Of a DNA stretch of 64,000 bases, positions 1 to 64,000 are shown piece by piece. Source of the stretch: a virus; the IMG/VR virus record IMGVR_UViG_3300048672_001165, positions 1-64,000 of that record. The stretch is one strand, 5' to 3'. Positions within the stretch are counted from its first letter, which is position 1. The number at the start of each line of letters is the position of its first letter. Made by a program: the position numbers and the translations under genes. The notes beneath the pieces are model-generated. The model was not told the origin of the DNA. It worked only from the letters and a program-made list of their open reading frames with translations, and searched no databases.

Positions 1-41
1 GGAGATAAAGTCCTAGCAGGGCGTTTATGCCGTACTAAATG

Positions 42-3000
42 TTAGTACCCGTTAAAGTGGGCCGACAAGTACCACTTCGGGAATGTTGATGTGCCAGTGC
101 TCACCGCAATCGGCATGAGCGCGTTAAGCGGTGTGCCAATGACCTTACCATTCTGAGTCAAGATGCACCCGATATACTTATCGGAGTTAGCCAAATTGCC
201 TACAGTGGCGGTGGTATTGGTTTCAGGGTCAATCACCAAAATGCTAGTGGCTAGCCGTGGCATGCAGTAAACCTTGCCGTTAGCGCCAAGGGTGCTGCTG
301 CCGTACTTTAGTGTTGTGTCAAACGTACCGAACGTGGACACTGTCAGTGTTGCTGGGTCAATGACCAGCACGCCTGTGGCTTGAGCCGGTGGGCAATAGA
401 TTTTGCCGTTAGGGGCCAGTGTACCGGTCAGGTACTTTGACCCCGTACCGGAAACGACCCCAAACGTTGTATAGGTATCCGTGTTTGGATCAATACGAAG
501 AATAGTCGCAGCGCCTTCAGGGATACCGTAGATGAACCCATCCATCCCTAGAACAGCGTCGTAATATGCACCGATCCCACTGCCCAATGTCGTCACGGTT
601 TGTGTTGCAGGGTTAATCACCAGAATGTTACCTGTGGTTATAGACACTGCGTAAATCTTGCCGTTAGGGGCCAGCGCACAACCTCTATAACTTCCCAAGC
701 CACTGCCAATGGTAGACAGGGTGTTATTGTTGGGATCAATCACCAGTACGTTAGCAGCGGTTGCGGGGGCGCAGTAAATTTTACCGTCACGAGCCAAGCG
801 GCCGGTGATGTATTTACTTGAGCCTGCACCTGGAGAGCCAAACGTAAACGTCGCTCCCGTATCCGGGTCTGTGACCAAGATGCTGGTTGCATTGTAAGGA
901 ATAGAATACACTTTTCCGTTAGGCGCCAGTACACCACCTGCATAGAGGTTTGTGCCAGACAGAATACCAGAACCATTGGTCACAATCGTGACAGTAAATC
1001 CACTGGTACCTGCAGTAGCTGTTGTGTTATCCGCAGGACTAGCGCTCACAAAGGTGACGCTTCCTGCCCCATCGACGCCGACACTCTTGTAAGCCGCGTC
1101 CGTGCTAAATGCACTGGCAATCGCAGCAGCCACTGCAATGGCAGTAGCTCCTGTGGTGATGTTCACTTGAACATAGCGCCCAGCACCACTGACAGGTTGA
1201 GTGCCGCTACCAGACACCTGGAACCACACGTCGATGATTTGTTCACTGACTGCCGGGTTGACTTGAGCAGCCGTGCCACCCATGCCAAACAAACGGAAGT
1301 ACTTGCCCGCCAAGCTGCCTGCAGTATCTGCCAGCGCGGTGACCTTCACCGTTTCATACTGACCACCCAAATGTTGAATGGCGTTCTCAGGAATCGGCAG
1401 GTCAAACAAATCAGTCAGCAAAGCGCTGGAGTTATTGACCGAGTTCAGCGGACCAAACTCGATGTTTTCAATGGCAGATGCGTTCAGCGTATAAAGGCTG
1501 CAGTCAAAGTACAAAGGACCATTGACATTAGCAGCCACTGACCTGATAATTGTGCCGTTGATCTGATAGATGATCGTATCACCATCGTACAATATCGTCA
1601 GAATGTCTCCGACAGCGATGGTCCCTACCGAGTCAATTGCTGAGCCAGACTCTCTGATATTGAGCGTGGTGTTGCCGTTACAGTAGAAACAGTAATCGAT
1701 GCCCAAGTAACCCGCATCGGTGCTGGGGTCGGTATTCAAACCCGCTATCCAACCCGTGCTGGTGCTGGTCACTTGCATGCGCAAGTAGCATCCGTTGGTG
1801 TAACCCACCTTACTGTACGCCCCTGCATCCCACGTACTGGTCACGCCACCTGTCTTCAAGATACGGGTACCTCGAATGGTGACGTTGGTGCCAACCAGAC
1901 CCAGGTTATTACCTGCACCACCTTGGTTGGCAAACATGAACGAGTAATCGGATTCAGCACCATCCATCACCTCCATACGAGGTTTGCCCCATTGCACGGT
2001 GGCAATCTGGGTGGTTGCTGTAGCCTTATACAAACCACTACGCAGTCTGAAAGCAGTAGCAGCGGTATTCCAGTTGAAGTCAGTGACGCCAGACCAACTC
2101 ACACGAGCACCCGTGTCCATGTCATACAGCGCACCGTTGGTGGTTAGACCCGTGACACCGGTGGGGTAAATATACGCCACCATCAGGTACCACTTGTTTT
2201 GTACCATGTTAATTAAGTTCAACGTGGCAAAGTACGGGTTGGCGTTGGTCACGCTGGTATTGAGCGTGTCCAATGTACCAGCGACGTTGGTGCCACCGAT
2301 GTACAGCAGTTGGCTGTCGGTGTTTGCGCTGGTGCGCCTCACAGGAATCATGACTCGGTAAGCCCGGTCATTCTTAATCGCCACAGGTGCATTAATTGGG
2401 CCAGCAAACCAGCTGGTCAACCCCACGATGGAGTCACCCTGCCACACCAGACCTTGTTCACCATTGGGCATGGTAACCCAAGCGGTTGAGTTGGTACCTT
2501 GGACGCTGTAGTACGCCCAACCATCCACGGGGCTACCCCAATGAGGAGCCGCCAGCAAGTTGTTTTTGACACTGTCATCACTCAGCACAGTGCCGTTTTC
2601 ATCCTTGACCTGAATCAAAGGAAGACCGGCTGTCAAAGAGACTGCACCAGTTACTGTGATCGTACCACCCACCGTGAGGTTAGTCCCCACAGCCACAGTG
2701 CCTGAGGTATCAAGGGTATTAGAGTACAAACCCTTCCAACGAAGAGTTGCACTACCTTGATCATACGTGCCTGTAGCAAACGGCAAGTAGTTACCACTTG
2801 CATCCCAGTAAGCACGCTTTGTCGGACTTGTACCACCCACTGCAGTAGTCGCCACATAGATGCGACCAGGTACACTTCCAGTTGCAGGAGAGCCGTCTAC
2901 AACGGCCACAATTTCAGCAGCCGTACTGCGCAGGTTTGTGCCATCAGCACCTACCCACGTCACACCACCCAGACCGTCCCCGTTTTGAACCACAGTTGAA

Positions 3001-6000
3001 TCACCCACTGCCGTGCCGCGAGTGCGAGCAAACGCAATGGTAGGTCCATAGCCTACGGTGGTGCTGTTATGTGTCACAATGGTCATACCTGACCACGTGT
3101 TAGCACGAACTGTTTCCAAGTTCATCAGCATCGTACCACCTGCGTTAGCGCCGTTAGCGACGTTCACAGGACGAGGCGCTGAGCCTTGGCTATTCAGATG
3201 ACCATAAGAGTTAAACCGCCACGCTTCATTGAACGTGCCGTCACCGTTATAAGCCACACCAATGGCAATACCTGCAGGGATATTACCAGCAGCAGGAGTT
3301 TGTTCCACCACAGAGCGGACGTAACCCGTCCTGCGTAAACCAGTAGAGCCGTCATGTGCTACAAAGTGAACACCGCCCACTTCGTCGCCGGCACTGACCA
3401 GACCAGATGCTCCAACGGCAGCACCTCTGCTCTTACCCAGGATCAGGTGAGAGCCGTTAGCGTCTGCAGAGTAACGCACCACACCTAACGAGGTGGTGGC
3501 ATCACTCGTACCTTGAATCTGCACAGCGCTGATGAAAGCACCGGTGAAGTCTGTCGTGACAGGAGACGCTGCACCAAAGACAAACCGGCCACTCGTATCC
3601 TTCGTGAGGTGAGTAGTACCAATCGTCATAGTGCCTGTGCCACCTGTGAAGGTGCCGCTGTAGTCCACATTCACGCTGTACTGGTTATTCCAGCGCAGTG
3701 TAGAACTACCGCTGTCTTGAGCAGCTGTCGTCTTAGGCAGGTGATGACCTGCAGACGTGTAGCGAGCTACTTCAGCCATATTGGCCGCATTGACACGTGT
3801 TGTCAAGATCAGTGCGCCAGCCGTATCACCCGCTGTTGCGTTTTCCTTGATACCTTGGATACCTGCAAAGCCAATCTTGGTGGTGCCAGTATAGTTACCA
3901 TAGAAGGTAATACCGCCACCCACACCCGCTGCTACAACGGTCGTGTCAACCAACGCCAGATGGAACCTCTGAGCATTACCTGTGACCAGTGTACCTGCTG
4001 ATTCAACAGCCAGCGTGGTGTACAGGTTGGTACTGCCAATGGTGACATTGCCACTGGCGTCCTTATAAAACTGACCGGAGCCAATATTGACAACGCCAGT
4101 TCCACCTGTCAGGGTACCTGCATAGTCCAAGTTGGTCACATACTGGTTATTCCAGCGGAACGTGCTGGTACCAGAGTCTACACCGTTGTTGGTTTCAGGC
4201 CTCAGAGTACCTGCGCCCGTGATACGGATGCGCGCAGTTGCGGCTAAACCGTTAGTGCCGCCAGGGTTGGTAGAGAAGACAATTTCGCCTTCTTGCCCTT
4301 GCGTGGCTCTATAGAACGCAATTTCAGCCGCTGTACCTGCGCTGTCAAAGTTAAACCGGTTGAGCGTAATAGCCGCCAGCTTGGTGTTGATGGTACTGTT
4401 ATCAGCTTGAATCAGCCACGTGTTGGTGCTGTTCAAAGCGACCTTGGTCGTGATCAAACCGCCTGTTGTAGTGGTCGTGCCAAAACCAATGTTGCCACTG
4501 GCGTCCTTATAAAACTGGCCACTGCCCAGGTTCACAACCCCTGTACCACCTGTGAGCAACCCACTGTACGTGATACTGGTTGCAGACACATTAGGAACTG
4601 TCAGCAGACTGCCATTTGCATCGTAGCTGAGCGCACCATCCAAACCAAAGATGGTCGCATTAGTCGCTGTTGCATTACCGCTATCGTACGCCTCAATGGT
4701 CGTCTTGATATTGTAAGACGTCGTCGCGTGGTTGTGGAAGATCTGGATATTGCTACCCGTGATCTTGAGCTGAGGGTAGTTACCGCCTGCGATGGTGTTG
4801 GTGGTGACCAGCTTGGCTGCCCACACACCACCTGAGTAGGTGACAATATAAACACTACCGGTGACGTTAGATGTGCTGGTAATGCTCAGACGAATACGGT
4901 AAGCCATATTCGTCGTTAGTGCAGTCACCCCAGTTGACACTTCAATGGTGACCGATGCCCCTACGGCAACGGCATAGGTCTTGGTGTACTGGGTCAGCGC
5001 TGCAATGGCGTTAGAGTTTGCGGTATCCGCTGCGGCACGCGTATTGGCTTCAGCCGTGATCGCATTAGCTCTTGCAGTGGCTTCATTATCAATGTTAGTT
5101 TGCAGTGTTGTATCTGCGCTAGTCCGCGCAGTGATTTCATTATCAATGCGAGTACCCAATGCCGTATCAGCATTGGCTCTTGCAGTTGCTTCTGCGCTAT
5201 CCGCGGTTGCTAGTGCGTCCGTGAGCGCAGTGCGCGTCGTGATTTCGTTATTCAGCGTTGTTGTGAGTGTTGTGTCTGCAGAAGTGCGTGCAGTAGTCTC
5301 TGCAGTCAGATCGGCACGAAGTCCGTTTGTCAAACCCAAACGGGTCGTGACTTCAGTGTCAATTGCTGTTTGTAGCGCAGCGTCTGCACCTGCACGGTTA
5401 GAGACTTCAGTGTCAATCCGGGTACCGAGCGCGGTATCGGCACTGGCGCGTGCAGTAGCCTCATTGCTGATTGAAGTTGCATTGGCACTGTCACCTGCTA
5501 TCCGAGCTGCAGTCTCTGTATCCAGAGCAGCAGTCATCTCAGAGGGGAACAAAGCCAGTGCTGCAATATCTGCAGACAGTGACGTGTTCAGTGCTGTAAT
5601 GGCCGCAGCGCGTGCCGCTGCTTCAGCAGTGATTGCATTAGCATTGGTCGTGTCAGCTGCAGTACGTGCCGTTGTTTCATTACTAAGGGCAGTGGTCAAG
5701 TCACCCGTAGCGGCCAACCAAGCGTTATGCTCAGTATCGATACGTGCACCAAGTGCTGTGTCTGCACTGGTGCGTGCCGTAGTTTCAGCCGTCAGGTCAG
5801 TACGAAGACCAGACGTGACAGTAGAGCGCGCTGTAATCTCATCAGCAATCGCTGCAGCGTTGACACTGTCAGCGTTAGCACGAGCAGTGGTTTCAGCTGT
5901 CAGATCAGTACGCAAGCCCGCTACGTCTGTTCCCAGACCAGACAGACTTGCTGACGTTGAGCTGCTCAGCGCAGTAATAGCAGACTGTCGATCAGAAATC

Positions 6001-9000
6001 TCAGTAGCCAAGGCTTGACTCAAAGCAGTCGTATCGCCTTGACGGGCAGTTACTTCTGCAGCCAGGTCAGTAGTGAGCTTACTGGTTTGTTGTGCACGGG
6101 TGGTGGCTTCTGCAGCTGCCGACTGCGTCACTGCCGTGATGGCATCAGCACGAGTCGTCGCTTCTGTATCCAGAGCAGTCGACAAGTTGTTGATAGACGT
6201 AGTACGTGCAGTTGTTTCTGCAGCAATTGCTACATTGACAGCAATAACGTCATTAGTGCGTGCCGTAGTTTCAGCCGCCAGCGCCAAATTCAGAGAAGCG
6301 GTTTGTTCACTGCGAGTCGTCACTTCTGCTGCCAAAGCGGTGTTAGTTGCTGTATCAGCCGCTTCACGCGCACTCACCTCGGCGGTCAACGCAGTATTTT
6401 GCGCCGTATCAGCACCTGTACGTGCACTGGTTTCTGCAGTCAAATCCGTACGCAGGCTAGCCAGCTCAGTATTGATAGCTGTAAGCGCTGTCGCATTGGC
6501 AGCCTGATCTTGACTCTGTTGCAAAATAGCTGCACCCAGCGCATTGTTCAGCGCCGTATCAGCACTGGCACGAGTCGTTGCTTCAGACGACAAAGCGTTT
6601 GTTAGCGTGGCGATAGCGCCCGTACGAGCAGTGGTCTCAGCAGTCAGATTAGTCTGCAGTGTCGAGGTCAAGGCCTCTAGCGCAACGACCCGATTAGTCA
6701 GGTCAGTAATGATGGCGCCGTCGATTCCGCCACCCGTTGCGACATTGGCAAGGATGGCATTGATGCTGTCAATTTCAGTTTGCAGATGTGCCGTCGCTGT
6801 AGTGCGAGTAGCGACTTCAGTCGTCAGTGAATCTGCAACCGCTGTCACTGCCGCTGCACGTGCAGCCACTTCAGCGTCTAGAGCAGTAGATACAGTGGTG
6901 ATGGCAAGCTGCCTTGCAGTCGTTTCAGCTGCCAGCGCTTGCGTCTGCGCTGTATCGGCAGCTTGGCGGGCTGTGGTTTCACTACTCAAATCAGAAGCAA
7001 AGCCTGACACTGAGTTGGTGCGGGCTGTAACCTCATCATTGATCTGTTGTTGAAGCGCATTGTCGCCCGTTTGGCGGGCGTTGACTTCACCAGAGATCGA
7101 CAGGTTCACCAAACCAATCGCATTGGTACGCGCTGTGGTTTCAGAAGCTAAACCCGTATAGAGGTTGTTAATTGCAGTCGTGCGATCAGACGTCTCGGTA
7201 GTCAGAGCAGTACCCAAGGCACTGAGGTCTTGAGCCAAAGCAGACAACTGAGCTGTCAGCGTTGTATTAAGTTGGCTGACTGCCGCTTCACGCGCACTGA
7301 CCTCACTAGAGATGGACGCGTTCAGCGTTGTTGTGGCATTGGTCAGCGAGCTTTGCAGTGCAGTAATGCTAGACTGTACAGCTGAGATGGCAGTGCTACG
7401 AGTCGTGACTTCTGATCCAAGATCAGTTGACAACTGGCTCAAAACAATATTGATGTTGTTAATGCTGGTTTGTAGCCCAGCATCTGCAGCAGCGCGAGTT
7501 TGAGCTTCAGCCGTCAGGTCTGACAGGTGTACATCCCCTGCCGTAGCCAAGCTACTTTGAAGCGCAGCCACTTGAGTGCTCAGAGCACTCACAGCAGTTT
7601 GTCGTTCAGTGATTTCCGTATCAAGGGCAGCTTGATTGGCTTTCAAGCTGAGGATACTCATGAGCGGGCCTGTATCGGCCAGCGCATCCACAGAACCAAT
7701 CGTCCAGCCTACTTCTGCACCCCGGTACACCAGCACCACGGTGGCTCCAGACATGTCCAGAGTCTGAGTGGTGTTTGCATGTCCAAAATAGGTGTTGTTA
7801 GTGAGGATCGTGTGATTGACACCCCAGTCAAACCCTGCATCGATCAGGAAGTAGATGTCATCAATACTTGGATTGGCTGGCAGCTCTATGGTGACCGGCC
7901 CACCCAACGTATCAATCATGGTGACTTTATTCAAGTCCGTGAAAGGGCTCAGTGCAGTGTTGGTCTTGACCAACCGGCCCGTGCTGATCATGCCGCGAGT
8001 AATTGTCGCGTAATTGATCGGGTCACTCCCCCGCACCGTCCAGCCTGTTGTCAGACCACGGTAGGTGAAGATGGCAAAGCCACCCGCCGTATTGAGCACC
8101 CAAGGATTATTTTGACCAAAGACGGTACCGCCTTCAACCGTCAGAGGCTTAGTTCCCCAACTTGAGACCGGATCAAAGAAAGCGTACTCGTCGTCGACAG
8201 CTGGGCTGGAGGGTAGCGTCAGCGTGAAAGCACCTGCGCTGGTATTAGCCCCCATGGCCGTATGCATGTCGCTGATCAGAACAACATCACTCTGAGTGAA
8301 CGTGCGTCCCGTCAGATTCAAAGGAGCGACGTGGACATTGCCAGGATCTTGCACCAAAGGCATCAAGACCCAGCCCACATCTCCACCGCGGTACACCAGA
8401 GCAGCAGTCAGTCCGGTTTGGTTCAGCACCAAACCACGATGCTGGCCGTAGAAGATGTTGTTGTTGATCGCCAGGGCATGAACACCAAACTGGCTGTAAG
8501 CATCTTGGATATAGTAGATGTCATCAACGTTGGGGCTAGTCGGCAAGTCCAGGTTAAAGCTGCCTGCGCGAGTATCAATCAAAGTGACCTTGCTCAGGTC
8601 ACTGATAACCAGCGCTTCAGCAATGCTGATTGTACGGCCCGTAGGGGCGCTGTAGGCGTTTAAATCGACACTCAGAGTACCAAAGGTCGGAACAACCGTC
8701 CAGCCCGTCTGAGCGCCTCGGTAGGTGACTTGGACTTGTACACCTTTGGTGCTGAGCGTATAGCTTTGGTTCTGACCAAAGTAACGATTTGTGCTCAGAA
8801 CAACAGGGTGAGTATCAAACTTCTGAGCTGAGTCAGCTAAAAAGAACGTATCGCCCACCTGCGGGTTGCTGATGAGCGTGAGGTTAAAGCCTGCAACACT
8901 TGTATCGACCAGCAGCAAGCTGTTCAAGTCACTGCGCTGCAGCACAGTGCCTGCAGCAATACGCCGCCCAGTGCTGATGGTGTATTCAGGAATAGCTCCC

Positions 9001-9770
9001 CAATCCCCACTTCCAAACAGCGCTTTGTTTTGATCACCAGCTTGCGGGCGTTTGACCAAACCAGATTGTCCGGCCGTGGTGGCGGTTGCACCCACAAAGT
9101 CAGCCACGGGGGCTGCCAAAGCGACGTTCGTGACACCGCCCCAAGAAGTCGTGTCCCAAACAGCCGAGGTGTGAGGCGTGATGCAAAACCACACCTTACC
9201 CCCGTCATCAACAGCGTGACCTTTGTACGAGTAGTAGTTAGGACCAATCAGATCCGTTGTGATTTTGGTGTTGGCTAAAAACACCCACTTATCAGCATCC
9301 GACTCAAACAAATCAGAGGAGCTGTGGTCAACTGTGGCCTTTAACAGCTGCCCATTGAACTCGACCATGTAGCCTGCACGGATAGGGGTATTGGCTGTCC
9401 ACTCCCCGAGATCCGCATCAAAGCCAGAAACCTTTTCCAGACAACCTGCTTCAATATCAGCGTCCAGCGTGGTGGAGGTATGCTCTTTGATGACGTGGTA
9501 CAGGTCTCCGTTGACATACGGAAACAAGTCCACCACGTCGAACTTTACCCCAGTGACCCAAGGGATGAGGGAGTCAGTACTCAAATGGGTGACGTGGATA
9601 AACGCCCAGTCACCATTCAAGTTTTTGTAGTTGATACTTTTGCCTTGCAAAGGGCGAGGCACGACGCCAGGCAGGCCATCTTGTTCATCACGAAAACGAA
9701 GCTTGGCTGTGATATCAGCCAGGTTGTTCGAGATAAAAGCCAGTCGTTGAGGGTTGGTGGCGTAAGTCAT
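42..9770 (-). CDS. Giant tail fibre / receptor-binding protein (3242 aa)
   Basis: Modular protein. N-terminal Trp-containing repeats, four ~110-aa repeats (VDT..G.F.L.LP..P.VdD.y...D), a ~870-aa Ala/Thr-rich coiled coil with E(T/V)(T/A)AR repeats, repeated beta-rich fibre modules (YxGxLTGGTGVVN.GSGQFYKDASGN), and C-terminal LAPNGKIY-type beta-propeller repeats. Confidence 0.8.
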   Translation of the reverse strand: MTYATNPQRLAFISNNLADITAKLRFRDEQDGLPGVVPRPLQGKSINYKNLNGDWAFIHVTHLSTDSLIPWVTGVKFDVVDLFPYVNGDLYHVIKEHTSTTLDADIEAGCLEKVSGFDADLGEWTANTPIRAGYMVEFNGQLLKATVDHSSSDLFESDADKWVFLANTKITTDLIGPNYYSYKGHAVDDGGKVWFCITPHTSAVWDTTSWGGVTNVALAAPVADFVGATATTAGQSGLVKRPQAGDQNKALFGSGDWGAIPEYTISTGRRIAAGTVLQRSDLNSLLLVDTSVAGFNLTLISNPQVGDTFFLADSAQKFDTHPVVLSTNRYFGQNQSYTLSTKGVQVQVTYRGAQTGWTVVPTFGTLSVDLNAYSAPTGRTISIAEALVISDLSKVTLIDTRAGSFNLDLPTSPNVDDIYYIQDAYSQFGVHALAINNNIFYGQHRGLVLNQTGLTAALVYRGGDVGWVLMPLVQDPGNVHVAPLNLTGRTFTQSDVVLISDMHTAMGANTSAGAFTLTLPSSPAVDDEYAFFDPVSSWGTKPLTVEGGTVFGQNNPWVLNTAGGFAIFTYRGLTTGWTVRGSDPINYATITRGMISTGRLVKTNTALSPFTDLNKVTMIDTLGGPVTIELPANPSIDDIYFLIDAGFDWGVNHTILTNNTYFGHANTTQTLDMSGATVVLVYRGAEVGWTIGSVDALADTGPLMSILSLKANQAALDTEITERQTAVSALSTQVAALQSSLATAGDVHLSDLTAEAQTRAAADAGLQTSINNINIVLSQLSTDLGSEVTTRSTAISAVQSSITALQSSLTNATTTLNASISSEVSAREAAVSQLNTTLTAQLSALAQDLSALGTALTTETSDRTTAINNLYTGLASETTARTNAIGLVNLSISGEVNARQTGDNALQQQINDEVTARTNSVSGFASDLSSETTARQAADTAQTQALAAETTARQLAITTVSTALDAEVAARAAAVTAVADSLTTEVATRTTATAHLQTEIDSINAILANVATGGGIDGAIITDLTNRVVALEALTSTLQTNLTAETTARTGAIATLTNALSSEATTRASADTALNNALGAAILQQSQDQAANATALTAINTELASLRTDLTAETSARTGADTAQNTALTAEVSAREAADTATNTALAAEVTTRSEQTASLNLALAAETTARTNDVIAVNVAIAAETTARTTSINNLSTALDTEATTRADAITAVTQSAAAEATTRAQQTSKLTTDLAAEVTARQGDTTALSQALATEISDRQSAITALSSSTSASLSGLGTDVAGLRTDLTAETTARANADSVNAAAIADEITARSTVTSGLRTDLTAETTARTSADTALGARIDTEHNAWLAATGDLTTALSNETTARTAADTTNANAITAEAAARAAAITALNTSLSADIAALALFPSEMTAALDTETAARIAGDSANATSISNEATARASADTALGTRIDTEVSNRAGADAALQTAIDTEVTTRLGLTNGLRADLTAETTARTSADTTLTTTLNNEITTRTALTDALATADSAEATARANADTALGTRIDNEITARTSADTTLQTNIDNEATARANAITAEANTRAAADTANSNAIAALTQYTKTYAVAVGASVTIEVSTGVTALTTNMAYRIRLSITSTSNVTGSVYIVTYSGGVWAAKLVTTNTIAGGNYPQLKITGSNIQIFHNHATTSYNIKTTIEAYDSGNATATNATIFGLDGALSYDANGSLLTVPNVSATSITYSGLLTGGTGVVNLGSGQFYKDASGNIGFGTTTTTGGLITTKVALNSTNTWLIQADNSTINTKLAAITLNRFNFDSAGTAAEIAFYRATQGQEGEIVFSTNPGGTNGLAATARIRITGAGTLRPETNNGVDSGTSTFRWNNQYVTNLDYAGTLTGGTGVVNIGSGQFYKDASGNVTIGSTNLYTTLAVESAGTLVTGNAQRFHLALVDTTVVAAGVGGGITFYGNYTGTTKIGFAGIQGIKENATAGDTAGALILTTRVNAANMAEVARYTSAGHHLPKTTAAQDSGSSTLRWNNQYSVNVDYSGTFTGGTGTMTIGTTHLTKDTSGRFVFGAASPVTTDFTGAFISAVQIQGTSDATTSLGVVRYSADANGSHLILGKSRGAAVGASGLVSAGDEVGGVHFVAHDGSTGLRRTGYVRSVVEQTPAAGNIPAGIAIGVAYNGDGTFNEAWRFNSYGHLNSQGSAPRPVNVANGANAGGTMLMNLETVRANTWSGMTIVTHNSTTVGYGPTIAFARTRGTAVGDSTVVQNGDGLGGVTWVGADGTNLRSTAAEIVAVVDGSPATGSVPGRIYVATTAVGGTSPTKRAYWDASGNYLPFATGTYDQGSATLRWKGLYSNTLDTSGTVAVGTNLTVGGTITVTGAVSLTAGLPLIQVKDENGTVLSDDSVKNNLLAAPHWGSPVDGWAYYSVQGTNSTAWVTMPNGEQGLVWQGDSIVGLTSWFAGPINAPVAIKNDRAYRVMIPVRRTSANTDSQLLYIGGTNVAGTLDTLNTSVTNANPYFATLNLINMVQNKWYLMVAYIYPTGVTGLTTNGALYDMDTGARVSWSGVTDFNWNTAATAFRLRSGLYKATATTQIATVQWGKPRMEVMDGAESDYSFMFANQGGAGNNLGLVGTNVTIRGTRILKTGGVTSTWDAGAYSKVGYTNGCYLRMQVTSTSTGWIAGLNTDPSTDAGYLGIDYCFYCNGNTTLNIRESGSAIDSVGTIAVGDILTILYDGDTIIYQINGTIIRSVAANVNGPLYFDCSLYTLNASAIENIEFGPLNSVNNSSALLTDLFDLPIPENAIQHLGGQYETVKVTALADTAGSLAGKYFRLFGMGGTAAQVNPAVSEQIIDVWFQVSGSGTQPVSGAGRYVQVNITTGATAIAVAAAIASAFSTDAAYKSVGVDGAGSVTFVSASPADNTTATAGTSGFTVTIVTNGSGILSGTNLYAGGVLAPNGKVYSIPYNATSILVTDPDTGATFTFGSPGAGSSKYITGRLARDGKIYCAPATAANVLVIDPNNNTLSTIGSGLGSYRGCALAPNGKIYAVSITTGNILVINPATQTVTTLGSGIGAYYDAVLGMDGFIYGIPEGAATILRIDPNTDTYTTFGVVSGTGSKYLTGTLAPNGKIYCPPAQATGVLVIDPATLTVSTFGTFDTTLKYGSSTLGANGKVYCMPRLATSILVIDPETNTTATVGNLANSDKYIGCILTQNGKVIGTPLNALMPIAVSTGTSTFPKWYLSAHFNGY

Positions 9771-9988
9771 AACACGACGTTTTCCTTATCAAGCAAAAAG
9801 ATGAATAATGACGAAAAAATAAATCTATACTTAAACACAAACAAACAAAGAGCATAAGAGCCCCGTGGCAGAATAAGCTGCCACGGGGACATACGTGTTG
9901 GGTGTGGGCGTGCAGCTTTGTTGCAGTTGTCCACTAGGTATAAGAGACTTAGAGGATCAAATAATGCTAAAGCATCACATGTGTAGAA

Positions 9989-10023
9989 TGCAGAAAATAA
10001 GAACGCTATATTACCACCTTGAG
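9989..10023 (+). promoter_or_regulatory. Early (virion RNAP) promoter, TGCA-N14-TATATTAC-N5-TGAG
   Basis: Exact phiKZ early motif TATATTAC at 10007-10014, with the same spacing as seven other copies in the window. Confidence 0.75.
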
Positions 10024-10062
10024 ATGCTGTTGTCTCAAGTTCTCTTTTTAGGAGTAAAGTAA

Positions 10063-10593
10063 ATGGACGATCTGGAAAACTTCATCAAGGGTTTCTTCAT
10101 CGGGCTGATGGACATGTTGTTCATCAACGATTTCGGTGCCACATCGGTGATGCTGCCCAACCCCGACCTTTTTCAAGGAAAGAACTACACAGACGCCATG
10201 CGTGTGCGAAGCCTCATGATGGCCATGGTACATTCCCAGTACCAATGCAACGATACCATCGCAGACGGTATCGCCGACATGTGGGCGTTAAAGTCAGTCG
10301 CGTGGGAAGATGAGATGGCTCGTCTGGCTGCCGAGTCGGTGAAAGCAGGAAGTCGCATCCGCGTGTATGACGACATTGCTCATCGTTGGGTGAGTGACGA
10401 CTTCAACTCTCTGGTGTCGTCTGACTTGCTGTTCACCGTTCATTACCAAGATCAACGCAAGTTTCTTGCCATGCTGATGTGGCAGGTGGTTGGTGAACAG
10501 CAGGAGATCATTGTGAGTCAGAGCGCTCATGCCGCTTTGACGGTTTGGCCGTCCAAACGTTTCGAGAAGAAGGTGCTGCAGTACATGGCGTAA
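10063..10593 (+). CDS. Hypothetical early protein (176 aa)
   Basis: AGGAG RBS, downstream of an early promoter, followed by a terminator. Confidence 0.75.
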   Translation: MDDLENFIKGFFIGLMDMLFINDFGATSVMLPNPDLFQGKNYTDAMRVRSLMMAMVHSQYQCNDTIADGIADMWALKSVAWEDEMARLAAESVKAGSRIRVYDDIAHRWVSDDFNSLVSSDLLFTVHYQDQRKFLAMLMWQVVGEQQEIIVSQSAHAALTVWPSKRFEKKVLQYMA

Positions 10594-10610
10594 GCTGTGT
10601 GCTGTAGAGG

Positions 10611-10637
10611 AAAGGGCTTTTATGCCCTTTTCTTTTT
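10611..10637 (+). terminator. Intrinsic terminator with TTTTAT loop
   Basis: AAAGGGC-TTTTAT-GCCCTTT followed by a T-tract. Confidence 0.65.
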
Positions 10638-10643
10638 CATGAT

Positions 10644-10678
10644 TGCAAAATATCGTAAACCTATATAACCAATGTGAG
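10644..10678 (+). promoter_or_regulatory. Early promoter, TGCA-N14-TATATAAC-N5-TGAG
   Basis: Matches the conserved spacing. The following 35-bp leader is identical to that at 19748. Confidence 0.7.
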
Positions 10679-10725
10679 GTAAGGAATGTCTCTTTACCCA
10701 AGATGCTTTTAATAGGAGATGCATC

Positions 10726-11385
10726 ATGAGTACTTTTGAACTGTTCGTTTTCGCTCTGGGTCAAATGGGCGCCGCCGGCGCCCTGGACGTGATGCAGCTG
10801 ATCAGCCGCATCGCACGGCTGATCGTCGTCCGCACGGACGGCAGTGTGTTCCTCCCGCAGCGGCGGGAGGAACACTGGCAGGGCATTCTCTCGGAAGGTG
10901 AAGCTTTCCGGGGCGCCCTCGGATGGGCTGCTGGTCTGCAGATTGACCCCCCGGAGTGGGTGACGGCTCTGTCTGAAGAACAGCGCCAGCTGGTGGTTAA
11001 CTTCTGCCACCAGCTCCTGGCGCTCAAGCGTCGAGACTGGGAGGCCGACACGATCGACGTCACCGCTGAGTACCTGATGCGGCCGATGGAGAGCCGCAAG
11101 GTGATGGTCTTTGGCCGAGGAGAGGCAAAGATGTCGCTGAAAGAAATGGTCCAGTTGGACCAAAAGTTCGAATGCCCGTACGTCACCAGCCAGGCCCTCA
11201 TCGGGCTGGCGGCGTACTTCGCCACCATGGGCGACCGCCCGGGCGCCTACATGGCGTCAAAGCTGGAAAAGGCTCAACTGAGCCCCGGCTTTGCCGACAA
11301 GGTCTCCGTCAAGGTCGCCGAGCTGAAGGCGGCCAAGCGGGCGGCCGCCAAGGCACGCGCCGCCGCCAAGAAGGCGGGCAAGTAA
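10726..11385 (+). CDS. Orphan paralogue family member 1 (219 aa, GC-rich)
   Basis: AGGAG RBS. Clear similarity to 11459..12076 (AF..ALGWA...PEWV..L..EQ). Confidence 0.8.
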   Translation: MSTFELFVFALGQMGAAGALDVMQLISRIARLIVVRTDGSVFLPQRREEHWQGILSEGEAFRGALGWAAGLQIDPPEWVTALSEEQRQLVVNFCHQLLALKRRDWEADTIDVTAEYLMRPMESRKVMVFGRGEAKMSLKEMVQLDQKFECPYVTSQALIGLAAYFATMGDRPGAYMASKLEKAQLSPGFADKVSVKVAELKAAKRAAAKARAAAKKAGK

Positions 11386-11391
11386 GCGTAG

Positions 11392-11437
11392 GCTAGACGG
11401 GGTGAATGTCACACCCCGTCTAGCTGACTTTTTCTTT
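11392..11437 (+). terminator. Intrinsic terminator
   Basis: 13-bp stem GCTAGACGGGGTG/CACCCCGTCTAGC plus T-tract. Confidence 0.75.
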
Positions 11438-11458
11438 GAACTCTTATAGGAGTGAAAA

Positions 11459-12076
11459 ATGAGTTTGTTTGAATCGTTCTTTTTCTGCTTGAACCAAATG
11501 CGCCACATGCTGGCGCAAATGGTGTACACCACCGGCAGCGGCAGTTTCGGGGTCAGCCCCCCGCTTGTTACTGTCTGGGTGGGCCTTCAACAAACCCACG
11601 GCTGGGCGTTCCACGACGCCCTCGGATGGGCGCTCTTGGGCGACGTCGCCCCGGAGTGGGTGGCCGTCCTGACGGCCGAACAGCAAGCGGCCGTCCAGGC
11701 TGCCTGCCGCCAGCTGGCGGCAGAGCAGAGGAAAGAGTGGCTGGCGCAGGCAGCCGGCTACGCTGCCAACCACCTGGCAAGCCAAAAGACCATCTTGGTG
11801 GCCCAGACCGGACTGCCGGCCAGAAAGATCCGCGCTACCGAGGCGGTTCAACTGGGTGGTCACTTTGTGGTCCACCCCTCGGACGTCCGAAAATTTGCAG
11901 CGGTGGGGCTGTACCTCCACCACAAGGCCCTGTCAAAGGGTCTGCCCAGCCCGGTCTCGGCTGACGCTGCGGGGATGATCCCGCACATCGACGAGGTCGA
12001 CGAGGAGTTCCTGATCCAGGCTGACGCCTGGATCGAGGAGCTGAAGAAGCGAAAGCGCTTGAAGAAGCGCAAGTAA
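11459..12076 (+). CDS. Orphan paralogue family member 2 (205 aa, GC-rich)
   Basis: AGGAG RBS. Paralogue of 10726..11385 with a basic C-terminal tail. Confidence 0.8.
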   Translation: MSLFESFFFCLNQMRHMLAQMVYTTGSGSFGVSPPLVTVWVGLQQTHGWAFHDALGWALLGDVAPEWVAVLTAEQQAAVQAACRQLAAEQRKEWLAQAAGYAANHLASQKTILVAQTGLPARKIRATEAVQLGGHFVVHPSDVRKFAAVGLYLHHKALSKGLPSPVSADAAGMIPHIDEVDEEFLIQADAWIEELKKRKRLKKRK

Positions 12077-12084
12077 GCTTTGCG

Positions 12085-12127
12085 CTAGTGGGGGTGAAAC
12101 TCCCCCACTAGTTCCTCTTTCTTTTTT
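12085..12127 (+). terminator. Intrinsic terminator
   Basis: CTAGTGGGGG/CCCCCACTAG stem plus T-rich tract; resembles the 11392 terminator. Confidence 0.7.
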
Positions 12128-12137
12128 CCCCCCTGAT

Positions 12138-12172
12138 TCCACATATTACAGACCCTATATTACTTTTCTGAT
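12138..12172 (+). promoter_or_regulatory. Early promoter, TCCA-N14-TATATTAC-N5-TGAT
   Basis: TATATTAC at 12156-12163 with conserved spacing. Confidence 0.7.
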
Positions 12173-12220
12173 AGATCCCTAGTCTATCTTCCCTCTACCA
12201 CTTGACAGGAGAATTGAACA

Positions 12221-12847
12221 ATGGCTACCATCAACCCCAACCTGACCTTTACTGAATGGTTCGCACAGATCGACACAATCCATCTGTATTTTTTGCTGGA
12301 CGATGACGGCACGCCCGGCCTTATGCCTCTTGTGCAGCGTGGTTTGTTTCGCAAAGAGTATGAGCACCATATCGAAACGGCTTTTAGTATTTTGTTTGCT
12401 ATCTATCTCGGAATCGGTTTTGATCATATTGACTTGGACGCTGAAACAAAAGAGAAGGCAGTTCAAGTTTTGACCAACATTATCAAGAGCCGAAAAGAAA
12501 AGGAGCGCATTTCTGATGTGCGTACCGTAGCTCTGCTGCTGGTGAAAAACCCAACACATACTCTTCACAACAACTCCAATAGGTGTGTTGAAACGGATTA
12601 CATGGGTTATTTCTCAAGTCCTGAAGTGTTGTATATGCGAACAAACTCGCAAAACAACCGCTACTGGAGCGATCATGTCGCATCACTGATGATGAGCTAC
12701 TATGCACATACTGGGCTTGTACCTAAGAACGCCGTAGCTGCCCGTCAGATCAAACCCATTGAAAACTTTGCTGAGTTTAAACTGGCTGTAGAAAAGCGCA
12801 TTGAAGAACTCAATGCTCGCGCAGCATCTAAAACCGAATCTGTTTAA
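12221..12847 (+). CDS. Orphan paralogue family member 3 (208 aa)
   Basis: AGGAG RBS. Strong similarity to 12866..13558 (Y.HH.E...A.YLG.G..H..L..ET.EK; SYYA..G..P.N..A.R.I.PIE.F). Confidence 0.8.
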   Translation: MATINPNLTFTEWFAQIDTIHLYFLLDDDGTPGLMPLVQRGLFRKEYEHHIETAFSILFAIYLGIGFDHIDLDAETKEKAVQVLTNIIKSRKEKERISDVRTVALLLVKNPTHTLHNNSNRCVETDYMGYFSSPEVLYMRTNSQNNRYWSDHVASLMMSYYAHTGLVPKNAVAARQIKPIENFAEFKLAVEKRIEELNARAASKTESV

Positions 12848-12865
12848 TAGAAAAAGGAAACAAAC

Positions 12866-13558
12866 GTGGACAATCAAATCAACCGGTCTGAAAACATGGA
12901 TGACGTCACTGAAATCAGCTACGAGCAGTGGCTGGATTTGGTCACTGCTAACAGCGAATACCTGTCAAACATTCTGATCCAAGGCGCGCCAAAAGGTGTT
13001 GTTGCTCCGTATGGTTATGCGGATAGCTCATATCGCCACCACGTTGAAAAGACCCGTGAGTATTTCATGGCACTTTATCTTGGTGCGGGACTGGCTCATT
13101 TTAGCTTGGAGCCTGAAACAGTTGAAAAGCTGACCCAACTCTACCAAGAATTGGCTGCTAATGAGAAACAGTCTTTCCGTTTAAGAATGATCACGGCTGT
13201 AGCTTACCGTTTACTGTTTCCTGAGAAGTTTCACTTTGAAGTGTTTCATGAGAAGGAAGTTGTTTCAAGAACTGTGAGCTACCTTAAGTTCCTACAAACA
13301 GAAGGGTTGTATATTGATCAGCCGCCTCGCATCATTCGCCCCTATGGCGACTCGATGTTGTCGATCATGTGCAGCTACTACGCTAGCCTGGGGCACTATC
13401 CACACAACCCCTACGCTATGCGGCTGATTACCCCGATCGAAGACTTTCCTTCTTTTCAACAGGCGGTGAAAGAAAAGATGGTAAAACTTTCATCAGATAA
13501 CTTGACCTATATAGAACCTAAACACGGATGGGTTTGGGTCTGGACAAAGGAAAACTAA
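12866..13558 (+). CDS. Orphan paralogue family member 4 (230 aa)
   Basis: AAGGA RBS before GTG. Paralogue of the preceding gene. Confidence 0.8.
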   Translation: MDNQINRSENMDDVTEISYEQWLDLVTANSEYLSNILIQGAPKGVVAPYGYADSSYRHHVEKTREYFMALYLGAGLAHFSLEPETVEKLTQLYQELAANEKQSFRLRMITAVAYRLLFPEKFHFEVFHEKEVVSRTVSYLKFLQTEGLYIDQPPRIIRPYGDSMLSIMCSYYASLGHYPHNPYAMRLITPIEDFPSFQQAVKEKMVKLSSDNLTYIEPKHGWVWVWTKEN

Positions 13559-14149
13559 ATGAGCCTTATCCAGTGGGCTGAAATGCCCAATAACAAACCG
13601 CCCCTACACACACTGATTTGCTTTAACAAACTCAGACCCCTACCGCCTGTGTCAGATTGGTTTCCCGACCCTTCTGACTTTAAAAAAGCTCAGATGTGTT
13701 ACGGTGCATTCATGAGCTTTTACTTGAAGCACCCGAGTGTTAATCGCTTAGTCACTGACCAGGCTGAACTCCTTTACTTGAAAGGTCGCTACACGTCAAT
13801 CTTGCGCTTAGCTCGAAAAGAAAAGTTGCAGGTATCGCGGCACGAATTGCTGGCAGCAATATCAGATAACACCAAGCACCCTGTGATACTTCATGGCAAA
13901 ATGCGGCTAAGTTTCTCAGAGATTTATGCCTCTGAGTTCAACTGGCGCTTTGTAATTCCAGGCACCAAAAGAAAGTTTAGCTTCTTTGCAAATTGGCAAA
14001 TCAGCTTAGGTATTCTACCTGGCAATGAAATGGCGTCGACCTGTATTACTGAAGTCATCAGTAGTAAGGCGTTGCGTCAGATCTCAGAGTACCATACGCA
14101 ACAAACAGAACTGGCTTTGATCAGAGAACTTCCTCACAGAACTGTTTAA
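13559..14149 (+). CDS. Hypothetical protein, probable distant paralogue 5 (196 aa)
   Basis: Abuts the previous stop codon. C-terminal WQISLGILPGNEMA..I resembles the family motif. Confidence 0.7.
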   Translation: MSLIQWAEMPNNKPPLHTLICFNKLRPLPPVSDWFPDPSDFKKAQMCYGAFMSFYLKHPSVNRLVTDQAELLYLKGRYTSILRLARKEKLQVSRHELLAAISDNTKHPVILHGKMRLSFSEIYASEFNWRFVIPGTKRKFSFFANWQISLGILPGNEMASTCITEVISSKALRQISEYHTQQTELALIRELPHRTV

Positions 14150-14151
14150 AA

Positions 14152-14230
14152 GCGGCATAAAAGCCGCAGACCCTCTACCCACCCTCTTCTTAGGAGGAGT
14201 GGGTAGAGGGCTACTCTTTTATGCTTTTTT
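14152..14230. terminator. Bidirectional terminator with GGCATAAAA/TTTTATGC flanks
   Basis: GCGGC-ATAAAA-GCCGC mini-hairpin, then the CCCTCTACCCAC/GTGGGTAGAGGG stem, between convergent genes. Confidence 0.75.
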
Positions 14231-14235
14231 CTTTT

Positions 14236-15777
14236 TTACGCGCCAAAGAAGTCAACCGGCTCTTCAGCGTTGCTACCCACGACCCCGCCTCCGACTCGCT
14301 TCAAGTCGATGCGGTCTCGTTCCAGATCATCAATGATCGGACCCTTCTCAGGAAACGGCAGCACAATGTACATTTGGTCATCGGGAATCACCGGCACACC
14401 ACGGTGCTTACCACGTTGGATTGTAAGGTAAGCGCGCCCATTATACTTCTCAATATGTTGGTAAATCTCACCATCCACTTCTTGGTCAATTTGCTTACTG
14501 CCCCGGTAGTAACCTTTACCAGGAAGCTCTTTGACAAAGTCTGTCTTACCATCTCGAATCAGCTGCTTAGCATCTGTACTGAGCTGGTGAGGTGTATAAA
14601 ACGGAATACCCTTAGCAGAGAAGAAAGCTCGGTTACGGCGGTACATGTCTTGCAGTGAATGACCCATTGGGCCATCTTCACATCCCGTCGTAGGCAGCAT
14701 GGGAAAGTAGTCGCACATGACAAAGTGGACTTCATAACCTTCCGACTCATATTTCAGAACTAGATTGTTCAGGTCCTTATACGACCACATGGTCGAATTG
14801 ATGCGGTGCATCTTCACGTGATAACCGCGTTTACTGAGTTCAGTGGTGACCGTATGCACCATCTGCTCCACAGGCACCAAGCGGATATCGGGCATTTCAC
14901 CTTCGCGGTTCATGATGATGTTTTCATACAAGAACCGCATGTTGTTAGCCAAGCTGTCTTCAAACGAGATGCGAATGAGCAGCGGCTTCTTAGACGGGTC
15001 TTTCAAGTAAGGGTCGTTATAGATCGCCACTTGCTTAAAGATAGACAGAGAAAAACCTGTCTTGTATTTGTGTTGCAGCGCAGGATTGACCCATTGTTCA
15101 CCAGGCCTGAAGCCACCTTGCAGCATGGCGTTTACCGCTTGCCAGCCCGTCTTCAAAATACCAACAGCAGATTCCGTATTTTGCAGGTCAGTAAAGACTG
15201 CTTCAATGCCTGCCAGATCACCCAGGTCAATCTCACCCACACATGCCGGATCTTTACCGCCACTATTGTCGACTTGAAACGGCTCTAGCTTTTGATTGAG
15301 TTCCGCCACATACTTACGCATGTTCGGAATCGTTTCTCTCTTGAAGTTGAGTTCAGAGTTAGCGATGCGAATAATGCTCTTAATCTCTAGTTCGTTCAGG
15401 TAGTCATTCAGACCACGGCGAATAGAAAGGATCTGGCGCTTGAGCTGAACATCATTCAGCTCATCATCTACACCCGCTTTAAACGCTTCAAACGCGTTGT
15501 CGTCATGGGTGCAGTTCATGCGCACACGCTGCATGATGTCTAGACGATCTGCAGCTTCTTGACCCGGCAGATCACACAAATAGATGATGGTGTCTTTCAG
15601 ACCCATCACTTCAGTTTTCTCATGACTGAGCGTGAGTTCAATCTCAGGCAGTTTAATGGTCTCTAAGACCTTACGAACCAGTTCTGAGCTGTTGCCTGTA
15701 TCGGGGTTGACTTGGGCCAGCTCGTTTTCACGAAACAGCAGAGTAGCGCACTTGATCAGCAGATCAACGTTGGTCAT
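14236..15777 (-). CDS. dnaB: Replicative DnaB-like helicase (phiKZ gp118-like)
   Basis: LKTGWQAVNAMLQGGFRPGE, variant Walker A (ALQHKYKT), ISFED, MCDY, PHQLS, GSKQIDQEVD and RGKHRG motifs. Divergent from the capsid gene, as in phiKZ-like phages. Confidence 0.9.
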   Translation of the reverse strand: MTNVDLLIKCATLLFRENELAQVNPDTGNSSELVRKVLETIKLPEIELTLSHEKTEVMGLKDTIIYLCDLPGQEAADRLDIMQRVRMNCTHDDNAFEAFKAGVDDELNDVQLKRQILSIRRGLNDYLNELEIKSIIRIANSELNFKRETIPNMRKYVAELNQKLEPFQVDNSGGKDPACVGEIDLGDLAGIEAVFTDLQNTESAVGILKTGWQAVNAMLQGGFRPGEQWVNPALQHKYKTGFSLSIFKQVAIYNDPYLKDPSKKPLLIRISFEDSLANNMRFLYENIIMNREGEMPDIRLVPVEQMVHTVTTELSKRGYHVKMHRINSTMWSYKDLNNLVLKYESEGYEVHFVMCDYFPMLPTTGCEDGPMGHSLQDMYRRNRAFFSAKGIPFYTPHQLSTDAKQLIRDGKTDFVKELPGKGYYRGSKQIDQEVDGEIYQHIEKYNGRAYLTIQRGKHRGVPVIPDDQMYIVLPFPEKGPIIDDLERDRIDLKRVGGGVVGSNAEEPVDFFGA

Positions 15778-16108
15778 GGTGGTGTGATTAAAAAATTGAA
15801 TTTAAGAAAAAAGGATGCTTGGATGGTGTTTGGCTGCTGAAAAGAGCGACGTTCATAGTCGCCCCCTCTAAGCGGTGTTCTTTGCACATGAAGTAGATTT
15901 TCATCTCTGTAGTGCCGACTAGACTATCTTTGTGAACTATGCTTTTTAAAGTCCATAAAAGAGAAGTCCCTTTGCCTACCATGTTCAACTATCATGAAAA
16001 CAAAAAATAAAAATGAAATTGTATCAAATATAAATGGACATAAAGTGACATTTTAAGTCGTTTTAACTGCAGTCTTTAACTACCTTTCAACAACTGAGAT
16101 TTGGGCCT

Positions 16109-16693
16109 ATGAATTCCAACCACAAAAAACTAGTGTTCTTGCCGAGTTGGGTTCAGACCCAAGTCGAGCGAGCTGGACTAGACCACTCGGCATATACCAG
16201 CTTTGCTAAGCTGCGTCAAGTGTGTTCTGAACAAGACATCTATTCCATCGTCGCTTTGACTGATGAGATGTATATCAAACTCGGCATTATGCCTTGGGCT
16301 CCAGTCGTAGACAAGAGCGGCGAACTCAAACGCCCGTACAATGGAATGATGCCTTCTGTGGACGCTATCGGTCATATTGAAACGATGGATGCTTCCAAGT
16401 ACTTTCAAGGTCTAAGCGCTTATTATAAGCTGGCCTATGAAGACCTGCGCTCCAGCATCTTCCTGCAACCCAATGAAACCCCCCGTGGTGGTGAGAAAGA
16501 CGGTTACGTCATTCGTGACCTGGATAAGGAACACCTCTACATCACGATCCTGCCGCACTACTTTGGACTAGGTGTCAATACGCCTAATGTGGCACACCTT
16601 CGCCGTGATCTTCTGAAGAAAATGAGTCAATATGTGCCGTACCATGACCTGGTCGATACGCGTCTATATACGACGTATTTTGACACACTTTAA
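16109..16693 (+). CDS. Hypothetical protein at the phiKZ gp119 position (possible minor capsid protein)
   Basis: 194-aa ORF between helicase and MCP. Function inferred from synteny only. Confidence 0.6.
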   Translation: MNSNHKKLVFLPSWVQTQVERAGLDHSAYTSFAKLRQVCSEQDIYSIVALTDEMYIKLGIMPWAPVVDKSGELKRPYNGMMPSVDAIGHIETMDASKYFQGLSAYYKLAYEDLRSSIFLQPNETPRGGEKDGYVIRDLDKEHLYITILPHYFGLGVNTPNVAHLRRDLLKKMSQYVPYHDLVDTRLYTTYFDTL

Positions 16694-16861
16694 TTTTTGA
16701 TATTCATAGTTTTCTAGCATAATGGCCAGTTAAATATCCATGATGTGCACAAAAGGTATAGCTGCTTCGAAAGCCTTTGGTTTTCTGAGCACACTTGCTT
16801 TTTTTGCCGTTTTGCAAAACGCGGCTTTCTCTCTTTCCTTTTCACGTGAGGACTGAAACAC

Positions 16862-19087
16862 ATGTCTACCAAACTCCAACTGGCATCCCTGATGAGCGGC
16901 TCGGCCGGCGTCAGCGCTGCTGCCTCGATTCCGACCAACTCGGTCAAGCTCACCGACGTCATCACCGGCCTGATGCAAGGCCAAGGCAGCTCCTACGTGG
17001 ACCAGGGCGTCGCCGGCAAGTACCTGTCGGCCGAGTCCTACGACGGTGCTGTGCGCGAGAAGCTCACCGGTGCTGTGCAGAACCTGCAAGCCCTGCTGGG
17101 CCAAGCCTTCAACCAGGCTGACATCACCCCGGCGGCTCGCCCGGGCTTCGCTCAAGAAGCTGCTGCGGTCTTCGGCGGCATGGCCGCTCGCAACATCAAG
17201 CAGGCCATGGCCACCGCGCCGCGCAGCCGCGAGCAGATCGCTGCTGCCTTCGCCGGCAACGAGTTCGTCACCGTGGTCGGCAACGACGCTGGTGTGATGG
17301 CTCTGGAGTCGCACCCGGCCCTCGAAGCCTACAACGAGACGCAGAACTCCAACGCGGTCGCCAACACGATCAGCTACAACCTGCAAGCCGCGCGCCAAGA
17401 CAGCTTCGGTGAGACCTTCTTCCCGACGACCGTCCTGACCCACGACAACATCGGCGCCCAAGTCGAGATGACCGTTCACCTGGTCTACGACGAAGTCAAG
17501 CGCTCGATGGCTGGTGCCGTCTCCAACTTCGGCCGCATCAACATCATCAAGGCCTTCGTCGATCCGACGATCATCCGCAACGACCAGACCCGCCTCTATC
17601 CGGTGGTCCGCTCGGGCGGCGCCGACGTCGACACGACCGCCAACTTCGTGGCCTCGACCGATGTCGCTCCGATCTCGATCGTCCAGGACAAGCTGCCGGT
17701 CACGACCGCTCCGCTCAAGATCGGTCAGACCTTCGACCTGATGGCCGTCTCGCAACGCGCCGCGCTGGTGGCTGCTGGTGTGCTCGACCAGACCGACGAC
17801 ATCGATCCGTCCATCACCCTGGACGCGATCTACATCAAGCTGGGTGCCAACGGCGGCAACAAGGTCCTGAAGTTCCCGGTGGCCGACATGGCCGGTGCGG
17901 ACTTCAACCAAGCTGTTCAGGGCAACACCCGCACGATGTCGCTGAACTTCAACAACCGCGACCTGATGGTTCTGCCCACGACGACCGACGTCACCGGCGC
18001 TCCTGTGGCGCAGCTGGCTGCTGTGGCCGGCTACACTGCTCGCCTCAAGGTCAGCCTGTTCGGCCAGGTCACCCTGGACACGGGTGAAACCACCGTCAAC
18101 GCCGCTGCGACTTCGGTCTCGCGCGTCATCGACGTCAACGGCAACGTGCTGGATCTGGGCGCCGGCGTCGGCGCGCAAGTCGCTGCGCTGTTCACGGGTG
18201 CAACCGTGGTCGGCTACGACCTGCGTGCCTGGCTGACCAACGCCAACCGTCGTCAGCGCGGCCAGCTGATCGACACCCAGACCTACCGCACGATGTACAC
18301 CGTGCCGCGCCTGCCGCCGGTCACGGCGCTGCGTCCGCTGGGTGCTTCGGAAGCCAACGACGGCAAGCTGGTGGAAACGCTGGTGCTGACCACCCGCATC
18401 CGCACCTCGAACGCGGCCGTGGCGGCCCTGCAGAACGCCGAGCGCGTCCTGTCGAACTGGGTCGGTCAAGCTGATCCGACGGTCCAGGTCCCGGAAATCC
18501 TGGGTCCGGCAGCTCGCCTGGTCAACCCGGTCTTCATGTCCGATTCGATCAACGTGACGGAAGTCGCCGCGCTGACCGACGAGGAGAAGATCGCCAACAT
18601 CCGCGCCAAGCTCGTCAACAAGCTGCGCGACATGGCCACCCGCATGTGGACGACGTCGGCCTACGGTCCGGCGGACGAAGCCATCACGGGCGCGGCCGGC
18701 AAGCCGCTGGTGCTGATCGGCGTCGATACCGACGTCTATCGCTACCTGTCGATCGACGGCGACACCCGTCTGCTGGGCGACCAGTTCGACGTGCGTCTGG
18801 TGACGACCTACAACAAGGAAGTCTACGGCAAGATCTACATGACCTTCGGCAAGGCCGAAGCCATCGGCTCTGGCGTGCCGCACCCGCTGCACTTCGGCAC
18901 CATGTTCTGGTGTCCGGAAGTCACCGTCATGGCTCCGATCCAACGCAACGGTCAGACCTCGTTCGAACTGACCACGGCTCCGCGTTTCCGTCACGTCGTC
19001 ATGCTGCCGATTCTGGCCAAGATCAACGTGACCGGCATCAAGGAAACCATCGATACGAAGATCCCGGTCTTCTTCCACACGGTCTAA
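16862..19087 (+). CDS. Major capsid protein precursor (phiKZ gp120-like)
   Basis: 741 aa. YNLQAARQDSFGETFFPT, NANRRQRGQL and HPLHFG motifs; S/A-x-E prohead protease sites (SAE, ALE, ALE) in the N-terminal ~155 aa; extreme codon bias; GAGGA RBS. Confidence 0.92.
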   Translation: MSTKLQLASLMSGSAGVSAAASIPTNSVKLTDVITGLMQGQGSSYVDQGVAGKYLSAESYDGAVREKLTGAVQNLQALLGQAFNQADITPAARPGFAQEAAAVFGGMAARNIKQAMATAPRSREQIAAAFAGNEFVTVVGNDAGVMALESHPALEAYNETQNSNAVANTISYNLQAARQDSFGETFFPTTVLTHDNIGAQVEMTVHLVYDEVKRSMAGAVSNFGRINIIKAFVDPTIIRNDQTRLYPVVRSGGADVDTTANFVASTDVAPISIVQDKLPVTTAPLKIGQTFDLMAVSQRAALVAAGVLDQTDDIDPSITLDAIYIKLGANGGNKVLKFPVADMAGADFNQAVQGNTRTMSLNFNNRDLMVLPTTTDVTGAPVAQLAAVAGYTARLKVSLFGQVTLDTGETTVNAAATSVSRVIDVNGNVLDLGAGVGAQVAALFTGATVVGYDLRAWLTNANRRQRGQLIDTQTYRTMYTVPRLPPVTALRPLGASEANDGKLVETLVLTTRIRTSNAAVAALQNAERVLSNWVGQADPTVQVPEILGPAARLVNPVFMSDSINVTEVAALTDEEKIANIRAKLVNKLRDMATRMWTTSAYGPADEAITGAAGKPLVLIGVDTDVYRYLSIDGDTRLLGDQFDVRLVTTYNKEVYGKIYMTFGKAEAIGSGVPHPLHFGTMFWCPEVTVMAPIQRNGQTSFELTTAPRFRHVVMLPILAKINVTGIKETIDTKIPVFFHTV

Positions 19088-19099
19088 TACGGCCGGCGG

Positions 19100-19178
19100 C
19101 CTTTGGTGGAGTAGGTTAAACTTGCTCCATTAAAGGACAGCATAATTGGCAGGCCTAGACGCCTGCCTTTTATGCCGC
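19100..19178 (+). terminator. MCP terminator region with REP-like GGCAGGC/GCCTGCC element
   Basis: Stem at 19100-19136, then GCATAA-GGCAGGC-CTAGAC-GCCTGCC-TTTTATGCCGC. Confidence 0.7.
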
Positions 19179-19194
19179 TTAGTAAGAACTGTAT

Positions 19195-19229
19195 TGCAAT
19201 ATATCCAGGTTGTATATCACTATACTGAG
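19195..19229 (+). promoter_or_regulatory. Early promoter, TGCA-N14-TATATCAC-N5-TGAG
   Basis: Conserved spacing. Confidence 0.7.
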
Positions 19230-19268
19230 ACGAGTGTTGTCTCTGACCTATCCTCAAAGGAGTTGACT

Positions 19269-19373
19269 ATGACGATCGCTGATAAGTTGGACAATCTTTA
19301 TTATATCGACCGAGACTACTGGAACAACTTGGTGCACAACTACCAACAATCCCTCAAGAAAGAAAAGGTGTAA
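19269..19373 (+). CDS. Small early protein (34 aa)
   Basis: AAGGAG RBS before the ATG at 19269, directly downstream of an early promoter. Confidence 0.6.
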   Translation: MTIADKLDNLYYIDRDYWNNLVHNYQQSLKKEKV

Positions 19374-19478
19374 AGATCTGTCAATTATTTTCCTTTTTTA
19401 CGTGTAGGCAAACCCGTAGAAGAAAAGATTGGTAGTGTCATGCGTGAGCCAATACTTATTTGTTAAAGGGGTAAAAAC

Positions 19479-19658
19479 GTGAAAATGCGAGTTAGACGTA
19501 AGTCTGTTAGTAGCCAAAAAACGTTTCCAAAATACAAGCTAGTACTTTCATCAACCAACATCCGTGTAAATCCCGGCGACACCATTGAGTTTAATGGTAA
19601 AGGGGTTTACAAGATCACTAGTGGGGTTAGAAATAACCTTACATTAGTAGTCCGATAA
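19479..19658 (+). CDS. Small basic protein (59 aa, absent from the ORF track)
   Basis: AAGGGG RBS, GTG start, sequence MKMRVRRKSV...LTLVVR, followed by a terminator. Confidence 0.55.
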   Translation: MKMRVRRKSVSSQKTFPKYKLVLSSTNIRVNPGDTIEFNGKGVYKITSGVRNNLTLVVR

Positions 19659-19716
19659 AATATCTCCTACAGTAGCCCTCAAAAGCTACTGTAGGAATTA
19701 TGCCGTCTTACAGGAC

Positions 19717-19751
19717 TGCATTTTTTCTTAATCACATATCACTACTCTGAG
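19717..19751 (+). promoter_or_regulatory. Early promoter, TGCA-N14-CATATCAC-N5-TGAG
   Basis: Conserved spacing; nearly identical to the promoter at 62108. Confidence 0.7.
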
Positions 19752-19798
19752 GTAAGGAATGTCTCTTTACCCAAGATGCTTTACTTTAGGAGATAAGC

Positions 19799-20140
19799 AT
19801 GACTGTTGTTGCTGTTCTGAATACCAACGGTACCGCCGAGTCGGTATTGAACGATGTCGCCCAAATGGGCGGCACGTTTATTAAGATCTGCCATGTGGCA
19901 CGTGGCGTAGTGGCCGTCCACGTGGACGGCCACCAGCGTCGGCTCAAAACCTTTCATCACGCGGGGTACCCGACTCGCGTAAAAGTCGGTGCAACATTGT
20001 ACGCTTCAATCGAAGCGTATTTTGAGAAGTACCCCGATGATGAATTGAGTTGGGTGGGAGGGCCTTCAGCTCTTCAAAGCGACCGCTTGCCAGCCTGGGT
20101 CAACCGAGTAGGGCGGCCGGTGAAGATCGTGAAGGGTTGA
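19799..20140 (+). CDS. Hypothetical early protein (113 aa)
   Basis: AGGAG RBS after an early promoter. Confidence 0.7.
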   Translation: MTVVAVLNTNGTAESVLNDVAQMGGTFIKICHVARGVVAVHVDGHQRRLKTFHHAGYPTRVKVGATLYASIEAYFEKYPDDELSWVGGPSALQSDRLPAWVNRVGRPVKIVKG

Positions 20141-20207
20141 CCCCTAAGGTATAACTAAGGGTCTGCTTCTACTATCATAGCAGACCCTTCAGGAAAGGAA
20201 TTAAGAT

Positions 20208-20453
20208 ATGAGCAGCGCTTGTGCAGCGCTGGTCGTGGCCGCACGTATGCGGCACACGGCCGCCCTACTCGGAGTTCAGCTGTGCCTTCGGGTCATGGCT
20301 GAATCCAAAATTGGCCCGAGCCACCGCGCTCAGGCCCTTGCAGAAATCCTGGTGGCGGAGTCCCGCCACCAGTGCAAGAATTGGCCGCTTATCGAGCGTC
20401 TCCTTGGAGACCTTGAGGCGGAGCTGGATATCGAGACAGGCTACAACCTGTAA
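20208..20453 (+). CDS. Hypothetical protein (81 aa)
   Basis: AAGGA RBS; followed by terminator GGGGAGGC-TTTTAT-GCCTCCCC. Confidence 0.6.
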   Translation: MSSACAALVVAARMRHTAALLGVQLCLRVMAESKIGPSHRAQALAEILVAESRHQCKNWPLIERLLGDLEAELDIETGYNL

Positions 20454-20507
20454 TCGATATCCAGTAGGGGAGGCTTTTATGCCTCCCCCCCTTTTATTTT
20501 TCTTTAT

Positions 20508-20542
20508 TCGAGCTTTTTAAAAGACCATATTACCTCTTTGTG
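20508..20542 (+). promoter_or_regulatory. Early promoter (CATATTAC-N5-TG) for the nvRNAP operon
   Basis: CATATTAC at 20526-20533, followed by a leader hairpin. Confidence 0.6.
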
Positions 20543-20627
20543 ACAGTGCGGTTTCAAAAGAAACCGCTAGCTGTCTAAACTTTCCTTCTCTACAATCCAA
20601 TAAATCCAAAGAGGACGCTTTGTTCAA

Positions 20628-22220
20628 ATGAGTCTGGAACACAGTCAGCATCTGAACGATCACATGTCGGCAGCTAACATCTGCAGTGGCTTGCGCCCTG
20701 CAATGCTTACACAAAGTCCGACATTAAAAACACAAGTGGAGCAAGTCTCTATTGTACGTAGCCCAGACGGCCGTACAGTAGCTATGTCGTTTATTAACGC
20801 CAACTCCAAGTTTGTCAGCACAGTAGCTCCTGTCGACACACAAATTCAAACCAGCCTCAATCAAACATTCATCCAAACGGTACTTATTAACCGTACGGGT
20901 GAGCCGTGTATGGTCACAACGCGAAATGGTGCTCAGCTTCTCAGCAACACTCAGCATAGTGCCAGCACGCGCATGTTTATTGTGCGTCAAATTTATTCTT
21001 TCCCTGATCAAGCGTGTATCAAAGCGTTTGTAGATCAGATGTCTCAAGTGCACGGCAGTATTCGTACAGCTGCTGCAGACCTGCTTCTACAACAAGCCAA
21101 GAGCCACCTAGAAAACAGAAACCGATTTGGTCCTTACCAAATCGTCGTTGACCACCGCATCCCCCATACGGCACTGGAAGCTCAGTCTGCAGTGTACGAC
21201 CCCAATACAGATCTGGTCATTGCGCTCAAGAGTCATCATGACAAAGTGATGCCTCACCCCGGCTGTGACCAAGGGATGGTAGAAAAAGCGTTCAGTGAGT
21301 TTTGCCCTGAAGAAGCTCAGTCGTACTCACAACACCTCATCAAGGTTTGTGTGACGGGCACGCAAACCAAAGGACTTTACTATAAAGCCCTAGGCGCAGT
21401 GCATAGGGTCGAAACCAATACGGCTCAGCCGCCCATGCATCGTTTCATGAACGGACAACTGGGAGAAGAGATTCTCTCAGACTACGTGGAGTTGTATTCT
21501 AATCGACCTTCTGTCATTCTGAAACATGAAGGCGACTATATCACTCATCAAAGTACGGAGCATAAAGAGCCTGTACTGGTCTACCGCATTTCCCTAGAAG
21601 AAGCACGTACTCGCATGGGTCTATTTGACTCAGCGCTTCTTGCAGAAACCAACGGAGACCCAGATAAGGTAGATGCAGTCGCTAGTAAAGCCAACATCGC
21701 AGCACTTGAAGCAGAGATCCTCAACCTCAAGCGTCAAGATGCTATCCAAAAGAACATGTGGTCACAAGAAGATCACGAGCGTGAGATCGCTAAGATCAAG
21801 GTTCAAGCAGAAAAAGACCGCGAAGAAGAGATCAGACGTTTGAATGCAGAGCGACTCCGACTAGAGGAAGAACTCAAGAAAGCACATCTCAATCGCACAG
21901 AGCAAGAACTCAAGATCAAACACGCACAAGTCGAAGCCGATCAGAAACAACGTCACGCAGAAACCAATCACAGACACAGTCAATCAGATCACGAAAGCAA
22001 ATCCAGCATCGAAGGCATCAAACTGGCCGCAGCTGGTATTGGTTTAGCGGTCGTTGTTGCCACAGCGATTGTAAAACTATCTTCTGGGTTTGCAAGCGCA
22101 AGTCTGTTTGCACCAGCTGCTGCGCTGGCTGTGGGAGCTACCGTACTTTCATCAGTATCTTCTACAATCAGCTCAGGCATTAGTGATGCGTGGTCCACAG
22201 TGAAAGGATGGTTTTCTTAA
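20628..22220 (+). CDS. Coiled-coil protein with C-terminal hydrophobic helices (530 aa)
   Basis: GAGGA RBS, E/K/R-rich coiled coil, hydrophobic C-terminal region; directly upstream of the nvRNAP subunit gene. Confidence 0.75.
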   Translation: MSLEHSQHLNDHMSAANICSGLRPAMLTQSPTLKTQVEQVSIVRSPDGRTVAMSFINANSKFVSTVAPVDTQIQTSLNQTFIQTVLINRTGEPCMVTTRNGAQLLSNTQHSASTRMFIVRQIYSFPDQACIKAFVDQMSQVHGSIRTAAADLLLQQAKSHLENRNRFGPYQIVVDHRIPHTALEAQSAVYDPNTDLVIALKSHHDKVMPHPGCDQGMVEKAFSEFCPEEAQSYSQHLIKVCVTGTQTKGLYYKALGAVHRVETNTAQPPMHRFMNGQLGEEILSDYVELYSNRPSVILKHEGDYITHQSTEHKEPVLVYRISLEEARTRMGLFDSALLAETNGDPDKVDAVASKANIAALEAEILNLKRQDAIQKNMWSQEDHEREIAKIKVQAEKDREEEIRRLNAERLRLEEELKKAHLNRTEQELKIKHAQVEADQKQRHAETNHRHSQSDHESKSSIEGIKLAAAGIGLAVVVATAIVKLSSGFASASLFAPAAALAVGATVLSSVSSTISSGISDAWSTVKGWFS

Positions 22221-22282
22221 ACATACTTTTTAAAAAGAAACCAACATAAACATTACTTGCCTTTTTAAAGGAGAGCCTGCAA

Positions 22283-23923
22283 TTGATCCCACGTGATTTA
22301 CGCCAATACATCAGAGCATCAACCCCGCGTTTTAACAAGGAGGTGGCTGGTGGTTTGGTACACCACCACACCTTGTCACACGGAGAAAAGTGGATAGAGT
22401 CCATTTGGCGAATTGTCCAAGAGAGTTTGCCGCCTGGTCTGAAGTATATCGGCTCAGAGCGTTGTACACCTCAAGACGAAATTGCTCAGCTCGCTCGTAA
22501 GCGTTCAGCTATGACGGCGCAATTGGACTTAGCTGAGTCAAATTTCAGCATGCGCCAGTACCACCTTGAATACAACGGAGAAAAACTTCCTCCGGTGTAT
22601 ATGAGGCTACCTTATTTTGCGCGAGGTAACCACATCAGCATTTCTGGCAGCGGTTACGTCGCATCTCCAGTGTGCGCTGACCCCGCTATTTCGGTAGAGC
22701 CTCAGCGAATCTTCATTCGTTTGCTGCAGATCAAACTCACCGTCCAGCGGCTTCCTATCTACTACAACATCAATACTGGTACAGGAGTCGAAACAGTTAA
22801 CGTTGCGCACTCCAAGATTTGGAATGGTGCAATGGCCACAGGTGCCAATGAATCCATTCCAGCCTACACCACGATTGCTCACTACATCTTTGCCAAGTAT
22901 GGCTTGACCAAGACGTTTGAGTTGTATGCCAATTCAGATATTGAATACGGCACACAAGACAAGATCAATGAAGAGAATTACCCCAAAGATAAATGGGTGA
23001 TCTGTTCAGCCAGTCCTAACTTTACCAACTCTTCACGTCGGCGCTACAGTAAGCCGTGTGAGTTGTTGGTGGCAATTCCTATTGAGCAATACCAAAACAA
23101 CTCGATGGCGAAGTATTTGGTCGCAGGACTTTTCTACATCCTGAGCCATTTCACCTACCGACAACACTACATGGACGTGGACGATATCCGCATGTGGCGT
23201 TTGTTCCTCGGTATCTTGATCTTTGGTACCACTCGGCATGAGGGCGCCATTCCTGCAGATATTGATGAACATATATCATCTATGGACAAGTACATTGACC
23301 CTATCGTCAAAGTTAACTTGCAATCCCTAGGGTATGAAATCAACGACATCTATCAGCTGTTCTACTTGGTCTTGAGTAATATCGACAAGTGGATCATCCA
23401 ACGAGACACCGTAGGTAATACGCGTTACGGTAAAGAGCTAAGTGTACTCTACTACATCTACTTTGATCTGACCAGCTCCATCTTCCGGTTCTACTTTGAG
23501 CTGAGTAAGATTGCAAAGAAGTCTGAACTAACAGCTGCAAAAATAGCAGAAGCCCTAAGCACCATTCGTGCAGGCGCAGCATTTGATCTGAAGAAGACCC
23601 ACGGAGAACTGACCGTTGACGACTACGTTGGCGGTATCATGACGTTCAAGCCTACAGCCATGGTGATCCCACAAGCAGACACCACCAAAAACGCTCGTAA
23701 ACCCAGAATGAGCTTGGCTGATGACAAGTTTAAGTTTGACCCCAGTCATGCAACTGTCAACCATCTGATTGCGCCTACCAAAGCCAGTCCAGATGGGTCT
23801 ACACGCCTGAACCCGTATGTCCACCTCTCAGATGGCTGCAAGATCACGCCCAATCCTGAATTTAGCGAACTCATTGAAGCATCTCGCATGATCCTCATTG
23901 GAGCTTATAACCAATACTTCTAA
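22283..23923 (+). CDS. Non-virion RNA polymerase beta subunit, N-terminal part (phiKZ gp123-like)
   Basis: TPRFN..VA.G, LKY.G.ERCTP.DE, LPY..RGN.I.ISG, TIAHYIFAKYG and K..PDG..RLNPYV motifs; size and position after MCP match. Confidence 0.8.
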   Translation: MIPRDLRQYIRASTPRFNKEVAGGLVHHHTLSHGEKWIESIWRIVQESLPPGLKYIGSERCTPQDEIAQLARKRSAMTAQLDLAESNFSMRQYHLEYNGEKLPPVYMRLPYFARGNHISISGSGYVASPVCADPAISVEPQRIFIRLLQIKLTVQRLPIYYNINTGTGVETVNVAHSKIWNGAMATGANESIPAYTTIAHYIFAKYGLTKTFELYANSDIEYGTQDKINEENYPKDKWVICSASPNFTNSSRRRYSKPCELLVAIPIEQYQNNSMAKYLVAGLFYILSHFTYRQHYMDVDDIRMWRLFLGILIFGTTRHEGAIPADIDEHISSMDKYIDPIVKVNLQSLGYEINDIYQLFYLVLSNIDKWIIQRDTVGNTRYGKELSVLYYIYFDLTSSIFRFYFELSKIAKKSELTAAKIAEALSTIRAGAAFDLKKTHGELTVDDYVGGIMTFKPTAMVIPQADTTKNARKPRMSLADDKFKFDPSHATVNHLIAPTKASPDGSTRLNPYVHLSDGCKITPNPEFSELIEASRMILIGAYNQYF

Positions 23924-23937
23924 GGACTGTCCCCAGT

Positions 23938-26900
23938 GTGAACTTTGACCCTAACAAGAAGTACTTCCTACCCTTTGGAAGTTTTCTACAGAAGATCAAC
24001 CAAGAGCGCCTTTATTGGCATCCACTATTTCGGTATGTCTATGCGCTAGCACAAAACGACACGCCCAGTATCCAACACAGCGTCGTCGACACCGCTGTGA
24101 GAAACGTACTGGGGGTCATGACACAAAAGAACTACTCCAGTATCCAACCTGGAGAACAAGCTGGCTTTGAGTGGCTGATGTATGAAGCCCTGCCGTACAA
24201 CTTCCAACAAGCAAGAGTTCATAACCCACTATTGGTGATTCTTTCACAATGGGTCAGAGCTAAGCCTCTGCACGCAAAACTCATTATTGAACTCAGTATT
24301 GTCATTTGGCAATACTTGAAAACACAGCCGCAACTCTGGTTAGATGCTAAGGTAGGCTCTGTAAACCAGTCCGGTTGGCAAACCGATACCAGCTGGCAAA
24401 CAGATATGTTGCTCATGGATAGAGCGACCTATCAAGCTTACAGTGGTTTTGCTGTAGAGTTGCTAGCCACCTATCCGTTCTTGAGTGAGCTTTTTAATGA
24501 GCGCCATCTAGAGCAACAACTCCAAATAGAAAACGACGCTTTCACCACCCTACTTGATCAAGTATGGGCTTGGCTGCAAGCTAATAACTCACAGGCGTTT
24601 TATATCGCTGACCGCGTCGCGTCGCAAATCTCGCCGCAACCTAACCTTTTTGACGAACTTATCGTCACGCCATCCGTACTCAATAGAGCAGGATGTAACC
24701 TTTACCAACTGGTCAGAGAACAACGACTCCAGCGCTACATCAATTCGGCAGACGTGCCAGAGTTGATGGACGCGCAACTAGTGCTCCCGCAGATGACGAT
24801 CTATGGGCAGCCCCAGCCGTCGATTTATCCGACCAAGTTGATGACTCATCAAGACCAACTGGCGCTTCAACAACAAGCAGCCAGCCACCACCGGGCTAAG
24901 CTTCAACGTGCGCGCGAAGAAGACGACCCCCAGTGCTACCCCACCATCGATCCTTACTCCCCCATAGGAAAAACCATGAACCCCCATCAGCATTTTGCCC
25001 AACCTCAGACTGCTGGCGTCCAAATGGCGCCCGGCATTATCATCCCCAATATGGGGCCAGGCTCTGCACCCAATGCAGCCATGCTGGATGATGGCGTGCG
25101 TCGCGTGTCAGGCCTGCAAGGTATCATTGACCCGACGACGGGTCAGCAGTTTACCGCCATGGGCATGATTCAGCAGCCGCAACAACTGCAGCAGCGTCAA
25201 GCTCAACTTCTTCAGTACGGCCAGGCGTTTCGTGTATTTCACAACAACGCCGTCGGCCCTGCCATTTACATCCTGAATCTGCAACAAGTTAGCGCAACCG
25301 TCTTCTTCAACGTGGTCGCGCTGAACAAGATTGAAGAGCAGCAGCTGCCGTTTGCAGCTCGCGTCTGGTACGTGCGCGTGGGCATGTTTGACCGTCAGGG
25401 TCAAGTGCCTGCAGGTACAGTGATTACCGTGCAAGGCAGCCAAGATATTGCGATGCCTCAGCAGCAACAACAAGCACTTCAATATCAACAGCAAGCAGTG
25501 GTTCAGCAACCTCAACAAAGTGGCTACAACGCTGCCCCTATGAACGCAGTGAACGTCACGGTGACTACACCGGCCGGCACGTCGCAACATAAGCCTGTGT
25601 TTGCACAACCTGCCGCAGCACTACCCAAGCCGGCTGAACCGCCTGCTTCTCAGCGCCCAGTGACCTCTACCGACTCAATGACAGACTTCACCTCGCTGTT
25701 TAGCCTGGGTGAGCTGGTGCTGCAAAACCAAAACAAGTTTACTGCAGAGCAGATGAAAACGTCTGCATTTGACCTGTACGGTAGCGTAGGTTTTGTCAAT
25801 ACGACACACGCGCCTTTGGTCATGCGCTACTTGAAGTACCTTCGCTTTTGCGATCAGCAAGCCAAGGAGCAAGCAGCTGCACCGGTACAAGCGCCTAAGC
25901 AAGCCATGCCGCCTGCGCCGCCCCCGGCACAAGTGACTACCCCTGCAGCCCAAACTCCTGCCGTCAAGAGCGACTACGTTTCTCCGACTGGCACACCCGT
26001 GGCTGCGCCTACAGCGTTTGGGCAAGAGCTGAGTCGTCTGGCTGAACAGATCAACCAGTTTGAAGCTGAGAAAGCCGCTAAGGCTGCTCAACAACCTCAA
26101 CAAAATGAAGTAGCTCGGCGCATGGCTGAAATCCGTTCTGAAAAGACGGAGCACGGTACTGTCGACCACGTGGGTACTCCCGAAGCCAATGTGCAAATGC
26201 GGGTGCGCCTGGCAGCGCACGCTCGCGCTCGTGCGGACCTGATGAACCAGATGATGCTGTCATGCCGCCTGCACCAGCATGCCGTGCGTACAGCTCGGAT
26301 GGCTGAAAAACTTATTCGTGATAGCGAAGGTCTTCAATCGTCAGTCATTGCCACCATCAACAGTGCCCATGAAATCGTCAAGGAAATTATTCCTGTAGAT
26401 GAAACGTGGACAGGAGATGAAAATCCTCTGCTGTCTGATGAAGAAAAGCAGCAACTGGCCGAAGAAGGTGTTGATCACCGGGTAGATGTGAAGTACAACC
26501 TCACCGAAGAAGTGGTGAGTCGCATCAGCGCCATGAGCGTAGATGCTGCGCTCAACGCTTCTGCTCTGTCTCGCCACGACATGTGCCCGAGCAACGAGCT
26601 GGAAATCGGCAAACCGGCACCCATGCTGCTCAATACCCACATCATCACCATTGCGCTACCGTCGGGTGACACTTACAACATCGTCGACGACTTCCTGAAG
26701 AAGATCGCCAGCAATGACATCTGCACAGTCGAAGGCGCTCAAAAGCACCTGGCTGACACCATGGTCCGTCTGGAGCGTAGCGCCAATGATGAAATCTTTG
26801 ATCCGACGGACGTAGATCAAGTCGGCAATAGCCGCCCCATGAACGAAGTCACCGAAGTGGTCAATGAAGAGCAGGTGGTTTACCTGCGTGCTATCGATAC

Positions 26901-27564
26901 GGTAGCACACATTGACCGCATTCTGACCGAAGCATGCAACCGCATGCTGCGTGAACGTTTTGGCATCATTGACGGCATCAACTGCTTTACTGAACAAGCC
27001 CATCAAATCCCTGATCTGCTGGCCCACTTGGCCATTACGCAGATCAATGCTCAGGGGGGTGAAGCACAATTCAAGGACTTGGATTCTCCGTCTGACCACC
27101 CGCTGGTGCAAGCCTATGTGGCGTCGTGGAACGATCTGGCATTTGAGCCCATTAAGGAACTCATCCGCACTCACGTGCTGGGTGAAGGTCAATCCTGGGC
27201 AGGTCCGATTGATGTGCTGACGGACGATCCCAATCACCAGCGCATGAATGCACAGTTCCATCGCCCGATAGTGGTGATGAACGTGCAAGCGCCTCTGGCA
27301 GCTCTGGGTATCAAGCTGCCGTCTTCTGGCCGCGGTGTGGCCGTTGACGCAGAAGTGTCCATGCTCTTCGGCTCTTTGGCCACCGCCATGTCGCAACACT
27401 TCGATTTCAGTGACATCAAGCGAAGCGATCAGCGGCCGTACTACTTTGACGGCCTCTACGTGCAGATGCTGGGCGGCGTGACCGTCAAGATCTGTGAAAA
27501 CCCGCTTGCCAAATTTGACGCTGCACAAAAGCCGTACATGGTCAGCCGCGTGCCGTCCAACTAA
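23938..27564 (+). CDS. Large hypothetical protein with Q/P/A-rich low-complexity centre (1208 aa)
   Basis: AAGGA RBS, long ORF, possible internal in-frame start at 24976. Confidence 0.75.
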   Translation: MNFDPNKKYFLPFGSFLQKINQERLYWHPLFRYVYALAQNDTPSIQHSVVDTAVRNVLGVMTQKNYSSIQPGEQAGFEWLMYEALPYNFQQARVHNPLLVILSQWVRAKPLHAKLIIELSIVIWQYLKTQPQLWLDAKVGSVNQSGWQTDTSWQTDMLLMDRATYQAYSGFAVELLATYPFLSELFNERHLEQQLQIENDAFTTLLDQVWAWLQANNSQAFYIADRVASQISPQPNLFDELIVTPSVLNRAGCNLYQLVREQRLQRYINSADVPELMDAQLVLPQMTIYGQPQPSIYPTKLMTHQDQLALQQQAASHHRAKLQRAREEDDPQCYPTIDPYSPIGKTMNPHQHFAQPQTAGVQMAPGIIIPNMGPGSAPNAAMLDDGVRRVSGLQGIIDPTTGQQFTAMGMIQQPQQLQQRQAQLLQYGQAFRVFHNNAVGPAIYILNLQQVSATVFFNVVALNKIEEQQLPFAARVWYVRVGMFDRQGQVPAGTVITVQGSQDIAMPQQQQQALQYQQQAVVQQPQQSGYNAAPMNAVNVTVTTPAGTSQHKPVFAQPAAALPKPAEPPASQRPVTSTDSMTDFTSLFSLGELVLQNQNKFTAEQMKTSAFDLYGSVGFVNTTHAPLVMRYLKYLRFCDQQAKEQAAAPVQAPKQAMPPAPPPAQVTTPAAQTPAVKSDYVSPTGTPVAAPTAFGQELSRLAEQINQFEAEKAAKAAQQPQQNEVARRMAEIRSEKTEHGTVDHVGTPEANVQMRVRLAAHARARADLMNQMMLSCRLHQHAVRTARMAEKLIRDSEGLQSSVIATINSAHEIVKEIIPVDETWTGDENPLLSDEEKQQLAEEGVDHRVDVKYNLTEEVVSRISAMSVDAALNASALSRHDMCPSNELEIGKPAPMLLNTHIITIALPSGDTYNIVDDFLKKIASNDICTVEGAQKHLADTMVRLERSANDEIFDPTDVDQVGNSRPMNEVTEVVNEEQVVYLRAIDTVAHIDRILTEACNRMLRERFGIIDGINCFTEQAHQIPDLLAHLAITQINAQGGEAQFKDLDSPSDHPLVQAYVASWNDLAFEPIKELIRTHVLGEGQSWAGPIDVLTDDPNHQRMNAQFHRPIVVMNVQAPLAALGIKLPSSGRGVAVDAEVSMLFGSLATAMSQHFDFSDIKRSDQRPYYFDGLYVQMLGGVTVKICENPLAKFDAAQKPYMVSRVPSN

Positions 27565-27679
27565 TTCACCCCTACCGAGCAGCCGTTGACAGCGCGCTAG
27601 AGAATCACATTTTCTAGCGCGTGTTACTGTCACCTCACCCGTACGCCTGGCAAGCCCAAGCGTACACTGAAAAGCATAT

Positions 27680-27750
27680 CGGCATAAAAACCCTCAGGTC
27701 ACCAATAGGTGCCTGAGGGTCTCAATGGCCTTTTATGCCGTTTTCTTTTT
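27680..27750. terminator. Bidirectional terminator flanked by CGGCATAAAA and TTTTATGCCG
   Basis: ACCCTCAGG/CCTGAGGGT stem between convergent genes. Confidence 0.75.
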
Positions 27751-30388
27751 ACTGGTCTGCTTCAGGAGCACCAAGTTCGTCAGGGCCAGTTTCGCCCTCA
27801 CCACCACCCATATCGTCTTGGCCAGCGTTGTTAAGGTTTTGCATATCAAGGTCAGCCGCTTGACTGATTGGTTTGGTCTTAGCGACCACACGCATACAGC
27901 TGCGCACCATGGCTTCCAAGTGACGGGTCATCTCTTCCATGAGGATAACCTGCGGACGACCATCTTCAGTTTCTGCCACCAGGGCACCCAGCTCAGGCAG
28001 GAAGTTGTGTTCTGCCATCCACTGTCGTGAGAAGTGAGACAAGATCATGGCCTTAATGGCGTCGACTCGCCCAGACATTTCACTGCCTGCTACACCGTCA
28101 TTGAGAATTTCAGATGAGATGTAAGCATCAATGGCTTCAGTCATGGCCTCCTTCCACGTGTCGTAGTTGGCCTTTTGACCTTCCATCGTGACAGTGGGCG
28201 GCTCAGGCAAAGTCACTTCAATGCCGTCAATGAACTCTTTCAGAACACGGTTGATCAAATAGAACTTACCACGCTCTTCACCCAGACGACCAATATAGGC
28301 TTTTTCTTCTGGAGTAAATGCATACTTGACGTTGTGGATATTGTCTTTGACCAGTTGTTGAAGTTTCTCAAACATGGCACGGTGGTGCATGAGATACTTC
28401 TTAAGATGGGCACCCAGCTGAGGTGTGAAGTCTTGTTGGTACTGCAAGACTCGCTTACCCAGCAAGATGTTATTGGCAGTCACTGTAGTGGCCAGGTCTC
28501 CTGCAAATCCGTTATCGATGGTTTGGGGTGATAGGCTCAACCCCATGATGGAGAGCTTCTTAAGGCTCTCAGAGAGATCGGGATCTGCTTTGGTGTACTG
28601 CGTGTTGGTTTGGCTGAAATCGACTTTCAGCTGAGGAAGGTCCGGGTGGCCTGAGAAGTTCCAATCATAGCCTGCACGAGAGAGAAACTCCGTGATGTCG
28701 CTGGGGTTGGTAATACTCAGAGGAAGATCAAGCTGGCGTGAACGAACAATGTCATGCTGAGCGCGCTCAATTGTCTTGAGAGGATCAGGATCATCTTCAG
28801 GCAGCGTCATTTCAACGTGGGTGCGGCCAATGCTGTTACGCACAGCAGCAATCACGTCGTTGAATTGAAGCACACTACGCAGTGTATTGACGGTAGAAGT
28901 TTCATCCAGCAACGAGCGACCGATACCGTGGTCGTCGTAACTGAACGCCATATAGGTCATGTACTCCAGAGGGATATAGAGCACTTGTGTGTACTTCTTT
29001 TGCAGAGTACGAGACAGCATGACACGGTAAAACTCGTCATTAGTCGCTATCTGAGCAGACGTGGAGTGTACGCCGTTCTTAATGCGTGCAAGCAGATCAC
29101 GTTCCACAATGTCGGCGTAGACATGGGTAGCCATGTCCATGTGCAAGCCGTTACGTACATCAAAGCTACTGTGGTCACCCAGGTTAGCGTTGATCTTACG
29201 CATGATTGAGTTACCTAGGGTGTTGTCCATGCCAGGGCCAATACCGCGGCCCAGTGAATCGTTGTAAGCGTCTTCAGTGGACATGGCAATGGGGTTACCC
29301 TCATTGTCCAGTAGAGCAAAGTAGCCAATATGCTTCTTTGGATTACCTGGCACATGCACAGGCAAAATAGACTCCGAAGGAAACTTCATGCACAACGGCA
29401 TGCCAATTGAGCGACGGGTCAGCTCAGCTTGACCTTGCAGACGAGAGGTGATCTCGTACTGAAACTGTCGATTGGGGTAGAGGTTTTGTTCAATCTTCAA
29501 GTCAGACACCTTGCCCGTATTGCTGATTTTTGCAGGGTGTTGTTGTCTGCGAATCTCATCAATTTCAGCTTCTAAGCTGAACGAGTTTGTCTTAGAAATC
29601 ATGGCCCGGCTGATGCTGGCATGCTTCAAATGCTCATGCACCATCGGGAACTTCAGCACCATCAAATTGTCAGTGACCGTGACGTACTCTTCTCGGCCGT
29701 AGGAGCCGTCAGCTTCTTTCACTTGAATGTGCGGATCAATTTCATCAGCTTTCTTTGTGGTACGAAAAGCTTCTAAAGAAAGACCACGCACTTTTTCTTT
29801 ATTAGAATCCGTACCGCTTCCCAAGATACCTGTGTTACGGGGCAGACCCTCAGGCGTCACGTAAGGTGAGAGATCACTCTCAGACGCGATGCTGATGGAG
29901 CCGTTGATGAATGCATCAATGGCGTTCTCAGGAATGACAGCAATCGGGTAGCTGCCCTTTTCCCCTAGGATATCTCGAAGGATTTCAGGAAGCAATGTTT
30001 TGACTTTGTACTCTTGCTCAAAGTGAGTCGTGATCTCCTGGATCAACGTACTCGCTAGTTCACTGGTCACGATGTCGCGGGGCGGTTTATAACCCACTTC
30101 CGTTGTGACCATATCGGCAGGAGCCAGAATAGAACTCACCAAGATCCTCAAGCCCATGTCCAAGTCAGGAAGGATCTTGAGAACAGTCGCCGCATCAGCG
30201 TTTTGCTTACCGCGCCGAGCAGACTTGCGCTTATAAATCGATAGATCAGGAATCGCCGTTTGACGATTACCTTGATTATCTCGTACAGTTACAGTGCGGT
30301 CATTCGGTACCGCCTTGGACAGCATAGCTGCTGTCTGGGGATCTGAACGCACAAACCTGGAGAACAGAAAATCATTGTCAGTTGTCAT
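27749..30388 (-). CDS. Portal protein (phiKZ gp129-like)
   Basis: 879 aa. LPDL...ILVSSILAP.DM, GSYPIAVIPENAID, P.ES..PVHVPG.P..HIGYF.LLD.EGNP and G.G.SLLD motifs as remembered for phiKZ-like portals; S-x-E cleavage sites. Confidence 0.75.
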   Translation of the reverse strand: MTTDNDFLFSRFVRSDPQTAAMLSKAVPNDRTVTVRDNQGNRQTAIPDLSIYKRKSARRGKQNADAATVLKILPDLDMGLRILVSSILAPADMVTTEVGYKPPRDIVTSELASTLIQEITTHFEQEYKVKTLLPEILRDILGEKGSYPIAVIPENAIDAFINGSISIASESDLSPYVTPEGLPRNTGILGSGTDSNKEKVRGLSLEAFRTTKKADEIDPHIQVKEADGSYGREEYVTVTDNLMVLKFPMVHEHLKHASISRAMISKTNSFSLEAEIDEIRRQQHPAKISNTGKVSDLKIEQNLYPNRQFQYEITSRLQGQAELTRRSIGMPLCMKFPSESILPVHVPGNPKKHIGYFALLDNEGNPIAMSTEDAYNDSLGRGIGPGMDNTLGNSIMRKINANLGDHSSFDVRNGLHMDMATHVYADIVERDLLARIKNGVHSTSAQIATNDEFYRVMLSRTLQKKYTQVLYIPLEYMTYMAFSYDDHGIGRSLLDETSTVNTLRSVLQFNDVIAAVRNSIGRTHVEMTLPEDDPDPLKTIERAQHDIVRSRQLDLPLSITNPSDITEFLSRAGYDWNFSGHPDLPQLKVDFSQTNTQYTKADPDLSESLKKLSIMGLSLSPQTIDNGFAGDLATTVTANNILLGKRVLQYQQDFTPQLGAHLKKYLMHHRAMFEKLQQLVKDNIHNVKYAFTPEEKAYIGRLGEERGKFYLINRVLKEFIDGIEVTLPEPPTVTMEGQKANYDTWKEAMTEAIDAYISSEILNDGVAGSEMSGRVDAIKAMILSHFSRQWMAEHNFLPELGALVAETEDGRPQVILMEEMTRHLEAMVRSCMRVVAKTKPISQAADLDMQNLNNAGQDDMGGGEGETGPDELGAPEADQ

Positions 30389-30498
30389 GGGTAAGTCACC
30401 GCGTGAGTGTAAACAAACAAGTAAGAACTAATAAGAGACTAATATATTTTGTATAGAATTCATTTTTTATTCTTTTTCATTTTTGAAAGATGTGATGT

Positions 30499-32691
30499 AT
30501 GAGTAACACCACACAGTACTACCCACTGTACCAGCAAGCAACCCGGTCTTTAGTCAAGACCATGGTGATCAAATATGGTTCAGTGGCTGCAGCCTACAAC
30601 CTAGGGCTGCAAGAAAACAATCCGCGTGCCTATATTGACACTGCAGATGAACGCACCTGGCGTTATTATCAAAACATTGCGGGCATTTACCATACCACTG
30701 ATACGGTGATGGACGTCATCTCACTTGACACCAATACACCGATCACGTTTGATAAAACAACACTTCAAACGCATCCCCAAACAAAAGAAGCTTACCTCTT
30801 TGGTTCAGCGCTCCATGCTGAACTCATCAGTAAGTATCCTCAGCAAATCAATTTGATCTTAGGTATTTTATATGCCCCTGATCGAACCTCTTTCATTGAT
30901 GAGGTTGTCAATGCCGCTGATGGTACCTTGCTGTACTTTGATACACGCTTTGTAGAGCCTCAAGAACATAGCCTCATCTATACGCTGCAGCAGTGGCTCT
31001 ACAGTTACACTAAGCGCTGGTACAATGCCGACTACGCTCGCATTGATAACCTCTACATGGCTGACTTCATGTGGAAGCTGTCATACCACGTGGCTCAAAA
31101 ACTCTACACAGTCAGGCAAAAGAACTCCAAGACTGAACAAGCTCACACGTTCTACGTGAGGCAATACTTAGCAAGCCATGGTGCACTTGACCTGTATATG
31201 GATTTGCTCACCCAAGAGCAAATCATTTTCCTCTACAGAAATATTCTCTATATTGAAAACCACTCAGGAAGACAAGAAGTCTTCTACTGGCTGGTAGAGA
31301 ACTTGATGACGGTGAGAAACCTGCCTCTATTTGAGTACAAAGTCAATCACAATCTCTTCTATCAAATCCCCAGCGTGGATAACAACGGCAGTGAGTCGTT
31401 TACACCTGTGCCTTACTTTAAGCGTAAAGCCATTAATTTTACAGAGTTGGCTCTGGCAGGTGCAGAAGTGTCTTACCCGGCTATGTTGGCTAAGCTAGAC
31501 GCTGCTAATGAACACAATGCTCGCTACCACGTTGACCACTATAGCGACATCTATAAAAAGCTAGTCTACTCTAAATCTAGCGTCATCCGCACTAAGATCC
31601 TAGAGTCTACGCTAGTCGACAACAGTAAAGCAGTGCCTTATCCTTTGGAGGACATGCTAGTCAACCACTGGATGGCTTGGGCTTGTCAAGGGGTCTATAC
31701 CGCTCGCGCTACCCTCAGACTTCCTGGTACCAAGAAAGATTATACGCTTTCAGCAGAAGAGCTGCTGGTGCTGATGGTGTACTCAGAAGCCAAGCTGCTA
31801 GGCACAACGCTCACCACCATTCCTACGTTTTATGCTAGCCGCGTCATTCGCCCTGTTGCACCCACATTGCAAGAGCTACAAAGCGTAGTGAGTTCTTCGT
31901 TTGTAGAAGATGCTCTACTGACTCAAGTGTTGTCCACTTGGCGCGCAACAACGCCTATAACCAGCGTGAATCAATTCTACCAAAAGGTGTCTGAATTGTG
32001 TTTACAAACACTGGTTCACCACAAACTGACCTACGGGCAAGGTAATCAAAACGCTAAAGTCCAAATGCAAATTGCATGCAGCAGGCTGTTTGAAGATGTC
32101 AATCTCAGCAGTCAATACACAGGTCAAACGTACGATTCTTTCTTGACGACTCGTGGTTTAGCAGATGACTACTTTACGACTACAACATCTGTAGACCTCA
32201 AGAATGCAATTGTGGACTTGATCTCCAACTACCAGCTTAATGCGTCTTCAACGCAAAAAGCCGTGCAACGAGCCATGATCAAGATCTTCTCACAACTCAC
32301 GTCTTATTCGACGCTGATTGTGGGCGACATGCTTGATACCGCTATTGACAGCGGGCAAGGTCTGCTCACAGGTGTACAACAATGGGTAGGTGGTGGATTA
32401 GACCACCAAGCTGTTCGTGTTTATCCCCTCAATGAGTTTACCAACGACGCTAGCGCAGCCGATAGAAACATCGTTGAGGTAGAAGCTTTAGTCGCCAACA
32501 TCCGCTCTTCTGCTAGCAGTAATCAACAAACACTTGACCTACCAGTGACCACTGTGACGCAACAATCTATCACAGGTGTACAGCGCATGTGGGTAGACAA
32601 CAACATTCCGACGGTCTTGAGTCTAGGCGACTATTATGACCAATACGATTTACTGAGCCCTGCTCAGAAGCAAGTCCTTTACCAAGCGTAA
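30499..32691 (+). CDS. Virion structural/baseplate protein (phiKZ gp128-like)
   Basis: TWRYYQNIAG.YH.TD, YLASHG.LD and FLYRNI.YI..HSG motifs; divergent from the portal gene. Confidence 0.7.
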   Translation: MSNTTQYYPLYQQATRSLVKTMVIKYGSVAAAYNLGLQENNPRAYIDTADERTWRYYQNIAGIYHTTDTVMDVISLDTNTPITFDKTTLQTHPQTKEAYLFGSALHAELISKYPQQINLILGILYAPDRTSFIDEVVNAADGTLLYFDTRFVEPQEHSLIYTLQQWLYSYTKRWYNADYARIDNLYMADFMWKLSYHVAQKLYTVRQKNSKTEQAHTFYVRQYLASHGALDLYMDLLTQEQIIFLYRNILYIENHSGRQEVFYWLVENLMTVRNLPLFEYKVNHNLFYQIPSVDNNGSESFTPVPYFKRKAINFTELALAGAEVSYPAMLAKLDAANEHNARYHVDHYSDIYKKLVYSKSSVIRTKILESTLVDNSKAVPYPLEDMLVNHWMAWACQGVYTARATLRLPGTKKDYTLSAEELLVLMVYSEAKLLGTTLTTIPTFYASRVIRPVAPTLQELQSVVSSSFVEDALLTQVLSTWRATTPITSVNQFYQKVSELCLQTLVHHKLTYGQGNQNAKVQMQIACSRLFEDVNLSSQYTGQTYDSFLTTRGLADDYFTTTTSVDLKNAIVDLISNYQLNASSTQKAVQRAMIKIFSQLTSYSTLIVGDMLDTAIDSGQGLLTGVQQWVGGGLDHQAVRVYPLNEFTNDASAADRNIVEVEALVANIRSSASSNQQTLDLPVTTVTQQSITGVQRMWVDNNIPTVLSLGDYYDQYDLLSPAQKQVLYQA

Positions 32692-32727
32692 TTTTCTTTT
32701 TTAGTTCTGACAAGGAGTCAGTTTGTT

Positions 32728-33582
32728 ATGCAAAACGTCGTTCCCACCATCCTGGCTGCAGCTCTGCAAAGTGCTCTGTACATGGGTAAAACTCATGTCA
32801 TCGAAGCCAACACCACCCTCAATGAAAAGCTGGGCATCCTGCCTGGTACGCTGCCTCCCAACGGTGTCAACCCTATCCTGGGCTATCTGGCTATTGGCTT
32901 TGGCGGCCACCGCTTTACTGCTGGTGCAAACGGAATCGGCTTCCCCCAACCATACCAGCACGAAGCCACTGACTTTGCCCTGTTCGATCAAACCCCTTTC
33001 GTTTTGCGTGCGCTGAACAACGACTTGGACGCTCCGACGCGCGCCAAGTACGCAGGTCGAAAGATCATGACGGTTGGTGGTGTGGACTATATTGCTTACA
33101 TGCTGCGCCGCATTGACCTGACCAACGCGACCATTGTTTCCAAGATCCGCACCGCGACCGGTCAAGCAGCTCCCGCCTATACGGAAGTGACGTTTACGCC
33201 GTCCGCCAGCAACCTCTCGCCTACACCGCAAGTGATCAGCCCGACGGGCGCCAATGTCATTTCACCCGACTCGGTGGTGGCTACTGCTCCTGCATCGATT
33301 GGCATGACAGCCGACGAGGCAGCCGAATACGTCAATGCCATCAGCATTCTGACGGGTGACCCGAACCTAGCCATCATTTCTGAAATGGCGCTGTGTTCGG
33401 GCGTAGACAAGTCTATCACCATCACCACTGGCGGTGCTACCGTGGCATTCAACGAAGCCATCGGTGTGCAAATCAATCATCACCTGGCCGTGTTCTATTC
33501 AATGGTCTATACCAACCAAGGTATCAGCAAGGTGGTGGATCTGGGCGCTAACTCGCCACTGTACAACCTGACGCCGGCATAA
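32728..33582 (+). CDS. Virion structural (baseplate) protein (284 aa)
   Basis: NTTLNEKLGI, Y.AIG.GGH, PFVLR.L.NDL and AIISE.ALCSGVDK motifs typical of a phiKZ-like structural family. Confidence 0.7.
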   Translation: MQNVVPTILAAALQSALYMGKTHVIEANTTLNEKLGILPGTLPPNGVNPILGYLAIGFGGHRFTAGANGIGFPQPYQHEATDFALFDQTPFVLRALNNDLDAPTRAKYAGRKIMTVGGVDYIAYMLRRIDLTNATIVSKIRTATGQAAPAYTEVTFTPSASNLSPTPQVISPTGANVISPDSVVATAPASIGMTADEAAEYVNAISILTGDPNLAIISEMALCSGVDKSITITTGGATVAFNEAIGVQINHHLAVFYSMVYTNQGISKVVDLGANSPLYNLTPA

Positions 33583-33636
33583 AGCCGCCTAAGAGTAGTA
33601 CCTGATAAAAGGTACTACTCTGACTACTTACTTTAA

Positions 33637-34263
33637 ATGACATCCCACATGCTTTATTTACCTCCCCATGAACAAACAGATCTTTGTATTATAGGCATTG
33701 ATCCAGGTAGTGAAACCTTAGGTGTTTGTGAACTCAGGTTCACACCACAAAACTACCAAGTCACCGCAATTAAACCGTTCACGTTTCATGCCAGCAAGTT
33801 AGAGTTTAACTTGCAATTTTTTGAAGTCCACGGTAACCGCCTTCAACGCATCTTTGCGCTACAGCAAGCACTGACTCATCTATTTACTCAGCTCAGACCC
33901 AGCGTCATCGGCTCAGAGTCACCGTTTATGAGTATTCGACGACCACAAGCGTATGGCGCTTTAGTGGAAGTTGTGTGTGCTATTCAGCAAGCTGTTGTGA
34001 ACTATAACCCGTATCAATCGTTGCATATGGTTGAACCCCCTCGGGTAAAGAATGCCGTCGGTGCTAAAGGTAACGCAGATAAAGATGCGGTACGTTCAGC
34101 GATGAGTCAAAACATAGAGATCATGTCAACGCTACAAACCCCTTTATCATCTCTGGATGAACACAGCGTGGATGCCACGGCTGTGGCTTATTCCATCTTG
34201 CAAAGTTATCGCACGCCTGCTTGTGTAGACATGTCTACGCAAGTGGCCCCGTTTTCGTATTAG
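33637..34263 (+). CDS. ruvC: RuvC-like Holliday junction resolvase
   Basis: IIGIDPG, GSESPF, VKNAVGAKGNADKD and EHSVDATAVA catalytic motifs. Confidence 0.85.
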   Translation: MTSHMLYLPPHEQTDLCIIGIDPGSETLGVCELRFTPQNYQVTAIKPFTFHASKLEFNLQFFEVHGNRLQRIFALQQALTHLFTQLRPSVIGSESPFMSIRRPQAYGALVEVVCAIQQAVVNYNPYQSLHMVEPPRVKNAVGAKGNADKDAVRSAMSQNIEIMSTLQTPLSSLDEHSVDATAVAYSILQSYRTPACVDMSTQVAPFSY

Positions 34264-34296
34264 GTCTTCTTCTAAATCTTTTCAAAGTCTGCCATC

Positions 34297-35013
34297 ATGA
34301 ACGCCCCCGTGTATGCCCACATCCCTGAAACTCACCTCAAGCCTCTGCGCCCCGAAGACCTGCGTCGTCGCGCCCCGCTGGTGGGTGCAAGCGGGCATCG
34401 CTATGGCGACATGACCCTCAACCCCCACTTCCACGATCTCGTGGCAGGTGGCCCGGTGATGCTGTTTCGCCGCATGCCCAAAGCTGCCAACTTCTACCAC
34501 GACCCAGACTGCGAGTGGTACAAGATCATGGGTCAAGCTTTGATCAAGCATTCGGTCCGTGTGAAGTTTGACCCCTATATCCTGTTCGCCCTTTTCATGA
34601 ATTTTATCCTTGCAAAGCTTTTCATGTTGAAGCAAAACCAACAAAACATCCTGGCCTACGTTGTGACCGCTTTCTTCCTCACCGTCACGTACATGTTTGG
34701 CCTGAACCAAGCTGACATCCAAACTCAACAACAAGTGACTATCGGTCAAATGCAGATGCAAGCAGAACGTGCTGCTGCGACACTGCAAATCAAAGAAACA
34801 GTCATTGACCAACAAGACAAGCAGCTGCGTTTAGCAGGACAAAACATCGACGAGTTGTCCAAGAAAATGGCTCAACTTGAAGCTGATGTGAAACAAGCCC
34901 AGGCGACTCAACTCAGGATGATGCAGGACATGACGGCTGCATTACTCTCAGGTGAACCCGATGCCCGCCTCAAGAAAAAGATGAGGTCATACATTCGGTC
35001 TCCACAGAGTTGA
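34297..35013 (+). CDS. Membrane-anchored coiled-coil protein (238 aa)
   Basis: Soluble N-domain, two hydrophobic segments, Q-rich coiled coil. Confidence 0.6.
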   Translation: MNAPVYAHIPETHLKPLRPEDLRRRAPLVGASGHRYGDMTLNPHFHDLVAGGPVMLFRRMPKAANFYHDPDCEWYKIMGQALIKHSVRVKFDPYILFALFMNFILAKLFMLKQNQQNILAYVVTAFFLTVTYMFGLNQADIQTQQQVTIGQMQMQAERAAATLQIKETVIDQQDKQLRLAGQNIDELSKKMAQLEADVKQAQATQLRMMQDMTAALLSGEPDARLKKKMRSYIRSPQS

Positions 35014-35052
35014 CCTCGACAAAAATATTTATCCACTCAAAAGGTCTCACCG

Positions 35053-35331
35053 ATGCCCAGAGAACACTATCCACAAACTGATACAGACTTTGACCGCACG
35101 GTAGGGTACGAGCAAGAAAAAGCTCGTATCCGTAAATCCGAGCTGCTTTGGAGGTTTCTCCTAAAGAGCGGTTTTGTAGCTATGATTTTTATCTTCAGTA
35201 TCATCACTATCGTTATTGTTTTGGAGTATGTTCATCCAGCTCAACCTTCTGCTTCTAAACAAATGCTGGACATTGTGTCGCAATTGTTGGACATCGTGAA
35301 GGTCATGTTCACACTTTCTGTAGATTCATAA
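35053..35331 (+). CDS. Small membrane protein, holin-like topology (92 aa)
   Basis: One strong TM helix plus a C-terminal amphipathic helix. Confidence 0.55.
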   Translation: MPREHYPQTDTDFDRTVGYEQEKARIRKSELLWRFLLKSGFVAMIFIFSIITIVIVLEYVHPAQPSASKQMLDIVSQLLDIVKVMFTLSVDS

Positions 35332-35341
35332 AAGGACACGC

Positions 35342-36019
35342 ATGTCACGTCGCACACTAGGCGCTTTGGCGCGAGAAGCTTTTGCTCGTGAAGAAGAGGC
35401 TGACGGCACTCGCCAGTTTGAAATTGAATATGTGTACTACGGCAAGATCATTGATCCGGCTATTCTAGACCGAGCAACGCTTGTTGAAGACCAAGAACAG
35501 TGGGAAATTAAGATTCCCAAAACAGACAAGAACGCCACAAGTGGGCGCCAGCGTATACGCAAAGTCCACACGGTCACCAACTCTACTGTATCGCCGACTC
35601 CTAAGTACGAACTCACCACCAAGATTCAACTTGAGCAAGCAGACCCCAGTGGCCAAAACCGTCCCAACGTCGAAACTGAAATTACGGTGGAAGCCAGCCC
35701 GGCTTTGTTTGAAGTTTACGAACGAATGGCTGAATGCGGTATGCACAAGCGCCGCTACACCGTTCCCATTCCCAACTCCGATCTGTCTTGGCAGATCGAT
35801 CGCTTCTACCAAGCGGATGGCACATTGTCCGCGTGGTGCAAAATCGACATCGAAGTCAAACGCCGTGATCAAGCGATCCCTCAAGAAGTCCCAGGCCTTG
35901 ACCACCTGATCACCAATCAAAAAGGTTTTCAAACCGATGAAGAGCGCGCTCAAATTCAAGAACTGTACACCAGCGTCTTTTTGATGCAAAACAAGTTTGT
36001 GCGAGCAGTTGCCGCTTAA
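35342..36019 (+). CDS. CYTH / triphosphate tunnel metalloenzyme-like protein
   Basis: Ordered motifs EIE, QEQ, RQRIRK, YELTTK, ETE, KRRY, WQIDRF and IDIEV match the CYTH motif order; AAGGA RBS. Confidence 0.7.
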   Translation: MSRRTLGALAREAFAREEEADGTRQFEIEYVYYGKIIDPAILDRATLVEDQEQWEIKIPKTDKNATSGRQRIRKVHTVTNSTVSPTPKYELTTKIQLEQADPSGQNRPNVETEITVEASPALFEVYERMAECGMHKRRYTVPIPNSDLSWQIDRFYQADGTLSAWCKIDIEVKRRDQAIPQEVPGLDHLITNQKGFQTDEERAQIQELYTSVFLMQNKFVRAVAA

Positions 36020-36232
36020 GGCAGCTGATCTTTCTTCCAAGAGGACTACATCACTTGGCCTATACTGCTCAGGTGTGTAGTTCTCTTTGACCGGGCTTTT
36101 ATGCCGCTTCATAATTTGACCTTACCTTTTGAGGGTAAGATGTATGCTCAAAACCACTCACCTCACAGCGTGGTTTTGAGTGACGCTAGACTCACGACTA
36201 TTCATTTGTTTTAGACCCTAAAGGACTTCTCA

Positions 36233-37723
36233 ATGACGCTCGCTTTTGATCCGACAGGCCAATCTGCAGCCAACCTGATCATGTCGGAACAAGTGGTTCC
36301 GACGCTGCTGAGTAACGGCTACTCATTTTCTTACGCCATTCTTGCAAATGCGCCAGCTATTGGAGACAGCATTCGCATCAAGGTAGCTTCTGTTGCGAAT
36401 GCTGCCAACTACAAAATCTTGAACATGGGTGTGGACTATGAACCAGCATTTGCTTTCCAAGCAGCCATGGGTAAAACCAATCTGCCTGTGTATGGCGGTG
36501 TGCGGTTTATCAATACTGCACTGAGTACGCTGATTGGCTCTACAGGCGTGGCACTGGGCGCGTATATTGTTTATGTGACATACCAGTCGATGGGGGGTAA
36601 CTTTGCAGCGTCCCCGATTCAAATGGCAGCTATCTTGGCAGCCAATAAAAATACTGACCCCACGGTTGTGACATGGGAAGGTGCGTTCGCCAGCATCAAC
36701 TTGTCTCTTGCGACAATGCCTGCGAGTGACTATGCTTGGCAGCTGGCTAATGTTGATACCGTCAAAAACGCTATTGCTGAGCTGGAAAAGCTAGGCTTGG
36801 TCGTACACATGCGACCTCGCTTTCTTTCTCAACCTAACCAAACGGTTTACATTCCAACCGCTCAAGAAGTGGGCCTTGGTAATGTCAGCAACTTCCCCGT
36901 GGCTACCCAAGCACAAGCCCGTACAGGTCACGCCCAAAGCTACATGACGCCTGAGCGTACGGTCGACGCGGTGGTCTATCAGCTCACGCAGCTGCTGGCG
37001 TCGATGGGCTACAACGTCCCTATCACCTACACTGCGGGACTGCCTGTCAGTAACCCGTCTACCAGTTACCTCTATGATGGTAACATTTACGTGATGCGCC
37101 AAGGCGTTGCTCCTTTTACCAGCAGCGGCACGTTTGAGTATAACAGGTTTGTGACCATTGCTTCTCTGGTGCGTGATACGTGGCAAGCTGTCACCTATAC
37201 AGTCACAGGCGCTGAAAATCTCGGCCCTTCTGGAGAAACGCTTGCTCCGCTAGGCACCAACATCACAACCCGCTGCCATCTGCACGCCATCCTCAACTAC
37301 AACATCGAGTTGGTGGAAGGTGAAGAAGTTCACCTGGACGGCAATACCCTGGTCATCACGTTCCCAGTCGTTGCTGGGGATGTGATCAAAGTCATCTATA
37401 AACCCATCAAGTCTAAGCAGTCTGACGATGTGAATGTTTACCGCACGTTCAAAGTCACAGCTGCAGGTCAACAGGTCTTTCAAGTCGGTAATCTACAAAC
37501 TGCGTCGACCAGTGACTACCGCGTCACTGTCAATGATTGGTTGATCCTAGACCCTGCTCAAGGGCAATACACTCTGACCAACCAGGGCGGCATATTGGGC
37601 TACGCCCTCAACCTCGCTTACCCTCTTCAGGTAGGGGACGTGATTGAGTTTGAAAATGAAGACTCACTGCCCAGCATGGGTAAACAAGCGTTGCGCGCTG
37701 TGTTGCTGGCTCGTACTCTTTAA
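36233..37723 (+). CDS. Virion structural/baseplate-fibre adaptor protein (496 aa)
   Basis: N-terminal FDPTG...NL..E domain; VGLGNVSNFPVAT and YMTP.RT tail-fibre-type repeat. Confidence 0.7.
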   Translation: MTLAFDPTGQSAANLIMSEQVVPTLLSNGYSFSYAILANAPAIGDSIRIKVASVANAANYKILNMGVDYEPAFAFQAAMGKTNLPVYGGVRFINTALSTLIGSTGVALGAYIVYVTYQSMGGNFAASPIQMAAILAANKNTDPTVVTWEGAFASINLSLATMPASDYAWQLANVDTVKNAIAELEKLGLVVHMRPRFLSQPNQTVYIPTAQEVGLGNVSNFPVATQAQARTGHAQSYMTPERTVDAVVYQLTQLLASMGYNVPITYTAGLPVSNPSTSYLYDGNIYVMRQGVAPFTSSGTFEYNRFVTIASLVRDTWQAVTYTVTGAENLGPSGETLAPLGTNITTRCHLHAILNYNIELVEGEEVHLDGNTLVITFPVVAGDVIKVIYKPIKSKQSDDVNVYRTFKVTAAGQQVFQVGNLQTASTSDYRVTVNDWLILDPAQGQYTLTNQGGILGYALNLAYPLQVGDVIEFENEDSLPSMGKQALRAVLLARTL

Positions 37724-37747
37724 TCTTTTTAATAGAAAGTCTGTTCA

Positions 37748-40700
37748 ATGACAACCTATAGCCAACGAAGCCGAGACGGCCAGCCGTACGATTTCCCCCA
37801 AGGTTTTTCCCTAGGCGGCGTCAGTCTAGACGCAGATGACAGTACACGGTCTATCGGCCTACAAGTCCCGGGTCAAGATGCGACCACGCTTTATACGTGG
37901 CTGGTACAAACCAGGCAACGCCTGAGCGCTGCACAACAAACACTTCCCTTTGCAACGCAGCAACAAATAACAGAAGGTGTCAGCAACGCTTTGTTGATCA
38001 GCCCGGCTTCTCTTAAGCAAGCGCTGGCTAGCCTCATTGGTGTAGCGCCTGTAGCGCTCGACAGCTTGGCAGAGTTTGCCGCAGCCATCGGAAATGATCC
38101 TAACTTGTCAACCACGGTTGATTCACAACTGGCTCAAAAGCTCAGTCTTTTAGGATCGACTGCAACCGGTCTGGCTGAAACACCGACACCAACCACCAAC
38201 CTCAATAAAGCACAAGCCATCAACATCGAGTATTTGCTTGCTAAAATTGATGAAGCTCTGCTCAGTCTGAAAGCGTTGCCGAGTGCGCCTACACTGGACG
38301 GCTTAAGCCTAGCATTGATTGGTCAGACCTATACGCTTAACATGTCTGCTACCGCAGGTAGTGGCTTGACAATTGCTAGCTTTAATGTGCTGATCAACGG
38401 TGGTAACTTACAAACGGTAGCTGCCACCAACGGCGCCGGTGTTCTTCAATGGACTGTCGTTGGTACTGAAAACCAAACGCTTACTTTCAGTGTCGTGGCA
38501 GTTGATAACCGTGGCCGTACGGGCCCGTCTGCGACCCTGCAAGCCACCGCCACTGCAACAGCTATTTATACGCCTACCTTTGTCAGCCCTGCTCAGGATA
38601 ACCAAGGTGGTCTATCTCCTCACCTGACCATTGAAACCAGTGCGTTCAGCTCCCCGTTTGTGAGCCAAACCCACGCCGCCACTGATTGGGCCATCATCAA
38701 TGTGTCTACAGGACAAGTGGACTGGCAGGCTTTAGCTGATACGGCTAACCTCACCACCCGAGCAATACCTCGCACGTATCTTAAGAACGCTACGCAGTAT
38801 ACCATCACGGTGCGTTACATCAGTGCATCAGGTCAGACCTCAAGCTGGGGAACGCTACACTTTGGCACTGCTGCTTCTCAAGCAGCGCCCTCGTCCGTGG
38901 CTGGTTTTGGATATGCCCTACCCGGCGAAAACTACGCTGCCACAGTCACGGCTGTGGCCTCTACTGCACTGGATACCACCATTGAGAGTTACTACTACTC
39001 TGTGGATAATGGTGTTACCAAGTTACCTAATTTGCTTGGTTCAGTCAACAATGTCATTGCGGCAGGATCAGACTTGACAGGTCTTTCTGGAACCATTGAC
39101 ATCCTCTTTTATGTTTACCGAAACTACTCTGGGTTTTCTCTGCCAGTTGCTAAATCGGTGGTAGTGGGCCAAACAACTGCTGGAGCTTTCCTGTTTCCTA
39201 CAGAAGGCTTGACGGGGGTGAGTCAACACCCCACATTCACAGTGAGTTCATACACCAGCAACATCCCAACCGATAGTCACTTGTCCAGTACCTGGACAGT
39301 CACGGATGTAGCTTCTAATGAAGTCATTGATGAAATCCACAATAGTGTTTCTGCAAAAAACGCTTGGAGCCCCGTTGGGTTGACGGCAGGTACACAGTAC
39401 CGCGTATCGTGTATTCAGCACGGTACCATCTTTGTAGGCCTACCTGCCGTCACTGTGACGTGTACGACCACGACGACACCTGAGGCTTACTTGCCCAGCC
39501 AGGTCATTTCCACCACCAGTGAAAATAACGCCCAGATGGGCTTTAGTTTGTCGACCAATCAAGACGGCTCGTTGTTTGTTGCAGGTATTCCTGCTGCAAC
39601 CATGTACACGTTCAGTACACCACACACCAACAGTGGCGCTGTTGATTTCATTAATACCGCCCTGGCGACGTCCATTAGAACCATGTATGGTCTTAGTACG
39701 GACATCAATACGCCGATCATATACACGGGTTTAGCATCCGGCATGAATGTGTTTGGTAACGTCATGGTGTACAACACGCGTTTGCCTAACATTGTCATTG
39801 CCGGACGCAATTCATCAGGTACCATGGTGAGTACCTCTGACGTCTTGAACAGCGCCATCACGACTGGTGCGGATGGGTTGGCATTTGTCAAGGGTTTTGC
39901 ACAAACAGATATGGGTATTGACTTTGCTGTGAGTTCTGCAGCAGGTATCCAGTGGTTCCAAAACTCCTCTCTGGCAGCGACCACCAGACCGTTCTTGTTG
40001 TCCAGCACAATTCCTCAAGACCCGCTGGGGTTGGGGATGTCGCTACAGAGTTATGGAGATAGTCTTTCCATCAGCGGAGATGGTAATCGCCTTGCTGTGA
40101 GTCTTCGTTGGGGTATCAATACCAACGTGGCCAGCCTGGTTGGGTTTGCCGTTTACGACTACAACTCAACCAACAATACGTGGTCTTCTCCTGTGATTAA
40201 AACAGGTATTGTCATGGGGGCGTGGAACTTACCCACTGAGTTCAGTGCCAGCAACTGGATGCAAATGAGCCGTGATGGTAAAGTCATTGCACTGGGTAAC
40301 CCATGTAAGTTGTCTAACAATACAGGTAAAGGCGCTATCCAGTTTTGGGTCAGTGACCGAGGCTCTGACCTTTCAGGTGAGACCTGGACACTCCAGCAAA
40401 CCCTGGAAGACGCTAGAGGCGATGCCATTGATGGCGGCATGTTTGGTTATAGCTTGGCCTTGTCATCTAACGGCAGTGTGCTGGTTGCAGCTTGTGCGGG
40501 TTATTTGAACGACAACGGCTGCGGTCGCGTAGACTTGCTGCTGCGCACAACCCCGACCTCACAAAGCTGGCGTCAAAAGAATTACTCCATGGTGCCGACG
40601 GCAATCAATCCTGCTGAATTGACCAATGCTCACGTGGGCTCTGCCTTGACGATAAGTGCAGATGGTCGGGTAGCCATGGCGTCTCATTTGAAATACAACG

Positions 40701-40834
40701 CAGGGTGCGGTGCTGCGCTGGTGTGGAATTTACCTTCCAGCATGATCACCCCTTACAGAGATGCTGGATTAGACAGCATCCCCAGTAACACCACTGAAGT
40801 GAACAATTTTGTGACTCGCGTGTCACAGATCTAA
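37748..40834 (+). CDS. Tail fibre/RBP paralogue 1 (1028 aa)
   Basis: LDSLAEFAAAIGNDPN fibre motif, Ig/FN3-like repeats, C-terminal S.DG..LAV propeller repeats. Confidence 0.75.
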   Translation: MTTYSQRSRDGQPYDFPQGFSLGGVSLDADDSTRSIGLQVPGQDATTLYTWLVQTRQRLSAAQQTLPFATQQQITEGVSNALLISPASLKQALASLIGVAPVALDSLAEFAAAIGNDPNLSTTVDSQLAQKLSLLGSTATGLAETPTPTTNLNKAQAINIEYLLAKIDEALLSLKALPSAPTLDGLSLALIGQTYTLNMSATAGSGLTIASFNVLINGGNLQTVAATNGAGVLQWTVVGTENQTLTFSVVAVDNRGRTGPSATLQATATATAIYTPTFVSPAQDNQGGLSPHLTIETSAFSSPFVSQTHAATDWAIINVSTGQVDWQALADTANLTTRAIPRTYLKNATQYTITVRYISASGQTSSWGTLHFGTAASQAAPSSVAGFGYALPGENYAATVTAVASTALDTTIESYYYSVDNGVTKLPNLLGSVNNVIAAGSDLTGLSGTIDILFYVYRNYSGFSLPVAKSVVVGQTTAGAFLFPTEGLTGVSQHPTFTVSSYTSNIPTDSHLSSTWTVTDVASNEVIDEIHNSVSAKNAWSPVGLTAGTQYRVSCIQHGTIFVGLPAVTVTCTTTTTPEAYLPSQVISTTSENNAQMGFSLSTNQDGSLFVAGIPAATMYTFSTPHTNSGAVDFINTALATSIRTMYGLSTDINTPIIYTGLASGMNVFGNVMVYNTRLPNIVIAGRNSSGTMVSTSDVLNSAITTGADGLAFVKGFAQTDMGIDFAVSSAAGIQWFQNSSLAATTRPFLLSSTIPQDPLGLGMSLQSYGDSLSISGDGNRLAVSLRWGINTNVASLVGFAVYDYNSTNNTWSSPVIKTGIVMGAWNLPTEFSASNWMQMSRDGKVIALGNPCKLSNNTGKGAIQFWVSDRGSDLSGETWTLQQTLEDARGDAIDGGMFGYSLALSSNGSVLVAACAGYLNDNGCGRVDLLLRTTPTSQSWRQKNYSMVPTAINPAELTNAHVGSALTISADGRVAMASHLKYNAGCGAALVWNLPSSMITPYRDAGLDSIPSNTTEVNNFVTRVSQI

Positions 40835-40926
40835 CTCTGCGGCATAAAACCACACTCGCGGCGAGAGGGCTAAAAAACCCTCTCGCCTTTTATATCGCTT
40901 TTTTCTTTTTACATCACTTCAACATC

Positions 40927-43900
40927 ATGACTCATAGCGTACGCCTGCCTGGCGGTGAGACTTACAATTTTGAACAAGGTATTGCTATCAGAGGTGCTGT
41001 ACTGTCGTCACCTGATGGAGCCAAAGTGCTCGGGTTGCAGTTGCCTGGGGACACTAGCCTCAGGCGCCTTTATGACTGGGTGATTGAAGCCGAGACTCGC
41101 ATCAGTGCATCTCAAGCGTCTGTACCGTTTGCGACCGGCCCTGAAGCTATTGCGGGGCTCAGTGCCACTAAGCCTGTGGGGCCTATGGGTCTTAAGGCCA
41201 TCTTTGATGCTATTCGCGCCAGCACACCCACCGCACTGGATACCTTTGCTGAGTTTGCAAACGCCATTGGAAATGATCCTCAGTTTGCAACGCATATCTT
41301 TGCACTGATCGCTGCTAAAGCACCCAGTGCTTCTCCGACGTTTACTGGACTGGTGACGCTACCAAACGTCACCAGTCAATCTAGCCCTCAGCAAGCGGTC
41401 AATATTGGCGACATGGAAGCGGCTATTGAAAATATGCTCTTAGGCTTGATGCCCCCGCCAAATGCGCCAGTGCTTGACGGTGTATCATTTGCAGTGGTAG
41501 GCACGGACTATGTACTTTCAATGAGTGCTGTGCCCAGTGATCCGAGACTCTCTATTGCTGAGTTCCAAATCTCGTTTGGTACCAATGCGCCTGTCGTCGT
41601 CACAGCAACAGGTAATTCAGCTGTTTACAGCTGGCCTGCTGCGGGTACCACTGGCGTGTCACTTGACATCACCGTTTTGGCTAAAGACAATAAGAATAAG
41701 TTCTCAACCTCCACCGTGAAAACCATCACGATGCTGGCTGAACTGATTCAACATCCAACGATCATTTACCCGGCTGCCAACGCTTCTAACGTTGAATTTG
41801 ACCCGGTCATTGAGCTGAGCCCTTTTACGGTTAACGTCGGCTCAGATACTCACGTGGCGACCAGTTGGGTTATTCGTGAGATCAGCTCTCAAGCGGTGGT
41901 GTGGCAATCGACCACAGACGCAACCAACCTCACCACCATCCACGTACCTCTAGGCTACCTGGCAGGTAGCCGTCAATATACCGTTGAGGCGACGTATCAC
42001 GGCCTCACGCTAGGTGTGAGCGGTGTAAGCCGTCAGAACTTTACAACGGCTGCTCAAAAGGTAGCTCCTGCTGCGTCGGTGAACGGCAGCAGCAATGCTG
42101 TTTTTGATAATGCTGATTTGACGCTGGTTGTTAACAGCACCATGACGACGTCGCCTGATACCGCCGTTGTCAAATACAGCTACTCGATTGGCTCACCTAA
42201 CAACCCAGTGGATAAACTGAGCGTTCTTTCACAAGAGACGCTGGTGATCCCCTATAATCAGGTGGTGTTCAATAACCAAAATCAAGCGACACTCTACGTG
42301 TGGGTCACTTACAACCATACCGGTGTGAGCGCTCAAGCTCAAATCACACTGACCAAATACGTGGCTCAGCAAGCAAGCTTCACGTACCCGTCCTATGTGA
42401 ATAACGTGGCTTTGTTTGACATTCCTGTCAAGCCTGTTTTTCAAACCACAGCTTATGTGAGTAATGTGCCTGGTGATACGCATCAGTCTACTGTGTGGAC
42501 GCTGACCAATCTTGACTCCAACTTTGTTGAACTGACCGAGACGACTGCCTCGGGCAATTTAACCAGCTGGACGCCTTCTAAACAGATGGCTGTAGGATCA
42601 CATTACGCCGTCACAGCCAAACAAGTGGGTGCTTATAACACAGCAGGGACTCTGTCTAAAGTCAGTCAGTTTTATACTGAGATGAACAGCAGCGTCAAAG
42701 TGCAGCAATCTTCAAAAACACTCTCGCCTACCGCCTTGGCATCTGCCACCAGTATTGGTCTTGGCAGTGTGGCCATCAGCCACACGGGTGACAAAATCAT
42801 GTTTGGTGACTTGGCGGCAGCGTACGCTCGCGGCGCCGTTTATACACTAGGTCGATCTGTGCTGGGTTACAGCGAACAGTCTGCTAATCTGGTTGAAATC
42901 ACGTCGCCTATTTTCATGGCGCCTGACAATACCTATTACCAGGGCTTTGGTTTTAGAAATGCACTCTCTCCTGACGGCAGCTTTGCTGTAGCGGGTGGGT
43001 TTAATTCGGTTGGGGATGCTAACCGGTACTCTAACGTCACGGTGTGGGATACTGCTTTGGGTAACGTGTACGGCTACGGAGCACCTTCTGTTTTACCAGG
43101 AGATGCTAATAACGTCAACATCTCCCACACCTGGGGGTTGGCTGCGTCTAATGCCAAGAAGCGTGTAGTGTATCACAGCGCTTACCGAACGCAAATCAAT
43201 GGCATCAATGGTACTTGGAGGCATGTGGTCGATACCATCGCACCTAACTTTACAGACCAGGTGCAGCCTTTGTTCTTATCGAGCGACAATACCAGCTATA
43301 ACGCAGCTCAGCAGTATGACCCGCGTTATCCGTTGATGGATGGCAAGTATGTCAATCTATCCATTTCTGCAGATGGCAACACCCTGGCGGTGTGCTCACC
43401 TTATCAAGCTGGTGCTAATGGAGACTTCGTCAACGTCGTCACCGTCTACCAAGTTGTCAATAAAGTCTGGGTTGTTGTAGACCGTTTCTCAGATGACATA
43501 GACCGCAGCTACACGGCACTGCAGGCTCAGAATGATCTGGCGTACATGAACACCATGAGCATGAGCGGTGATGGCAACACCATTGTGTTGGCTGGCCGTA
43601 CCCAAACCATCAACGGCTCAACCAGCGGGGAAGTCAACGTCTTCACTAAAACCGCAGGCGTGTGGTCTCTCTCTAATACGCTGAATCCAAACGTGTCCAT
43701 TCTGGACCGAGTGGGTCTGGCTGGTTTGGGTGATATTGTGTTTGGTCAAGCTGTCAGCATCAACCACGATGGTACGGTGATGGCGGTACTCTACCAAGAC
43801 CAAGCTCAACAAAAACCTGGTTTTTACGACATCTGGCGCCAAGAAAATGGGACTTGGGTTGAGATGGGTTACCGTATTGAGCCGGCCAGCGGCGTCTCTT

Positions 43901-44043
43901 TAGTGCTTAATGCACCGGGCTATCGGTTTGGTTCTTACGACTTCAAGCTCAGTGGAGACGGCTCTACGCTGGCGGTGTCAGAACCGTACTCTACCATAGG
44001 ACAAGGCGGCGCTATTTTGATCTACAAGGTCGGCAACTACTAA
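40927..44043 (+). CDS. Tail fibre/RBP paralogue 2 (1038 aa)
   Basis: LDTFAEFANAIGNDPQF..APSASPTFTG; collinear with paralogue 1. Confidence 0.75.
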   Translation: MTHSVRLPGGETYNFEQGIAIRGAVLSSPDGAKVLGLQLPGDTSLRRLYDWVIEAETRISASQASVPFATGPEAIAGLSATKPVGPMGLKAIFDAIRASTPTALDTFAEFANAIGNDPQFATHIFALIAAKAPSASPTFTGLVTLPNVTSQSSPQQAVNIGDMEAAIENMLLGLMPPPNAPVLDGVSFAVVGTDYVLSMSAVPSDPRLSIAEFQISFGTNAPVVVTATGNSAVYSWPAAGTTGVSLDITVLAKDNKNKFSTSTVKTITMLAELIQHPTIIYPAANASNVEFDPVIELSPFTVNVGSDTHVATSWVIREISSQAVVWQSTTDATNLTTIHVPLGYLAGSRQYTVEATYHGLTLGVSGVSRQNFTTAAQKVAPAASVNGSSNAVFDNADLTLVVNSTMTTSPDTAVVKYSYSIGSPNNPVDKLSVLSQETLVIPYNQVVFNNQNQATLYVWVTYNHTGVSAQAQITLTKYVAQQASFTYPSYVNNVALFDIPVKPVFQTTAYVSNVPGDTHQSTVWTLTNLDSNFVELTETTASGNLTSWTPSKQMAVGSHYAVTAKQVGAYNTAGTLSKVSQFYTEMNSSVKVQQSSKTLSPTALASATSIGLGSVAISHTGDKIMFGDLAAAYARGAVYTLGRSVLGYSEQSANLVEITSPIFMAPDNTYYQGFGFRNALSPDGSFAVAGGFNSVGDANRYSNVTVWDTALGNVYGYGAPSVLPGDANNVNISHTWGLAASNAKKRVVYHSAYRTQINGINGTWRHVVDTIAPNFTDQVQPLFLSSDNTSYNAAQQYDPRYPLMDGKYVNLSISADGNTLAVCSPYQAGANGDFVNVVTVYQVVNKVWVVVDRFSDDIDRSYTALQAQNDLAYMNTMSMSGDGNTIVLAGRTQTINGSTSGEVNVFTKTAGVWSLSNTLNPNVSILDRVGLAGLGDIVFGQAVSINHDGTVMAVLYQDQAQQKPGFYDIWRQENGTWVEMGYRIEPASGVSLVLNAPGYRFGSYDFKLSGDGSTLAVSEPYSTIGQGGAILIYKVGNY

Positions 44044-44119
44044 GTCGGCATAAGTGGCGTAGAGGTTTTTCTCCTCTACGCCTTTTTAGTTTCTTCTATA
44101 TAAACACTCAAGGATACTC

Positions 44120-47100
44120 ATGAAAGGTTACCGAGCACCTGGCGGCCAAGCCATCAATTTTGTTGATGGTTTACATGTCAAGTCTGTGGACATGCAAGGC
44201 GGCCAAGCGACGCAAGTCTTCAATGTCTCTATTGGTGGAGATGCCGTCAAGACACTCTACAATTGGATTGTCGACGCCAAAACCAAACTGGATAACATTG
44301 CAGACCCTTTGGTCTTTGCAACCAACCAATCAGCTGTAGCAGGTACAGCAACCAATGAAATCATCACACCCGCAGCCGCTAAAGCCGTGTTGGCCCAGTA
44401 CGTCGGTCAAGCCACTGCTCAGCTTGATACACTTAGAGAGTTTGCTCTAGCCATCGGAAACAATCCCAACTATGCAGCAGACCTCACGGCTCGTCTGAAC
44501 AACTATGCTTCTACCGTTGACGCCGCTTTTTCAGGGCCGCTTTTGGTACCCACTGCCGTCAATCTGAATCATCAAAAGCAGTTTGTGACGCTAGAACTCT
44601 TACAAGCGCTTTTGCAAACGACGGTGTTAGGTAATCAAGCTCCGCCGTCATCGCCTTCAATTGTCAACAGCAGCCCAGCTTATAGTGGCCTCAATCTGGC
44701 ATTGACGCTGTCGAGTGTGCCTAATGTTTCTGGTACATTGACCATTTCGTCTTTCAGTGTCCAAGTCGACGGCGGCGCAGCTCAAACTGTCATTGCCAAC
44801 AATAACACGGCTATCTTCAATGTGACGGTAGCTAAGCTGGCTGGTCAAACGTTGACTGTAGCCGTCACCGCTACAGACTCTGCAGGCAAGGTCTCTCAGG
44901 TCAGTACGCGCACCTTCACCGTCGAGTCGCTGACGGTCGTGCCGCCCGTTGTCATCTACCCATCGGTGGGGTTGAGCAACGTGACGCTGCAGCCCATGCT
45001 GCAAGTTCAAAATCACCCTCTGGCCAGTAACGGTGCAGACCTTCAAGTCAGTGGACAACACGCTTCTACCACGTGGGTCATTAAAGACGCCAGCAATGCC
45101 GTTGTTTGGTCAAAGGTGGGTACAAGCGGCACTCCTGATGAACGCTACAGTGTTCAAGCGCCTGCACTCCTACCTCAAACCCTTTATACACTGGATGTAT
45201 TCTTCACGGTGACAGGTATTGGGGTATCACCTACCAGCAGTGTGGTTTTTACCACGACGCTGCCTCAAACAGTGCCTGTGGTGACCAGCCCTGTCAACAT
45301 TGCATCAGGTACAGAGTTGGTGTTTTCAGTGACCTCTGACGCGCCATATCCTGACACCAGTGTTACCAGTTTCATGTACCGTATTGACAGTAACGGTGCA
45401 GGTGCCAATTGGCTGGAACAAACAACGTCAACGGGCAGCGCAGTCATCGCCATGCCGAGTTATTCGTTTTCATCTGCGCCCGGGGCAACGCTGACCATCA
45501 GCATCTACGCCAAAGGTAACAACGGTGCAGAATCGAATCATGTCACGTTTAATGTGGCGCAAGTGATTGAAAATCCATTGACCTGGGCGATCAATACCAC
45601 TGATCTGATTTTGTCTTTTGATCACCCCACCGTATCGGTCAATCCTTGGACAAACGTGGTGGACGGTAACCACATTCAAGGGTATGACTGGGTGGTCATT
45701 GACATGGCCAACAGTAACCAATTGGCTTTGCCTGGTAGTTTCATTCCAGACACCATTGGTAATGTTGGAAATGTGTTTACCATTCCAGCCATGCTCAAAA
45801 TCAACCATCAATATCAGATGTACACCAGAGCTATTGCGCCTAAGAAAATCATTGAGTCGCCCACCATCACGTTCACGACCAGTGACGCGGCTCAGATTGT
45901 AGAAACTCAAAACATCACGCAAGTGGCAGCCAGCACAACCATTGATTATGCTACCACCATCGATGTTGATCAGACTGGGACGTCGCTGCTTATTTCTTCA
46001 CCCAGCGATGTCAGTGGTGGACAAACCACGGGTAAGGTCTTTGCTATTGACGTGGCAACTGGATCTCCAGGTGCAACGGGTACAGGACCTTCAAGTCAAA
46101 GTGGTAACAATTTAAAGTTTGGCCAGCGTATTTCATACAGCGGTGATGCTCATACCTTTGCAGCGTGTTTTGATACGCTGCCTAACGTAGAAATCTACCG
46201 AGGTAGTATTCAATCAGGCTACAGCCTGTATGCCACCATTGCTATTCATGCAGACCGACTCTACCTCAATGAGGATGGCAACTATTTAGCTGTTCGACAA
46301 TTTGTAGATACTGAGTACAGCGTCGTGGTCTATAACCTCTCAGGTGTGACGCCTGTGGTGGAGTATACCGTGACAGCGGACATGATCCATTCGCCACCTG
46401 GTACGGTGTACAGCTCGGCAGGGGAATCTTGGCGAACAGGCAACGTCATTCGCTTGAGTGCGGATGGGAAATACTTGGTGATGGGTTGCTGTACAAACTA
46501 CACGTATGGTTCTGCCAATCGTGAGTTGTCAGCGTTTGTTTTCAAAAATACCAGTGTGGGTTGGGCCAAAGTAGGCGCTGTCTTTTCTGATGACAAAACC
46601 TCTTACGGCTCACTGGGTATGGACACCCAAGATAACTGGCTGGACATTGATGCTAACTGCTCTCGGATTGCCATTGGCATGCCTGAGCAACCTAGTCAAT
46701 GTGTAAAAATTTGGGACGTCAACGACTATACCACAGACACCCCTACTTTTTCTGCTCCCGTGGTGATCACGGATGCTTCAACTTTGGTGATGAGTCAAAG
46801 TCGGTTTGGTTTTTCTGTTTGTTTGTCGTCAGATGGACAGCGCTTGGCTGCTACCAGCTTGAACGCCGCCAGCGTCTACATCAACAGCACCATCACCAGT
46901 TATGTGATCGGTAAATTCTCTGTCTTTGATCTCAAGCCCGCGGGGTGGACACAACAGCCTTATAACTACATCCCTAGTTTGTTCTCTGCGCAAAACACCA
47001 GTCAAACCGCAGAGATGTCACTGGGGCTGGGTACGCGCATGCGTATGAGCGGCAACGGACTCTATGTCTTTTTGAGTAATCAAGGTACGGGGTATTTAAA

Positions 47101-47161
47101 TGGGTCTTACTCCACCCCTATCAACAACACCAACGTGTACCGATTCACAATCATGCCGTGA
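44120..47161 (+). CDS. Tail fibre/RBP paralogue 3 (1013 aa)
   Basis: LDTLREFALAIGNNPN; same architecture as paralogues 1 and 2. Confidence 0.75.
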   Translation: MKGYRAPGGQAINFVDGLHVKSVDMQGGQATQVFNVSIGGDAVKTLYNWIVDAKTKLDNIADPLVFATNQSAVAGTATNEIITPAAAKAVLAQYVGQATAQLDTLREFALAIGNNPNYAADLTARLNNYASTVDAAFSGPLLVPTAVNLNHQKQFVTLELLQALLQTTVLGNQAPPSSPSIVNSSPAYSGLNLALTLSSVPNVSGTLTISSFSVQVDGGAAQTVIANNNTAIFNVTVAKLAGQTLTVAVTATDSAGKVSQVSTRTFTVESLTVVPPVVIYPSVGLSNVTLQPMLQVQNHPLASNGADLQVSGQHASTTWVIKDASNAVVWSKVGTSGTPDERYSVQAPALLPQTLYTLDVFFTVTGIGVSPTSSVVFTTTLPQTVPVVTSPVNIASGTELVFSVTSDAPYPDTSVTSFMYRIDSNGAGANWLEQTTSTGSAVIAMPSYSFSSAPGATLTISIYAKGNNGAESNHVTFNVAQVIENPLTWAINTTDLILSFDHPTVSVNPWTNVVDGNHIQGYDWVVIDMANSNQLALPGSFIPDTIGNVGNVFTIPAMLKINHQYQMYTRAIAPKKIIESPTITFTTSDAAQIVETQNITQVAASTTIDYATTIDVDQTGTSLLISSPSDVSGGQTTGKVFAIDVATGSPGATGTGPSSQSGNNLKFGQRISYSGDAHTFAACFDTLPNVEIYRGSIQSGYSLYATIAIHADRLYLNEDGNYLAVRQFVDTEYSVVVYNLSGVTPVVEYTVTADMIHSPPGTVYSSAGESWRTGNVIRLSADGKYLVMGCCTNYTYGSANRELSAFVFKNTSVGWAKVGAVFSDDKTSYGSLGMDTQDNWLDIDANCSRIAIGMPEQPSQCVKIWDVNDYTTDTPTFSAPVVITDASTLVMSQSRFGFSVCLSSDGQRLAATSLNAASVYINSTITSYVIGKFSVFDLKPAGWTQQPYNYIPSLFSAQNTSQTAEMSLGLGTRMRMSGNGLYVFLSNQGTGYLNGSYSTPINNTNVYRFTIMP

Positions 47162-47217
47162 CATGACTCGTCAGTCACTTCTTTTGTTTTTTAGTCTTTA
47201 AAAGGAGAACCTTCAGC

Positions 47218-47763
47218 ATGGTTCAAACTGTTTACGCCAAAGTTGATGAACACGGCCGCATTGACCAAATCTACAATGAGAAGTTTCTCATTGCCAACTC
47301 CAAGCCTTTGTCTGACTACGTCAAAGGCTTTGCACAAGAAGCACCCCCAGTCACGCATGCTCAGTACCTGCAGCAGCAAGCGCTGATTGATACGCAAGGC
47401 GTGCTGCAAGTCTCCTGGGTCGTCAAGAACTATACACTGGACGAACTCATCAACCGCATGTCGTTTCCTTTCAATGCGCAAGACCTCACGCAAGCTATCG
47501 TAGACGCTTGTGAAGCGTTTGTTGATGAGCAGCTTGATCTCTTTGCTCAAAAGAAAGGCTACAAGAACATGGACCGTTTGGTCTCGTTTGTGACGTCGAC
47601 GGTCGCCAGTTATAGTTACGACGCCAGCTTTGCAACTCAGCTGCGTGACCAAGTCTGGATTGAGTTCTATAAACTCATGGATCAATTCAAAGCTCGTGAG
47701 CTGCAGCTGTCTAATTCAGCTCAACTTCTGCAGCGGCTACCCTCTTTGGTGTGGCCGGATTAA
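47218..47763 (+). CDS. Tail fibre assembly/chaperone protein (181 aa)
   Basis: LD.FAQ.KGY...S......A...RD.VW...LP.L.WP motif of phage fibre-associated proteins; follows the fibre genes. Confidence 0.7.
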   Translation: MVQTVYAKVDEHGRIDQIYNEKFLIANSKPLSDYVKGFAQEAPPVTHAQYLQQQALIDTQGVLQVSWVVKNYTLDELINRMSFPFNAQDLTQAIVDACEAFVDEQLDLFAQKKGYKNMDRLVSFVTSTVASYSYDASFATQLRDQVWIEFYKLMDQFKARELQLSNSAQLLQRLPSLVWPD

Positions 47764-47788
47764 CCGACGTAACCTGATGCCTTAGACA

Positions 47789-47856
47789 CGGCATACTCGC
47801 CCCTGGCAGCTTTCCCTCTTTGAGTGGAGGGTGCTGCCAGGGGCTATATGCCGCTT
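47789..47856. terminator. Bidirectional terminator with CGGCATA/TATGCCG flanks
   Basis: GCCCCTGGCAGC/GCTGCCAGGGGC stem between convergent genes. Confidence 0.75.
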
Positions 47857-48669
47857 TTAAGGATTATTTTGAATTAGAGCTAGCGCTCTACTCTCGTCAG
47901 TCGTTTGCGCCGTGTAGAGCCGATTAGCTAGCTCCGTGGCCCCTTGTAGTTCGAGCTGTAGCGCATTAACAATCGCCAGCTGCTCATCAGCCTTATTTTT
48001 AAGCCCTATCAAGGTCAAAGCGGCATTTTGAGCTGCTGTTAAAGCCAGCACGGCGCTGTCGTCTTGGTAAGACTGTACAGTTGTTTTCAAGATGGTGAGC
48101 TGTGCATCCAAGTAAGCATAGATGGCTTGATGGCCTACAGCATCCCCCATCAGGATGGCGGTCTTAACTTCGTTAATGGCTTCAACCAGATACTCTAACC
48201 CCACCAAGTTTTGAGCAGACGTCATGTGGGCGGTGGGCGTATAGTCCACAGGGCGGTTAAGCATGTTCTCCCAATGGGGAGGACGGTTATCCCTATTGAG
48301 ATTATCCAACAGAGCTTGAGCCGTATCGAAGTTTTTACTCCAACGACCACCCAGTTCTTGGTAATCAATAGCTACACTACTGACTTGGCTGTTGAGAATC
48401 AGAATCGTTCGAAAGACCAGTAACCCACCTGTCATGGCGCTGGCTAGACTGAGCAGGTCAACGCACTTGTAATCGGTGCCTGGATTCAAAACAGCGTTGG
48501 TATCTGTTCGTCGAACGACTAGGCTTTGTTCAAAGAAAGGCGAATGCTCTGGTACAACTGAACGTACCAGTTGAGAGCCCAATGTGTGGATCTCATTGAC
48601 ACGCTTGTTGGTGGGTGCAGTACCTGTGTAGTCTGCACTGCTGGCATTAGGGACAGGAGAAGTAGCCAC
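47857..48669 (-). CDS. Virion structural protein (270 aa)
   Basis: DYTG..P.N...NE.H...PFF..SL...L..G.DY N-domain shared with the 36233 and 48701 proteins; W.N.LNRP..Y.P..H motif. Confidence 0.7.
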   Translation of the reverse strand: MATSPVPNASSADYTGTAPTNKRVNEIHTLGSQLVRSVVPEHSPFFEQSLVVRRTDTNAVLNPGTDYKCVDLLSLASAMTGGLLVFRTILILNSQVSSVAIDYQELGGRWSKNFDTAQALLDNLNRDNRPPHWENMLNRPVDYTPTAHMTSAQNLVGLEYLVEAINEVKTAILMGDAVGHQAIYAYLDAQLTILKTTVQSYQDDSAVLALTAAQNAALTLIGLKNKADEQLAIVNALQLELQGATELANRLYTAQTTDESRALALIQNNP

Positions 48670-48700
48670 GTGTGGATTCTTTCAAGATAAAGTTGAATTC

Positions 48701-50617
48701 TTAGGAAGCGTTTCGTTCAATGACAACAGACTCAAGTGCATACTTGACGTTGTTGACTGAACGTGTTTGAATCAGTTCAAACTGAACTTGATCAGTTTGA
48801 AACGTCATGTGAGTCGTCCAGACCCCTTTCGTGTCTGCAGGGTTATGTTGATAAGATCCAATCAAAACCCCATTTGCTCTCAAATCAAAGTTAAGTGTTT
48901 GACCCGGCTCTACGTGTAGAGTGATGGTGATTTGATGACTTGTTTTAGCAGCGCTGGTGACCGCTTGCGTCCAATCTACCAAAGAGGTATTAACGCTAGA
49001 GCGTCTGCTTAAGAAGGAGCGCCCTACGCCTACTTTAGACAGCACAAAAGCAAACGGGTGGCTCACATACACCATGTTAGGGATATGTTCTACTATCGCT
49101 CCTGTACCAGCCCCAAAGGCGGCGTCTTGGCGACCAAAAGAAAAGTCAAAGTCTTGCCAACCACCAGAGAAGTAAGCGTTGGAGTTGACAACACTAAAGC
49201 AGTTGTGATGACGTTTGAAATAGTCATCTAAAACATCGATTTCATACAGACTCAATAGTCGGTTATAGACCAAGAATTCGATCACTTGACCAGAGCTGTT
49301 AGGCAGAGCTTGCAAACCGACCAGTCCACCTGACTGGAGAGTCAGAGGCTTCTCTAGCCCAGACCACTTGCCGTACTGCCGAGCATTTTGACTACTCAAA
49401 AAGTAGCTTTGATTCACATCACCCGTGCATGCAAAGTAAAGCACAGTTGCATCTTGGGCATGTCCTTGATAACTCTTAGCGTAAACCATTCCGTTAATAC
49501 GGATACCCACATCTTGAGTCAAGTCGATCTCAATAGTTTCGTGAGCTAGCTTGACTTGTCCTTTGAAGTCATTACTCACCACCAAGCACAAAGTGACTTC
49601 AGCACCCGTACTCACTGCTAAACCGCTGATGTCACTCACCGCACTACTCAGCGACAGGCCAGGCCCTTGAACAGTAGCCCCATTGAGCATCAAAGACCGA
49701 GACTGCCCCGTATGGTCTCTCCAGTACGTGGTATTGTTATCAGCCACTCTAGAGAAATCAAACCAGCAGGTCAAGTCCTGTATATACTTAGGACTGTCAA
49801 AGTGCCTTTGAGTCAATGCCCACTTGGCAGCGATGTGTTTAAGGGCAAGCGCTTGCGTGATGTTTTGAAAGTATTTCTGTTGACGACTATTCATCCACTT
49901 TTGCCTGACAAGCCTGTCTTGCAGCATGATGGTGCGGTCGACTGAATCGTCAATCAACGCTTTTTGTTCTAGTGTTTCTTTACGAATATTAAAAACTTGT
50001 TGTTCAATAGCGTCTGTGATGGACTGCTGCCTTTGATCAACAAGTTGGATCAACTCAGCATTCGTCGCCGGCCAGGCCACTTGTAAGATGTGGTCATGGA
50101 TCGCCGTATCTTTGACATGCATGGCCGCTTCCAGTGCTTGTATAGGCACAGAGATCTGATCCATGTCGTAGTACGTGTAGAGTTGATGGATGTGAGGCGC
50201 AGGTGTAAACTGCTTGGGCTTTAAAATATCAGTGGTCCAATCAAACGTCTGATTTGGATCAAAGATAGCGTTGTACGCTGCAAAGAACGCCTGCCGGTTG
50301 GCGTACTCTGGACCACCCACATACTGCGCAGTGACGTTAACGCTGGTTGCAGTCACGCCAGCGGCCATCACAATGTTGCAGTGAATTGCCTTTTTGAGTT
50401 CACGACTACTCAGACTCAGGAAGTCCCCCACATGGTAGTCCACCCCCTTGGTGAGCGTGACCCCTTGATCGGTTATGACGATCAAAGAGTTGCTATAAAA
50501 AGCACCCCACTCTGGAAGAATGAGTTTGTAAACAGGTACAGGGTAGTTCTCTGTTTTCAAGTTGCTTGCCGCTTGTCCTGTTTGGTCAAACGGTAGTAAA
50601 AACACAGTGTCTGTCAT
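48701..50617 (-). CDS. Virion structural protein (638 aa)
   Basis: Same N-terminal domain (FDQTGQAASNL..GAFY..L.KGVDY; KP.QF.PAPH.H); beta-rich C-terminal region. Confidence 0.7.
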   Translation of the reverse strand: MTDTVFLLPFDQTGQAASNLKTENYPVPVYKLILPEWGAFYSNSLIVITDQGVTLTKGVDYHVGDFLSLSSRELKKAIHCNIVMAAGVTATSVNVTAQYVGGPEYANRQAFFAAYNAIFDPNQTFDWTTDILKPKQFTPAPHIHQLYTYYDMDQISVPIQALEAAMHVKDTAIHDHILQVAWPATNAELIQLVDQRQQSITDAIEQQVFNIRKETLEQKALIDDSVDRTIMLQDRLVRQKWMNSRQQKYFQNITQALALKHIAAKWALTQRHFDSPKYIQDLTCWFDFSRVADNNTTYWRDHTGQSRSLMLNGATVQGPGLSLSSAVSDISGLAVSTGAEVTLCLVVSNDFKGQVKLAHETIEIDLTQDVGIRINGMVYAKSYQGHAQDATVLYFACTGDVNQSYFLSSQNARQYGKWSGLEKPLTLQSGGLVGLQALPNSSGQVIEFLVYNRLLSLYEIDVLDDYFKRHHNCFSVVNSNAYFSGGWQDFDFSFGRQDAAFGAGTGAIVEHIPNMVYVSHPFAFVLSKVGVGRSFLSRRSSVNTSLVDWTQAVTSAAKTSHQITITLHVEPGQTLNFDLRANGVLIGSYQHNPADTKGVWTTHMTFQTDQVQFELIQTRSVNNVKYALESVVIERNAS

Positions 50618-50735
50618 AACGTCTTTTCAATTTAAAAGGGTTTAAAAGTCATAGCATTCTGCCGAGGACGGCATAAAACAACGTGCAGCACTTATAAGCA
50701 TGCTGCACGTTGTTTCAATGTCAATGACAAGCCCG

Positions 50736-51356
50736 TTAAGCGGGCGGCAGGTGCTGAAGGATGTACTGCTCTAAAGAAGCATTCTTCAGCTGTAACGCAC
50801 TCAGCTGAGCCTGTAATGTTTCGATCTGTCTGAGGTAAGACGCTTGACTCATCATGTTGTTTTGACGAACCGTATTGAGTACCGCATGGTCTTCTGGGCT
50901 GATGAGCGTCTGAGGGCCGTAAGTCATCACCTCTACACGCGACTCCACACCAATTCGGCGCTTGACCAGTTCAGCCATGTCAGTGCAAAGAGGGCCCAAG
51001 TCTACCGTGTCCGGTAGCGCAGAGAGCGCAATGCCCAGCATGGTCAAACTGTAGACAATCCCAGAGGGGTCAGGAAGACCCAGCAAATAACGATTGGGGA
51101 TCTTTAGCAGCTCTCCGTCATAAGACTGAAAAGCAATGACCTTGACACCATCGTTGACGTCTTGATCAAAGTTAGTTTCTAGCAGGCCATTAGCCTGGTA
51201 GATATCAACCATTGGGTCTTGCTCAGACGCCACCATGCCTGAGATCGATTCAATCCCAATGCACTCATAGATAGCACCATCAACTACTTTGGTATCAAAA
51301 GGAGCGCTACATTTAATCGCTCCTCGCATGCCGACATTGGGGGTAATAAAACTCAT
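50736..51356 (-). CDS. Conserved hypothetical protein (206 aa)
   Basis: AGAGG RBS; C-terminal coiled coil; lies in the structural operon. Confidence 0.7.
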   Translation of the reverse strand: MSFITPNVGMRGAIKCSAPFDTKVVDGAIYECIGIESISGMVASEQDPMVDIYQANGLLETNFDQDVNDGVKVIAFQSYDGELLKIPNRYLLGLPDPSGIVYSLTMLGIALSALPDTVDLGPLCTDMAELVKRRIGVESRVEVMTYGPQTLISPEDHAVLNTVRQNNMMSQASYLRQIETLQAQLSALQLKNASLEQYILQHLPPA

Positions 51357-51370
51357 CGTGTTTTACCTCT

Positions 51371-52678
51371 TTAAACCGGAGTAGACGCCTTAGAACTCAC
51401 CAGGAACGTCGCGCCGTTATAGTTGCAGCTGATATAGAGGATACCATTGCGAAGCACCTTACGGAAAGCCACAGGCACGTCCACCGCTTGAGTGAGTGTC
51501 TCAGCAATTGGCATCATGTCAGCTAGTCGACTCATGAACCCTTGCGTGTTCAGATTCATGCGGCCAAAGTCCGTACTGGTACTAGGCGCTGTGATCAGAT
51601 CAGGAAACACGTCCGTCAAGTAAAATTTACTGTCACGGTTGTCCGGGTTACCCACTACCCCGACAGCCAAGTACTTGTACGGGTGCACAATCGCATGTGC
51701 TGTATTTTGGATATGAGTTTGATTCAGGGTGGGAAGCACGGCCTTCAAGCGAGTAATCAGCGCACCGAGCTTGATCACGGGCGAGTTGACTCCTGCCGTA
51801 TTGGTCAAAGGGGCTACCGCATAATTAGCCCAGTCAGGAATGAGTAGAAACTCAAGACTTTTAAAGATGTCAGGCAGGTATTGCTGCCACTCCTGAACCG
51901 TATGCGTGCTGTGAGCTGCGATATAGTCCAGCACCGCTTGGCGGATCAAATCTTGATCATTGCCACGAGGACCGTAGATCAGGAAAGACCAATCCGTCGG
52001 TGTGGAAACACTTGGGTTAAGCGTATTGACCAGCGCATAAGTCTGAGATGCCAGCACCGTCTCAGGGTAGCTGCTGCGAGCACTCTGAACCGCGTTGATC
52101 TTGGTAATGAAATTAATAGCATTGACTGCTGTACTGACTGCCGTATAATCACCAAAGAGGTTATCCACAGGCATGGGCGGCACCACGACGATCTCATAGT
52201 CGTCATACTGCACGCGAAACACTGCGTCACTGAACCACAACCTGCACGTCGTGGGCTCGGTAGCATAACTGGAGTCACTCCACGACACATCACTTGGCCA
52301 GAGCTTGCCAGCAGGCCCCACCACCATTTGGCTGACTGCCACGTTAGTGCACGTCGTGCCAAAGTTGGCTGTAAAGTCACTGAGGAAAGCCGTCTTGGTG
52401 TCGGCACCTACCACCGCTTGCTGGCGAGTCTTCACCCAAGCAGCAATAGCGCTCAGTTGAGTGATCATGACGGTGGGTACGGCCATCTTACCAGAGGTGT
52501 CTGAGTTGCTGGTAAACACAAGTACTACAGAAGCACCAGTTTGAGCGTCGCTGTAGCTTTTGATGTCCCTGGCAAACGTCCAAGCGTAGCTGCTGAGTTC
52601 ACCCACAGGTGCTGTTACATCTGCAGCATTATCCGCAAAACCCGGATAGGCCACAAATCCTTTGATTTTGTACGTCAT
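51371..52678 (-). CDS. Virion structural protein (phiKZ gp157-like, 435 aa)
   Basis: Y.IKGF.....DN......GELS, YG..GN..D.IR, PDIF...EF...P.W and DFGRM...TQ motifs; synteny. Confidence 0.65.
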   Translation of the reverse strand: MTYKIKGFVAYPGFADNAADVTAPVGELSSYAWTFARDIKSYSDAQTGASVVLVFTSNSDTSGKMAVPTVMITQLSAIAAWVKTRQQAVVGADTKTAFLSDFTANFGTTCTNVAVSQMVVGPAGKLWPSDVSWSDSSYATEPTTCRLWFSDAVFRVQYDDYEIVVVPPMPVDNLFGDYTAVSTAVNAINFITKINAVQSARSSYPETVLASQTYALVNTLNPSVSTPTDWSFLIYGPRGNDQDLIRQAVLDYIAAHSTHTVQEWQQYLPDIFKSLEFLLIPDWANYAVAPLTNTAGVNSPVIKLGALITRLKAVLPTLNQTHIQNTAHAIVHPYKYLAVGVVGNPDNRDSKFYLTDVFPDLITAPSTSTDFGRMNLNTQGFMSRLADMMPIAETLTQAVDVPVAFRKVLRNGILYISCNYNGATFLVSSKASTPV

Positions 52679-52801
52679 GGTGTCTAACCTTTGCTCTATG
52701 TTGAAACAAAATCTACAGCACTGGTGTTCAAAAGTGCTGTAGGCTATACCATTCTTTTAGGCGATCAAATCTTTATACTCATTTAAAAAGGGATCTTAGC
52801 T

Positions 52802-53266
52802 ATGGCTTTTCCATTTGTCAAGCTGGTGATGGTGCTGGTGAAATATGGCCAAGAGTTATTCCTTGGCCAGCCGCCCGCTCATCAGCGCCGTCGTAAAACG
52901 GATGTACCGTTTAGTCGTTTAGAGTCACTCAAGAAAATATTCATTTGGGCCGGTTCTATCTCAATCATCGGTTGCGTCTATCTAGTCATGCAGCTCTACC
53001 ATGTTTCCAGCAAATACAATAAACTCGTCAACGAGAAAAAAGAAGCAGCAGTTTGTCCTGCATCCGATGATCCAGTTGTCAAAGAAACCCCATCTGTCCC
53101 ACCTGAAACCCCTAGCGCTCCTTTAGAGCCGCCTCAGCGAAAACAAATCCCTGCACTCATCCTACCGCCTACCAGACAAATCCCTAAACCTCAAGAGACA
53201 ACAGATGACGACAACGAACGCCATCAACGACTGCTCAAGCGTTTGCATGAAATTGACAGCCATTAA
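52802..53266 (+). CDS. Putative inner-membrane spanin (i-spanin)
   Basis: Single TM helix, then a helical and Pro-rich region; overlaps a downstream lipoprotein gene. Confidence 0.5.
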   Translation: MAFPFVKLVMVLVKYGQELFLGQPPAHQRRRKTDVPFSRLESLKKIFIWAGSISIIGCVYLVMQLYHVSSKYNKLVNEKKEAAVCPASDDPVVKETPSVPPETPSAPLEPPQRKQIPALILPPTRQIPKPQETTDDDNERHQRLLKRLHEIDSH

Positions 53267-53588
53267 ACTCTCTGTTGCTGCAGTGCTGCTGTGCTTAGGC
53301 TCGTGTAGTTTCACGACCCACATCACCATGCCTGCTCCTGTTATCCAAGAGATCACTCAAGCAGCTAAAAGTAGCACGTGCCCTGTTTACGTGCTACCTC
53401 CTGCAACTGATTTACCACCTGTACCCATTGCACGCATGCAAGGTACTGCCCCTGCAGATATAGATGCCAAGATCAACATTTTGCTTGACGCTTTAAAAGA
53501 AGCTCGCAAAGTGCATCAAGAAAGAGAAGCTACGCTTAAAAGTAGCTACCAGCAGTACTTGGCCATCTGCTCAGCTGCAGCGCAGTAA
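53247..53588 (+). CDS. Lipoprotein, putative o-spanin
   Basis: From the ATG at 53247: signal MKLTAIKLSVAAVLLCLGS-C (lipobox), Pro-rich segment, two further Cys. Confidence 0.6.
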   Translation: MKLTAIKLSVAAVLLCLGSCSFTTHITMPAPVIQEITQAAKSSTCPVYVLPPATDLPPVPIARMQGTAPADIDAKINILLDALKEARKVHQEREATLKSSYQQYLAICSAAAQ

Positions 53589-53615
53589 AAAGAAACCACA
53601 TATCACCATCTTGTG
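53581..53615 (+). promoter_or_regulatory. Early promoter, CGCA-N14-CATATCAC-N5-TG
   Basis: Conserved spacing, upstream of RNase H. Confidence 0.6.
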
Positions 53616-53659
53616 TCTGCGACAAAAAAGCTCAACCCCTTTTCACTTTTTGAATACCT

Positions 53660-55144
53660 ATGGCTAAAAAAGAAAAACCTGTTGAAGACCTTAATCCTAC
53701 AGGTCTGGTCTACTACACCGATGGTGGTGCGCGTTGGGGTCCTAAGGGCTCTAATCCAGGATACGCTGGATACGGCATCCATGGCTATTCCTACAACTAT
53801 GGTGAAATCAAAAAAGGAATTGGCCTCTCAGGTGTGATTACCACTGAAACTGGCTACAGTACCAAGTCGGGTGATAAGGCACAAGTCAAACCACTACACT
53901 ACGTGGATGGCTACGGCACGCTTGAAGGTTTTCAGTCTAATAACGCTGCTGAGATCCAAGCAGCCACCATGGCTTTAGCGCATGCTAAAGAGTACCGACT
54001 TGACCACCAAGATGTCAAACAAATCAATATCATCACAGATAGCCGTGGTGTAGTTGATGCTGGTAATCAGTGGCTGAGCAAGTGGAAGTCTAATAACTGG
54101 ATCAAGTCGGATGGCACACCAGTCAAGGGTCAGGAGTGGTGGAAGCTGCTGAGTTCTGAGCTGGATAACCACAAGTCTAACGGTGTTCAAGTCAATTTTG
54201 TTTGGGTCAAAGGTCACTCAGGTGAAGTCGGCAATGAACAAGCTGATCAACTGGCGACGCTGGCAGTCACTAAGAATAAAGAAGGTGACCGAGGCCACAC
54301 GATCAAAGAAACTCCTCTAGAAAAGTACTGGAGCGAGACTTACCAAAAACATCCGCTCATCACGCAAAGAGCCATGTACTTTGTGACCGATGGAGCGACT
54401 CTAAAACCAGGTTGCTACTACCTAGGCAACCATGGTAAAGATGACGACATGATTGGTACACGTATTCCTGATGGTTACTACAGCTATGTCGAACTGGCAG
54501 AGACTGAACCCATCATGGAGATTCTCATCAAGAGACAGATGGAACTCACCTGCCCTGAGATCAGAATCATTGTGGTCAACTTAGTCAAGCTGCTGAGTCA
54601 AAACGTAGCCAGCAAGGTGGTTCAATATGGACCGCAATGTTTCTTGAAAGATAATCCAAGGCGCTATGACTTGGTCTTTCTAGACGACGAACGTATTGCT
54701 AAAGAAATGGACCCACCCATTCAAGCGTGGCAAGCGGTAGAAGCTTTGAATATTGTCAAGACCATCTTCAACAGCATCCAGACCAGTGATCCAGCGTATA
54801 TCCTTTACGACATCACACCTCGCCTGTACGCACAAAACGAGAAAAACAAAACAGTTTTGAAGCCTGAGTTTGGTACGGGCTACTGTGAAATGAAAGTCGA
54901 CATTGAACCTCCTCAAGGGTTTGATGCTAAGCCCATCAAGCTCATCTTCGGCGTCGACCTGCCTGCCAGAAATTCTCTGAAGCGAATGGAAGACCTAGAG
55001 CCAAGTGTTAAGCTGGTGGTTTGGATAGAGGGAGCAGGAATCGTTCGGTTTGCCACGTACGTAGAAACAAAGACAGGCAAAGGCTTGTTTGTGTCCTACT
55101 ACAGCAACCGAGTTGTTCTCAAACCGACAGCCCAAGCAAAGTGA
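53660..55144 (+). CDS. rnhA: Ribonuclease HI with C-terminal extension (phiKZ gp155-like)
   Basis: YTDGG, NNAAEI, ITDS, W..NNW...G.PV and WVKGHSG..GNE.AD.LA motifs. Confidence 0.9.
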   Translation: MAKKEKPVEDLNPTGLVYYTDGGARWGPKGSNPGYAGYGIHGYSYNYGEIKKGIGLSGVITTETGYSTKSGDKAQVKPLHYVDGYGTLEGFQSNNAAEIQAATMALAHAKEYRLDHQDVKQINIITDSRGVVDAGNQWLSKWKSNNWIKSDGTPVKGQEWWKLLSSELDNHKSNGVQVNFVWVKGHSGEVGNEQADQLATLAVTKNKEGDRGHTIKETPLEKYWSETYQKHPLITQRAMYFVTDGATLKPGCYYLGNHGKDDDMIGTRIPDGYYSYVELAETEPIMEILIKRQMELTCPEIRIIVVNLVKLLSQNVASKVVQYGPQCFLKDNPRRYDLVFLDDERIAKEMDPPIQAWQAVEALNIVKTIFNSIQTSDPAYILYDITPRLYAQNEKNKTVLKPEFGTGYCEMKVDIEPPQGFDAKPIKLIFGVDLPARNSLKRMEDLEPSVKLVVWIEGAGIVRFATYVETKTGKGLFVSYYSNRVVLKPTAQAK

Positions 55145-55388
55145 TTGTTCTCACAGCTCGCTTCAAAGCGTGAGTTAAAAGAGGCCCTTTCTACGGGAAG
55201 AGTCTCTTTTTTCTTTTTATGTTTGTGAGCTGTGGGTAGTGTGCGCTACTCCACCGAAGGCGAAAAAAGGAGGCTCGTGCGCGCTGCAACCAGTCTTTGT
55301 ATTTCGGGCTCTCGTAAGAGTGCCGATCTCCCAACCAAACTACCGGTGCTTTTACTTTCTTCTCTTTTGTAAGCGAGTAAGTCTAATC

Positions 55389-55787
55389 ATGAATCTTGAT
55401 GCATTTGCCATGAGAAATAGCCGGTGGCTGAAGATCATTTTTTCAATGCTGCCGAGCTGGATCATTCGCTACACGTTTCTAGCGTCCCTAGCGGCTGCTA
55501 CGCGTGCTGTCAACCTAGAAGATAAACAAGCCAGAGCCAGTTTGAATGACATCTTGCACCTCGTCAATAAAGACGAGTCACTCAGTGCTGTAGCCATGGT
55601 GTCTAATACGGTGTGGTCGTGTTCTGACATAGCACCTGCTGACTTAGGCGAAGAAGAACTTCGTGGTCAGGTAGAACGCTTGGTAGAACGCACCCCAGAT
55701 TGGGCTCGCTATGACGAACCCCAGGTGATGGTCAGAGATGCGCTGGCGATGTTTGAGTTCTCTCGCCACGCTCCACTGTCAAACTGA
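55389..55787 (+). CDS. Hypothetical protein (~132 aa)
   Basis: Likely start ATG at 55389 rather than 55239; the upstream part is structured non-coding sequence. Confidence 0.6.
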   Translation: MNLDAFAMRNSRWLKIIFSMLPSWIIRYTFLASLAAATRAVNLEDKQARASLNDILHLVNKDESLSAVAMVSNTVWSCSDIAPADLGEEELRGQVERLVERTPDWARYDEPQVMVRDALAMFEFSRHAPLSN

Positions 55788-55920
55788 TTTAAAACCACTA
55801 AGCTTTTCAGCAGGAAAAAACTACTTCTTCCTGCTGAAAAACTCTTTTTTCTTTTATGCCGTCTTTTTCATAAGACACACCCATGTGGTGTGATACTAAC
55901 TTCTTTGAGTATAAACCACC

Positions 55921-56181
55921 ATGACTGTCAACATCCCTCTAACGGTGTATTTAGCTACACTAGACAACATTGCTGAAGTAGGTAACATCCATTCTAAAAT
56001 CAAGACAGATGAAACTGGGATTATTCCAGAAGAGATCATCACGACCATTTACGATAAAGCACATGGTCAGTTCACTTTTGAGAGTGACACCTATGGCCCT
56101 TACGTGATCGACTCTACGAAGCATGTGATACTGCCTGAAAAAGATTGGTATACGCTTAGCGAGCTGTCGTTGAGGTTTTAA
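55921..56181 (+). CDS. Hypothetical protein (86 aa)
   Basis: First of three tightly packed AT-rich ORFs. Confidence 0.6.
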   Translation: MTVNIPLTVYLATLDNIAEVGNIHSKIKTDETGIIPEEIITTIYDKAHGQFTFESDTYGPYVIDSTKHVILPEKDWYTLSELSLRF

Positions 56182-56183
56182 AA

Positions 56184-56513
56184 ATGCCTCAAGAAGATAT
56201 TGTCAGAGTAGAGTTTGTAGACTTGATGAATCACTTGCAGTCTGCAGCTCAGTGTGTGAGGTTTCCTATACAGGTACAGCATCACATCCTAAGTCCTAGA
56301 ACTGCCATGGTGATCATCAAGACCAAAGATCCTATTTACCTCAGAGAGTTGCAACGTATCTTTGATCAAGTCCACCACAATTGGCTAGTGACCTCACGGG
56401 GGGTTTCTGGTATCTATAAACACCACAGGTCTTACGTGGTGGGTGTCAAGTCTTTTTTCTTTGTGTACGTACAAGCTCATAGCGAAGGCGCATGGATCAA
56501 CATCAAAGTGTAG
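56184..56513 (+). CDS. Hypothetical protein (109 aa)
   Basis: GAGG RBS; tight packing. Confidence 0.6.
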   Translation: MPQEDIVRVEFVDLMNHLQSAAQCVRFPIQVQHHILSPRTAMVIIKTKDPIYLRELQRIFDQVHHNWLVTSRGVSGIYKHHRSYVVGVKSFFFVYVQAHSEGAWINIKV

Positions 56514-56854
56514 TTAAAAAGTTGGTTGACAGAGCAGTATTTGCTCAACTGAGCTTTAACCAAATATGGGACATTTTAGAGCGACTCAGCCAAGTGTCTA
56601 TCTTGTTAATGGACATTACGCCAACGGTTTACATGAGAGATAACATCAAAGAAAATAAACTCTGCTCTGAGTCGTTAGTCCTCATGAAAGAGCTAGAGCA
56701 GCTGTTTCTTCGGTATAAAGGTACAGTCAAATTACACCGTCATGGAAGGTGTATAAAGTTGACCTATAAAGACGTACCAACTGATTTGATTGACGTGCAT
56801 AAAGGCTTTCTAGACAGAGCAGCCCGTTTGATTAAACGGCATAGAACGCTTTAA
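56492..56854 (+). CDS. Hypothetical protein (120 aa)
   Basis: Overlaps the previous ORF; ends at a bidirectional terminator. Confidence 0.55.
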   Translation: MDQHQSVVKKLVDRAVFAQLSFNQIWDILERLSQVSILLMDITPTVYMRDNIKENKLCSESLVLMKELEQLFLRYKGTVKLHRHGRCIKLTYKDVPTDLIDVHKGFLDRAARLIKRHRTL

Positions 56855-56855
56855 A

Positions 56856-56896
56856 GCGGCATAAAAGGCAGGCCTAGACGCCTGCTCATTATGCCG
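56856..56896. repeat. REP-like element GCGGCATAAAA-GGCAGGC-CTAGAC-GCCTGC-TTATGCCG
   Basis: Near-identical copies at 19140 and 62067. Confidence 0.75.
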
Positions 56897-56911
56897 TCTT
56901 TTGTCAGGGGA

Positions 56912-57757
56912 TTAACCCATCACGTCTTCCACACTAGAAATGGTGGAATCAATCGCGCTGATGCAAGCCAGCACCAGATAGTAGATGGTCGCAAACATCT
57001 CCAGCTCGCGTGCCACGGAGTGTGCATGCGCTGCCAGCCGGTTAGCAGCTTCTTGAGAAAACTTGCGGTCTTTATTAGTCTTGAGTTCTTCCAGAATGAT
57101 TTTGACATAGTCGTTGCATTCTTGAACCAGACTGGAAATGGTATCTCGGTTAACCGAGTTGAGGTTGGTAGAAACTTCATTAATCAGCTTGAACACCATC
57201 GGCCAGTCATTGTTGCGCTGCACGACCTTGTTATATGTCGTGACGCCTCCAAAGGTGTCTTTACCGTAGCAATGCTGCAGCTTAGCGTAGAAGTCTTTAC
57301 GAACCTTTTCTTGTAGATCGGTATCGCGCTTATCCACATTGGCAGACAAACTAAACTGGTGATCGGAAACAAACTGAGCTAAGAACTGCGTGTAGGGCTG
57401 AAGCATGTTCGGAATGAGCATCTTCAGGTGCAAGCTCAAAGGCTGCAGCACATGCAGCAGCTCCAGATAAGGTTTCACAATCCCTTCGGGGCGAAATGCC
57501 CGAATAGAGCCCATGCTGGTATAGGGCATCTTTTCTACCAGTTTCAAAAACTTCTTCTGGTCAGACTTGAGGTCTTGGATCTCCACGCCCCCGATCATGT
57601 CATCGGCAAAACGAAAGATGCTTTGCACCTGTTCGACCATGCTCTTGAACATGCCAGATGCATTGAACTTAAAGAAGTCTTCTTGAGCCAGCGCAGAAGC
57701 GCCCAGCTGCGTGAGTCGAATGAGTTGGTCTTGTTGGTTGTCAGTCAGTACGGTCAT
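56912..57757 (-). CDS. Internal head protein (phiKZ gp153-like, 281 aa)
   Basis: N-terminal propeptide ending AQE; F.PEG...Y motif; divergent from uvsX. Confidence 0.6.
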   Translation of the reverse strand: MTVLTDNQQDQLIRLTQLGASALAQEDFFKFNASGMFKSMVEQVQSIFRFADDMIGGVEIQDLKSDQKKFLKLVEKMPYTSMGSIRAFRPEGIVKPYLELLHVLQPLSLHLKMLIPNMLQPYTQFLAQFVSDHQFSLSANVDKRDTDLQEKVRKDFYAKLQHCYGKDTFGGVTTYNKVVQRNNDWPMVFKLINEVSTNLNSVNRDTISSLVQECNDYVKIILEELKTNKDRKFSQEAANRLAAHAHSVARELEMFATIYYLVLACISAIDSTISSVEDVMG

Positions 57758-57904
57758 GATTTCTCAGCCACCTTAAAAAGAAGAAAAAATGAAAAGAGGA
57801 TCAAGAAATGGACGTATGCAAAAATAGAATGTCCACAGATTCTTTGAACAAAGCCCATGACAGCCATGTCGTGCCACTACTGTCATTCACGGAAGACTCA
57901 AACC

Positions 57905-59335
57905 ATGCAAATCGACTTTAGCATCCTGCCTCAGACAGAAGAGGCCCCTTTGATTACCCCTATGTTCAACGTTGGTTGCTTGTTTGATATTGCAACTGGT
58001 CGTTTCATTCGTGGTATTCATGGTGAGCATATTCTCAGTGGCGGCGCAGGTGCTGTCACTGGGTTTGTGGGTATTGCTAATACGTATAAAACCACTTGTG
58101 CTGAGTATATGCAGCTCACCATTGGTGCGCGTTTCCCCTACGCCATCATGGACAAGCACTGTACAGAACTCAGTGCACAAGTCGAGCGTTCTCGCCACCT
58201 TGCAAGTCAGATCCCTGAGTACCTTGGAGAAGACCCGACCAGCTACGGTACCAGCCGCTGGAAGCTCACCAACCAAGCACAGTACTGGGGCAATGAGTGG
58301 TTTAAAGATAAGCGCATTTGGCTTTCAGCCAAAGCAGATAACCGAATGAAGTTTTCGTTCACGTCGCCTTTCCCAGGTAAGGACGAAAAACCCATGAAGA
58401 TGATGTACCCGACCAGCTCTTTGGTAGACTCTCTGACTCGGTTTGAAACTGAATCGGTCAGTGAGATGGATGAGAAAGCTGAGCTGGGTGACTCTGCAGC
58501 CAATACGCTGTACATGAAAGCAGGTCAGGCCAAAGCTCGCATGGTGGGCGCTTTGCCTCGTCTTTCTGTCGACGCAGGTCATCTGTTTTTCCTGACGGCG
58601 CACGTGGGTAAGCTCATTGGTATGGACCCTTATGCTGGTCCGACCCGTAAGCTAACAACTTTGAAGAACGGCGACGTCATCAAGGGTGTGACTGATAACT
58701 TCCTCTTCCTGACCACTCAGTGCTGGCAAACGTATAACGCAGGCCCTTTGATTAACCAAACTACTAAAGCTCCTGAGTATCCTCGTAATACGGACGACAA
58801 CGTCTCAGGTGATACTGATCTGGTGCTGCTCACACTCAATCTGCTGCGTAACAAGTCAGGTCCTTCTGGCCTCATGATGAATATTATCGTGTCCCAAGAA
58901 GACGGCTTGCAGCCTTCTTTGAGTGAGTTCCATTACTGCAAAATCAATGACCGCTGGGGTCTTGGTGGTAACGATAAGAACTACTACCTTGAACTGATGC
59001 CAGAAGAAAAGCTGAGCCGCACGACAGTGCGAGGTAAACTGGATAAGAACGCTGCGCTTCGCCGTGCTATGAATATCACATCTGAGATGCTTCAGATGAA
59101 AATGCTGTGGGATAATATCCCAGCAGGCTACATGTGTACGCCCTTAGAGCTGTACACTGATCTCAAAGCCAAGGGTTACGATTGGGGTAAAATCCTCAAT
59201 AATACCCGAGGCTGGTGGACAGCTGAGCAAGATGATCACCCGCTCAAGTTCTTGTCTACCATGGATCTACTGGCCATGCGTGCTGGCGTTTACCAGCCGT
59301 ACTGGGACCCGCAAGACAAGCTGCTCAAAGTTTAA
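57905..59335 (+). CDS. uvsX: UvsX/RecA-like recombinase (phiKZ gp152-like)
   Basis: NVGCLFDIATG, Walker A GIANTYKT, VDSLT, TAHVG and RNKSGPSG motifs. Probable start ATG at 57905. Confidence 0.88.
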   Translation: MQIDFSILPQTEEAPLITPMFNVGCLFDIATGRFIRGIHGEHILSGGAGAVTGFVGIANTYKTTCAEYMQLTIGARFPYAIMDKHCTELSAQVERSRHLASQIPEYLGEDPTSYGTSRWKLTNQAQYWGNEWFKDKRIWLSAKADNRMKFSFTSPFPGKDEKPMKMMYPTSSLVDSLTRFETESVSEMDEKAELGDSAANTLYMKAGQAKARMVGALPRLSVDAGHLFFLTAHVGKLIGMDPYAGPTRKLTTLKNGDVIKGVTDNFLFLTTQCWQTYNAGPLINQTTKAPEYPRNTDDNVSGDTDLVLLTLNLLRNKSGPSGLMMNIIVSQEDGLQPSLSEFHYCKINDRWGLGGNDKNYYLELMPEEKLSRTTVRGKLDKNAALRRAMNITSEMLQMKMLWDNIPAGYMCTPLELYTDLKAKGYDWGKILNNTRGWWTAEQDDHPLKFLSTMDLLAMRAGVYQPYWDPQDKLLKV

Positions 59336-59423
59336 AGACATTTCCATTATGAGGTCAACTGCTGGTGAGGACAGCTGACCTTTTCCTTTTTCCTCCTCCC
59401 AATTCACACACCAAGGTATCCAC

Positions 59424-60026
59424 ATGCGTTTTCTCAAAGTCCTCATGGCAGCCATGCTGCTGATCGTCGGTGTCGTCTTCGGCGCACATGCCCAAGCAGC
59501 ACCCTTCGGCCTGATGGCCAACCCGACCTTCCTGCCCAACAACCCGCTGGTCACCGTCAAGGCCGGCTACCTGCAGCCGATCCCGAGCTGGCAAGGCAGC
59601 GGCAAGGCCAACGTCGGCCTCTACCCGGTGATCGACGGCCTCTACATCGGCCAAGCGGCCGGCACCATCTCCGGCTCGGCCAGCATGCTGCCCTATGCTG
59701 CCAACCCGAGTGTGACCCAAGTCGTGGCCGTGCCGACCAGCTGCCCTCAGCAACGTGTCGATGTGACCTTCGCCTTCATCGGCGGCCCGGTCTGGAGCCT
59801 GGCGCAAGACGCTTTCAAGATCACGGTGAGCAACAGCGTGCAGCGTTACAGCTGGATCACGGCGCCGGCCAAGACGGCAGGCCCTGACCAAGTCTACAAC
59901 TACCTGCTCAACCTGCCGGTGGGCAAGACCTACATGGTCAGCCTGGGCAGCGCCATGAGCTACAAGGCCAACACGCCTGCTCCGGCTGGTATCCAGGTGA
60001 AGTACTTCCAGATCACATGCATCTGA
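59424..60026 (+). CDS. Secreted/periplasmic beta-rich protein (200 aa)
   Basis: Sec signal peptide ending AHAQA, two Cys, capsid-like codon bias, flanked by terminators. Confidence 0.75.
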   Translation: MRFLKVLMAAMLLIVGVVFGAHAQAAPFGLMANPTFLPNNPLVTVKAGYLQPIPSWQGSGKANVGLYPVIDGLYIGQAAGTISGSASMLPYAANPSVTQVVAVPTSCPQQRVDVTFAFIGGPVWSLAQDAFKITVSNSVQRYSWITAPAKTAGPDQVYNYLLNLPVGKTYMVSLGSAMSYKANTPAPAGIQVKYFQITCI

Positions 60027-60049
60027 CTCGTCTACTCTAGGTAAGAGAC

Positions 60050-60086
60050 ATGCTGGTGCTTAAATATAGAAAGCACCAGCATTTTA
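60050..60086 (+). terminator. Intrinsic terminator
   Basis: ATGCTGGTGCTT/AAGCACCAGCAT stem plus T-tract. Confidence 0.7.
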
Positions 60087-60152
60087 TAGTTTAGCATTAT
60101 CACACCCCTTCCAACCGTTTTCAACGTGCTTCTTTAAGAGGTTAAATCCATC

Positions 60153-60512
60153 ATGCTCTCGCAACAAGAACTTTTTCGTGCTCGTCTGCCGGGCGAAATC
60201 GATATCGTGGATGAGGTCACTCGCATGTTTCGTGACCGAGGCCACACGCATCCCGACTTCTGGGTCGACCCGCTGAGCCACAGCATCCGCGCCAACGTGC
60301 GTACGCTCAACTGGCGCCTGCAGATGAAAGCCATCTGCGACTTCTTTGTGCTCAAGATCGGCACCCATGGCCTGGTCAACGGCGAAGACACTCGCACCGT
60401 GCGTGCGTTCGGCCTGATCACGTCTGAAGAGTCTGAAGTCGGTCAAGTCCTGGCTGGCTGGGACAAGTCGCTCGTGATGTACATGGTCGACCGCAACGTG
60501 AGCGTGTACTAA
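60153..60512 (+). CDS. Hypothetical protein (119 aa)
   Basis: GAGG RBS; strong C/G-ending codon bias. Confidence 0.7.
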   Translation: MLSQQELFRARLPGEIDIVDEVTRMFRDRGHTHPDFWVDPLSHSIRANVRTLNWRLQMKAICDFFVLKIGTHGLVNGEDTRTVRAFGLITSEESEVGQVLAGWDKSLVMYMVDRNVSVY

Positions 60513-60646
60513 TACACGCTTGCTGGCGCAGCAAGAACTACCTAGTGCTTTTCTGAGTAAAAGCCTAGGTAGTCATCTTTTTTCTTTTATGCCGTCTATG
60601 GTTTGAGACTGATTTTTTCTATTCACATTTTAAGGATAAAACGACC

Positions 60647-61330
60647 ATGGCCAAACTAGGCAACCGAAAAGCAGCTGAAGCTATCATCATGAAGTGGATT
60701 CCTCAGATCATCCCGAATGGGGTGAACGAGACAATCTACAAAGAAAAGCTAGCTGCTTTAACCGATGAAGAGTTTCACAACCTCATGCTCACACTCAAAG
60801 CAGGAGGCACTCTTCCCATCTATACACCTAACTACAACGATACTCGAATCAATACCAAGCACCTGTTCAGGTTAGCCAAGACCATGGGTGTGCAGCTCTT
60901 TCACCGCATCCAAGTGCCTGAGTCTGAAACGAATCGCCCTTACCTGACACCTCGTAAATACTTGGTGGTGAGGCTGCCTTACCGACGAGCGGCTCAGCTG
61001 CTTGTCAAAAAGATCAGCATCCCTGCAGACAACAACTCTGTTGACTTCTATACAGGTCAAGTCACCGGCTCCAGTAAAGGCGCTTCCATTTCTCTGCCTG
61101 AGCTGCGCATGCTCTCAGCCATGAATCTGTCCCACTCTGTTGTGGAACTAGAGAAATACAGAGGCGGTGATGAGGGTGGTTTCAGAGCGATGAACTACAC
61201 GCTCCACCAGCAGGGTCGAGTCTCCATGAAAGAAATCAGTCAATTTGCCTCTGGTGTGCGTTCCACCTGGACACTGAAGCAATTCCTCAACGCGGCCCAC
61301 CTGAAGAACACCTTAACCGATAAAGCATGA
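60647..61330 (+). CDS. Virion RNA polymerase beta subunit, C-terminal part (phiKZ gp149-like)
   Basis: LP.RR..Q.L.KKISIP..N..VD..TGQVTG.SKGASIS.PE and E..KYRGGD; corresponds to the beta C-terminal GGQRFGEME region; synteny near uvsX. Confidence 0.8.
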   Translation: MAKLGNRKAAEAIIMKWIPQIIPNGVNETIYKEKLAALTDEEFHNLMLTLKAGGTLPIYTPNYNDTRINTKHLFRLAKTMGVQLFHRIQVPESETNRPYLTPRKYLVVRLPYRRAAQLLVKKISIPADNNSVDFYTGQVTGSSKGASISLPELRMLSAMNLSHSVVELEKYRGGDEGGFRAMNYTLHQQGRVSMKEISQFASGVRSTWTLKQFLNAAHLKNTLTDKA

Positions 61331-62058
61331 ACAACCCCTCTCAACTCTACATTGATATCCAAGCCCTACTCGATACCCGTCTGGGGTGTCTCATGGGGCT
61401 ACACGAAGAGTTTGCTCTTTTCGTCACCAAACGAAAAGACTACTACACCAGAGAAATCGACTGCTTTACTCACCCTGAGATGGGCGAGCTAAGTCGAGAA
61501 CTCTTTGAAGAAACTCTTTCTAAACAAGGCCCTTCTGTTCTTGACCACAGTCCTATGACCTGTATGGTCGAATGGGTGAGGAAATGGCTAGAATACTTTG
61601 TCGTACAAGAAGTTAACTCCCCTATTAAAGGTGGGGTCAATATCACGATCAATACCTTTCCTTTTGAGCTAGACTCAGAAGAACGAATTGAACTAATAGA
61701 AACTTTAAAAGTTTATTGGGGCCCTATTTTCCCCATGTCGGTTATTTGTGTTGACCCACAGAAAATAAGCTTGATTAATGACAGCCACAGTACCTACATC
61801 TTTTACTATGCTCTGGACTGGCTCAAAGCTAACGAACAAGTCATCAACGGCGCTAGTGCGTTTAATAAAACGGTGTATCTACCTAAGATCAACTTAGTCA
61901 GAGCACTGACTAAAGAAGAACGTACACAACTCCAACAAGAAGGTATTGATCCTTTTGATTTGATCAGTGAAGCGTTTAAGATGAAGTTGAAAGTAGAGTT
62001 CTTACCGATACAGCTCTACTGCATCGACGCTCCTGAAAACCCTTCTTGTACGAAGTGA
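61327..62058 (+). CDS. Conserved hypothetical protein (243 aa)
   Basis: Overlaps the RNAP stop (ATGA); LYIDIQALLDTRLG and INTFPF.L motifs. Confidence 0.7.
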   Translation: MNNPSQLYIDIQALLDTRLGCLMGLHEEFALFVTKRKDYYTREIDCFTHPEMGELSRELFEETLSKQGPSVLDHSPMTCMVEWVRKWLEYFVVQEVNSPIKGGVNITINTFPFELDSEERIELIETLKVYWGPIFPMSVICVDPQKISLINDSHSTYIFYYALDWLKANEQVINGASAFNKTVYLPKINLVRALTKEERTQLQQEGIDPFDLISEAFKMKLKVEFLPIQLYCIDAPENPSCTK

Positions 62059-62107
62059 AGTGAGCAGCATAAAAGGCAGGCCTAAGAGCCTGCCCCATAT
62101 GCCGCAC

Positions 62108-62142
62108 TGCAATTTTTTCTAATCACATATCACTAAGATGAA
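62108..62142 (+). promoter_or_regulatory. Early promoter, TGCA-N14-CATATCAC-N5-TGAA
   Basis: Conserved spacing; near-copy of the 19717 promoter. Confidence 0.7.
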
Positions 62143-62178
62143 GTAGGGAATGTATCTCTACAACTTAGGAGTATTACC

Positions 62179-62448
62179 ATGTCTGTCCGTCAAACCCTGA
62201 GCGTCTCGACTTCGGTCGAGACGTTTTTGTTTAACTTCAGCTCGACTTCGGTCGAGCTGGTTCTGAACCAGCGCGTGGCTGGCCGCGTTCGCGCGGCCAC
62301 AGTCCGCGCTTTGTTCGCGGCCGCAGTGGCCGCCTTCTCGGCCGGCGCTGGCGCCGCCGAGGTGGATGACTATTGCGACAACGCGGTCGTCGCCGGGCTG
62401 AACTGGCAAGCGGCGATCGATGACATATTCACTGCAGCGATGCAGTGA
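62179..62448 (+). CDS. 89-aa ORF overlapping a chain of RNA hairpins (possible dual-function or non-coding RNA)
   Basis: AGGAG RBS and ATG, but the sequence consists of consecutive stem-loops including three UUCG loops. Confidence 0.5.
   Translation: MSVRQTLSVSTSVETFLFNFSSTSVELVLNQRVAGRVRAATVRALFAAAVAAFSAGAGAAEVDDYCDNAVVAGLNWQAAIDDIFTAAMQ
62202..62259 (+). repeat. Tandem C(UUCG)G hairpins, CTCGACTTCGGTCGAG x2, 36-nt period
   Basis: 9-bp stems at 62202-62223 and 62238-62259; the first is followed by TTTTTGTTT. Confidence 0.85.
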
Positions 62449-62463
62449 AGTTTCCCAGTAGTG

Positions 62464-62494
62464 AGAAAGAGGGTCAGTAGGCTCTCTTTCTTTT
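62464..62494 (+). terminator. Intrinsic terminator
   Basis: AGAAAGAGGG/CTCTCTTTCT stem plus T-tract. Confidence 0.65.
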
Positions 62495-62543
62495 GCCTGT
62501 GCTTACCAGGCTTTGTAGTAAGCAAATCAATTAGGAGTGAATT

Positions 62544-62891
62544 ATGTCTTTCTACGCTGATGTTCTTGCCGGGCGAGTTCAAATGCCCCACCCGCAGTCA
62601 TGGGACAGCGTGTTTGGGGGCTTTGACCAGATTGAGGGGGCGACTCAGGCCGCCTCGCTGGCGAAGATCCCCAGCTGCCGCTGGGGTATTCTGGCGTTCG
62701 ACGACCAGAATACCAACCCGGTCGCCATCCCCATTTTCCCCCGGCTTGGGGGAAATGGCCTGGAAGAGGCGGTTCAGGCCGCCGCTGCGGTGGCCGGCAT
62801 CTTGTACTCGACCACCCACGTGGTCGACGTGCGGCTGCGCGTGGCGGCTGTCCTGCCTGGCCTGCAAAGTCACGCCAGCTTCACCTTCTGA
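62544..62891 (+). CDS. Hypothetical protein (115 aa, GC-rich)
   Basis: AGGAG RBS. Confidence 0.65.
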   Translation: MSFYADVLAGRVQMPHPQSWDSVFGGFDQIEGATQAASLAKIPSCRWGILAFDDQNTNPVAIPIFPRLGGNGLEEAVQAAAAVAGILYSTTHVVDVRLRVAAVLPGLQSHASFTF

Positions 62892-62903
62892 AGGGGGGTT
62901 ATC

Positions 62904-63587
62904 ATGACCCCCTTCAACGAGCCGCGCGTTTACGCGGCGGGGTTGTCTACGGACGACCCCACGCAGGCCTTCGCTTATGGCGAAGGCCTCTTCGTCCGGC
63001 AGCGCAACAAGGTGGCGTTCACTACGTCCGGCAATTTCATTGCCGAGCTGGCGCAGGGGCTCTGGTACCAGATCAATGGTACCCGGGTGAAAAAGCCCGC
63101 CACGGCGGTGATTAAGCCGGACATCGCAGTCCGGGCGTTTTCGCATGACCGCTACATGGCGGTGATGTCAGAAATCGCCACGGACTGCGAAGCGGTCCAG
63201 GGGTTGCTGGAAGGACAGCCCCTGGTCCAGAACTTAGACCTAGTGCCGCGAATGGCACCGCATACGCCAGCTGCCCCGGGAGAAATCCCGGAATTTAAGC
63301 TGGTGGCATCGCCGAACAGCGGCAGCTCCTTCACGTCGGATGTAAAGTTCGACGTGAAGTTTGGCAATCTGTCTTTCCGAGACGAGACGGGCAACCGCAT
63401 CGTCGTGAACGACCTGCTTCCGTATGCGCAGGAGGCATTTCGATTTGACGTGACTATCATGAAGTTTCAGCAGCTGGCCGCCCTGGTGCGGCTGGCGCTG
63501 ACCTTTAATGAAAGTCAGACGTCTTGGAAAATCCAATGGGTCTTCGTGCCGCAAACCGGGCTGTATTACAGCCTTGAGGCGGCATAA
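62904..63587 (+). CDS. Hypothetical protein (227 aa, GC-rich)
   Basis: G-rich RBS; stop codon lies within GCGGCATAA. Confidence 0.7.
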   Translation: MTPFNEPRVYAAGLSTDDPTQAFAYGEGLFVRQRNKVAFTTSGNFIAELAQGLWYQINGTRVKKPATAVIKPDIAVRAFSHDRYMAVMSEIATDCEAVQGLLEGQPLVQNLDLVPRMAPHTPAAPGEIPEFKLVASPNSGSSFTSDVKFDVKFGNLSFRDETGNRIVVNDLLPYAQEAFRFDVTIMKFQQLAALVRLALTFNESQTSWKIQWVFVPQTGLYYSLEAA

Positions 63588-63641
63588 AGCCCAGAGGCGT
63601 ACAAAGGATTAAACCCCCTTTGTACGCCTCTTTATTTTTTC

Positions 63642-64000
63642 TCACTTTTTCTTCTGAGAGGCCATGAATGAATCATAGTTCATGGCAGGCACACCAATGG
63701 TCATTTCATCAGGTGCCATAGAGACTTCTACAGTACTCTCATCGAGTTGAGGGGCGCTGCGGGCTGCTCCGTTTTCTACGCGGCCAATCGCTTTCAAACC
63801 ACCTTGATCTAGCAAAGCAGCAATCAAACCAGCAGCTTGTGCATTGGCGTTAGCTGCTGTATCATCCACCTTCAGCTTAGCCAGTTGAATAGCAGCATGG
63901 TCCATATCGCGCAGCAAACTACCCAGCGCTCCTATTTTCTCACTGTGCATCTTGCCCAGGTCTTCACCTGCAGCAGCCACAATAGAGTTTACCAGCGCTT
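63642..64000 (-). CDS. Hypothetical protein, 5' end outside the window
   Basis: Frame stays open to the window edge; ends at a convergent terminator (63593-63640). Confidence 0.65.
   Translation of the reverse strand, partial: ALVNSIVAAAGEDLGKMHSEKIGALGSLLRDMDHAAIQLAKLKVDDTAANANAQAAGLIAALLDQGGLKAIGRVENGAARSAPQLDESTVEVSMAPDEMTIGVPAMNYDSFMASQKKK

Follow-up and report, generated by a model that had tools for sequence, protein, structure and literature searches.

The segment 62106-62494 of the analysed window, a 64,000-nucleotide stretch of viral DNA, appears to be an early-type accessory transcription unit of an uncultured freshwater phiKZ-like jumbo phage. It comprises, in 5′-to-3′ order, a promoter-like motif, a leader hairpin, a Shine-Dalgarno sequence, a gene of 89 amino acids and an intrinsic terminator. 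The chain of hairpins running through the gene is a set of inverted repeats with perfect Watson-Crick pairing that are read in frame as coding sequence; we propose that they arise and stay perfect mainly via template switching during DNA replication. To this explanation as a whole we assign a probability of about 0.6.

The unit lies behind a conserved gene (61327-62058) and the terminator-type hairpin GGCAGGC...GCCTGCC that follows it (62067-62095). Its promoter-like motif on the plus strand (62106-62135) consists of ACTGCA, a T-run and then AATCACATATCACTA, and opens a cassette found four times in the contig. The arrangement recalls the early promoter of phiKZ, where an extended -10-like block follows a T-rich block (PMC8244752). 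On the same strand, folding places a 7-bp leader hairpin at 62143-62161, with GGAAUGU conserved over the top of the 5′ arm and the loop. A Shine-Dalgarno sequence, AGGAG (62167-62171), stands 7 nt ahead of the ATG at 62179, the start of ORF89 (plus strand, 62179-62448), which is open for 89 codons and belongs to an ORFan family with three known members. The intrinsic terminator (plus strand, 62463-62494) has a 13-bp stem that runs into a T-run and is identical in a close relative; since the stem contains three G-U pairs it is specific to the sense strand, and a comparison of folds found it weaker on the antisense strand. Two plus-strand genes of 115 and 227 aa lie downstream (62544-63587); they share the codon-position profile of ORF89 and are likewise tiled with hairpins. 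The first-pass annotation of this DNA had set the unit between an early promoter and a terminator: both borders are present, the promoter as a repeated phage promoter-like motif, and we infer its early timing.

The same annotation took the frame for the cover of a hidden RNA. The ribosome-binding site and the 89-codon frame do run through the hairpins as it described, but its homologues, substitution pattern and codon profile indicate that ORF89 is a genuine, conserved, codon-optimised protein gene under purifying selection. GC content at the first, second and third codon positions is.62/.49/.76, in frame 0 only, next to.66/.47/.76 and.60/.42/.75 in the adjacent genes. High GC3 is, as judged from gene composition, a mark of high expression in this genome. 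The idea that GC-rich 'islands' are horizontally acquired DNA was dropped, as the gene of the major head protein has the highest GC3 (.85). An 83-aa ORF on the minus strand (62158-62409) was rejected as well, its GC1/2/3 of.74/.50/.61 being unlike that of the genome's genes.

Two homologues of the ORF89 protein (P0001) were found: P0002, 83% identical, with in-frame insertions of 3 and 6 nt, and P0003, 46% identical (E 1e-11), on a different contig of 105 kb. Compared with a variant rebuilt from relatives' contigs, ORF89 shows 17 synonymous and 10 non-synonymous differences (dN/dS 0.175); within codons 30-57 the same comparison gives 12-13 synonymous and no non-synonymous changes. The AlphaFold2 model (pLDDT 79, pTM 0.69) predicts a confident β3α3 fold, with strands at residues 5-11, 13-20 and 25-29 and helices at 39-54, 59-68 and 76-88, and is only supportive of the protein status. 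Pfam, PHROGs, NCBIfam and PADLOC hold no match to the family, and hits of a profile search against the PDB had E 0.7 or worse. As for the fold, Foldseek returned nothing at E 0.001 or better from the PDB and BFVD, the best VIA-wide hit reached Z 4.8 with no clear match, and ESM Atlas gave nothing usable. Records of cultured phages matched the unit neither in DNA nor in protein. DNA of relatives was not recovered from viral contigs with protein-derived patterns, the degenerate AGRVRA(A/S)TVR pattern or the leader hairpin, nor from scans of metagenome contigs; sequencing run X16 gave no cover, and the sequencing runs listed as containing the phage included none of RNA.

All the hairpins listed by the first-pass annotation exist, including one resembling a terminator about 25 nt into the ORF and a C(UUCG)G twin of it at a 36-nt period. 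Hairpin 1, CGTCTCGAC-TTCG-GTCGAGACG (62202-62223), starts 23 nt into the ORF and is directly followed by the U-tract TTTTTGTTT (62224-62232), which makes it a terminator-like site inside the gene. Its stem has 9 perfect base pairs, or 11-12 when wobble pairs are counted, and it encodes V-S-T-S-V-E-T, corresponding to the predicted strand β1, a turn and strand β2. Hairpin 2, CAGCTCGAC-TTCG-GTCGAGCTG (62238-62259), repeats the identical 16-nt core 36 nt (12 codons) downstream, the hairpin loop corresponding to the β2-β3 loop of the protein. The twins form an in-frame repeat of 12 codons, whose arms encode predicted β-strands and whose loops encode protein turns. An alternative 7-bp stem, GCTGGTT/AACCAGC (62256-62272), overlaps the 3′ arm of hairpin 2. 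Hairpin 3, (T)GGCCGCG-TTCG-CGCGGCC(A) (62280-62299, 8 bp), encodes the invariant peptide A-G-R-V-R-A; as its closing pair is G-C, its loop is G(UUCG)C and not C(UUCG)G. Further GC stems at 62317-62333, 62337-62361 and 62375-62393 fall in the Ala-rich helical part of the protein, and a 9-bp hairpin with a GCGA (GNRA) loop, absent from the earlier list, spans the TGA stop (62428-62449).

The unit folds with a minimum free energy of -175.5 kcal/mol, where dinucleotide shuffles give -132.2 ± 5.5 (z -7.86, 0 of 100). Measured against synonymous permutations, the excess (z -4.1) was set aside as a sign of special structure, as ordinary genes of the contig reach -4.4 with a mean of -2.4; perfect hairpins were counted in its place, the contig census requiring a perfect stem of at least 7 bp and a 4-nt loop. 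The whole 93,684-bp contig has 35 of them, four within these 250 nt, and ORF89 carries 5 where protein-preserving synonymous permutations lead one to expect 0.79 (0 of 200). The antisense strand shows an equal folding excess (z -8.5, versus -7.9 on the sense strand), likewise across 11 segments, and the hairpins of the coding sequence are purely Watson-Crick, unlike the terminator of the unit. Only three perfect hairpins with a TTCG loop occur in the contig, all at 62202-62299. Counted as independent events these loops are two, the twins being one and hairpin 3 the other, which is somewhat unlikely by chance.

Hairpin tiling extends beyond this gene. The four cassettes of promoter and leader hairpin drive eight small, codon-optimised genes, all of them tiled with perfect palindromes. 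The leader hairpin is conserved in 4/4 cassettes with covariation: 27 of 28 cells are paired and two pairs have changed on both sides, whereas slid alignments pair 71% or less. TTAGGAG stands ahead of the ATG in three cassettes, and ATAGGAG at 10726. One paralogous cassette on the plus strand (19706-20453; promoter, leader hairpin and ribosome-binding site) leads into ORF113 and ORF81, both palindrome-rich. Another (plus strand, 10640-12076), whose leader hairpin is identical and whose promoter core is a variant, drives the equally palindrome-rich genes 10726-11385 and 11459-12076. Perfect hairpins number 4.4-18.5 per kb in the eight cassette genes, ORF89 being the extreme at 18.5, versus 0-2.7 per kb in a comparison set of nine native genes and three others rich in GC3; z against dinucleotide shuffles ranges from -3.5 to -8.1 in the former and from +0.3 to -5.8 elsewhere. 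Among the cassette genes, one is similar to Csx20, an accessory protein of type III CRISPR systems (PADLOC E 3.4e-6, NCBIfam E 1.7e-4). Since seven other genes share the tiling, it is a property of the class and not the sign of a special decoy locus.

The first-pass annotation named conservation of the protein without the stems as an outcome that would speak against it. In the 83% homologue both the protein and the stems of hairpins 1-3 are kept, and the UUCG loops are lost. Loop 1 has turned from TTCG into its exact reverse complement, CGAA, with the stem intact, in two runs of different studies as well as in P0002, which reads STEVE. The energy of hairpin 1 changes from -18.3 to -14.9 kcal/mol, its extended wobble pairs are gone, and the U-tract is shortened to TTTTCGTTC / UUUUCGUUC, four U being kept. 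Loop 2 has gained 6 nt, CUUC pairs with GAAG and the stem is longer; the DNA difference table gives SVEAE at this place and protein P0002 SAEVE, the old loop being paired either way. Hairpin 3 has a single change, C62298T, which keeps a G-U pair. The GC stems at 62317-62393 are partly re-registered. All four substitutions in the hairpin at 62337-62361 are at unpaired positions, and two stem changes in the relative keep G-U pairs, a pattern that mildly favours constraint at the RNA level. Conservation of the stems in the relative was not significant against random synonymous change (broken pairs p 0.17-0.41, energy p 0.04-0.125).

These differences point to template switching, because the inversion of loop 1, the extension of the second stem and the shortening of the U-tract are its signatures; the argument draws on only two events in one comparison. 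Template switching yields 'compensated' stems without selection and has precedents in coding genes and RNA hairpins, with loop inversion between intact arms, arm homogenisation and stem extension, and with multi-nucleotide differences that change amino acids (PMC8604942, PMC8794818). The compensatory outer pairs of the twins, read in the first-pass annotation as selection on structure, lose that meaning, and perfectly 'compensated' hairpins in coding DNA may more generally stem from template switching and not from RNA selection. In ORF89 it would homogenise arms, invert loops and extend stems, and such changes would be tolerated because they are located in protein loops. The precedents come from yeast genes, rRNA and other RNA genes; here a phage accessory gene would be concerned, at a density seen in one promoter class only. 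By itself, template switching does not account for palindromes confined to cassette genes, which hints at selection or a shared origin. The outcome would be a very highly structured mRNA, with effects most likely on the messenger itself, for example resistance to RNases. Hairpin 1 and its U-tract may in addition cause a partial premature stop, leaving a leader RNA of ~95 nt beside the full mRNA.

Premature termination at hairpin 1 is plausible from its sequence. The contig has 13 strict terminator-like sites, nine intergenic and only two intragenic on the same strand; hairpin 1 with its U-tract is the strongest of these two and rivals the true intergenic terminators. Being a GC-rich stem of 9-11 bp with a UUCG loop and then UUUUUGUUU, it might have been selected as a premature terminator at which most transcripts end (~62226-62232). 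The product would be a regulatory RNA of ~95 nt holding the leader hairpin, the ribosome-binding site, 16 codons and the terminator hairpin, and read-through, perhaps helped by an antiterminator or the ribosome, would give the ORF89 mRNA.

Phages of the phiKZ type make short RNAs via premature termination just past the start site: over 90% of the transcripts of phiKZ T102 are aborted to give a 71-nt RNA, and eight sRNAs of 201phi2-1 arise by premature termination in 5′ UTRs (PMC10914365, PMC11512511). In these phages too a terminator-like hairpin lies less than ~100 nt from a phage promoter, and an abundant short RNA beside a read-through mRNA could be formed here. Those terminators, however, sit in 5′ UTRs and were mapped experimentally, whereas the present one is a predicted site within a conserved coding sequence, 23 nt past its start. 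The 83% homologue retains the stem and UUUU, and ORF113 of the paralogous cassette has its own intragenic hairpin with TTTTGAG (20000-20026); the other two cassettes have no comparable site in their first 100 nt. The U-tract overlaps the conserved codons E-T-F-x-F and may thus exist for the protein alone, the homologue has both the weaker U-tract and the less stable hairpin described above, and P0003 has the peptide LDHETSTYAF here, for which no coding sequence could form the same hairpin and U-tract. Altogether, we consider a selected terminator unlikely, though not far-fetched.

Selection may also have acted on the tiling as such. In its broadest form, the tiling of the eight genes would be a trait of an anti-defence regulon, selected to shield early messengers from RNA-targeting immunity and RNases. 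Intragenic termination would add the ~95-nt leader RNA of ORF89, and template switching would renew the helices, its loop flips recoding turns. This we hold to be decidedly unlikely. Quite improbable, too, is the plainer proposal that tiling evolved to make highly expressed early mRNAs with anti-defence roles poor substrates for type III CRISPR, Cas13 or host or toxin RNases. It would explain why the eight cassette genes are tiled and other, equally GC3-rich ones are not, and why codon choice contributes to the perfect hairpins. The Csx20-like gene would fit, as would the alleles of ORF89 and ORF115, which diverge by 17-30% between phages otherwise ~99.6% identical, as expected at arms-race loci. 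Yet the folding excess has no strand asymmetry, stem conservation is not significant and an experimental precedent was not found; relaxed constraint on young accessory genes together with template switching could give the same pattern. Were the tiling selected, it would represent a messenger-level strategy of counter-defence or stability that a nucleus-type jumbo phage reserves for its early accessory genes, and a natural case in which inversion of a hairpin loop alters RNA structure and a protein turn together.

The strand symmetry and pure Watson-Crick pairing of the excess would suit sites at the DNA level, and several palindromes have loopless palindromic centres in DNA (11704, 19910, 93595). 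Such sites might bind a dimeric DNA-binding protein, a nuclease or a packaging/ejection factor, or be prone to cruciforms, with RNA folding as a by-product. The ~25 palindromes have no sequence motif in common, though, and their restriction to transcribed, highly expressed genes of one promoter type indicates the transcript or transcription-linked mutagenesis, which leaves DNA sites very improbable.

The decoy proposed by the first-pass annotation, in which the twins would imitate CRISPR repeats of the host or repeats of type III antitoxins and would titrate Cas proteins or toxins, finds almost no credence with us. Phage RNA anti-CRISPRs (solitary repeat units) and pseudo-ToxI do exist as a class and share with the twins short, repeated, hairpin-forming units; the 36-nt spacing of the two copies equals the length of a ToxI repeat, and jumbo phages are exposed mainly to RNA-targeting immunity. 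The comparison with known repeats showed nothing similar: Rfam gave no CRISPR-DR, ToxI or other meaningful match among its catalogued families at E up to 10, and a scan of 185,579 species genomes found no array of the 16-mer core. Compared outside and around that core, the 36-nt units have an identity of only 23/36, their period does not suit the spacing of a CRISPR repeat plus spacer, and the 83% homologue has not kept the loops, usually what such proteins read. The element is part of the reading frame of a conserved protein and is no free-standing non-coding repeat; tandem, near-identical repeats of ~34-45 nt beside an endoRNase toxin gene, as in a ToxI-like system, are absent, and searches of Pfam, PHROGs, NCBIfam and PADLOC matched the neighbouring genes to no known family.

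The cassettes work like the PeSL (promoter-early stem-loop) cassettes of T4-like phages, where a terminator-type stem-loop and an early promoter are repeated and flank small variable ORFans (PMC2839356, PMC4122927); sequence and phage family are unrelated, so the likeness is one of function and not of membership. Here, too, four cassettes, at least three of them directly preceded by a hairpin, enclose ORFans. PeSL cassettes are identical between close relatives whose enclosed genes differ. Correspondingly, the relative X2 has a single listed difference in 61900-62172 and none in 62461-62538, against ~30 plus two indels in 62173-62351 and 29 in 62539-62700, and the borders of divergence coincide with the cassettes. 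The conserved, covarying leader hairpin is a feature additional to PeSLs, which are intergenic and whose description does not include hairpin tiling of the enclosed coding sequences. On this ordinary reading, the unit would provide a clean promoter-leader cassette with which early genes of an unsampled freshwater clade can be annotated. The regulatory cassettes would be conserved recombination borders around fast-diverging accessory genes, an arrangement undescribed in this phage family. Finally, the hairpin at 62067-62095 is itself one of a repeated family, with other copies at 19138-19176, 56859, 70713-70750 and 86692; the T-run of the present copy is on the minus strand (minus-strand site 62074-62095, tail TTTATGCT), and 62063-62105 is the only part matched by other contigs of relatives.

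The messenger of ORF89, the 89-codon gene at 62179-62448 (+), is packed with palindromes probably shaped by template switching, as are those of the other seven genes behind four copies of a promoter-leader cassette. It is a real, unusual structure within an ordinary kind of unit. Every stem that the first-pass annotation had placed here is indeed present. The unit (62139-62494) has an MFE of -175.5 kcal/mol, against -132.2 ± 5.5 in dinucleotide shuffles (z -7.86). Perfect hairpins (stem of at least 7 bp, 4-nt loop) number 35 in the whole contig, four of them within this 250 nt. The only three with a TTCG loop all lie in the ORF89 unit: hairpin 1 (62202-62223), its twin hairpin 2 (62238-62259) and hairpin 3 (62280-62299). 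The twins share a 16-nt core, CTCGACTTCGGTCGAG, and the contig has just these two copies of it, 36 nt apart. Of the three, only the twins have the extra-stable C(UUCG)G loop; hairpin 3 is closed by a G-C pair.

The palindromes in the coding sequence of ORF89 use Watson-Crick pairs only, whereas the true terminator (62463-62494) contains three G-U pairs and its antisense counterpart is weaker. Over the unit, the antisense strand is over-folded as much as the sense strand (z -8.52 vs -7.86), and the same equality holds across 11 segments of related genes. ORF89 also folds better than codon permutations that preserve its protein (z -4.1), but this MFE excess was discarded as a sign of special structure: with native genes as low as -4.4, it is not unusual in this genome. 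The discriminating measure for the tiling is the perfect-hairpin count.

The 93,684-bp IMG/VR record, of which the window is bases 1-64000, is about 35% complete (CheckV). It codes for a phiKZ-type major head protein (phrog_3231, E 2e-166) and a piece of a split RNA polymerase beta subunit (60647-61330, phrog_3233). The gene directly 5' of the unit (61327-62058, phrog_3328) shares about 25% identity with phiKZ, Phabio and Erwinia jumbo-phage proteins. By these genes the phage is a distant relative, as yet uncultured, of the phiKZ-like jumbo phages. The public runs in which it occurs are freshwater, aquatic and wastewater metagenomes, with no RNA run among them. Most genes have a GC3 near.5, while the major head protein and two more genes reach.84-.85 (16862-19087, 59424-60026 and G000:C1:65510-67240). 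In this genome a high GC3 is the mark of highly expressed genes (.85 in the major head protein), and the GC-rich patches are due to codon bias rather than to a foreign origin. Hairpin tiling is absent from these three genes.

The cassette, a promoter-like motif followed by a leader hairpin and TTAGGAG, occurs four times in the contig, always on the plus strand, with leaders near 10680, 19753, 62144 and 93179. Its segments span 10640-10725, 19706-19798 and 62097-62178 in the window and G000:C1:93126-93223 (L003:227-324) past it. Over the four copies, 27/28 cells of the leader hairpin are paired and two pairs are changed on both sides; slid controls reach at most 71%. All four copies share GGAAUGU, which covers the upper part of the 5' arm and the loop. 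The leader hairpin is the best-supported RNA structure here, and the cassette may serve to mark an early-gene regulon in this phage clade.

The eight genes behind the cassettes carry 4.4-18.5 perfect hairpins per kb (dinucleotide-shuffle z -3.5 to -8.1). ORF89 alone has 18.5/kb (5 observed, 0.79 expected, 0/200; z -6.9). Nine native and three other GC3-rich genes have 0-2.7/kb, near expectation (z +0.3 to -5.8). An independent GC-corrected sliding scan returned 62191-63720, 19621-20610 and 93331-93600 as its top windows.

ORF89 is a real, conserved small protein gene. AGGAG lies 7 nt 5' of its ATG, and its GC1/2/3 of.62/.49/.76 appears in this frame only, a profile shared by the two genes that follow. 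Among 5.8 and 1.8 billion proteins searched, its family has three members: the window's own, P0002 (92 aa, 83%) and P0003 (46%, E 1e-11, on a different 105.8-kb contig), with all indels in frame. The DNA of the P0002-type allele was rebuilt from differences recovered by placing Logan contigs on 61900-62700; it translates to P0002 across 72 residues, save one V/A swap. Against it, ORF89 shows 17 synonymous and 10 non-synonymous differences (Nei-Gojobori dN/dS 0.175), with 12-13 synonymous and no non-synonymous changes in codons 30-57. AlphaFold2, given the three-sequence alignment, predicts three strands then three helices (pLDDT 79, pTM 0.69). Family and fold searches with ORF89 gave no match indicating a function.

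In the P0002-type relative, hairpin 1 keeps 18/18 stem bases and its loop differs at 4/4 positions: TTCG has become CGAA, its exact reverse complement, turning Ser12 into Glu. This inversion is present in two runs of different studies and in the database protein. With 6 nt more at its loop, hairpin 2 is longer in the relative and the former loop is paired (CUUC with GAAG), whether the listed differences are taken literally or made P0002-consistent; the latter reading gives a perfect palindrome of 28 nt. A single change in hairpin 3 retains a G-U pair, and the stems 3' of this hairpin are partly re-registered. Template switching at inverted repeats yields loop inversion, arm homogenisation and stem extension, coding genes included (PMC8604942, PMC8794818). 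The twins' compensatory outer pairs, earlier taken to indicate selection on structure, therefore do not prove it by themselves. Nor are the window's pairs kept in the relative significantly better than under random synonymous changes (broken pairs p 0.17-0.41, energy p 0.04-0.125). In the protein model both loops map to turns (residue 12; residues 21-24), which accounts for the tolerance of multi-base loop changes.

Hairpin 1 and its U-tract (62224-62232) had also been read as an attenuator. Scanned with strict criteria, the contig has 13 terminator-like sites, nine intergenic and two same-strand intragenic, hairpin 1 being the stronger of these two. In phiKZ and 201phi2-1, termination shortly after the start site produces abundant short RNAs (PMC10914365, PMC11512511). 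Early promoters of phiKZ combine an extended -10 with a T-rich block 5' of it, and their 5' UTRs are 31-40 nt long (PMC8244752), a layout and length that would fit a start near 62136. On these grounds some termination at 62224-62232 is plausible, at close to even odds. A selected regulatory role is unlikely, however: the U-tract overlaps conserved codons, is weaker in the relative (TTTTTGTTT in the window, TTTTCGTTC there), and the P0003 peptide could not encode the tail. The proposal that the twins serve as decoy RNA is without support, as the two 36-nt units are just 23/36 identical, the relative does not keep the loops and the element is read in frame as part of a conserved protein; an Rfam search gave no match for the hairpin unit, and no arrays of the core were found in 185,579 species genomes.

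Divergence from the relative in X2, one of the public runs, is mosaic. One difference is listed in 61900-62172 and none in 62461-62538 (terminator and next RBS), counts that may lack a few. At least about 30 differences and two indels fall in 62173-62351, at least 29 differences in 62539-62700, and 62386-62460 is unalignable. For the promoter-leader and terminator-RBS segments no difference is listed. A core gene is ~99.6% identical between these phages, yet the alleles of ORF89 and ORF115, a gene 3' of it, are 17-30% different. The borders of divergence fall within the 7-nt RBS-ATG spacers (62173-62177, 62539-62543). Other contigs of relatives match 62063-62105 only or 62106-62172 only; therefore cassettes are repeated in relatives too. 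PeSL cassettes of T4-like phages behave in the same way, repeated with mosaic divergence (PMC2839356, PMC4122927). An X2 contig carries another leader and RBS copy, then ATG TTT GAA CGT CAA ACT GTA AAC (MFERQTVN), echoing the ORF89 start MSVRQTLS; judging by this N-terminus, the gene may be an ORF89 paralogue absent from this 93-kb fragment.

None of the eight cassette genes matched known families, except the one behind the fourth cassette (G000:C1:93224-93684, L003:325-783), which runs off the contig end. It resembles CRISPR-associated Csx20 (PADLOC PDLC01384, E 3.4e-6; NCBIfam CAS_Csx20, E 1.7e-4, below cut-off), making it a possible anti-type III CRISPR gene, and has 7 perfect hairpins in 459 nt. 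Behind the cassette near 19753, ORF113 (within 19799-20453) has a perfect palindrome of 24 nt (19910-19933) and, also inside the gene, a hairpin with TTTTGAG (20000-20026); its end (20104-20119) pairs with the inside of ORF81 (20257-20272) as a perfect 16-nt inverted repeat. Directly 3' of gene 62904-63587, an inverted repeat of 15 perfect base pairs around a 9-nt spacer (63593-63631) is probably the terminator closing the ORF115-ORF227 stretch. A terminator hairpin family, GCATAAAAGGCAGGCC...GCCTGCC with GCATA/TATGC flanks, is repeated in both orientations (19138-19176, 56859-56876, 62067-62095, G000:C1:70713-70750 and 86692-86707). In the copy at 62067, the T-run and the flanking genes are on opposite strands.
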